A stretch of DNA of 26,119 bases from Myxococcota bacterium (GCA_040752415.1 JBFMGU010000149.1:1-26119); one strand, 5' to 3'; positions 1 to 26,119 are shown, numbered from the stretch's first letter. The notes: generated by a model not told the origin, from the sequence alone. Made by a program: numbers and translations.

Positions 1-1488
1 GCCGGTGCCTCCGCCGCCGCCCAGCAGCAGGCGGAAGGTGGCGGGGGATGCGCTGGCGCCGCCCTGCGCGGTGACGTCGGGCTGGCAGTTGTTCTTCCCG
101 CCGTTGCCGCCGGCGGTCTGGTTCCCACCGCCGCCCCCGCCACCCACGTCCAGCGCGCCGCCGCCGCCGCCCACGGTGCTGCGCGTGGCGCTGGATTGGT
201 TGTGGCTCTCCGAGCCCAGGCCCTCCCCGTTCATGGTGGGCGTGCCGCAGAAGGACATGGCGAGCGCGTTGTCGCCGGCGCCGCGGTAGCCCGCGCCATT
301 GGCGCTGACCGCGCGGCCGTTGTGGATGAGTCGACGGGTGAAGAAGGCCACCACCCCGCCGTAGGGTGGCGTGTACGGGGCCGCCTCCAGGTCCGTGTCC
401 AGCGTGAGCTCGCTGTACTCCGGCACGTTGCAGAGCTGCGCCGGGTTGGTTCCGTCCAGGTATTGCAGGAACGTCGGGGACGGCGCGGGCTCCACCGTCG
501 CTTCCCAGGTGCCGAACGTGTTCTCGTACGACGTCAGCCGTCCCATGTGCCACAAGCCCACCGGGCCCAGCTGTGCGTCGGTGAGGTTGGCCGCGCCGCT
601 GGTGTCCGCGTTGTCCGACTGCATGATGACGAGGAGCATGCGGTCGCCCACGCTGAAGTAGGGCATCTGCGTCCGCAGCGTGGTGCCGTCCCACGTCACC
701 CCCGCGCAGAAGTTGATGGGGTAGGGCGAGGACTGCTGGTTCCAGGTGCGGGTCCCGTCGCTGGCGTTGCCGTAGCAGCTCGGATCGTCGAAGCACGGGT
801 GGGCGGGCGTCATGCACTCCAGCGGCATGCAGTCGTTCCCTCCGGGCAGGCCGCTGCTGGAGGATGACGCAGAACTGGAGGACGAGGAGCTGGAGGACGA
901 CGACGAGCTGGAGCTGGACGACGAGCTCGCTGATGACGAGGACGAGCTGGAGCTGGCTGCCGACGACGAGCTCGCGCTCGAGGAAGTGCTGGAGCTGGTG
1001 CCACCGTTGCCGCCGGACGACGAGGACGACGCGCCCGCGGTAGAAGTGGACGTGCCGGCAGCGCCGCTGCTCGCGCTGGCGGACGACGAGAAGCCTCCGT
1101 TCGAGGACGAGGTGCCGGAGTTGCTGGTCGACGAGGTGAGCCCGCCGGAGCCGCTGGCCACGCTGGAGGAGCCGCTCCCGCCCGACGAGCTGGACGCGCT
1201 CACGCCCGACGACGCGCTGCTGGAGCCACTGGCGCTGGCGCGGGACGTGGACTCCCCGCCGCTGGCCAGGCCGCCGGACGAGGACGAGCGCACGTTGGCA
1301 GGGTCGCCGCTGCTGGCGCCCAGCACGCCTCCGTCGGGGGAGAGGTAGACGCAGCGCCCGTCCACGCAGTCCATGGGGCTGCCCGGGTCGCAGTCCTGGC
1401 GGTCATTGCACAGCGCGGAAGGATCCCACTGGGTGCACGCGCCCACGACGACAACCAGGCAGAGGAGGCGGGGAAGCCGGAAGGACAT
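1..1488 (-). CDS. Secreted Ser/Gly-rich lipoprotein with AgmC-like glycine-rich domain; partial, runs off the left edge
   Basis: Not in the ORF track (no stop in window). Manual translation from ATG at 1488: MSFRLPRLLCLVVVVGAC (lipobox-like), short Cys-rich module, long poly-Ser linker, then VPEYSELTL...PYTPPYGGVVAFF...VSANGAGYRG and GGGGG runs, resembling myxobacterial AgmC-type surface proteins. Confidence 0.8.
   Translation of the reverse strand, partial: MSFRLPRLLCLVVVVGACTQWDPSALCNDRQDCDPGSPMDCVDGRCVYLSPDGGVLGASSGDPANVRSSSSGGLASGGESTSRASASGSSSASSGVSASSSSGGSGSSSVASGSGGLTSSTSNSGTSSSNGGFSSSASASSGAAGTSTSTAGASSSSSGGNGGTSSSTSSSASSSSAASSSSSSSSASSSSSSSSSSSSSSSSSSSASSSSSGLPGGNDCMPLECMTPAHPCFDDPSCYGNASDGTRTWNQQSSPYPINFCAGVTWDGTTLRTQMPYFSVGDRMLLVIMQSDNADTSGAANLTDAQLGPVGLWHMGRLTSYENTFGTWEATVEPAPSPTFLQYLDGTNPAQLCNVPEYSELTLDTDLEAAPYTPPYGGVVAFFTRRLIHNGRAVSANGAGYRGAGDNALAMSFCGTPTMNGEGLGSESHNQSSATRSTVGGGGGALDVGGGGGGGNQTAGGNGGKNNCQPDVTAQGGASASPATFRLLLGGGGGTG
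856..1320 (-). repeat. Low-complexity poly-Ser/Gly coding tract
   Basis: Repeated gctgga/cgacga/gga units on + read as TCC/TCG/AGC Ser codons on the minus strand. Confidence 0.85.
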
Positions 1489-1683
1489 GGCAGCGCTCGG
1501 ACGCCCACCATGCTGCCACCTCCGCCCTCGAGGCGCGAGCCGACGTGGCGATGGCTGACGCAGAAGGCCCAGGGTGGCGGGTGTGGGTTTCTGTCGTCGT
1601 GGAAAAGCGCAGCCACGACGGCAGCAGAAGCATTCTTCCCGCTTGTGCCCACACGCGCGGGTCTGGCATGCCGGGCGGTCGCC

Positions 1684-2532
1684 ATGACCCGACACCGCCT
1701 GCACCGCTGTCTTGTCTCCTCGTTGCGTCGTCTCGCGCTGGTGGCCTGTGCGCTGGCGCCGCTGAGCTGCCAGCACGCCGGGACCTTTGTCCGACCGGCG
1801 CTGACGGAGTGCGGTGACGGCGCGTTGGAGCGCCCGCTGCGGGTGGTCAGCTACAACATCCGCGCGGGTCTCTCGTCGTCCCTCTACGAGGTGGCCAACG
1901 TCATCCAGGAGATGGATCCCGACGTCCTGGCGCTGCAGGAGGTGGACCGCGACGTCATGCGCAGCGGGAGCGTGGACCAGGCGCAGTACCTGGCCGACAC
2001 GCTGGGCTACCACTACGCCTTTGCCGCGGCCATCCGTCGTGACGGCGGGGAGTACGGCGTGGCGTTGTTCTCCCGGCTGCCCTTCCAGCGGGCGGAGCGC
2101 GTGCAGCTCTCCGCGCCGGTGTCCAATGAGCCGCGCGTGGCCATCGACGCCACGGTGTGCGCCGGCAACAAGCCGCTGCGGGTGCTGGCGGTGCACGCGG
2201 ACGTGTGGCCCTGGAGCGGCACGCAGCATGCGCGGGAGCTGAGCGAATACGTGGAGCCTTCCGTGGGGCAGGGCGTGATTGTGGCGGGCGACCTCAATGC
2301 CACGCCGGACTGGCCGGGCCCCGCGGCGCTGCGCCACGCCGGGCTCAATGACCTCATTGCCGAGTTTGGCGGCGGCAGCACCTTCGTGGGGGACCCGCTC
2401 AAGCGCCGGCTGGACTACATCTTCGTCGACGGACCGCTGCGGGCCCGCGCGCGCGCCGCCGGCGTCATCAACCGCCGCGCCAGCGACCACCTGCCCATCT
2501 TCGCCGAGATCGACCTCACGCAGGGCTGGTGA
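1684..2532 (+). CDS. Endonuclease/exonuclease/phosphatase (EEP) family protein, probable lipoprotein
   Basis: Motifs SYNI, DVLALQEV, YGVALFSR, GDLN, LDYIFV, SDH. Signal ending LAPLSC. ATG at 1684 preferred over 1510. Confidence 0.9.
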   Translation: MTRHRLHRCLVSSLRRLALVACALAPLSCQHAGTFVRPALTECGDGALERPLRVVSYNIRAGLSSSLYEVANVIQEMDPDVLALQEVDRDVMRSGSVDQAQYLADTLGYHYAFAAAIRRDGGEYGVALFSRLPFQRAERVQLSAPVSNEPRVAIDATVCAGNKPLRVLAVHADVWPWSGTQHARELSEYVEPSVGQGVIVAGDLNATPDWPGPAALRHAGLNDLIAEFGGGSTFVGDPLKRRLDYIFVDGPLRARARAAGVINRRASDHLPIFAEIDLTQGW

Positions 2533-2535
2533 GCA

Positions 2536-4203
2536 TCAGCGCGGCAGGCGCCGGCACAGCTCGTTCATCATCACGCGGTAGCCCACCTCCGAGGGGTGGA
2601 CCATGTCATTGAAGAGCACGGGGCTCTCACCGGGCATGAGCTCGCGCCCGTCGACGAAGATGCCGCCGCGCTTCTCCACCGCCGCCCTGCGTTCCGCCAG
2701 CCACGCGTCGCGCCCGAAGCGCCGGGCGTGCCCCAGGTCAAACGAGGCCACGTCGTAGACGTGCACCAGCGGCGGGCCTTCCGCGGCCACGCGCTCCACG
2801 CAGGAGAGCAGCTCGGCGCGTCGTGGGGCCTCCAGGTTGGCGACGGAGCACGCGGCCCAGGTGTCATGCGGCCGGGGGAGGGCGCGAGAGGGCACAAACG
2901 CCAGCAGGGTCCCCAGCCAGATGGAGAGCCGCGTGGCGGGCGCGGTGAGGTCGTCATTGAATCCGCCCACGAAGATGCGCTGTCGCGTCGTGGGCAGCCC
3001 GCGCGCCACCTGGGACCACGTGTCCGCGATGAAGCAGTGGTTCGCGCCGTCGACCGCGTGGCGCGCGTAGGTGATGCCCGGCCCGCCGCAGACCTCCTGC
3101 AGCACGCCGTCCAGCGCGCCCTTGCCGTAGCCCCCCTCGTCGAGGGCCGCGCCGTTGACGGTGGAGTAGCCCAGCACCAGGTGCGTGGTTCCCGACGCTG
3201 GCGCGGTGGAGGAGCCCGGCATGTTGCCCGACGCGTTCCAGTGGTTGAACCGCGTGTTGAGCTCCGCGAATCCCTGCGGCCCCACCCACAACAACGCGCC
3301 GCCACCCACCACGCCGGTGAGCGCACCCGCGCGCCACCGCGGGCTCACGCGCGCCTTCATCACCACCGTGGCCGCCAGCAGCGCGCAGCCCGCCGCCCCC
3401 TTCACCGCCCACAACGCAATCCACAACGGCGTGAGCCACGACGCGGCAAACACCACCACCACCGCGGTGGCATCCGTGCCCACCCACGCGGGCGTGCGCA
3501 ACGCCAGCCGGTGCACCACCGAGGCCAGCGCCACCAGCACCAGCAGCCACCACCGCCACCGCGTCTCCGCCAACGGCGCGCCCGCCACCCGCTGGATGAG
3601 CATGGAGGAGTCCGCGGAAGATAGCGCCAGCTCCGCGGTGACGACGGGAAGATCCCACCGGCACCGGCCCGCTTCCACCTGGAGCTGCGCGCCCTGTCGC
3701 ACGTGGAAGACCACCGGCTCCTGCGCGGAGAAACAGGTCAGGAGGGTCTGGAGCCGGGCCATGGGCGGCGGCGTGTCCAGCATGGGCTCCCGCGTGGCGG
3801 TACCGCTCTCGTCGACGAGCAGGGTCTCGAACGGCGCGGACGTGCCCGCGGAGCGCACCTGCAGGAGCAGCGGGGAGCGCGCCTCGTAGAGCTCCACGCG
3901 CATCTCGGTGGCGCCGCCCTCCGCGGTGCGGGCCATCACCGGGTAGCCGGGCGGAACGGTCAGCGCGTTCTCGTCGGAAAACGCGGGCTGGGGCAGCATG
4001 GTGTAGGACCACGCCGTGGCACGGGCGGTGATGTGTGAGGTGGGCTGGCCGTGCTCGTCGCGCGCGTAGATGAACACCGCCTTGGAGATGGCGTTGCCCG
4101 CCGGTTGCCAGGCGCGCAACAGGCTGTGCCAACTGGCCACGTCCAGCACCGTCAGGGCCGCGAACGCCAGCCAAAGCGCCCGGTCCCGACGAGAGGCATC
4201 CAT
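2536..4203 (-). CDS. Multi-pass membrane protein with C-terminal SGNH/GDSL-like domain
   Basis: N-terminal anchor, central TM helices, then LGYST (block I Ser, codon 3163-3165), VDGAN, GGFND (block III) and DMVH (block V DxxH, 2596-2607). Confidence 0.75.
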   Translation of the reverse strand: MDASRRDRALWLAFAALTVLDVASWHSLLRAWQPAGNAISKAVFIYARDEHGQPTSHITARATAWSYTMLPQPAFSDENALTVPPGYPVMARTAEGGATEMRVELYEARSPLLLQVRSAGTSAPFETLLVDESGTATREPMLDTPPPMARLQTLLTCFSAQEPVVFHVRQGAQLQVEAGRCRWDLPVVTAELALSSADSSMLIQRVAGAPLAETRWRWWLLVLVALASVVHRLALRTPAWVGTDATAVVVVFAASWLTPLWIALWAVKGAAGCALLAATVVMKARVSPRWRAGALTGVVGGGALLWVGPQGFAELNTRFNHWNASGNMPGSSTAPASGTTHLVLGYSTVNGAALDEGGYGKGALDGVLQEVCGGPGITYARHAVDGANHCFIADTWSQVARGLPTTRQRIFVGGFNDDLTAPATRLSIWLGTLLAFVPSRALPRPHDTWAACSVANLEAPRRAELLSCVERVAAEGPPLVHVYDVASFDLGHARRFGRDAWLAERRAAVEKRGGIFVDGRELMPGESPVLFNDMVHPSEVGYRVMMNELCRRLPR

Positions 4204-4352
4204 CAGAAGAGCGTGTAGATGAACGGCGCGGCCGCGGAGCCCTGCGTCAGCACCACCAGCAGCCCCAGCAGCACCAGCGCGGTGATGATGGGCGCCAGCC
4301 AGAACTTCTTCCGCTCACGCATGAATCCCCAGAGGTCCTTGAGAAAGTCCAT
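4203..4352 (-). CDS. SxtK-like / DUF5989-type small membrane protein, 49 aa
   Basis: Below the ORF-track cutoff. Translates MDFLKDLWGFMRERKKFWLAPIITALVLLGLLVVLTQGSAAAPFIYTLF*. TGATG overlaps with both neighbours. Confidence 0.92.
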   Translation of the reverse strand: MDFLKDLWGFMRERKKFWLAPIITALVLLGLLVVLTQGSAAAPFIYTLF

Positions 4353-4768
4353 CAGAACGGTCCCTCCATGCTGCGCGCGTCCCGCGGACGGCTTGGCACC
4401 CGGTATGTGCTAGCAGACTTGTCCAGCTTGCGCGCCATGGGGTCCTTCCCCAGCACGCGCATGATGAGCCCCGTGGGCATCACCACCAGGAAGAAGAACA
4501 CCCCCAGGATGATGCGGGAGTTGATGGCCCCCAGCACCAGGCCCACCTTCATCCACGCCTGGTAGATGAGGCGCATCAGCGGCAGCGCCACCAGCGCGGG
4601 CACCCAGAAGACCGCCGCCACCATCCAGGGCCAGCGCGGCAGGTCCACGCCCCGCAGCAGCGGGATGGCCAGCCCGAACAGGGCCACGAAGATGGCGCCG
4701 GTGGTGAGGCCGAACTTGCGCAGCCCCTTGTTGTCCAGCTCGGGAATGACGTGGGCGGAGGCAGTCAT
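4352..4768 (-). CDS. SxtJ-family membrane protein, 138 aa
   Basis: MTASAH...LRKFGLTTG...WMKVGLVLGAINSRIILGVFFFLVVMPTGLIMRVLGKDPM...MEGPF. ATG at 4768 overlaps the carbamoyltransferase stop; the ORF-track start 4909 is too far upstream. Confidence 0.9.
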   Translation of the reverse strand: MTASAHVIPELDNKGLRKFGLTTGAIFVALFGLAIPLLRGVDLPRWPWMVAAVFWVPALVALPLMRLIYQAWMKVGLVLGAINSRIILGVFFFLVVMPTGLIMRVLGKDPMARKLDKSASTYRVPSRPRDARSMEGPF

Positions 4769-6606
4769 CAGTCCAGCTCGAATTCCTTCTTCCAGCTCTC
4801 GTCCTTCACCTGCGCCGGCTGGTCCTTCTTGGCCAGCAGGAAGTCCTCCAGCACCAGGTGGTCCATCTCCGTGCGCATGAAGCAGCGGTACGCGTCCTGC
4901 GGCGTGCACACAATGGGCTCCCCGCGCACGTTGAATGACGTGTTCACCAGCACCCCGCAGCCCGTCTTCTGCTCGAAGAGCCGGATCAGCTCGTGGTAGC
5001 GCGGGTTGGTCTCCTTGTGCACCGTCTGGATGCGCGCGCTGTAGTCCACGTGCGTGATGGCCGGAATGGAGCTGCGCGGCACGTTGAGCTTCTCAATGCC
5101 AAACAGCTTCTGCTGCTCGTCCGTCATGGGGATGCGCAGCTTCTCCTGCACCGGCGCCACCAGCAGCATGTAGGGGCTGCGACCCTCCATCTCGAAGTAC
5201 TCGCCCACCTGCTCCGCCAGCACGCTGGGCGCGAAGGGCCGGAAGCTCTCGCGGTACTTGATCTTCAGGTTCATCACGCTCTGCATCTTGGGACTGCGCG
5301 GATCCCCGATGATGGAGCGGCCTCCCAGCGCGCGCGGACCGAACTCCATGCGCCCGCTCAGCCAGCCCACCACGTTCTCGCCGGCCAGGATGTCCGCCAC
5401 CCTGGGCAACAGCTGCTCGTCGGGGAGACGCTCGTATTTCGCGCCCACGGAGTCCAGGAAGGCCTGGATCTCGTCGCTGCGCGCGCGCGGGCCCAGGTAG
5501 GCGCCCTGCATGCTGTCGTGCGGCTCCGGGGTGCGCGGGTTGTCCAGGTACTGGTGCCACACCGAGAGCGCGCAGCCCAACGCGCCGCCAGCATCCCCCG
5601 CCGCGGGCTGGATCCACACGTCCTTGAAGCCGCACTCCCGCAGGATGCGCCCGTTGGCCACGCAGTTGAGCGCCACGCCGCCCGCCAGGCACAGGTTCTC
5701 GACGTCGAGCTCCTTCTTCACCGTGCGCGCCAGCCGCAGCACGATCTCTTCCGTCACCACCTGGATGCTGCGGGCCAGGTCCATCTCCCGCTGCGTCATC
5801 CACGCTTCCGGCTGGCGCGGCGGTCCACCAAACAGGTCATGGAACTTCGCGTTGGTCATGGTCAGACCCACGGCGTAGTTGAAGTAGTCCATGTTGAGGT
5901 GGAAGGTGCCGTCGTCCTTGAGGTCAATGATGTGCTTGAAGATGAGGTCGACGTACTTGGGCTCACCGTAGGGAGCCAGGCCCATCACCTTGTACTCGCC
6001 GGAGTTGACCTTGAAGCCGGTGTAGTAGGTGAACGCGGAGTAGAGCAGGCCCAGGCTGTGCGGGAAATCAATCTCCCACTGCGGCGTCAGTTTGTTGCCC
6101 TCACCCAGCCACACGCTGGAGGTGGCCCACTCCCCCACGCCGTCCAGGCACATGACGCCGGCGCGTTGGAACGGGCTGGGAAAGAACGCGCTGGCGGCGT
6201 GCGACTGGTGATGTTCCGCCCACAACACCCTGGGGAGCGCGTCCACCTTCATGCCGCCCAGCGCCGCCAACTCCCGACGGAGCATGGTCTTCAGGTACAG
6301 CTTCTCTTTGAGCCACACCGGCATGGCCTTGAGGAAGCTGGCAATCCCCTTGGGCGCGTACGCCAGGTACGTCTCCAGCAGGCGCTCGAACTTCACGAAG
6401 GGCTTGTCGTAGAAGACGATCCGGTCGACGTCCTTGAGCTGGAGCCCGGCCTCCTGCAGGCAGTAGCGGATGGCGTGTTGCGGGAAGCGCGCGTCATGCT
6501 TCTTGCGGCTGAAGCGCTCCTCCTGCGCCGCGGCGGTGATCCGCCCGTCCACGACGAGAGCTGCGGCGCTGTCATGGTAGTACGCGGAGAGGCCCAGGAT
6601 CTTCAT
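4768..6606 (-). CDS. O-carbamoyltransferase, NodU/CmcH/TobZ family (SxtI-like), 612 aa
   Basis: YHDSAAAL, EERFSRKKH, EHHQSHAAS, DGVGE, GEYKVMGLAPYG, AGGVALNC, GRMEFGPRALG, RESFRPFAP, NTSFNVRGEPIV. GGAGGAG RBS upstream. Confidence 0.97.
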   Translation of the reverse strand: MKILGLSAYYHDSAAALVVDGRITAAAQEERFSRKKHDARFPQHAIRYCLQEAGLQLKDVDRIVFYDKPFVKFERLLETYLAYAPKGIASFLKAMPVWLKEKLYLKTMLRRELAALGGMKVDALPRVLWAEHHQSHAASAFFPSPFQRAGVMCLDGVGEWATSSVWLGEGNKLTPQWEIDFPHSLGLLYSAFTYYTGFKVNSGEYKVMGLAPYGEPKYVDLIFKHIIDLKDDGTFHLNMDYFNYAVGLTMTNAKFHDLFGGPPRQPEAWMTQREMDLARSIQVVTEEIVLRLARTVKKELDVENLCLAGGVALNCVANGRILRECGFKDVWIQPAAGDAGGALGCALSVWHQYLDNPRTPEPHDSMQGAYLGPRARSDEIQAFLDSVGAKYERLPDEQLLPRVADILAGENVVGWLSGRMEFGPRALGGRSIIGDPRSPKMQSVMNLKIKYRESFRPFAPSVLAEQVGEYFEMEGRSPYMLLVAPVQEKLRIPMTDEQQKLFGIEKLNVPRSSIPAITHVDYSARIQTVHKETNPRYHELIRLFEQKTGCGVLVNTSFNVRGEPIVCTPQDAYRCFMRTEMDHLVLEDFLLAKKDQPAQVKDESWKKEFELD

Positions 6607-6822
6607 GGCGCATCTCCTCCGACGTGGCGGATGGGTTGGCAGCAGGTGGATGTCACGGCGCGCGCACCATAGGCCGGCTTCCTCTCGGCGTCATGGAACC
6701 GACTAGCACAGCACCCCCGGTCCTGGGGGGCGGACGTTGGTGTCCGTCGGTCACGTCCGCGTTCACGGGTCCAACACACCTTGGACTTGTGCCTGGCGGG
6801 GGCGCTTGCTCAACTTCTCGCC

Positions 6823-9315
6823 GTGCGTGGGCTGGGGCTCCTCCTGCTGGTGCTGGCCGTCTCGTGCGTGGGGACCCCGCGCGACGAGGACGCGCTGACG
6901 CCGGTGCACGCGCGGCTGGAGTCGGAGCAGGACGTGCTGGACCTGGGCGCCGTCGACGTGGGCTGGGCCCGGGAGGGGACCGCCAGCTTCCGCAACCCCG
7001 GCAACGCCGCCACCAACCTCAGCGCGCACGTGGAGCCGGAAGGCAGTCCCTTCACCGTGCTCACGCCCTCCGCCGCCGCCGCGCCCGACCGGCACGCGCG
7101 GGTCACGGTGCGTTTCCTGGCCTTCACGGAGGGCAGTGCTTCCGCGGTCCTGGTGGTGCGCCACGACGGGGAGGCCGACGCCAACGGGTCCCGCACGCTG
7201 CGCGTGGAGCTGCGCGCGCTGGCCCTCCCGCCGCCCAATTGCGACGACGGCAACGTGTGCACGCTGGATCAGCAGGACCCCGCAGTCCCCGGCGCGTGCC
7301 GGCACCTGCCCGTGGCGGGAACGTGTGACGACGGCAACGTGTGCACGCTGGCGGACCATTGCGAGGGCGGCGAGTGCCTGGGCACCCCACGCGTGTGTGA
7401 CGACGGGATTGCCTGCACCGCGGACACCTGTGACGCCGTGGCCGGCTGCCTGAGCACCCCGGTGGCCACGCTGTGCGCCGACGAGGATCCCTGCACTTCT
7501 GACGTGTGCGCGCCCGGCGCGGGTGCCGACGCGGCAGGATGCATTCACGAGCCGTCGCCGACGGGAACGCTGTGTGGCTCGCCCTCGTGCGGGGCGCTGC
7601 CGGTGTGCGTGGCCGGCGCGTGCGTGGCCACCACGGCGCCCGACGGGTTTCCGTGTGACGACGGGAATGCGTGCACCGGCGGGGAGACGTGCCAGGCGGG
7701 CGTATGCATGGCGGGCAGCGTGAGCTCGTTTGTGCTGGGAACGCCGGTGGTGCTCCGGGAGATTGCCTTGCCGGAGACGCCGCCCGTGCAGTCCATGGAC
7801 GCGGGGGTCTCCACCGTCGACGGAGGCGGCGCCTGGGAGTGTGACGACGGGGCCTGCGGGGTTCCGCCCACCACGCCCAGCCCGCAGCCGCTCTTCGGCA
7901 GCTGGCCCATTGCCGTGGACGCCATGGCCACCGTCCCCACGTACTCCGTGGAAGGCTACAACCTGCTGACGTTGTGGCGCGGCGCGGAAGGCTACGAGGG
8001 TTCCTGGTGTTACTCGCACCCGGCGAGTTGCGCGCAACGTCCCCCCCACGCCTGTGAGCCCGTCTACGCCGTCATGCCGGTCACCACGTTGAACGCCAGC
8101 ATGATCACTCCGTCGGGGGAGGCGCTCTCGCGGTCCACGTTGTCGCTGGAGGCCGTCTACCGGCGCGCCATGGCGTTCACGTCGTGGCCCGTGGGCCCGG
8201 AGTCCAGCGTCCCTCCCGGCAACATCCTGGGGGTGGCAGCCGCCGGGCACATGAGCTCCGCGCCCATTGGCGCGGCGGTGGCGGTGGATTTCAACTCACG
8301 TTGCGCACCGTGCGGGGACGCGCCCGTGGATGGCTGCGCGCCAGCGGGGGAGGCGGTGGCGGTGGTGCTGGCCAGCATGGCCGGATTCCATCTCTCCGAC
8401 GTCATCTGGCTGGGTGACGATGGCGACGGCGCGTTCCCAGACGTGCTGGTGCGTGGCCCGGATGGTCTCCCGCTCATGGCGGCGTGGGGAGATGATGCCG
8501 CCCTGGAAGTGGCCTTTGCCACGGTTGGGACCGAGCCGTGCAACCCGGTGTGCTCGTCGGAGAGCTGTGAATGCCACAACAACGTGACGCTGCACGTCCG
8601 TTCCTATGAGGTGGCGTACATGGACGGGTTGCCGACGGCCCGGTTCACCTCGTCCAACGAGATTCCGCTCGTGCGCCGCGACGACGTGGTGACCGGGGGG
8701 CTGTCGTCGCTGCGGTTGGTGGACCTGGGCGGGATGCGTGAGCTGACCTGGCTGGAGCGTTCCACGGTGACGCCGCCCTCGGTGGACTGCGCATTGCCGG
8801 TGTCGGCGTTGTGGGACCTGTGGCGGACGCCCGTCGGACAGTCGACCGCGCAGGGCCCGCAGGTCCACCATGCCGGTGTCATGGACGCGCAGCTGGCGTT
8901 TGGCACCCGGGCGTTCAACGCGGTTCTCTCCTGGGCGGAGCCCACCACGTCGTGCGAGCTTCCGCAGGTGCTCACTTCCGACCACGGCGGCGCGGTGCAG
9001 GAGCTGATGCGCCACACGCTTCCCGGTGTGGTGGTGGAGGGCCTGGAGCTGGTTGTCGCCAACGGAACGCCGCACGTCGTGGCTGTCCACGGAGACGGAC
9101 TGGTGACCGCCATGACCCTCACCGCGGAAGTCACCACCGCAACCGGCGGCTTCAACCCCAGCGACGACGCGCGCATCCACCCCCAGAGCCCCCTGCGTCC
9201 CGTGTGGGATGACTGGGCGTTCCGCGCCGTGGGCGGGATTGCGGAGGTGGGCATCTACCGCGACTCGTTCCCGCTTCCCGCCATGGTGGTGATGCCGGCG
9301 GCCTGCGGACCGTGA
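6823..9315 (+). CDS. Cys-rich lipoprotein: Ig-like domain, CDDGNxCT repeats, unrecognised C-terminal region
   Basis: GTG at 6823 gives MRGLGLLLLVLAVSC (lipobox); TTG 6781 is an alternative start. LDLGAVDVG...FRNPG is an Ig-like module, followed by about five CDDGN(V/A)CT-type repeats. Confidence 0.8.
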   Translation: MRGLGLLLLVLAVSCVGTPRDEDALTPVHARLESEQDVLDLGAVDVGWAREGTASFRNPGNAATNLSAHVEPEGSPFTVLTPSAAAAPDRHARVTVRFLAFTEGSASAVLVVRHDGEADANGSRTLRVELRALALPPPNCDDGNVCTLDQQDPAVPGACRHLPVAGTCDDGNVCTLADHCEGGECLGTPRVCDDGIACTADTCDAVAGCLSTPVATLCADEDPCTSDVCAPGAGADAAGCIHEPSPTGTLCGSPSCGALPVCVAGACVATTAPDGFPCDDGNACTGGETCQAGVCMAGSVSSFVLGTPVVLREIALPETPPVQSMDAGVSTVDGGGAWECDDGACGVPPTTPSPQPLFGSWPIAVDAMATVPTYSVEGYNLLTLWRGAEGYEGSWCYSHPASCAQRPPHACEPVYAVMPVTTLNASMITPSGEALSRSTLSLEAVYRRAMAFTSWPVGPESSVPPGNILGVAAAGHMSSAPIGAAVAVDFNSRCAPCGDAPVDGCAPAGEAVAVVLASMAGFHLSDVIWLGDDGDGAFPDVLVRGPDGLPLMAAWGDDAALEVAFATVGTEPCNPVCSSESCECHNNVTLHVRSYEVAYMDGLPTARFTSSNEIPLVRRDDVVTGGLSSLRLVDLGGMRELTWLERSTVTPPSVDCALPVSALWDLWRTPVGQSTAQGPQVHHAGVMDAQLAFGTRAFNAVLSWAEPTTSCELPQVLTSDHGGAVQELMRHTLPGVVVEGLELVVANGTPHVVAVHGDGLVTAMTLTAEVTTATGGFNPSDDARIHPQSPLRPVWDDWAFRAVGGIAEVGIYRDSFPLPAMVVMPAACGP
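7243..7351 (+). repeat. 25-bp exact direct repeat encoding DDGNVCTL
   Basis: gacgacggcaacgtgtgcacgctgg at 7243-7267 and 7327-7351. Confidence 0.85.
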
Positions 9316-9321
9316 GCTGCC

Positions 9322-9351
9322 TTGCCGCGCCTTGCCACGCGTTCCTATAAG
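9322..9351 (+). promoter_or_regulatory. Candidate sigma70-type promoter for the second carbamoyltransferase
   Basis: TTGCCG (9322-9327), 18-nt spacer, TATAAG (9346-9351), about 30 nt before ATG 9380. Confidence 0.45.
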
Positions 9352-9379
9352 CGCCATCCCGACGAGAACGAGGTCCGCC

Positions 9380-11248
9380 ATGAAGGTGCTGGGCTACAAC
9401 GGAGGCATTGACGGCTACCCCTCACGCTTTGGCGCCAGCCACAATGCCGCGGCGGCCATCATCGTCGACGGGGAGCTGGTGGCGGCGTGTGAGGAGGAGC
9501 GCTTCACGCGGGAGAAGCATTCCGGCGCCTTCCCGCGCCACGCCATTGACTTCTGCCTCGCCGAGGCCGGCGTCAAGGATCCCAGTGAGCTGGACCTGGT
9601 GGCGTATTTCTACTCGTACCCGCTGATGTTCCGCTCGGAAGTGCTGAGCACCAACGGGCGCGGCATGAATGCGTTGCACAAGGCCAGCGTGTGGACCGTG
9701 CTGCGCACCATGCAGACGTTCAACAAGCTCGCGGGCTACTCCGACGACCGCAGCCGGCGCGCCTTTGAGCGCCACATGGGCATCTCGCTGCGGGACAACC
9801 AGTACACCGTGGTGCCGCACCACATGTGTCACCTGGCCAGCACCTTCTATGACTCACCTTTTGACCGCGCGCTGTGCCTGACCATGGACGCGCAGGGTGA
9901 GAGCACGTGCAGCCTGGCGGCGGTGGCGCGCGGGACGGAGATCACCACGCTGCGGGAAGTCCTCATCCCCAACAGCCTGGGCTACCTCTACACGTTCATC
10001 ACCGCCTTCCTCGGCTTTGACTGGCACGACGAGTACAAGGTGATGGGCCTGGCCCCCTACGGCAACCGCGCCGCGTACCGCGACTTCTTCCGCAGCATCA
10101 TCCGCAAGGACGCCGACGGACAATACGAGGTGGAGCAGGGCCTCATTGCGCAGCTGGTGGCCGCCAACGCCATGCCCGCCGGCGACGTCATCTATCCCGC
10201 GCGGCTCACGGAAGGGCTCGGTCCCCGTCGACGGGGCGACGAGCCGGTGACGCAGCGACACATGGACATTGCCGCGGGGCTGCAGGATGCGCTGGAGGAC
10301 ACCGTGGTGCACACGCTCTCCGCGCTCAGGGACCAGACCGGGGAGAAGAACCTGTGCATGGCGGGCGGGGTGGCGCTGAACTCCACCATGAACGGCGTGG
10401 TGGCGCGCAGCGGCATGTTCGAGAACGTCTGGGTCCATGCGGCCGCCCACGACGGAGGAACCTGCGTGGGGGCCGCCATGTACGGCTACCACAACGTGCT
10501 GGGCCAGCCGCGCCACTTCCAGAGGAAGAAGCACCGTTACCTGGGCCCCGGCTTCACCGGCGCCATGGTGGAGGATGCGCTCAAGACGTTTGACGCCAAG
10601 ATCACGCACCAGCGTCCGGGGGACCTCGTGGAGCACGTGGCCAAGGCCATTGCCGACGGAAAGGTGGTGGGCTGGTACCAGGGCCGCATGGAGTGGGGCC
10701 CGCGCGCGCTGGGCAACCGCAGCATCCTCGCCGACGCGCGTCGCGACGACATGAAGGACATCGTGAATCACGCGGTGAAGCTGCGGGAGGGCTTCCGTCC
10801 CTTCGCTCCCGCGGTTCTCGACGAGCACGCGCGCGAGTGGTTTGACCTCACCGGCCTTCCCGACAGTCCCTACATGCTCTTCGTGGTGCCCGTGCAGCCG
10901 GACAAGCGCCAGCGCATCCCGGCCATAACCCACGTCGACGGGAGCGCGCGCGTGCAGACGGTGACGGAGGCGGAGAACCCGCGCTTCCATGCGCTCATCC
11001 GCGCGTTCCACCAGCTCACCGGCGTGCCCGTGGTGCTGAACACCAGCTTCAACGTGAAGGGTGAGCCGATCGTGAACACCCCCGCCGACGCGGTGCGCTG
11101 CTTCCTCGGCACCCAGATCGACCTGCTGGTGATCGACGACGTCGTCATCGAGAAGCGGCCGGAGGTGGCGGCGGCGCTGGAGGCGGAGCGCGGCAGGCAC
11201 GGCCAGCACACCGGGCGCGTGGTGCAGGGCCAGATCAGCGTGGCGTGA
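9380..11248 (+). CDS. Second NodU/CmcH-family carbamoyltransferase, 622 aa
   Basis: MKVLG..., EEERFTREKH, HHMCHLAS, DAQGE, EYKVMGLAPYG, AGGVALNS, GRMEWGPRALGNRS, REGFRPFAP, NTSFNVKGEPIV. Confidence 0.95.
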   Translation: MKVLGYNGGIDGYPSRFGASHNAAAAIIVDGELVAACEEERFTREKHSGAFPRHAIDFCLAEAGVKDPSELDLVAYFYSYPLMFRSEVLSTNGRGMNALHKASVWTVLRTMQTFNKLAGYSDDRSRRAFERHMGISLRDNQYTVVPHHMCHLASTFYDSPFDRALCLTMDAQGESTCSLAAVARGTEITTLREVLIPNSLGYLYTFITAFLGFDWHDEYKVMGLAPYGNRAAYRDFFRSIIRKDADGQYEVEQGLIAQLVAANAMPAGDVIYPARLTEGLGPRRRGDEPVTQRHMDIAAGLQDALEDTVVHTLSALRDQTGEKNLCMAGGVALNSTMNGVVARSGMFENVWVHAAAHDGGTCVGAAMYGYHNVLGQPRHFQRKKHRYLGPGFTGAMVEDALKTFDAKITHQRPGDLVEHVAKAIADGKVVGWYQGRMEWGPRALGNRSILADARRDDMKDIVNHAVKLREGFRPFAPAVLDEHAREWFDLTGLPDSPYMLFVVPVQPDKRQRIPAITHVDGSARVQTVTEAENPRFHALIRAFHQLTGVPVVLNTSFNVKGEPIVNTPADAVRCFLGTQIDLLVIDDVVIEKRPEVAAALEAERGRHGQHTGRVVQGQISVA

Positions 11249-11251
11249 GGC

Positions 11252-12055
11252 TCAGTCCAGCACCATGCGCGCGCCGGCGTCGAGCAGCGCCACCAGGAAG
11301 GCCAGCGTCAATCCCGCCGCGCCGGTCAGCGTCACCGGGTTCACCGGGCTCTGCAGCGTGGGCTCATTGATCACCCGTCCCACGACGAGACCGGCGGCCA
11401 GCACCCCCACCGAGCCCACGCCCACCACGGCCAGGATGATGCCCGGGAACAGCGCGCTGCGCTCCAGGATGCCGCCCTTCTGCACGGTGGCGGCGTAGAC
11501 CACCTGCCCGGCGCCCGGCCACAACAGGCTGAACAGCAGCAGCGCCTTCTGGGCCACGCCCGGGCTCGTCGCACCGCGGTCGGTGAGGTCCACCACGTCC
11601 AGCCGGTCATAGAAACGCGTTTCCCCCGTCGGCAGGCGCACCGCCCAACCCTCCGGCGCTTCCGCCACCACGGTGCCATCCACCTCCTCACCGGAGCGCG
11701 TGCGTAGGCGCACCCGTTTCCCCGTCGAGGATTCACCGGCGGGCGCGGGCGGGCTCACGCCACCTTCCGCCTCCCACGCCGGCGCCCGACGACGCGGCAA
11801 CGCGGTGGGGTCCTCGTCGTCGAAGCGCGGCGCGGGGGTCGCGGGCACCTCGGCGGCGGGAGCTTCCGCGGGGGGCTGCTCGGGCGCGGGCTCGGTGGTT
11901 TCACCCGTCGTCGGCGCGGGCTCTTCCGTCGGAGTGGTGGGCTCTGTGGGCGCGGTCTCGACGGGAGGAGGGGCTTCCGCCTCCTGCGCCCACGCCGGTG
12001 CGGACGACATCAACAGGGCGAGGACGGGGGCCAGCCCGCGGAGGGAACAGAGCAT
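11252..12055 (-). CDS. Exported/membrane hypothetical protein with Pro/Glu/Thr-rich linker
   Basis: Signal peptide ending AWA-QE, disordered linker, small beta domain (VRLRTRSGEEVDGTVV), C-terminal hydrophobic helices (LFSLLWPGAGQ). Confidence 0.7.
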   Translation of the reverse strand: MLCSLRGLAPVLALLMSSAPAWAQEAEAPPPVETAPTEPTTPTEEPAPTTGETTEPAPEQPPAEAPAAEVPATPAPRFDDEDPTALPRRRAPAWEAEGGVSPPAPAGESSTGKRVRLRTRSGEEVDGTVVAEAPEGWAVRLPTGETRFYDRLDVVDLTDRGATSPGVAQKALLLFSLLWPGAGQVVYAATVQKGGILERSALFPGIILAVVGVGSVGVLAAGLVVGRVINEPTLQSPVNPVTLTGAAGLTLAFLVALLDAGARMVLD

Positions 12056-12143
12056 GACCAGAGGCTAACGCAGACCGGGCCCGGGCGCGTCTCCCGAGGG
12101 GGCGTTGCATGGATCCCATGACGGCGGGATATCGGTGCGCGTG

Positions 12144-12920
12144 ATGGCGGGACGCAAGGATGTGCTCCAGCGGGATCTGCGTCGCCTCGAGGAGGCGTTG
12201 CAGCGCGTCGTCGACCGGGCAGGGGAGGAGGACATCCACGACGCGCGCATTGCCGCGCGGAAGGCCCACGCCACCCTGCGCCTGCTGCGACCCGCGGACG
12301 GCTCTCGTCGGCTCAGACGCGCGGACCGGGCGTTGCGTGAGCTCCGACGGGAATTGGGCTCCGCGCGGGACCTGGATGTGGCGCTGCTGACGTTGAAGGA
12401 GCCGGAGCACGTGGCGGTGCGCGCGCTCCTGGGCGACGAGCTCATGCAGCGGGCGGAGCGCGCGCGTCGCAAGCTGCCCCGACGCGTCCGTGCACGGGGC
12501 GACATCGCGCTGCACGCCGTGGGAGCGCTGCGTGGCCGGGACCTGGCGTCAACGCGTGTGGCCGGCAAGCGGCTGCGCCAGAAGGCTGGCGACGTGGTGG
12601 ATGCCGCGCAGCGGCTGGCCTCGCGAAGAACGTGGAAGCGTCTGCACAACCTGCGCAAGCGGTTGCGGGAGCTGCGGTACCAGCTCAAGACCGCGGAGAA
12701 GCTCGGCCTGACCACCCAGCGACCCGGGCGCGACGAGGCCTTTGCCAGCGCCTCCCAGCTCCTGGGCCGCGCCATGGATCTCCACATCCTCTCCGTGCTC
12801 CTGGAGCACGAGGACCTTCCGCGTGCGCATCGTCGACGGGTGGAGGCCCTGGCGCGCGGGCAACGCGACGCGGTGGCGGAAGCGGTGGCGGCCTGGCTCC
12901 GGCGAGGTGAGCGCGCTTGA
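12144..12920 (+). CDS. CHAD-domain protein (polyphosphate-binding family)
   Basis: EDIHDARIAARK, LGSARDLDV, LHNLRKRLRELRYQL, LLGRAMDL; very Arg-rich. Start uncertain (12105-12144). Confidence 0.85.
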   Translation: MAGRKDVLQRDLRRLEEALQRVVDRAGEEDIHDARIAARKAHATLRLLRPADGSRRLRRADRALRELRRELGSARDLDVALLTLKEPEHVAVRALLGDELMQRAERARRKLPRRVRARGDIALHAVGALRGRDLASTRVAGKRLRQKAGDVVDAAQRLASRRTWKRLHNLRKRLRELRYQLKTAEKLGLTTQRPGRDEAFASASQLLGRAMDLHILSVLLEHEDLPRAHRRRVEALARGQRDAVAEAVAAWLRRGERA

Positions 12921-12960
12921 CGGTGGACACGGCGCCGGCCCGCGTGTCACAGGCGCGGTC

Positions 12961-13722
12961 ATGGCAGCTTCTCCCACGTCGAGCCGGAAGGTGCTGGAGC
13001 GCGTGGACACGCCCTTCAACAAGGTGCGCGTCATTGCCCGCGGTCGCACGCGACACCTGGAAGTCTCCGGCGCCACCTACGCCACCTACCACCCCACGCG
13101 ACGCTTCTTCGGCTACTCCTGGGACGCGCTCGCCTCCGCGGTGCTGCACCACCCGCTCGCCGTCGACGAGGGGCGCTACCTGCGCGTGCTGCTGATCGGG
13201 ATGGGCGGCGCCACGGTGCTGCACGCCTTGCGGGTGCTGGTGCCGCGTGCGCACGTGGAGGCGGTGGACATCGACGGCGCGCTGGTGGACATCACCCGTC
13301 GTCACTTCGCGCTGGCGGACGCGCGCACGGTGGTGCACGTGGGTGACGGCTACGCGTTCGTGGACGCGCACCCCGCCGCGTACGACGTCATCCTGGATGA
13401 CGCATTCCTTGCTCACGGCGACGCGGCGCGCACTCAGGAGGTGACGGTGGACTTCCTGGTGCGCCTCTCCCGCGGGCTCCGGGAGGGCGGATTGCTCGCG
13501 TGCAACGTCTTCACCGACGTGGAGAACGCGGCCGCGCGCCACCGGGCGTACCGCGCCTTCCGGTCGAGTTTTCCCGTGACCTTCGAGCTGCTGCCGCCCA
13601 AGGGTGAGAACGCGATCATCTGCGGGACTCGCCAGCGTCGTTCCGCGGACGACGTGGACGCGCACCTGCGCGGTCTTCCTCCTGGCGCGCGTGCGGCCAT
13701 GATGCGCGTGCGGGTGGCCTGA
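12961..13722 (+). CDS. Spermidine-synthase-like class I SAM-dependent transferase
   Basis: VLLIGMGGAT, VEAVDID, VGDGYAFV, YDVILDDAF, GGLLACN. Confidence 0.85.
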   Translation: MAASPTSSRKVLERVDTPFNKVRVIARGRTRHLEVSGATYATYHPTRRFFGYSWDALASAVLHHPLAVDEGRYLRVLLIGMGGATVLHALRVLVPRAHVEAVDIDGALVDITRRHFALADARTVVHVGDGYAFVDAHPAAYDVILDDAFLAHGDAARTQEVTVDFLVRLSRGLREGGLLACNVFTDVENAAARHRAYRAFRSSFPVTFELLPPKGENAIICGTRQRRSADDVDAHLRGLPPGARAAMMRVRVA

Positions 13723-13932
13723 CCGGCTCTCTCCGCCCGATCCCGACAACCGAGAAGCCCTGACGGCATGCGGCGCCCATCACGGGACCTGCCCATGTCC
13801 TGATGCGTCGGCAAACGACCTTCCCTGGACGCGCGGCCCCTCCGGATCCGTTGCCTCAGCGCCCGCGACGAGACGGACAGGTCTCGACGGGACTCACCGT
13901 CTTGTCGGCATCCCGGATGCCGGGAGGGAAAC

Positions 13933-16900
13933 ATGGGTCGGACGAACGCGAGCCTTGCTCTCGTCATGTGGATGTCGGGTCTCACGGCCAGTGTGGCGTG
14001 CACGGGTCCGGGGATTCTTGGACCGGAGGAAGAGGGAGGCGCGGGCGGTCAGGCGGGCGGCGCCACGTCGAGCGCGAGCAGCGCCGCATCCAGCTCCGGT
14101 GACAGCACTTCCAATCCTGGTGGTGCCACCAGCAACGGCTCCACGGGCACATCCGCATCCAGCAACAGCGGAGGGGCCTCCAGCGGAAATGTCACCTCCG
14201 GCCCCGCCTCCAGTGGCTCGCCCGTCGGGAACGCTTCCTCCAGCGGGGCACCCGACGGGGGGAGCGCGCCGGGGAACCTGGAGGTGACCGCGGACCCGGA
14301 GGTGACCATCTGCGCGGGCGGCGCGGCCACCATCGGCCCGGAGGTCGTCGACGGATACCAGTACACCTGGGTGCCCACGGACGGTCTCAGCGCACCCCAG
14401 TCGGCGCAGCCCAGCGCGTCGCCCACGACGACCACCACCTACCAGCTCACGGTGACCGATCCCGCCACCGGAGCGCAGGGAACGGCGCAGGTCCAGGTCA
14501 CCGTGCTCTCGCCGCCGGTGGCCCACGCCGGAGCGCCGCGCTCGATCTGCACCGGTCAGTCCACCACGCTGGGATCCCCCGCCGAGCCCGGACTGACCTA
14601 CCAGTGGTCCCACGCACTCTCCCCCGACCTGGGCTCCACCGCCGAGCTGACCGTCACGCCCGAGGCCACCACCACCTATCGCTTGCTGGTTTCCGACGCT
14701 GCGGGGTGCACGTCGTCGTCGGAGGTGGAAGTGGTGGTGAGGCCGTTGCCGGTGGCGAGTGCCGGCCCGGATGCCACGCTCCGCATCGGGAGCCCGACGA
14801 CGCTGAGCGCCTCCGCGGAGCAGGGCACGCCGCCCTACGCGTTCCAGTGGTCGTCGGATAACGCCGCGTGCGTCAGCTCGCCCTGCATCGACACGCTGGA
14901 TGCGCCGCAAACGCTGGTGCAGCCGCAGGACAACACGCTGTTCACCGTGACGGTCACCGACGCGTCCGGCTGCAGCGCGCAGGACTCGGTGCTGGTCACC
15001 GTCGATGATGCGCTGTGGGTGGAAGCGGGCGTGGACGCGTTCGTGTGCGCGGGAGAGTCGGTCAGCCTGCTGGGCAGCGCCACCGGCGGCGTGGCTCCCT
15101 ACATGCTCTCGTGGGCGGCGGAGCCCGCGTGCGGCGCGCCGGATTGCATCAGCGACCCGAATGTCAGTGCCCCCACCGTGACTCCCTCCGGCACCACCAC
15201 GTTCACGCTCACCGTCACCGACGCGCAGGGCGCACAACAGACCGACCAGGTGATCGTCAACGTGGCGCCCAGCCCGGGAACCGCCGGTGCGGATGCCAGC
15301 GTGCTGCGAGGCGGCACCGTGCGCCTGGGCGCGACGGCCACGCCGGGCGCCACCTACCAATGGAGCTGCAACCGTCCCGAGTGCGCACTCAGCGACGCGA
15401 CCGCGGCCGACCCGCTGGCGACGCCGCTGCGCTCCACGTCCTACCAGCTCACCGCCACGGGCCCCTCGGGTTGTGAGGAGGTGAGCAGCGTCACCGTGCA
15501 GGTTGGTCTCCACGTGACCATCGACCCGCCGGACGGCACCACGGACTACCCGGTCTCCTCGACGCTGCAGGTGTTCTTTGACGAGGAGATGGACCCGACC
15601 ACGCTCAACAGCGACACCGTGCAACTGCGCAACGCCGGCAGCGGCGCGCTGCTGACCACCGTGCTCCAGTACGACGCCGCGGGCTCGGTGCTCACCATCG
15701 TGCCCACGGACGCGGGGTACACCTACGACACGGACTACACGCTGGTCGTGGTGGGCGGGGTGGACGGCGTGAAGTCCGCCGACGCGGTGATGCCCAGCAT
15801 CCTCCTGTTCAACGAGCAGGTGGACTTCAGCACCGTGGCGGCCGACACCACCCCGCCGGGCACCAGCTTCCGTGCGCCCGACGACGGAGACACGGGTGTT
15901 CCGCTCGGGACGAGTGTGGTGGCGGTGCTGGACGAGGCGGTGCGGCCGGAGACGGTCAACGAGACGACGTTCACGCTCACCGGCCCCGACGGCCAGGTGA
16001 CGGCCACGGTCAGCTACGACCCCACCACGCGCACCGCCACGCTCACGCCCGGCACCACGTTGGCGGCGCTGACCACCTACGTCGTCGACCTGGTGGGCGT
16101 CATGGACCTCTCGGACAACGCCAGCAACGAGGACTGGTCGTTCACCACCGGCGCGGCTCCGGACACCACGCCGCCCACGGTGGTCGCCATCTCGCCACCA
16201 GACGGCGCCACCGACGTCTCGGCGGGCACGGTCATCGAGGTCACGTTCGACGAGGCCGTGGACGTCTCCACGCTGGGCAACCTGACGCTCACCAACCTCG
16301 CCACCGGCATCCCCGTGGTCTGCACCGTCCGCTACGACGCCACCACCCATGTGGCCACCTGGACGCCCACGTCCATCCTGGACGGGACCACGCAGTACCG
16401 CGTCACGCTCTCCGACGTGGCGGACCTCTCGGGCAACCTGCTCGCCGCGCCGGTGGAGGTCACGTTCACCACGCGCGTGCGGTTGTTCCTGGATGACTTC
16501 GAGTCCGGGACGGGCGCGTGGACGCTGGCGCCGGGAACCAACGGCGTGGCGTGGGGCCTGGCCACCAACACCTCGCGCAGCCCGGCATACAGCCTCACCG
16601 ACAGCCCCGACGAGAAGTACGGCAACGACGTGAGCAGCGCCGCGGAGCTGGCCAACCCCATCCTGCTCCCGGGTGTGACCTCGGTGTCCCTGCAGTTCGC
16701 GTTGCGCACCCGCCTGGAGCGGAACCGGGACTTCTTCGCACTGGAGTACCAGCTTGATGACGGAGCGTGGGTGCAGGTGGACAAGCCCGGCACCACGTCG
16801 GCGTGGTCGGGCAACCAGCCGTGGACGGTCTGGACGGTCCTCCTCGACGCCACCGGCGCCACCCAGCTCCGCCTGCGCTTCCGGGTGGACACCAATGAGA

Positions 16901-16953
16901 GCCGGGTCTTTGACGGTGTCTACGTGGATGACGTGCTGGTCGAGACACCCTGA
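13933..16953 (+). CDS. Large surface lipoprotein: Ser/Gly linker, PKD-like repeats, three Big_5/SbsA-type Ig domains, C-terminal beta-sandwich
   Basis: GGAGGG RBS; lipobox SVAC; about five AG.D..IC.G....L / YQW / TTY.LTVTD repeats; DTTPP..P.DG.T.V...V.FDE repeats; C-terminal FLDDFESG...W...GVYVDDVLV. Confidence 0.88.
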   Translation: MGRTNASLALVMWMSGLTASVACTGPGILGPEEEGGAGGQAGGATSSASSAASSSGDSTSNPGGATSNGSTGTSASSNSGGASSGNVTSGPASSGSPVGNASSSGAPDGGSAPGNLEVTADPEVTICAGGAATIGPEVVDGYQYTWVPTDGLSAPQSAQPSASPTTTTTYQLTVTDPATGAQGTAQVQVTVLSPPVAHAGAPRSICTGQSTTLGSPAEPGLTYQWSHALSPDLGSTAELTVTPEATTTYRLLVSDAAGCTSSSEVEVVVRPLPVASAGPDATLRIGSPTTLSASAEQGTPPYAFQWSSDNAACVSSPCIDTLDAPQTLVQPQDNTLFTVTVTDASGCSAQDSVLVTVDDALWVEAGVDAFVCAGESVSLLGSATGGVAPYMLSWAAEPACGAPDCISDPNVSAPTVTPSGTTTFTLTVTDAQGAQQTDQVIVNVAPSPGTAGADASVLRGGTVRLGATATPGATYQWSCNRPECALSDATAADPLATPLRSTSYQLTATGPSGCEEVSSVTVQVGLHVTIDPPDGTTDYPVSSTLQVFFDEEMDPTTLNSDTVQLRNAGSGALLTTVLQYDAAGSVLTIVPTDAGYTYDTDYTLVVVGGVDGVKSADAVMPSILLFNEQVDFSTVAADTTPPGTSFRAPDDGDTGVPLGTSVVAVLDEAVRPETVNETTFTLTGPDGQVTATVSYDPTTRTATLTPGTTLAALTTYVVDLVGVMDLSDNASNEDWSFTTGAAPDTTPPTVVAISPPDGATDVSAGTVIEVTFDEAVDVSTLGNLTLTNLATGIPVVCTVRYDATTHVATWTPTSILDGTTQYRVTLSDVADLSGNLLAAPVEVTFTTRVRLFLDDFESGTGAWTLAPGTNGVAWGLATNTSRSPAYSLTDSPDEKYGNDVSSAAELANPILLPGVTSVSLQFALRTRLERNRDFFALEYQLDDGAWVQVDKPGTTSAWSGNQPWTVWTVLLDATGATQLRLRFRVDTNESRVFDGVYVDDVLVETP

Positions 16954-17162
16954 GCGTGGGCCGGCTTCGCCACGCGGGGCCCAACTCCCCTCCTGAGGGG
17001 CTCCGGGAGTTTCGCGCTCCGTGAGCTGCCGAGGTAATCCTTCCCCGGCATGGCCCACGAGATCAGCACGGACGGGAGCAGGTTGCTGGTGGCGCGCCTT
17101 CTGCTGCGGGCTGGTGCGAGATCCTTGTCGCTGGATGCGGTGCTCCTCCGTCGGAGTGGAGC

Positions 17163-18314
17163 GTGAACGCACCCATCAGTGCGCGCGGCGCGGAGCTGCG
17201 TGAGTTGGCGGTCTTGTTCCTGCGCCTCGGCACCACGGCGTTCGGCGGACCGGCGGCGCACATCGCCATGTTCGAGGAAGAGGTGGTGCGGCGGCGGAAG
17301 TGGCTCAGCCATGAGGAATTCCTGGACCTGCTGAGTGCCACCAACCTGATTCCCGGACCCAACTCCACGGAGATGGCCATCCACATCGGCCACCGACGCG
17401 CCGGATGGATGGGGCTCATCGTCGCCGGAGCGTGCTTCATCCTGCCCGCGGCGTTCATCGTCGGGGGACTGGCCTGGGTCTACGTGCGCCATGGGCAGCT
17501 CCCCGAGGCAGCCGCCGCGCTCTACGGCGTCAAGCCGGTGATCCTCGGCGTGGTCGCGCAGGCGCTCTGGAACCTTGGCAAGGCGGCGATCAAGTCCTGG
17601 CCCCTCGGGCTCCTCGCGGTGGTCACTGCTGCGTGCAGCTTCCTCGGCGTCCATGAGCTCCTGCTCCTGGCCGGCGCGGGCGCGGTCATGGCGGTGGCGC
17701 GTCGGGCGGCGCCGGCGTTGCGCGGAGGTGGCCCGGCGGTGAGCGTGGCGCCGTGGGGATGGGCGGTGGTTGCCGCGGCCTTCGAGCCCACGCAGCTGGG
17801 GAAGCTGTTCCTGGTGTTCCTCAAGATCGGGTCGGTCCTCTACGGGAGCGGCTACGTCCTGTTGGCCTTCCTGCGAGCCGACCTGGTGGAGCGGCTGGGT
17901 TGGCTCACGGAGGGGCAGCTGCTGGACGCCGTCGCGGTGGGCCAGGTGACGCCGGGGCCGGTGTTCACCACGGCAACCTTCATCGGCTACGTGCTCGGCG
18001 GCTGGCCGGGCGCGGTGCTCGCGACGGTTGGCATCTTCCTTCCGGCGTTCGTGTTCGTGGCACTCAGCGGGCCCCTGGTGCCGCGGCTGCGCCGGTCCCC
18101 CACGGCGGGCGCCGTTCTCGACGGTGTGAACGTGGCGTCGCTGTCACTGATGGCCGTGGTGTCCTGGCAGCTGGGGTCGGCCGCCATCGTCGACGTGTGG
18201 ACGGGTGCCATCGCGGTGATCGGTTGCGTCGCGCTGTTGTGGGCGCGGGTCAACGCAACCTGGCTGGTCCTGGGAGGCGCCGCTGCCGGGCTGGCCATTC
18301 GCGCGCTGGGGTGA
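17163..18314 (+). CDS. chrA: Chromate efflux transporter, CHR family (long chain)
   Basis: FLRLGTTAFGGPAAHIAM, LIPGPNSTEMAIHIG, KIGSVLYGSGYVL, GQVTPGPVFTTATFIGY. Confidence 0.95.
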   Translation: MNAPISARGAELRELAVLFLRLGTTAFGGPAAHIAMFEEEVVRRRKWLSHEEFLDLLSATNLIPGPNSTEMAIHIGHRRAGWMGLIVAGACFILPAAFIVGGLAWVYVRHGQLPEAAAALYGVKPVILGVVAQALWNLGKAAIKSWPLGLLAVVTAACSFLGVHELLLLAGAGAVMAVARRAAPALRGGGPAVSVAPWGWAVVAAAFEPTQLGKLFLVFLKIGSVLYGSGYVLLAFLRADLVERLGWLTEGQLLDAVAVGQVTPGPVFTTATFIGYVLGGWPGAVLATVGIFLPAFVFVALSGPLVPRLRRSPTAGAVLDGVNVASLSLMAVVSWQLGSAAIVDVWTGAIAVIGCVALLWARVNATWLVLGGAAAGLAIRALG

Positions 18315-18385
18315 GGCGGGCGATATCACCCGACGAGTCGGAAACACGACCCGCACCACGGCACGTGGCCAACGAAGCGACGGCT

Positions 18386-18577
18386 TCAGAACCGCATCCC
18401 GCGCTTCGCGCGGAACATGAACCAGTCGTACGCCAGCCATGCGCCAAACCCCACCACCGGCAATCCCAGGATGGGCGCGCCCGTCACCGCCAACGTCACC
18501 CCTGCTGCCGTGGTCACCAGCGCCATGGTGCCCTTCTTCCTGGCGGTGTCCTTGTCCCGCTGAATCAAGCTGCCCAT
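18386..18577 (-). CDS. Small membrane protein, 63 aa
   Basis: AGGAGAG RBS; two hydrophobic segments; basic C-terminus WFMFRAKRGMRF; GC3-biased codons. Confidence 0.7.
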   Translation of the reverse strand: MGSLIQRDKDTARKKGTMALVTTAAGVTLAVTGAPILGLPVVGFGAWLAYDWFMFRAKRGMRF

Positions 18578-18753
18578 TGCCTCTCCTGCTGGCAGCCCGG
18601 TTGCGGGCCACCCTGGACGTGTCCCTCAACGTGCGAAAGGGAAGGGCGGTTGGCAAGTGCCCGCTGCCGGATGGGCGTCACCAAGTGCCGGACACCCGGA
18701 TCCCGGCTAAGACGCGCTGCCCGGAAACCCCGGAATCACCCTGAGGACGCACC

Positions 18754-19095
18754 ATGGCCAATGACACCACGTACTACGAGCCCAAGGACCTGGCCCGCTT
18801 CGGCGAGATCGGGAAGAACGCGCCGGAGCTCTGGAAGAAGTTCCAGGAGTGGTACGGCGCCGTCTTCGCCGAGGGGGCGCTCAGTGAGCGGGAGAAGGCG
18901 CTCATCGCCCTGGCCGTGGCGCACACCGTGCAGTGTCCGTATTGCATCGACGCGTACACCACCACGTCGCTGGAGAAGGGCTCCAACCTGGACCAGATGA
19001 CGGAGGCCATCCACGTGGCGGCGGCCATCCGCGGCGGCAGTGTGCTGGTGCACGGCACGCAGATGCGCTCGCACGTCCACAAGATCGGGATGTGA
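18754..19095 (+). CDS. CMD/AhpD-like peroxidase-related protein (arsenosugar/ArsS-associated, TIGR04169-like)
   Basis: YYEPKDLARF, GALSEREKALIALAVAHTVQCPYCIDAYT, EAIHVAAAIRGGSVLVHGTQM; CxxC motif. Confidence 0.88.
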   Translation: MANDTTYYEPKDLARFGEIGKNAPELWKKFQEWYGAVFAEGALSEREKALIALAVAHTVQCPYCIDAYTTTSLEKGSNLDQMTEAIHVAAAIRGGSVLVHGTQMRSHVHKIGM

Positions 19096-19102
19096 GGTCA
19101 CA

Positions 19103-19645
19103 GTGCTGCGCATCACCGGCGGGGATCTGCGCGGTCGACGCTTCCGCGCGCCCAAGGGCTCCGACACCAGGCCCACCTCGGACATGGTCCGCCAGGCGCT
19201 GTTCAACCTGCTGGGCCAGGAGCTGGGTGGGGAGCACGTGCTGGACGTGTACTGCGGCAGCGGCGCGCTGGGCCTGGAGGCGCTGAGCCGGGGCGCGGCC
19301 ACCGCGTGGCTCGTCGACAAGTCGCGGCAGGTCTGTGAGCTGGTGCGCCAGAACGCCGCCGAGCTGGGGCTCTCCGCGCGCGTCACCGTGGTCTGCTCCG
19401 ACGCCGTGAAGGCGCTGCGCTCCCTTCCCGCCGGCGGCGCCTCGCTGGCCTTCTGCGACCCGCCCTACGCGCTCCAGGACCGGTCCGCGCTGCTGGACGC
19501 GCTGGCGCACGCGGTGCATCCCGGCGGCACGCTGGTGTTCGAAACCGCCGAGGAGGACGAGGGCCTGCACCCGCCGGAAGCGTGGGAGCCCACGGACACC
19601 CGGGTGTACGGCGGAACGCGGCTGCACCTGTTGCGCCGTCGCTGA
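19103..19645 (+). CDS. rsmD: 16S rRNA m2G966 methyltransferase
   Basis: GTG start; LRITGG.LRGR, TRPTSDMVRQALFN, LDVYCGSGALGLEALSRGA, DPPY; precedes coaD as is common. Confidence 0.93.
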   Translation: MLRITGGDLRGRRFRAPKGSDTRPTSDMVRQALFNLLGQELGGEHVLDVYCGSGALGLEALSRGAATAWLVDKSRQVCELVRQNAAELGLSARVTVVCSDAVKALRSLPAGGASLAFCDPPYALQDRSALLDALAHAVHPGGTLVFETAEEDEGLHPPEAWEPTDTRVYGGTRLHLLRRR

Positions 19646-19684
19646 AACTTGCCCGCGGGCTGGGCCCGGTTGCAGTCTCCTCCC

Positions 19685-20167
19685 ATGCGCACGGTGATCT
19701 ACCCCGGCTCCTTCGACCCGCTCACCAACGGACACCTCAACATCATCGGGCGCTGCCTGCGTCTCTTTGATCGCGTGGTGGTGGCGGTGGCCCACAATCC
19801 CGCCAAGGCCACCGGGCTGTTCACCTTCGAGGAGCGGCGCGCGCTGATCATGGAGTGCGTGCAGGACGGTCGACTGGAGATTGACGCGTTCCAGGGTCTG
19901 CTCGTCGACTACGTGCGCAAGAAGGGCGCGGACTGCGTGGTGCGCGGCCTGCGCGCGGTGAGCGACTTCGAGTACGAGTTCCAGATGGCCAACATGAACC
20001 GCAAGCTGGCGCCCGGCGTGGAAGCCATCTTCATGATGACCAACGAGGAGAACTTCTACATCTCCTCGCGCCTGGTGCGGGAAGTGGCCAGCTACGGTGG
20101 CGACGTCAGCGGCCTGGTCCCCGCCCCGGTGGCCTCCGCGCTCGCCGCCAAGTTCAAGCGCGGCTGA
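19685..20167 (+). CDS. coaD: Phosphopantetheine adenylyltransferase
   Basis: [43 protein letters not shown]. Confidence 0.97.
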
Positions 20168-20179
20168 ACCGAAGGGCGC

Positions 20180-20794
20180 ATGCGCACCCTGGGCGAGCGA
20201 CTCGGCAACCTCCTCGGGCTCGCGGCGCCGGTGGTCTTGTTCTTCGCCTGGGCGCTGGATGAGCCCACGCCGCGTCCGCTCGTCATGCCCGCGGCCTCGC
20301 CCAGCCTGCCGCTGCTGGACGCGCCCTGCCTGGGCAACGTCATCCTCGCCGACCCCGAGCTGCAGGACCCCAACTTCAGCGGCACGCGCATCCTGCTCTG
20401 CGCTCACGACGAGAACGGCGCCCTGGGCGTTGTCCTGAACCGTTCGCTGAGGCGTTCGCCCACCGAGCTGCTCGGCCGCGGGCAGTGGCGGACGGGGCCC
20501 CTGCACTGGGGCGGACCGGTGCACCAGGGCCAGGGCGTGGGCGTGTACCGTCGGGAGGGGGAGCTGCGGTTCACCACCATGCACGCCGGCGCGCGCTTCC
20601 CGGACAACGGCTGGCTCTGGCCCGACCGCGTCCGCGACGACGAGTGGATCCTCTTCGCCGTGGGCCTGGCCGGGTGGAACGCCGGTCAGCTCGACGACGA
20701 GGTGGCCGCCGGCGTGTGGATCCTCAGCAACCTGGAGGTGGAGCAGGCCCTGGGACGGAACGCGGACGTGGACGCGGAGGCGCGCGCGCCGTGA
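20180..20794 (+). CDS. YqgE/AlgH (DUF179) family protein with N-terminal hydrophobic extension
   Basis: LADPELQDPNF, HDENGALGVVLNR, WGGPV, GLAGWNAGQLDDEV..G.W. Confidence 0.8.
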   Translation: MRTLGERLGNLLGLAAPVVLFFAWALDEPTPRPLVMPAASPSLPLLDAPCLGNVILADPELQDPNFSGTRILLCAHDENGALGVVLNRSLRRSPTELLGRGQWRTGPLHWGGPVHQGQGVGVYRREGELRFTTMHAGARFPDNGWLWPDRVRDDEWILFAVGLAGWNAGQLDDEVAAGVWILSNLEVEQALGRNADVDAEARAP

Positions 20795-20931
20795 CGTCGT
20801 GGCGGCGGGACGGACGCGCCCTTCCCACGTCGGTACATCCCCACGGTGTTGCTGACAGGCCCGCGCCGGCTCCCGCGCAGCGTGGAGGCGGTGGCGGTGC
20901 TCCATCACGTTCACGACGGAAGGAGTGCCCA

Positions 20932-21792
20932 ATGCGCAGGCAGGTGGACTACCACGAGCGGCAGCGCTTCATCGGCGGCCCCGTCCTCCGGGATGACGCC
21001 GGAAAATCCGGGTGGGGCGACGATTTTGGTGGCCGCGAAGGCTACGGCGCCAGCCCGGAAAGGCCGGAGGGCTACGGCGCGTATGAGCGACCCGGCACGG
21101 AGTGGCTGGAGGACGAGGAGGCTCGCGCCGGCCATGAACGACCCAACGCCGGCGGCGGAGAGTACGGACGCGAGTTCTCCCGCCGGGAGGGCTGGGGCCG
21201 CGGTGGGCGGGAGTACGGTCGCGACTTTGGCGGCTGGGAGCTGCACCACCACGACTACTCCGGCCGCGTCTTCTACCCGCCCACCGCCGAGTACATGGAG
21301 CGCAGCGGCGGTGGCATGGGCGGGCGCAAGGCCTCCGGTGCGTTCACGCGCGGCGGGTTCCTGGAGGAGAGCCGTGACGAGGTCAGCCTGGAGCATGAGC
21401 CCGTGCGCGGACAGCGCGGCATGGGTCCGCGCGGCTACATCCGCCCGGATGACCGCATCCTGGATGACGTGGTCAACGCGCTCACCGACAGCGACGACGT
21501 CGACGCCACGGACATCATCGTCAGCGTTCGCAACGGCGAGGTGACCCTCAGCGGCGACGTGGACGACCGCGAGCAGCGCTGGGCCGCCGAGGACCTGGTG
21601 GAGTCCGTGCACGGCGTGAAGGCGGTGCTCAACGAGCTGGGCGTGCGCAACATGCGGCCCCCGTCCGACGAGCCGCTGCGTCGCGAGAGCTGGAACATCC
21701 CCGCCCGGGAGCAGCGGGAGTCCCCCTGGGGCGCGCGCGGCACCCGCAACGTGCCGTTCCGCGGCGGCTCCGCGTCGCGCACGCGGTACTGA
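20932..21792 (+). CDS. BON-domain protein with disordered Gly/Arg/Glu-rich N-terminus
   Basis: AAGGAG RBS; GPRGYIRPDDRILDDVVNAL...VDATDIIVSVRNGEVTLSGDV...GVKAVLNEL. Confidence 0.9.
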   Translation: MRRQVDYHERQRFIGGPVLRDDAGKSGWGDDFGGREGYGASPERPEGYGAYERPGTEWLEDEEARAGHERPNAGGGEYGREFSRREGWGRGGREYGRDFGGWELHHHDYSGRVFYPPTAEYMERSGGGMGGRKASGAFTRGGFLEESRDEVSLEHEPVRGQRGMGPRGYIRPDDRILDDVVNALTDSDDVDATDIIVSVRNGEVTLSGDVDDREQRWAAEDLVESVHGVKAVLNELGVRNMRPPSDEPLRRESWNIPAREQRESPWGARGTRNVPFRGGSASRTRY

Positions 21793-21961
21793 TCCGCTCC
21801 CGCTCCGGGCCCGGCGCCTTCCACCTGCGGGGATTTGCCGCACCCCCGTGGCAGGAGGGCGCCGCCGCGTTCCCTTGCCGCGCGTTCCCGACGGCACCAC
21901 ACCCCACCGCGACGCTCTGCCGCGCGCAGGATTCTCGGCCCTCCGCCGTCGTGGAAGCGGC

Positions 21962-21991
21962 TTGACGCTGTTTTTGCGCAAGTGCTACCTG
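21962..21991 (+). promoter_or_regulatory. Candidate sigma70-type promoter upstream of the cyoE operon
   Basis: TTGACG, 18-nt spacer, TACCTG preceded by TG; locally AT-richer patch. Confidence 0.35.
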
Positions 21992-22039
21992 CCACGTTCC
22001 TCGTCGTGACGCCCACGACGGCGCAAGGAGAGCGGCACG

Positions 22040-22774
22040 GTGCGCGCAACCTGGAGCCTGGCGCTGGCAGCGGTGGTGACGGCGTGCCTGGTGGGTGCGT
22101 TGGCCCAGGCGCAGCAGGCCGCCAACAATGCGCAGGTGCCCGGTGTGAGAGCGCTGGTGACCTACTCCGGCAAGGGCTGGCGTGGTCCCGCGCCCAAGCG
22201 CGCCGCGGATCCCACCTGCGGCAAACCCTTCGCCGTCACCGACGAGCAGCTGGTCATCAGCGCCAACAACAACGGCCTGCTCAACACGCTGGTGTACGTG
22301 AGCAAGGGCGCGCCCACGGGGAAGACGGGTGAGTCCCTGGAGCTGGCGCACCAGAACTGCACCTACCGTCCGCGCGTGGCCGCGGTGGTGGCGGGCAGCA
22401 ACCTGCGCCTCACCAATGCCGACGCGGTGCCGCACCAGCTCCACGCCTACCGCGGCATCAAGACCATCCTGAACCAGTCGCTGGAGCCCGGCGGCGCCAT
22501 CACGCTGGAGACGCGGGAACACGCCGGACAGATCCTGCGCTTCCACTGTGACGTGCACCCTGGCGCCATCTCCTGGGTCCACGTGCTGGATCACCCGTTC
22601 TTCGCCGTCACCAATGAGCGCGGGGAGGCGCTGCTGCCGGAGCTGCCACCCGGTCAGTACACGGTGACGGCGTGGCACGAGAAGTTCGGCCCCCGCACCG
22701 CGGACCTCACGGTCACCGCGGGTCAGCCGGCGGAAGTGAAGTTCGTGTTCGACGGGACGGAAGTTCGTCCCTGA
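22040..22774 (+). CDS. Exported cupredoxin-like / carboxypeptidase-regulatory-like domain protein
   Basis: AAGGAG RBS; signal peptide; QNCTYRPRV, NADAVPHQLH, CDVHP, HPFFAVT..G, LPPGQYTVTAWHEKFG. Confidence 0.85.
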   Translation: MRATWSLALAAVVTACLVGALAQAQQAANNAQVPGVRALVTYSGKGWRGPAPKRAADPTCGKPFAVTDEQLVISANNNGLLNTLVYVSKGAPTGKTGESLELAHQNCTYRPRVAAVVAGSNLRLTNADAVPHQLHAYRGIKTILNQSLEPGGAITLETREHAGQILRFHCDVHPGAISWVHVLDHPFFAVTNERGEALLPELPPGQYTVTAWHEKFGPRTADLTVTAGQPAEVKFVFDGTEVRP

Positions 22775-22793
22775 AGTCCGTGGGAGCCTGCCT

Positions 22794-23690
22794 TTGACCA
22801 CCACCGTTGCGCCCAAGCTGGACACCATCACCGCCACCGCGCACCTGCGCGACCTCTGGCAGCTCACCAAGCCACGGGTGACCACCCTGGTGGTGTTCAC
22901 CGGCATCGTCGGGCTGCACGTGGCGCAGGGCCCCAAGGACGTGGCGCTGTTCTTCTGGACGCTGCTGGGCTGCTCGCTCCTCGTCGCCAGCGCCAACACG
23001 CTCAACTGCTACATCGAGCGTCACTCCGACGCGCTCATGTCCCGCACCCGCAACCGCCCGCTGCCCGCCGGCCGCGTGGAGCCGTGGGAGGCGTTGCTGC
23101 TGGGGAACCTGCTCCTCGTCGTCTCGCTGCCCATGCTCGCGCTCGGCGCCAACCTGGCCACCGCGCTGCTCGGCATCCTTGCGCACCTGGGCTACGTGAT
23201 GGTGTACACGCCCATGAAGCGCACCAGCACGTGGGCCACGCTGGTGGGCGGAGTGCCCGGCGCCATGCCGCCGCTGATGGGCTACGTCGCCGTGACCGGC
23301 ACCCTCGACGTGGCGGGTCTGCTGCTCTTCGCCGTGCTCTTCGTCTGGCAGATCCCGCACACGCTGGCCATTGGGCTGTTGCGCAAGGATGAGTACGCGG
23401 CGGCGGGCATCCGCGTGGTGCCGGGCGCGTACAGCGAGCGCGCGGTGGGCACGCAGATCCTGCTGACCACGGCGCTGCTCGTCGTCACCACGCTGGGGCT
23501 GGCGGCGGTGGAGCTGGCGGGCGTGGTGTACCTGGCGCTCAGTGTGGTGCTGGGCGCGGTGTTCCTCTTCACGGCGTTCCGTCGTCGGAACCAGGACACC
23601 CGCGGGTATGCGCGCGGCGTGTTCCTCTACTCCATGGCGTACCTGAGCTTCCTGCTCATGGCGCTGAGCCTGGACAAGACGGCGGGCTGA
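22794..23690 (+). CDS. cyoE: Protoheme IX farnesyltransferase (heme o synthase)
   Basis: LTKPRV, LNCYIERHSDALMSRTRNRPLPAG, YTPMKR, GAMPPLMG, WQIPH, DEYAAAG. Confidence 0.95.
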   Translation: MTTTVAPKLDTITATAHLRDLWQLTKPRVTTLVVFTGIVGLHVAQGPKDVALFFWTLLGCSLLVASANTLNCYIERHSDALMSRTRNRPLPAGRVEPWEALLLGNLLLVVSLPMLALGANLATALLGILAHLGYVMVYTPMKRTSTWATLVGGVPGAMPPLMGYVAVTGTLDVAGLLLFAVLFVWQIPHTLAIGLLRKDEYAAAGIRVVPGAYSERAVGTQILLTTALLVVTTLGLAAVELAGVVYLALSVVLGAVFLFTAFRRRNQDTRGYARGVFLYSMAYLSFLLMALSLDKTAG

Positions 23691-24646
23691 TGTCGTCGGG
23701 CGTGCCGCTCCTGGAGGGCCGGGGGATCACGCACCGCTACGGCAGCCGCGTGGCCCTCTCCGACGTCTCGTTCCGCGCTCACGCGGGCGAGGCGCTGGCG
23801 GTGATTGGCCCCAACGGCGCGGGCAAGACCACGTTGTTCCGCATCCTCCTGGGCCTGCTGACGCCGGAGTCCGGTGAGCTGCGCATGGAGGACCGTCCCG
23901 TCTCCCCGCGCGACCCGGCGTTGCGCACCGTGATGGGTGTGGTCTTCCAGGACCCCTCTCTCGACGCACGACTCACCGTGCGCGAGAACCTCACGCTGTT
24001 CGCCTCCATGCACCTGTTGCGTGGCGCCAGGGCGCGGGAGCGCGTGGACGAGCTGTTGCGCATGCTGGAGCTCACCGACCGCGCCGACGAGCTGGTGCAG
24101 AAGCTGAGCGGGGGCTTGAAGCGCCGGGTGGAGCTGGCGCGCGCGTTGGTGCACCGCCCCCGCGTGCTCATCCTCGACGAGCCCACCACCGGCGTGGACC
24201 TGGTGGCGCTGCGCACCTTCTGGCGCTTCATTGACCAGCTCCGTCAACGTGACGGCCTCTGCGTCCTGGTCACCACCCACCGCTCCGACGAGGCCGAGCG
24301 GTGCGAGCGCGTGATGGTGTTGAACCTGGGGAAGGTGGTGGCGGAGGGCACGCCTGAGGCGCTCATCTCGCGCGTGGGTGGCGACGTGATCGTGCTGCGC
24401 ACCACGGAGACCGAGCCGGTGGCGCGCGCGGTGCGGGATCGGTTGGGCCTCCAGGCCACCTCCCACGACGGAGAAGTGCGCGTTCCCTGCACCCACGGGC
24501 CGGAGCTCATTCCGCGCGTGCTCGAGGCCACCGGCGGCTGGGGGCACGTGGGCGCGGTGACGCTGCGTCGACCGTCGATTGCGGATGCGTTCGCGGTGCT
24601 GACGGGCTCGTCGCTGGAGGATGAGCCGATGGGAGGCGGGGCATGA
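23690..24646 (+). CDS. ABC transporter ATP-binding protein (DrrA/NodI-like)
   Basis: GPNGAGKTT, LSGG, ILDEPTTG, TTH; TGATG overlap with cyoE. Confidence 0.95.
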   Translation: MSSGVPLLEGRGITHRYGSRVALSDVSFRAHAGEALAVIGPNGAGKTTLFRILLGLLTPESGELRMEDRPVSPRDPALRTVMGVVFQDPSLDARLTVRENLTLFASMHLLRGARARERVDELLRMLELTDRADELVQKLSGGLKRRVELARALVHRPRVLILDEPTTGVDLVALRTFWRFIDQLRQRDGLCVLVTTHRSDEAERCERVMVLNLGKVVAEGTPEALISRVGGDVIVLRTTETEPVARAVRDRLGLQATSHDGEVRVPCTHGPELIPRVLEATGGWGHVGAVTLRRPSIADAFAVLTGSSLEDEPMGGGA

Positions 24647-25419
24647 GCCACCTGGTTGCCACCGCACATGCGCTCTGGCTGCGTGACCTCAAGCGCTTCT
24701 TCCGTCAGCCCAGCCGTGTCGTCGGGGCGCTGGGGCAGCCGGTGGTGTTCTGGGCGGTGTTTGGCGCGGGCTTCTCACGCAGCTTCAAGGTGCCGGGCGC
24801 GGAGGACACCGCCTACGGTGCGTTCCTCTTCCCCGGCATCCTGGCCATGACGCTGCTCTTCACCGCCATCTTCTCGACGGTGAGCGTGATCGAGGACCGT
24901 CGCGAGGGCTTCCTGCAGGCGGTGCTGGCCGGGCCCGCGCCGCGTTCCGCGATTGCCTTGGGGAAGACGCTGGGCGGCGCCACGCTGGCGCTGATCCAGA
25001 CGTTGCTCCTGCTGCCCTTTGCGCCGCTGGCCGGTGTGCCACTCCTGCAGGCCAACTTCCCGGCGCTGCTCGCGACGATGGTGCTGACTGCGCTCGCCGT
25101 CACCGCGCTGAGCTTTGCGCTGGCGTGGTCGTTCCACTCGAGCCAGGGCTTTCACGCCGTCATGAGCATCCTGCTGATTCCCATGTGGATCCTCTCCGGC
25201 GCCATGTTCCCGGTGTCGGGCGCGTCGGAGTGGCTGGGGTGGCTCATGAAGTTGAACCCCATGACGTGGTGCGTGACGGCGCTGCGCCGCTCGCTGCAGG
25301 GCGACGCGCTGGCCACCGCAGCGTCGGGGATGAGCAGTGGCGCGGGGATGGAGGTGGCGGTGGTGGCGGGGTTCTGCGTCGTGGCGGTGGGGTTGGCCAT
25401 GCTGCGGACCCGTCGCTGA
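24643..25419 (+). CDS. ABC-2 type permease
   Basis: LRDLKRFFRQ, FLFPGILAM, IEDRREGFLQAVL, LSGAMFP, LNPMT; ATGA overlap with the ATPase. Confidence 0.93.
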   Translation: MSHLVATAHALWLRDLKRFFRQPSRVVGALGQPVVFWAVFGAGFSRSFKVPGAEDTAYGAFLFPGILAMTLLFTAIFSTVSVIEDRREGFLQAVLAGPAPRSAIALGKTLGGATLALIQTLLLLPFAPLAGVPLLQANFPALLATMVLTALAVTALSFALAWSFHSSQGFHAVMSILLIPMWILSGAMFPVSGASEWLGWLMKLNPMTWCVTALRRSLQGDALATAASGMSSGAGMEVAVVAGFCVVAVGLAMLRTRR

Positions 25420-25923
25420 CTACGGCCGCACCACTGCCAGGTTCACGTTGCTGATGCCCGCTTCCTCAATGGAGCTCATCACGCGACGGATGGTCCCGTA
25501 GGGCAGCGCGCGGTCCGCCAGCACGTTCACCCCGTCGGCGCCAGTCTCACGCGCGGCCATCAGCCGGTCCCGCAGCGGCGTGATGATGGCTCCCGTCTCG
25601 TCGAGGCGCGCCACGGTGACGCCGTCCACCATCACCACGTCCTGCACCAGCGTGACCGAGGGAAGCGCGGCGGGGTCGTCGGCGTGGCGCGCCACGGGGA
25701 GGCTGAGGTGCTTGGAGGACATCAGGCTCTCGTCGCCGGAGCCGAAGCTCTGCATCAGGTACACCACGAGCAGCGTGAACATGTCGACCATCGGGGTGAG
25801 CATCAGTCCGTCGTCACCACGGCGACGAGGTACCGCACTGCCGCCCAGCACCCGGGAGCGACGCATCCGCGGTCCGGGCCGATAGCCTGGCGGTTGGAAG
25901 GACACGGCGGGAATGAGGCGCAT
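25420..25923 (-). CDS. ExbD/TolR (AglS-like) family protein
   Basis: LTPMVDMFTLLVVYL TM helix with conserved Asp; ADRALPYGTIRRVM...AG...NLAV. GGAGG RBS before ATG 25923. Confidence 0.88.
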   Translation of the reverse strand: MRLIPAVSFQPPGYRPGPRMRRSRVLGGSAVPRRRGDDGLMLTPMVDMFTLLVVYLMQSFGSGDESLMSSKHLSLPVARHADDPAALPSVTLVQDVVMVDGVTVARLDETGAIITPLRDRLMAARETGADGVNVLADRALPYGTIRRVMSSIEEAGISNVNLAVVRP

Positions 25924-26017
25924 GCAGACCTCCGTGAGCAGGTCCGACAACGCCACCTCGATCTGGTTCCGGTAGGGAGATCCACGGCGCGCCCGAGGGA
26001 GGGGGCGCATCACGAGG

Positions 26018-26119
26018 TCACTTCTTCTTGCCCTTCTTGCCCTTCTTGGCGGCGGCTTCCTCGGCGGCCTTCTTCGCGGCCTCTTCCTCGGCAGCCTTCT
26101 TCGCCGCTTCCTCCTCGGC
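26018..26119 (-). CDS. 3' end of a gene with an Ala/Glu/Lys repeat tail; partial
   Basis: Reads AEEEAAKKAAEEEAAKKAAEEAAAKKGKKGKKK*, stop at 26018-26020. Confidence 0.75.
   Translation of the reverse strand, partial: AEEEAAKKAAEEEAAKKAAEEAAAKKGKKGKKK

Follow-up and report, generated by a model that had tools for sequence, protein, structure and literature searches.

A candidate Dlt-like carbamoyl relay in a Myxococcota operon encoding a carbamoyltransferase, SxtJ, a tyrosine-tailed microprotein and an SGNH-like membrane protein

What could a soluble carbamoyltransferase accomplish together with two small membrane proteins and a putative SGNH enzyme? The question is raised by an operon in a 26,119-nucleotide stretch of DNA from a Myxococcota bacterium (GCA_040752415.1, JBFMGU010000149.1:1-26119), the whole of which is here called the window. 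Four translationally coupled genes lie on its minus strand in the order carbamoyltransferase (CT; 4768..6606, 612 aa), SxtJ-family small membrane protein (4352..4768, 138 aa), DUF5989 (SxtK-type) microprotein (4203..4352, 49 aa) and an ORF for a 555-aa polytopic membrane protein (2536..4203). All three junction sequences are 1-nt TGATG overlaps, so that the ATG of the SxtJ gene overlaps the CT stop and the microprotein gene is overlapped at each end; the single minus-strand operon of the original prediction was thus recovered. The same genome contains a second cassette on another contig (C475), composed of an SGNH gene (AlgX match, 5.9e-11), a CT gene and a microprotein gene whose product ends FVYTVF.

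The product of the first gene possesses both domains of the NodU/CmcH-type carbamoyltransferases at full length (Carbam_trans_N, PF02543, 6.5e-120, 1-346 of 346; Carbam_trans_C, PF16861, 2.7e-74, 1-170 of 170), its domains being Kae1-like and YrdC-like. No hydrophobic segment was found in this protein, which is predicted to be cytoplasmic, and the earlier reading of a soluble NodU-family enzyme agrees with both features. Assignment to NodU proper was rejected (150 bits; the NCBIfam equivalog NF041651 has a cut-off of 1000). The window CT falls in a clade associated with SxtJ and DUF5989: it shares 46-71% identity (median 60%) with 68 CTs from many phyla that are linked to the same triad of genes, and a W..EFxLD tail at the C-terminus is conserved. 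In this family the chemistry runs via carbamoyl-AMP, made from carbamoyl phosphate and ATP, and the groups carbamoylated by its known members are aliphatic hydroxyls.

The predicted SxtJ membrane protein was confirmed by Pfam (PF19588; 59.8 bits, cut-off 24.4, model positions 1-98 of 99). Its AF2 model (pLDDT 91.6) comprises helices at residues 13-39, 46-60 and 62-105. Only P98 and D109 are conserved at 90% or more, and both are located at the cytoplasmic end; neither the conservation pattern nor the AF2 model revealed a conserved catalytic residue within the membrane or anything resembling the catalytic His of MBOATs.

The 49-aa product covers the whole DUF5989 model (PF19451; 97.3 bits, cut-off 27, positions 1-49 of 49) and, judged from its sequence, is far from a chance ORF. 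The searches returned 1931 small homologues and 3102 cluster representatives, and the whole microprotein is near-identical across phyla. Membership of Pfam DltX (PF12459, which we take to be the accession) was considered and rejected, PF19451 being the only family reported at E ≤ 0.01. As had been predicted, the peptide has one transmembrane segment (residues 17-35), preceded by a basic N-terminus and followed by an uncharged C-terminal tail that ends in FIYTLF (codons at 4206..4223, minus strand; Tyr codon TAC at 4215-4217), with the TGA stop immediately after.

This tail is kept in the homologues. F.Y..F stands at the exact C-terminus of 79/80 ORFs in a first set of loci and of 74/74 in a second, counts that are inflated because the tail octapeptide was one of the six search patterns in both locus scans; the HMMER and Pfam-based searches, of which the best hits alone were inspected, are free of this bias. 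Of 269 proteins retrieved by two protein searches, 236 end in the same way and 33 have run-on or shifted ends. Among 51 aligned homologues P44, F45, Y47 and F50 are invariant, and the N-terminal DLWGF..RKK segment is likewise highly conserved. The tyrosine is thus conserved as anticipated, and with it the entire F-x-Y-x-x-F tail. Charges in 80 microproteins are strongly asymmetric (K+R mean of 3.6 in the N-terminal flank and 0.025 in the C-terminal flank), and the positive-inside rule favours an N-in/C-out single-pass topology; hence the invariant P-F-[IV]-Y-x-x-F tail is predicted to lie outside the cytoplasm. Moreover, the tail matches the acyl-shuttle motif FXYXXF, to which the PatA tail FIYANF belongs (PMC12148441), and the window peptide combines the features of the DltX-type motif, namely a C-terminal F-x-Y-x-x-F, an invariant Tyr and a single-pass microprotein.

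The 555-aa protein consists, by AF2 secondary structure, of a first transmembrane helix, a beta-sandwich (residues ~39-211) with weak galectin-like structural matches (Z 6.3-6.8), about four further transmembrane helices and a C-terminal SGNH-like domain (residues 325-555; 2539..3231, minus strand). Block residues, ESM Atlas matches and a match at block V all point to this last assignment. Only two homologues were found (45% and 39% identity), and Ser347 (GYS), Gly386, Asn416 (GGFND), Asp533 and His536 (DxxH) are invariant in all three sequences, providing the block I Ser, the block III Asn and the block V Asp-x-x-His; the minus-strand codons of the putative catalytic residues are at 3163-3165 (Ser347), 2605-2607 (Asp533) and 2596-2598 (His536). 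In the ESM Atlas (feature score 0.93), residues 325-555 match SGNH/GDSL clusters exclusively (TM 0.66-0.75; model pLDDT 0.51). No Pfam or NCBIfam family was found for the protein at E ≤ 0.01, a PDB sequence search was empty at E ≤ 10, and the AF2 model is poor (pLDDT 47 overall and ~35 in the SGNH-like domain). Against the SGNH family encoded beside other DUF5989 genes, hhalign gave 91.9% probability at block V only (51 columns) and a profile search 13.9 bits. The protein therefore seems to be an atypical and rare SGNH member, not detectable as one of the recurrent neighbour family, and its outward orientation is predicted solely from helix counting and the positive-inside rule. The claimed membrane SGNH protein with intact Ser and DxxH is backed in part, by the conserved residues and the putative SGNH/GDSL resemblance, and not by family models, PDB or AF2.

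Linkage across genomes suggests which of these parts belong together. CT and SxtJ genes accompany DUF5989 in 72/80 and 75/80 loci of the first set, and in 70/74 and 72/74 of the second. Among 201 sampled genomes of the phylum, 58 have DUF5989, and all 27 with a Pfam SxtJ match fall among those 58. CT, SxtJ and DUF5989 hence constitute a conserved triad, or donor module, spanning many phyla. An SGNH-family match occurs within 1.5 kb in 39/79 loci of the first set (35 of them at 300 bp or less) and in 39/74 of the second (34 at 300 bp or less), about half of the loci having no SGNH-family gene in that range. No alternative recurrent neighbour was found in 67 loci without an adjacent SGNH gene; a membrane-anchored SGNH gene is the only recurrent fourth partner of the triad, and we judge the association to be real and specific, in line with the original prediction. 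An N-terminal transmembrane segment is present in 48/54 neighbour SGNH ORFs (the other six are fragments), and an alignment of 43 sequences shows G131, S133 and H353 to be invariant. Of 43 neighbours, six match AlgX, one matches DltD and six carry F5/8-type-C domains. The neighbour family thus represents membrane-anchored extracytoplasmic partners of the AlgJ/AlgX/PatB/DltD kind, which the window protein resembles at block V only. SGNH paralogues far outnumber triads per genome, with up to 23 matches in one, indicating that the family is not dedicated to the triad. Genes for glycan synthesis are frequent among the neighbours. The CTs have a median pairwise identity of 59%, against ~31% for SxtJ and ~27% for SGNH, and the pairing of a conserved donor module with SGNH enzymes that vary widely suggests that the choice of acceptor lies with the SGNH protein.

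A relationship to MBOAT systems is also apparent. An SGNH HMM built solely from DUF5989-neighbour proteins matches the ±1.5 kb flanks of 22/31 MBOAT loci, and 28/31 of the sampled MBOATs have [F/T]xYxxF as their C-terminal end; for instance, locus L164 has the arrangement SGNH-MBOAT(FIYFEF)-SGNH. By this profile, the triad-linked SGNH enzymes are of the same family as those flanking shuttle-tailed MBOATs. MBOATs themselves are missing from the cassette, as had been proposed: the MBOAT model matched 0/273 scanned DUF5989 neighbours, and the MBOAT HMM matched nothing in the window and only 3/155 DUF5989 loci (6-8 kb range), none adjacent and each at least ~4 kb off. The 273 scanned neighbours showed no AT3 domain either.

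Triad conservation, tail invariance, SGNH linkage and MBOAT absence bear out what a Dlt-like carbamoyl relay would predict across genomes; its chemistry is what we infer. A cytoplasmic CT, two small membrane proteins, one of them Tyr-tailed, and an outward-facing esterase-fold enzyme together indicate that a surface molecule is probably carbamoylated. There is, in our estimation, about an even chance that the operon encodes a group-transfer relay analogous to Dlt and Pat, in which the ATP-dependent CT takes the place of the MBOAT. The CT would make carbamoyl-AMP from carbamoyl phosphate and ATP and, docked on SxtJ and on the conserved cytoplasmic N-terminus of the microprotein, would carbamoylate the tail Tyr, SxtJ being the path where donor meets tail. 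The resulting O-carbamoyl-Tyr, an activated aryl carbamate, would carbamoylate the SGNH Ser. In the final step the SGNH enzyme would transfer the carbamoyl onto a hydroxyl of an acceptor outside the cytoplasm; for many of the related loci, that acceptor is most likely a glycan. Against the relay speaks the placement of the CT in the cytoplasm and of the Tyr, by prediction, outside, with no evident route for the carbamoyl group. Further points against it are that SxtJ shows nothing like the MBOAT catalytic His, that half of the loci have no SGNH-family gene nearby, that SGNH paralogues outnumber triads, that the window SGNH-like protein matches the neighbour family at block V only, and that known CT-family members modify aliphatic hydroxyls. 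A literature search found no publication on this cassette or relay, and if true, it would represent an undescribed route for carbamoylating surface molecules.

It is also possible, though on balance unlikely, that SxtJ and DUF5989 merely hold the CT at the inner membrane face, from where the carbamoyl group would go straight to a nascent or lipid-linked substrate. The periplasmic tail would then serve SxtJ-DUF5989 assembly or stability, and the SGNH neighbours would have activities of their own within the same glycan locus, such as those of O-acyl esterases or transferases. The conserved SxtJ residues and the W..EFxLD tail of CT are both cytoplasmic, which fits docking, and the conserved DLWGF..RKK segment, the frequent glycan-synthesis neighbours and the half of loci missing an adjacent SGNH gene all accord with such an arrangement, as does the saxitoxin literature, where SxtI, SxtJ and SxtK are treated as a single unit for carbamoylation. 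However, a plain anchor would not require an uncharged tail outside the cytoplasm that keeps four residues invariant and copies the acyl-shuttle motif exactly. The position of the SGNH family as sole recurrent fourth partner, in most linked loci within 300 bp, and its presence beside shuttle-tailed MBOATs likewise argue against this reading.

Alternatively, the SGNH partner could be a hydrolase that trims the modification outside the cell, working as a decarbamoylase or an editing esterase, with the Tyr tail not acting as a covalent carrier. Most SGNH enzymes are hydrolases, both the catalytic Ser and the His are preserved, and the GDSL-type SxtL, encoded after sxtK, has been proposed to remove a carbamoyl group (PMC2679770, PMC2885083), a role that is itself only a proposal in those papers. 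We nevertheless regard this as improbable, because the invariant shuttle motif would be left unexplained, and because the neighbours include matches to the AlgX acetyltransferase model and to DltD and their family also flanks MBOAT transferase systems. Little credence is likewise given to a single-use carrier, whose Tyr would be carbamoylated in the cytoplasm before tail insertion by SxtJ as a dedicated insertase, or to the peptide as end product. The transmembrane helix of the 49-aa protein ends 13 residues from the C-terminus, so insertion presumably must follow translation, and a trans-membrane donor path would no longer be needed. However, one peptide would be spent per transferred group, which is costly, near-identity across phyla is unlike modified-peptide precursors, and the adjacent outward-facing SGNH enzymes remain to be explained.

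The O-carbamoyltransferases NodU/NolO, CmcH and TobZ share the two-domain architecture of the window CT, as judged by its full-length Pfam matches, but they act alone in the cytoplasm on soluble substrates, whereas the window CT is tied to SxtJ and DUF5989. Saxitoxin clusters, after which the Pfam SxtJ family is named, share the organization of the cassette: published descriptions list the carbamoyltransferase gene sxtI (1839 bp), sxtJ (405 bp), sxtK (165 bp) and then the GDSL-type sxtL (PMC2679770, PMC2885083), the gene order of the window, sxtI and the window CT gene being equally long. This order is consistent with the predicted link to SxtJ/SxtK, and SxtK may, from its size and position, be a DUF5989 member with a Tyr tail; the substrate of the sxt cluster is a small alkaloid and not an envelope polymer. 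OatA-type AT3-SGNH acetyltransferases resemble the proposed relay in that a tyrosine-bound acyl intermediate passes to an outside SGNH domain, but they differ by their AT3 domain, fused architecture and acetyl-CoA donor. PatA/PatB, AlgI/AlgJ/AlgX and other MBOAT-SGNH O-acetylation pairs share the tail motif with DUF5989, and the broad family of their SGNH partners also includes the DUF5989 neighbours; in these pairs the tail is part of the MBOAT itself and the donor is acetyl-CoA, whereas the window tail is carried on a separate microprotein. The DltB-DltX-DltD system is similar in layout, with a free single-pass microprotein bearing an outside F-x-Y-x-x-F tail, a membrane partner, an outside anchored SGNH enzyme and a cytoplasmic ATP-dependent activating enzyme. 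The window cassette departs from it in having no MBOAT, carrier protein or Pfam DltX match, in its 138-aa membrane partner SxtJ without an evident catalytic residue and in its NodU-type donor enzyme, and the group that it would transfer is carbamoyl instead of D-alanyl.

The four minus-strand ORFs of the cassette are found exactly where the original prediction placed them. The first gene encodes a NodU-type carbamoyltransferase (CT) of 612 aa (4768-6606, -) with full-length matches to Carbam_trans_N (E = 6.5e-120) and Carbam_trans_C (E = 2.7e-74), and no hydrophobic segment was found along its 612 aa. It is followed by an SxtJ-family protein of 138 aa (4352-4768, -; 59.8 bits against a cut-off of 24.4), a DUF5989 microprotein of 49 aa (4203-4352, -; whole-length match, 97.3 bits against a cut-off of 27) that ends in F-I-Y-T-L-F with the stop codon immediately after, and a membrane protein of 555 aa (2536-4203, -). 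Since all three gene junctions have a 1-nt TGATG overlap, GGAGGAG lies directly 5' of the CT start, and the next gene downstream, assigned by Pfam to the endonuclease/exonuclease/phosphatase family (1510-2532, +), is convergent, the four genes form one translationally coupled operon.

The neighbours of this operon in the window are secreted Cys-rich, Ser-rich and Ig-like proteins. Beyond the convergent gene, an ORF at 1 to about 1450 (-) has a signal like that of lipoproteins (…LLCLVVVVGAC…) together with very long tracts rich in Ser and Gly, and it matched no Pfam family. Divergent from the cassette lies a gene for an 844-aa secreted Cys-rich protein (6781-9315, +) with Dicty_CTDC, HYDIN-like Ig and EB-module matches, and 17 nt after it starts a second CT gene (9332-11248, +; 638 aa), whose product is 38.6% identical to the cassette CT and has no SxtJ or DUF5989 partner. 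Another contig of the same genome (C475; locus L083, 8293-12888, -) holds a second cassette in the order SGNH, 275-aa ORF, CT, DUF5989-like microprotein and Cys-rich lipoprotein-like ORF. Its SGNH protein matches AlgX (5.9e-11), its CT is 45% identical and its microprotein, with a longer N-terminus, ends FVYTVF; SxtJ was not detected there, and the search assigned no family to the 275-aa ORF. As the lipoprotein-like ORF also has an EB-module match, Cys-rich EB-module proteins adjoin both CT loci of this genome.

The CT-SxtJ-DUF5989 triad is broadly conserved among bacteria. The searches gave 1931 small homologues of the DUF5989 microprotein and 3102 cluster representatives at 50% identity. A first set of 80 loci from many phyla, searched within ±8 kb, has CT in 72 and SxtJ in 75, several of the loci missing one of them being contig ends, and a second, independent set of 74 further loci, which takes in SAR11, Nitrospira, rhizobia and cyanobacteria, has them in 70 and 72, respectively. 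The window's phylum was sampled with 201 genomes, of which 58 have DUF5989 and 27 match Pfam SxtJ, the 27 all being among the 58. The cassette is distributed over cyanobacteria, SAR11, Nitrospira, Bacteroidota, Planctomycetota, Acidobacteriota, Myxococcota and others. The triad CTs are unusually conserved: 68 of them share 46-71% identity with the window CT (median 60%) and conservation reaches at least 95% at 27% of positions, while pairwise identity is about 31% for SxtJ and about 27% for the SGNH proteins encoded beside triads. The extreme C-terminus of the CT, W-K-K-E-F-E-L-D (within the last 12 residues; 4768-4803, -), follows a pattern, W..[EQ][FY].LD, that is kept in triad CTs of many phyla and is absent from both the second CT of the window and the CT of the SxtJ-less C475 cassette; this end may be a docking tail for SxtJ. 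Fused forms of DUF5989 were also considered, but only 18 longer proteins were found, one with SxtJ and DUF5989 Pfam labels and one with CT and DUF5989, and nearly all are single-contig singletons that look like gene-calling run-ons; they are no evidence for a real fusion.

A tyrosine shuttle had been proposed for the microprotein, and the tail Tyr is kept in its homologues, Y47 being invariant in 51 aligned sequences together with W19, P22, P44, F45 and F50. Among first-set ORFs 79 of 80 end in F.Y..F, as do all 74 of the second set, counts that are biased upward in both scans because the tail octapeptide was one of six search patterns; the sole departure among the 80, LIYPIF, belongs to the second of two tandem DUF5989 genes (locus L028, 8001-8340). 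Searches with less of this bias, by word index and HMMER, retrieved 269 proteins: 236 end in the motif, 23 continue beyond it with unrelated sequence, and 10 depart from it internally or directly behind it; we read these 33 non-terminal or divergent tails as putative read-through or frameshift artefacts. A Pfam-based search of the window's own genome, likewise less biased, also revealed a divergent second DUF5989 copy (E = 1.5e-9), whose tail is FVYTVF. The 15-residue stretch N-terminal to the transmembrane helix contains on average 3.6 Lys+Arg, against 0.025 Lys+Arg and zero acidic residues in the tail, and an N-in/C-out topology is therefore predicted, which would put the tail outside the cytoplasm. 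A role of the microprotein as a modified-peptide precursor was rejected in view of its identity of at least 80% across phyla. The tail motif, FXYXXF, has been described as an acyl shuttle in DltX and at the C-terminal end of bacterial MBOATs; PatA ends FIYANF (PMC12148441).

The predicted association with SGNH genes is borne out in about half of the loci. A Pfam scan of 273 flanking ORFs (280 were selected; seven very long ones were left out) identified GDSL/SGNH domains beside the triad in 18 loci and no MBOAT or AT3 domain in any of the 273. The 18 proteins are mutually related, and an HMM iterated from them matches the flank in 40 of 79 first-set loci (39 within 1.5 kb and 35 within 300 bp of the triad) and in 45 of 74 second-set loci (39 and 34, respectively); the nearest first-set match is on the triad's strand in 35/40. 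Few matches lie more than 1.5 kb away (two first-set and about seven second-set ones), so the linkage is local and specific. An N-terminal hydrophobic segment after basic residues is present in 48 of 54 neighbour SGNH ORFs, the remaining six being fragments. Across 43 sequences of this family G131, S133 and H353 are invariant; 33 match PF13472, six the AlgX acetyltransferase model and one DltD, and six have F5/8-type-C sugar-binding domains. The 67 loci with no SGNH gene beside the triad share no other recurrent neighbour, only clusters of 2-3 proteins.

In four Syntrophaceae-like loci (L022, L023, L025 and L028) SGNH-family proteins of about 580 aa, carrying a C-terminal F5/8-type-C (discoidin) domain, flank the triad on both sides. 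In cyanobacteria a tandem array of SGNH paralogues comes after SxtJ-DUF5989; the array of L008 has five members, and L006 and L086-L092 have two or more each. In Trichodesmium erythraeum (L008, 9051-16150) the only CT gene is located about 22 kb away. Family members also turn up at other sites in five genomes that lack an SGNH gene beside the triad (3, 7, 12, 2 and 23 matches). Two genomes with a DUF5989 locus each, G206 (locus L160) and G202 (locus L016), have 23 matches to the SGNH profile in one and 3 in the other, and Pfam MBOAT matched in neither; such numbers would fit a single donor module that supplies several SGNH enzymes.

The fourth protein of the window had been described as a membrane SGNH protein, a call that is backed in part. 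No Pfam or NCBIfam model matches it at E<=0.01, its family profile has 0 matches among PDB sequences at E<=10, and no homologue occurs in the first-set 80 loci at E<=1e-3. Only two homologues were found among 5.8 billion proteins (45% and 39% identity), and the three sequences have in common G345-Y-S347, G386, G414-F-N416-D and D533-x-x-H536, which include the Ser of block I (Ser347), the Asn of block III (Asn416) and the Asp-x-x-His of block V (D533-x-x-H536). In the ESM Atlas residues 325-555 group with SGNH/GDSL clusters (feature score 0.93, structural TM 0.66-0.75), and the neighbour SGNH profile aligns to block V of the protein (13.9 bits; hhalign 91.9% probability over 51 columns). The AF2 model, built on a 3-row alignment, starts with a helix, continues with a beta-rich domain (residues 39-207) and then has a helical membrane block (residues 214-324); its mean pLDDT is 47 and falls to about 35 in the SGNH domain, whose model is therefore unusable for a fold search. 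The beta-sandwich (residues 39-211; window about 3570-4090, -) reaches pLDDT 70-88, and VIA-align of the whole model finds weak galectin, SPRY and GH32/43 C-terminal-module likeness for it (Z 5-6.8); it may be a sugar-binding module, but such Z values are also typical of common arrangements. Helix counting, with four membrane helices between the beta and SGNH domains, and the K/R-rich loops (residues 1-8 and 284-293) suggest an outward orientation of both domains. Assigning the protein to SGNH is reasonable, but it is an atypical, rare representative.

No MBOAT is present in the cassette, as had been predicted: the MBOAT HMM gives no match over the window and matches only 3 of 155 DUF5989 loci, none adjacent and all three at a distance of roughly 4 kb or more. 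A kinship with MBOAT systems appears instead on the SGNH side. In one genome with an SGNH-unlinked triad, the best SGNH match adjoins an MBOAT gene, in the order SGNH, MBOAT ending FIYFEF, SGNH and then ABC-2 exporter genes. The HMM derived solely from DUF5989 neighbours matches the ±1.5 kb flank in 22 of 31 MBOAT loci, although truncation of the flanks leaves several of these matches weak (1e-5 to 1e-8). Of the same 31 MBOATs, 28 have [F/T]xYxxF at the C-terminus. Taken together, these data indicate one kind of outward-facing SGNH enzyme in two settings, beside an MBOAT whose own C-terminus has the shuttle tail or beside CT-SxtJ and a tailed microprotein.

The comparative anatomy of this real and widespread cassette fits a carbamoyl version of the tyrosine-shuttle relay, and the relay originally put forward is the best reading, with about even odds for its mechanism. 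CT together with SxtJ would load an O-carbamoyl group onto the motif Tyr of the DUF5989/SxtK microprotein, a step that SxtJ would make topologically possible; the SGNH Ser would then take the group from the tail Tyr and pass it on. Carbamoyl-Tyr could serve one or many outward-facing SGNH transferases, with the SGNH enzyme choosing the acceptor. In many related loci that acceptor is probably an envelope glycan, to judge from their glycan-synthesis genes and sugar-binding domains; the window itself gives no support for it. As a general trans-membrane carbamoyl route of wide distribution, in which CT and SxtJ load a tail Tyr that serves SGNH transferases, the scheme is tentative, its chances falling a little short of even.

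The membrane crossing is the weakest step of the relay. The SxtJ model (pLDDT 91.6) has three helices (13-39, 46-60 and 62-105), and only P98 and D109, at the cytoplasmic end of the last helix, are at least 90% conserved, followed by a conserved Tyr-containing basic tail. The consensus of the C-terminal third (4355-4480, -) reads TP.GL..R..G.DPM, with S-Y-W after it and R-Y..Q-F at the end; Y122, the first Tyr, is retained in the window protein, which however ends MEGPF. Neither sequence conservation nor the model has anything similar to the MBOAT tunnel with its catalytic His, and Foldseek against the PDB gave no match at E<=0.001 (best E 2). The main rival explanation is that SxtJ and the microprotein do no more than anchor CT at the membrane, with the SGNH genes acting on their own, as the cytoplasmic side of SxtJ and CT conservation and the half of loci without an SGNH neighbour would suggest. 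Such an anchor leaves unexplained both the invariant extracytoplasmic shuttle motif and the MBOAT parallel. A complex model of the SGNH protein of one triad locus (L017; 380 aa, 43 rows) with its DUF5989 (50 aa, 51 rows), run without controls, gave scores of 0.00 and 0.01, where the mark was 0.32, and speaks neither for nor against binding. It is also possible that the SGNH partner is a hydrolase, as proposed for SxtL, or that the microprotein is a single-use carrier or substrate.

If the carbamoyl relay is correct, it would explain carbamoyl delivery to molecules already outside the cytoplasm and would give a function to DUF5989 and SxtJ, two families unexplained since saxitoxin clusters were described. 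The cassette is common (58/201 phylum genomes, and very abundant marine and soil lineages), so such a surface modification could matter for phage, predator or host recognition. Open-access papers and bioRxiv contained no mention of DUF5989, no link between carbamoyltransferases and DltX among the papers listed, and 'acyl shuttle' only in the PatAB work; among the papers listed from the same sources, nothing connects this cassette to envelope carbamoylation.

Saxitoxin clusters have, by published description, the same order of CT, SxtJ, a small gene of sxtK size and GDSL/SGNH, namely sxtI (carbamoyltransferase, 1839 bp), sxtJ (405 bp), sxtK (165 bp) and sxtL (GDSL-type, 1281 bp); in the passages cited, sxtJ and sxtK are given without function and sxtL is merely proposed as a decarbamoylase (PMC2679770, PMC2885083). 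None of the 80 loci kept from the Trichodesmium peptide search is a saxitoxin cluster, and hence SxtK is equated with DUF5989 solely from gene lengths and gene order in the published descriptions. The relay, if true, would assign functions to SxtJ-, SxtK- and SxtL-type proteins. Tyrosine acyl shuttles such as DltX and PatA have been elucidated only recently, and all those known to us receive their group from a membrane acyltransferase of the MBOAT or AT3 type. With a soluble ATP-dependent carbamoyltransferase as its source, the shuttle principle would cover a further chemical group and a further class of donor, and this would be the first tyrosine shuttle with a donor enzyme outside the MBOAT and AT3 types.

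Follow-up and report, generated by a model that had tools for sequence, protein, structure and literature searches.

Introduction

Could a membrane peptide of about fifty residues carry a carbamoyl group to the outer side of the membrane, when the enzyme that would load it appears to be cytoplasmic? This question is raised by a compact block of genes in a stretch of 26,119 nucleotides from a Myxococcota bacterium (GCA_040752415.1, JBFMGU010000149.1:1-26119), which is referred to as a whole as the window. The third gene of the block encodes a peptide terminating in FIYTLF, which fits FXYXXF, the tyrosine acyl-shuttle motif that excerpts of PMC12148441 attribute to DltX and to the C-termini of MBOAT proteins; the same excerpts describe the known tyrosine shuttles as turning over catalytically. 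A preliminary description of this DNA had drawn attention to the parallel between this hexapeptide and DltX, a parallel that holds with an invariant tyrosine, and also to a topological puzzle, which is a real one, as the tyrosine is predicted to be periplasmic and the carbamoyltransferase cytoplasmic.

The DUF5989 Microprotein and Its Conservation

The peptide is encoded at 4203..4352 (minus strand, as are all features below unless stated otherwise), where translation gives MDFLKDLWGFMRERKKFWLAPIITALVLLGLLVVLTQGSAAAPFIYTLF followed by a TGA stop; it comprises 49 residues from the ATG at 4352, or 50 if the start is the CTG at 4355. A Shine-Dalgarno-like GGAGGG (4362..4367) lies 9 nt 5' of the ATG, within the end of sxtJ. 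A basic patch, RERKK (residues 12-16, 4305..4319), which is predicted to be cytoplasmic, is followed by a single hydrophobic helix, read from the sequence as residues 17-36 or thereabouts (4245..4304), by the linker QGSAAAP (residues 37-43), and by the terminal hexapeptide FIYTLF (4206..4223), in which the codon of Tyr46 is TAC at 4215-4217. Translation agrees with the earlier account of all these elements, including the positions of the hexapeptide and of its Tyr codon; the word "unannotated" in that account is only partly right, as the protein collection contains this peptide as a 50-residue call, P0005, which starts at CTG 4355 and is tagged PF19451.

The membership in DUF5989 that had been suggested for the peptide is borne out by the Pfam model (PF19451), which it matches at E=5e-28 with 97.3 bits (cutoff 27) over profile positions 1-49 of 49, and which is matched likewise by 54 of 54 aligned relatives. 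Relatives number 1931 at E<=1e-3 when counted as 90%-identity clusters, and 3102 among 50%-identity representatives. DUF5989 and SxtJ are spread over at least 568 species-level genomes, mostly of diderm bacteria, the host groups being Proteobacteria (including Pelagibacteraceae), Cyanobacteria, Nitrospira, Bacteroidota, Desulfobacterota, Acidobacteriota and others. The 36 long representatives (at least 95 aa) are out-of-frame N-terminal over-extensions, with an in-frame piece of SxtJ in only one of them, P0251. There are also 18 longer DUF5989 proteins, nearly every one of them known from one contig only, including one joining SxtJ to DUF5989 and one joining a carbamoyltransferase fragment to DUF5989; such natural fusions were rejected as evidence of coupling, being singletons of doubtful quality and probable artefacts.

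In the best 80 genome loci, which come from many phyla, the C-terminus reads F[IV]Y[TAS][LIVT]F followed by a stop in every case (FIYTLF 64, FIYTIF 9, FVYTLF 3, FIYAVF 2, FIYTTF 1 and FIYSIF 1), although this sample leans towards the motif because APFIYTLF was one of the two scan patterns. The proposal that the motif should prove terminal and nearly invariant in homologs is thus upheld in 80 of 80 loci, and in a pattern-free HMMER search the motif is terminal in 117 of the best 150 of the 3102 representatives. Among the other 33, the motif is intact and followed by mutually unrelated tails in 23, and the sequence diverges inside or just after the motif in 10; these 33 look like read-through or frameshifted gene calls. 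Across 81 sequences, mean pairwise nucleotide identity at codon positions 1, 2 and 3 is 0.68, 0.85 and 0.37, which argues for selection on the peptide at the protein level, and every synonymous codon is in use within the motif. The possibility, raised in the preliminary description, that the peptide is not translated is opposed by these identities and by the GGAGGG upstream of the ATG. The peptide is therefore a real, extremely conserved membrane peptide under protein-level selection. Its mean column identity is 69%; the carbamoyltransferase reaches 57% and SxtJ 23%. A RiPP-like precursor was considered and rejected, since a mean identity of 69% across phyla is the opposite of what is found in variable natural-product precursors.

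Conservation extends along the whole peptide: R14, K15 and K16 of the basic patch (alignment A1), W18, P21 and G30 of the helix, and F44, Y46 and F49 of the tail are invariant among the aligned relatives, the last three also in 80 of 80 loci, and the N-terminal amphipathic, basic segment is conserved as strongly as the tail. The invariance of Tyr46 is thus not specific evidence, because the entire peptide is conserved. Lysine and arginine in the N-terminal flank average 4.5, and charged residues in the C-terminal tail are 0 in 54 of 54 sequences, so that the positive-inside rule, taken by itself, predicts an N-in/C-out topology in agreement with the orientation first proposed.

The Carbamoyltransferase, SxtJ and the Operon

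The peptide gene lies in a four-gene operon, in the order TobZ-type carbamoyltransferase, SxtJ, DUF5989 and a membrane protein whose SGNH-like domain is divergent; the four genes are translationally coupled, being joined by three TGATG overlaps. The operon is closed by a convergent gene of the endonuclease/exonuclease/phosphatase family (1510..2532, plus strand; Pfam Exo_endo_phos E=5.1e-22). An 830-aa frame 3' of gene 4 (1-2490) was rejected as a single gene, its upstream third being antisense to a real plus-strand gene. The remainder of this frame begins further in, at a lipoprotein-like signal.

Gene 1 (4768..6606) encodes a carbamoyltransferase of 612 aa of the TobZ/NovN/GdmN type, with Pfam matches to Carbam_trans_N (E=6.5e-120, positions 1-346 of 346) and Carbam_trans_C (E=2.7e-74, positions 1-170 of 170), and with PDB matches to the carbamoyltransferase 7xb6 (1.3e-94), NovN (2.3e-91) and TobZ (about 1e-74). 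Like TobZ, NovN, GdmN and NodU, it has both domains at full length, and on these matches it qualifies as a complete TobZ/NodU-type O-carbamoyltransferase with a Kae1-like N-terminal and a YrdC-like C-terminal domain. The solved relatives NovN, GdmN and TobZ are named for small-molecule antibiotic pathways; they are soluble enzymes that transfer the group directly to small-molecule hydroxyls, and activation of carbamoyl phosphate as carbamoyl-AMP is established for the family. Gene 1 and its relatives differ from these enzymes and from NodU in being linked to two small membrane proteins. In addition, gene 1 and 53 relatives carry an extra conserved segment at about residues 488-512 (5071..5145), reading ...MTDEQQKLFGIEKLN... 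in the window; this subfamily-specific insert is found in 54 of 54 aligned SxtJ/DUF5989-linked carbamoyltransferases, and is gapped in the three solved enzymes compared and in the second carbamoyltransferase of the window. It might conceivably form a docking site.

The stop codon of gene 1 (TGA, 4770-4768) overlaps the ATG of sxtJ by 1 nt. Gene 2 (4352..4768), with a TGATG overlap at each end, encodes an SxtJ-family small membrane protein of 138 aa from the ATG at 4768 (Pfam SxtJ, PF19588, E=1.1e-15). Its AF2 model has a mean pLDDT of 90.9, with helices at residues 14-40, 47-61 and 63-106, and a Foldseek comparison of this model with PDB folds gave no match at E<=0.001, the best being E=1.3. 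Among aligned relatives, P99 is invariant and W73 nearly so.

An SGNH-Like Partner beside the Peptide

The strongest support for a shuttle, which the preliminary description did not contain, comes from the next gene, whose product would be a membrane protein with an SGNH-like domain. Gene 4 (2536..4203), the ATG of which overlaps the peptide stop in TGATG, encodes 555 aa, in which an N-terminal helix is followed by a beta-rich domain and then by about four hydrophobic helices, the SGNH-like domain being C-terminal (residues about 335-555, 2539..3201). Only 2 relatives were found, and in the resulting 3-sequence alignment the candidate blocks G345-Y346-S347, G413-G414-F415-N416-D417 and D533-x-x-H536 are invariant; they would correspond to blocks I (GDS), III (GxND) and V (DxxH) of the SGNH/GDSL hydrolase fold, block I reading GYS in place of GDS. 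Compared by hhalign with the SGNH family linked to the peptide in other genomes, gene 4 aligns over 212 columns with its blocks in register (probability 80%, E=1.4e-5); its match to Pfam GDSL_2, at E=0.063, is below the cutoff, a local HMM gives E=0.028, and its sequence profile has no PDB match at E<=10. The AF2 model, built from 3 sequences, has a mean pLDDT of 47 and is too poor for use. The assignment of this divergent protein to SGNH is thus a tentative one, and both of its soluble domains may be periplasmic, to judge from the charge distribution and from the low-confidence helices of the model.

A much clearer SGNH partner is found in other genomes. An N-terminally anchored SGNH family resembling AlgX, AlgJ and PatB is present in 49 of the 80 loci, within 500 nt of the block in 41, and in 33 of the 51 loci having at least 3 kb on either side; within the DNA examined per locus, no SGNH gene was found in the other 31 of the 80. 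The hydrophobic N-terminal anchor occurs in 33 of 33 members, of which 29 match Pfam GDSL_2 and 9 match ALGX, and the family profile matches AlgX (4.6e-10), AlgJ (2.4e-9) and PatB1 (8e-6) in the PDB. The carbamoyltransferase is found with the peptide in 73 of 80 loci, and SxtJ likewise in 73. Denoting carbamoyltransferase, SxtJ and peptide by I, J and K, the gene orders are IJK in 27 loci, JKI in 26, IKJ in 9 and KIJ in 2, with others besides, so that the linkage outlasts rearrangement. Four loci have the peptide with neither a carbamoyltransferase nor SxtJ nearby, and in three of these (L049, L063 and L055) it adjoins an SGNH gene or a TPR gene of SGNH type. In cyanobacterial loci, a 54-aa peptide is followed directly downstream by an SGNH gene of 419-421 aa. 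Genes of glycan metabolism are frequent in these neighbourhoods, including Bac_transf, GT1, GT2, GT4, polysaccharide deacetylase, heparinase II/III, YjbH and HldE-like genes. An MBOAT domain was found neither in the operon, nor elsewhere in the window, nor among 84 same-strand neighbours in the 80 loci.

Comparison with DltX and with MBOAT-SGNH Systems

The peptide is like DltX in having about 49 residues, one transmembrane helix and a strictly C-terminal FXYXXF with an invariant tyrosine, and in being encoded within the operon of a group-activating enzyme; the DltX-like size claimed for it at the outset agrees with the C-terminal region of L. plantarum DltX, given as residues 41-49 in excerpts of PMC13653941. 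The same excerpts describe DltD as having a single transmembrane segment, residues 7-30, plus an extracellular domain, and the partner gene of the peptide likewise encodes an N-terminally anchored SGNH protein. The peptide system also resembles PatA/PatB and AlgI/AlgJ/AlgX in its terminal motif, its SGNH acceptor enzymes and its glycan-rich neighbourhoods, and its SGNH partner falls into one class with DltD, PatB and AlgX. In contrast to PatA/PatB and AlgI/AlgJ/AlgX, the motif stands on a free microprotein rather than being fused to a conduit, and no MBOAT is involved. In contrast to DltX, the donor side would consist of a TobZ-type carbamoyltransferase and the small SxtJ instead of an MBOAT and a carrier protein, the group on the peptide would be a carbamoyl rather than a D-alanyl group, the adduct being hypothetical here, and the peptide occurs mostly in diderm bacteria.

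Kinship with DltX, as distinct from likeness, does not hold up: the DltX Pfam model matches neither the peptide nor any of its 54 relatives at E<=10, in a comparison of very short peptides for which the HMMER filters discard most matches above about 0.1. A phmmer comparison of the peptide with the PDB returned only chance matches (E about 1), and an Atlas look-alike search gave no usable match. Since neither an MBOAT nor a DltX model match is found, the peptide is an analogue of DltX and not a detectable homologue, and for want of that model match the likeness may be convergent or coincidental.

Comparison with the Saxitoxin Block

The block in the window matches SxtI-SxtJ-SxtK-SxtL in gene order and sizes. 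The cluster description in PMC2679770, in the part concerning these genes, gives sxtI as 1839 bp, which is the length of gene 1, sxtJ as 405 bp, sxtK as 165 bp and sxtL, a GDSL lipase, as 1281 bp; an extract of PMC2684587 reports a common Oscillatoriales origin for sxtI, J, K and L. The peptide gene is a small ORF adjoining an SxtJ-family gene, followed by a 612-aa carbamoyltransferase of the SxtI type, and thus occupies the position of SxtK. From this place beside sxtJ and sxtI, DUF5989 is probably the SxtK family. In contrast to saxitoxin clusters, the window holds no other sxt-type genes and has about 70% G+C, and therefore it is not a toxin cluster. A hydrolytic role is assigned to SxtL in a passage of PMC2885083, and the passages on SxtJ and SxtK in PMC2885083 and PMC12300590 give their function as unknown or merely as "acts with SxtI".

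A Proposed Carbamoyl-Tyrosine Relay and Its Alternatives

We propose, giving the idea an even chance of being right, that the carbamoyltransferase and SxtJ load the tail of the peptide, from which an SGNH transferase hands the group on to an envelope glycan. The peptide would span the membrane once, with its basic N-terminus in the cytoplasm and its uncharged 13-residue tail, ending in FIYTLF, at the outer face. The cytoplasmic TobZ-type carbamoyltransferase would make carbamoyl-AMP from carbamoyl phosphate, would dock on SxtJ and on the N-terminus of the peptide, and would carbamoylate Tyr46; SxtJ may serve as the conduit by which the membrane is crossed. The loaded tail would then swing to the active-site serine of the anchored periplasmic SGNH transferase, which is gene 4 in the window, and this enzyme would pass the carbamoyl to a hydroxyl group on an envelope glycan or on another extracytoplasmic acceptor. 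The topology, the covalent carbamoyl-tyrosine, the route through SxtJ and the acceptor are all putative parts of this scheme. A broader version, for which we put the chances somewhat below even, holds that DUF5989/SxtK serves as carrier in a widespread relay independent of any MBOAT, by which carbamoyl is exported as an O-carbamoyl-tyrosine ester, with a soluble, adenylate-forming carbamoyltransferase docked on SxtJ loading the tail tyrosine through the membrane; anchored SGNH enzymes would carbamoylate the extracytoplasmic acceptors, the range of which would be determined by arrays of 2-5 paralogous SGNH genes. No earlier proposal of a carbamoyl-tyrosine relay was found in the literature searched, outside of which lies the founding paper, Schultz et al. 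2023, and a literature search on the name DUF5989 found nothing.

Structure prediction bears on the loading step. For the carbamoyltransferase, SxtJ and the peptide together, the score was 0.59 (three runs, 0.58-0.59), with contacts agreeing to at least 92% among runs and a partner pLDDT of at least 70; this value falls in a band in which a pass is wrong more often than it is right, except where the guess was already likely. The best of 3 controls scored 0.01, as did the control in which the carbamoyltransferase alone was swapped. In calibration, 116 of 157 solved complexes and 2 of 215 mismatched pairs attained the mark, and at 0.60 or under only 18 of the 157 solved complexes did so, together with both of the passing mismatches; the complex run differed from the calibration in its custom alignments and its three chains. 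The outcome counts as weak support for a three-protein complex.

Several points tell against the relay. The predicted periplasmic tyrosine would lie on the wrong side of the membrane for the carbamoyltransferase, a known transmembrane acyl conduit is absent from the operon and from the 84 neighbours, SxtJ has only 138 aa, the SGNH gene is absent from 31 of 80 loci, and carbamoyl-serine intermediates usually turn over slowly. Alternatively, SxtJ and the peptide might merely tether the carbamoyltransferase to the cytoplasmic side of the membrane, where a lipid-linked sugar or some other membrane-bound substrate would be carbamoylated before export, the tail never carrying the group and serving instead as a contact with another protein, for example SxtJ or the SGNH protein. 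The antibiotic names of the solved carbamoyltransferases and their direct transfer to small molecules are in keeping with this arrangement, as are the dependence of the predicted peptide placement on the carbamoyltransferase (control 0.01), which fits a cytoplasmic contact through the N-terminus, the tail-like conservation of the amphipathic, basic segment, the lack of any recognised conduit protein, and the 31 of 80 loci with no nearby SGNH gene. Such a tether, which we regard as rather unlikely on balance, leaves unexplained the exact and strictly terminal FXYXXF with its invariant tyrosine in 80 of 80 loci, the chargeless tail in 54 of 54 sequences, and the recurrent AlgX/AlgJ/PatB-like anchored SGNH genes, which stand next to the peptide also in loci lacking the carbamoyltransferase and SxtJ.

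In another alternative, the second of the two options named in the preliminary description, the carbamoyltransferase would act in the cytoplasm on Tyr46 of freshly synthesised peptide, each molecule of which would then be inserted tail first and deliver a single carbamoyl group. Through translational coupling, the peptide would be made next to the enzyme, its short, uncharged tail is of a kind able to cross the membrane unaided, and the complex prediction suggests, if faintly, that the peptide is in direct contact in a manner dependent on the carbamoyltransferase (0.59 versus 0.01); yet one 49-aa peptide per group would be stoichiometrically costly, SxtJ, though linked in 73 of 80 loci, would have no role, and the known tyrosine shuttles are catalytic according to the same excerpts of PMC12148441. 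Such single use is very improbable. It is improbable, too, though less starkly so, that the peptide is only an accessory subunit which stabilises or regulates SxtJ or the SGNH protein, with its FXYXXF a coincidence. The lack of sequence kinship with DltX, the fruitless Atlas search and the wording of SxtJ/SxtK function in the relevant passages of PMC2885083 and PMC12300590 would all suit such a subunit, but the coincidence would have to span size, topology, motif, terminal position, tyrosine invariance and SGNH partner together, and a mean column identity of 69% across phyla is unusual for a mere stabiliser.

Conclusions

The proposed carbamoyl-tyrosine relay would give the orphan families DUF5989 and SxtJ a concrete chemical role, and would bear on a long-standing gap concerning the roles of SxtJ and SxtK beside SxtI, as the relevant passages of PMC2885083 and PMC12300590 present them. 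If it is true, the sxtI-J-K-L block would constitute one four-part transferase, in which the GDSL protein is a transferase rather than a hydrolase, and it would be explained why this carbamoyltransferase subfamily is accompanied by an SGNH gene and a pair of tiny membrane proteins. The tyrosine acyl-shuttle principle would then extend beyond MBOATs and beyond acetyl and D-alanyl groups, and bacteria would possess a second, independently built way of carrying an activated acyl-type group through the membrane on a tail of six residues. The relay would also suggest that in abundant environmental bacteria envelope glycans are carbamoylated at the cell surface.

The Peptide Gene and Its Family

The open reading frame at 4203–4352 on the minus strand encodes a 49-residue peptide, MDFLKDLWGFMRERKKFWLAPIITALVLLGLLVVLTQGSAAAPFIYTLF, followed by TGA, and its ATG is preceded, at a distance of 9 nt, by a GGAGGG. 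The preliminary description had listed a basic RERKK patch, a transmembrane helix of about 20 residues, a QGSAAAP linker and a terminal FIYTLF, and the translation contains every one of these elements in its expected place, with the hexapeptide at 4206–4223 and its tyrosine codon at 4215–4217 (minus strand). Comparison with the Pfam model DUF5989, a check which that description had proposed, gave an end-to-end match (E = 5e-28; 97.3 bits, cutoff 27), and by sequence the peptide is a member of this family; a search of NCBIfam returned no match. In the protein collection the same peptide appears as P0005, a 50-residue call with CTG, one codon before the ATG, as its start, and 50 residues is the length of 114 of the 120 listed relatives. 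The family is large, with 1931 relatives at E ≤ 1e-3 among 90%-identity clusters (26–86 residues) and 3102 among 50%-identity representatives, including 562 at E ≤ 1e-10. When 81 coding sequences, from the window and 80 genome loci, are compared in pairs, nucleotide identity averages 0.68 at the first codon position, 0.85 at the second and 0.37 at the third, and all synonymous codons are in use at the motif positions. Thus, the gene carries the signature of selection at the protein level. The RKK-W region of the peptide (residues 9–28; 4305–4328, minus strand) also gives weak, below-cutoff matches to DUF5976, another 50-residue family of unknown function (E = 0.011 for the peptide of the window; 23 of 54 relatives at E ≤ 10, best E 0.0094), which may be a related microprotein family.

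The Terminal Motif

FIYTLF conforms to FXYXXF, which the available text of PMC12148441 terms an “acyl shuttle” motif, its invariant tyrosine being the acylation site both in DltX and at the C-termini of MBOATs. Among the 120 closest relatives, 117 end in FIYTLF and the other three in FVYTLF, FIYTVF or FVYTIF. F[IV]Y[TAS][LIVT]F followed by a stop closes the peptide in all 80 genome loci (FIYTLF 64, FIYTIF 9, FVYTLF 3, FIYAVF 2, FIYTTF 1, FIYSIF 1), a sample biased towards the motif, since APFIYTLF served as one of its two search patterns; the stop codons are TAA in 34, TGA in 24 and TAG in 22. In a pattern-free sample, the best 150 of 3102 representatives, the motif is terminal in 117 and not in 33. 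These 33 look, from their sequences, like read-through or frameshifted gene calls forming clusters of their own: ten diverge inside or just after the motif, and 23 (proteins P0131–P0268) keep an intact FIYT[LIY]F and continue into mutually unrelated tails of 15–63 residues. The latter are probably read-through or chimeric metagenome calls; if any of them is real, the motif is not invariably terminal. The 54-sequence alignment (mean column identity 69%) shows no variation at W18, P21, G30, A42, P43, F44, Y46 or F49.

The Operon in the Window

Three identical TGATG stop/start overlaps link four genes on the minus strand. Gene 1 (6606–4768) encodes a 612-aa carbamoyltransferase with full-length Carbam_trans_N and Carbam_trans_C domains and PDB relatives 7xb6, NovN, GdmN and TobZ; gene 2 (4768–4352) encodes an SxtJ family protein (PF19588, E = 1.1e-15); the DUF5989 peptide is gene 3 (4352–4203), and gene 4 (4203–2536) encodes a 555-aa membrane protein. 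A convergent endonuclease/exonuclease/phosphatase gene (1510–2532, plus strand) closes the operon. Beyond it, at 1–1497 on the minus strand, lies a lipoprotein-like reading frame with a signal ending in LVVVVGAC, about 150 residues of serine-rich low-complexity sequence and a C-terminal domain that matches no Pfam family and is cut off by the edge of the window. On the other side, divergent from the operon and between two carbamoyltransferase genes, an 844-aa protein (6781–9315, plus strand) combines a HYDIN/VesB-like Ig domain with a Dictyostelium-type repeat. The second full-length carbamoyltransferase (9332–11248, plus strand) is 39% identical to the first and has no SxtJ or DUF5989 gene beside it.

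The protein collection contains just two relatives of gene 4, and all three sequences share G-Y-S, G-G-F-N-D and D-x-x-H blocks. Profile-profile comparison aligns these blocks in register with the SGNH family linked to the peptide in other genomes (probability 80%, E = 1.4e-5, 212 columns). Its matches to Pfam GDSL_2 (E = 0.063) and in a local HMM comparison (E = 0.028) are weak, a sequence search of the PDB gave none, and the AF2 model has a pLDDT of 47.

Partners of the Peptide in Other Genomes

A scan with one genome per species found the peptide in at least 568 genomes, and the 80 best of these loci, those examined here, belong to its closest relatives within the family; their hosts are Gamma-, Alpha- and Betaproteobacteria (including Pelagibacteraceae), Cyanobacteria, Nitrospira, Bacteroidota, Desulfobacterota, Actinomycetota, Acidobacteriota and others. 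HMMs built from aligned partners place the carbamoyltransferase (I) in 73 of the 80 and SxtJ (J) in 73 as well, some misses lying at contig ends (loci L005 and L051). With the peptide as K, the orders are IJK in 27 loci, JKI in 26, IKJ in nine, KIJ in two and KJI in one, the rest being incomplete sets; the linkage has thus outlived repeated rearrangement.

GDSL-, SGNH- or AlgX-type Pfam matches occur in 23 of the 84 immediate same-strand neighbours, and HMMs built from these matches detect the family in 49 of the 80 loci (in 41 of them no more than 500 nt from the block), including 33 of the 51 flanked by 3 kb or more on each side; the DNA fetched around the peptide in the other 31 of the 80 contains no SGNH gene. 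By its sequence the family is clearly SGNH: 29 of 33 members match GDSL_2 and nine ALGX, the profile finds TesA-type esterases (down to 1.4e-18), AlgX (4.6e-10), AlgJ (2.4e-9) and PatB1 (7.9e-6) in the PDB, and the serine is conserved throughout and the histidine almost throughout. All 33 members have an N-terminal hydrophobic segment, the anchored architecture described for DltD in the available text of PMC13653941. In four loci the DNA fetched around the peptide contains neither carbamoyltransferase nor SxtJ; in three of these the peptide adjoins an SGNH gene or an SGNH-type TPR gene (L049, 6497–8147; L063, 3389–4645; L055, 2–1337), an arrangement which suggests that peptide and SGNH protein are linked independently of the other partners. 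Glycan genes are frequent among the remaining neighbours.

Two to five SGNH copies are present in 16 loci, and the largest arrays (three to five) are mostly cyanobacterial. Tandem arrays of three to five paralogous anchored SGNH genes lie directly downstream of the peptide in cyanobacterial loci L006, L005, L019, L020, L023, L024, L030, L031, L040 and L042; in Trichodesmium erythraeum (L006), SxtJ and the peptide accompany five SGNH genes, with no carbamoyltransferase within 8 kb. In a gammaproteobacterial locus lacking an SGNH gene (L001), a DUF6687 protein of unknown function follows the peptide (8532–9746, plus strand; E = 1.3e-73).

Topology and Contacts

Ahead of its helix the peptide has a mean of 4.5 K+R and 2.6 D+E, and the tail after the helix is uncharged in all 54 peptides, so that the positive-inside rule predicts the N-in/C-out orientation that had been proposed at the outset. 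SxtJ has a very basic C-terminal tail (mean 8.4 K+R, against 0.8 in the first loop), a pattern that would place both ends of the protein in the cytoplasm, with a partly re-entrant middle region. The charges flanking the hydrophobic helices of gene 4 would place both of its soluble domains in the periplasm, on the side of the peptide tail.

SxtJ is poorly conserved (mean column identity 23%), with W73 and P99 standing out. Its AF2 model (pLDDT 90.9) has helices at 14–40, 47–61 and 63–106, the last of 44 residues; Foldseek found no similar fold among solved structures (best E = 1.3), and SxtJ is not an MBOAT. The last 25 alignment columns (4355–4430, minus strand) include a conserved aromatic-Arg pair (YR, YW or FK), and the terminus, M-E/K-x-P/Q-F/Y/W, has a conserved aromatic residue like that of the peptide. 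An insert of roughly 20 residues in the carbamoyltransferase (about 488–512; 5071–5145, minus strand; consensus R..M..E...LFGI.KLN..RS) is present in all 54 enzymes linked to SxtJ and DUF5989 and gapped in 7xb6, NovN, GdmN and the second carbamoyltransferase of the window, and may be a docking surface for the membrane partners.

When carbamoyltransferase, SxtJ and peptide were modelled together and the peptide scored, the result was 0.59 (runs 0.58, 0.59 and 0.59), graded as weak support and obtained from our own alignments and three chains, unlike the calibration. Contacts agree between the runs to 92% or more, the partners have a pLDDT of 70 or above, and the best of three controls, like the carbamoyltransferase swap alone, scored 0.01. 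In the calibration, 116 of 157 solved complexes and two of 215 mismatches reached the mark, but only 18 of the 157, and both passing mismatches, fall at or below 0.60. We take the model as no more than a faint indication that peptide and carbamoyltransferase are in contact.

Relation to DltX and SxtK

The peptide shares with DltX its size, a helix, a terminal FXYXXF with an invariant tyrosine, and an SGNH partner, and to this extent the DltX-like architecture first suggested holds. However, the DltX model matches neither the peptide nor its 54 relatives (E ≤ 10), and no MBOAT was found in the operon, the rest of the window or the 84 same-strand neighbours; the peptide should therefore be called a DltX analogue and not a DltX.

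Position and size make it very probable that the peptide belongs to the SxtK family, as indicated by the published sxt block (sxtI 1839 bp, sxtJ 405, sxtK 165 and sxtL, a GDSL lipase, 1281; PMC2679770), the common Oscillatoriales origin of the four genes given in the available text of PMC2684587, and our cyanobacterial loci, where a 54-aa peptide precedes a 419–421-aa SGNH gene. The window itself differs: its G+C content is about 70%, further sxt-type genes are absent from it, and it is not a toxin cluster. In the available portions of PMC2885083, PMC12300590 and bioRxiv 10.64898/2026.06.11.731795, SxtJ and SxtK are called uncharacterised or are described only as acting with SxtI, and SxtL is assigned a hydrolytic role. 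No proposal of a carbamoyl-shuttle role for a DUF5989 peptide was found in the main texts searched; the family and the 50-aa call were already catalogued.

A Possible Carbamoyl Relay

Several functions may be considered for a peptide so placed. SxtJ and the peptide could serve purely as a tether or scaffold for cytoplasmic carbamoylation, which the modelled contact would fit; we regard this as rather unlikely. That the peptide is an accessory subunit unrelated to group transfer, a reading that the invariant Tyr46 and the recurrent SGNH partner speak against, appears improbable. The preliminary description had noted that a periplasmic tyrosine and a cytoplasmic enzyme could be reconciled if the peptide were loaded before membrane insertion; it would then be a single-use donor, which we consider very improbable.

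The reading with the best support, to which we give about an even chance, makes the peptide the carrier in a carbamoyl analogue of the MBOAT–DltX–SGNH relay. Its gene-level basis is observed directly; the covalent intermediate, the side of the membrane on which each part lies, the nature of the acceptor and, most of all, the way in which a periplasmic tyrosine would reach a cytoplasmic active site are inferred. By analogy with the DltX tail, which enters DltB, the tail AAAPFIYTLF, which is hydrophobic and bears no charge, could fold back into a putative cavity lined by SxtJ. In such a relay, the cytoplasmic carbamoyltransferase would activate carbamoyl phosphate, Tyr46 of the tail would become carbamoylated, and the tail would offer the aryl carbamate to the serine of the anchored periplasmic SGNH transferase, which would in turn modify an envelope glycan.
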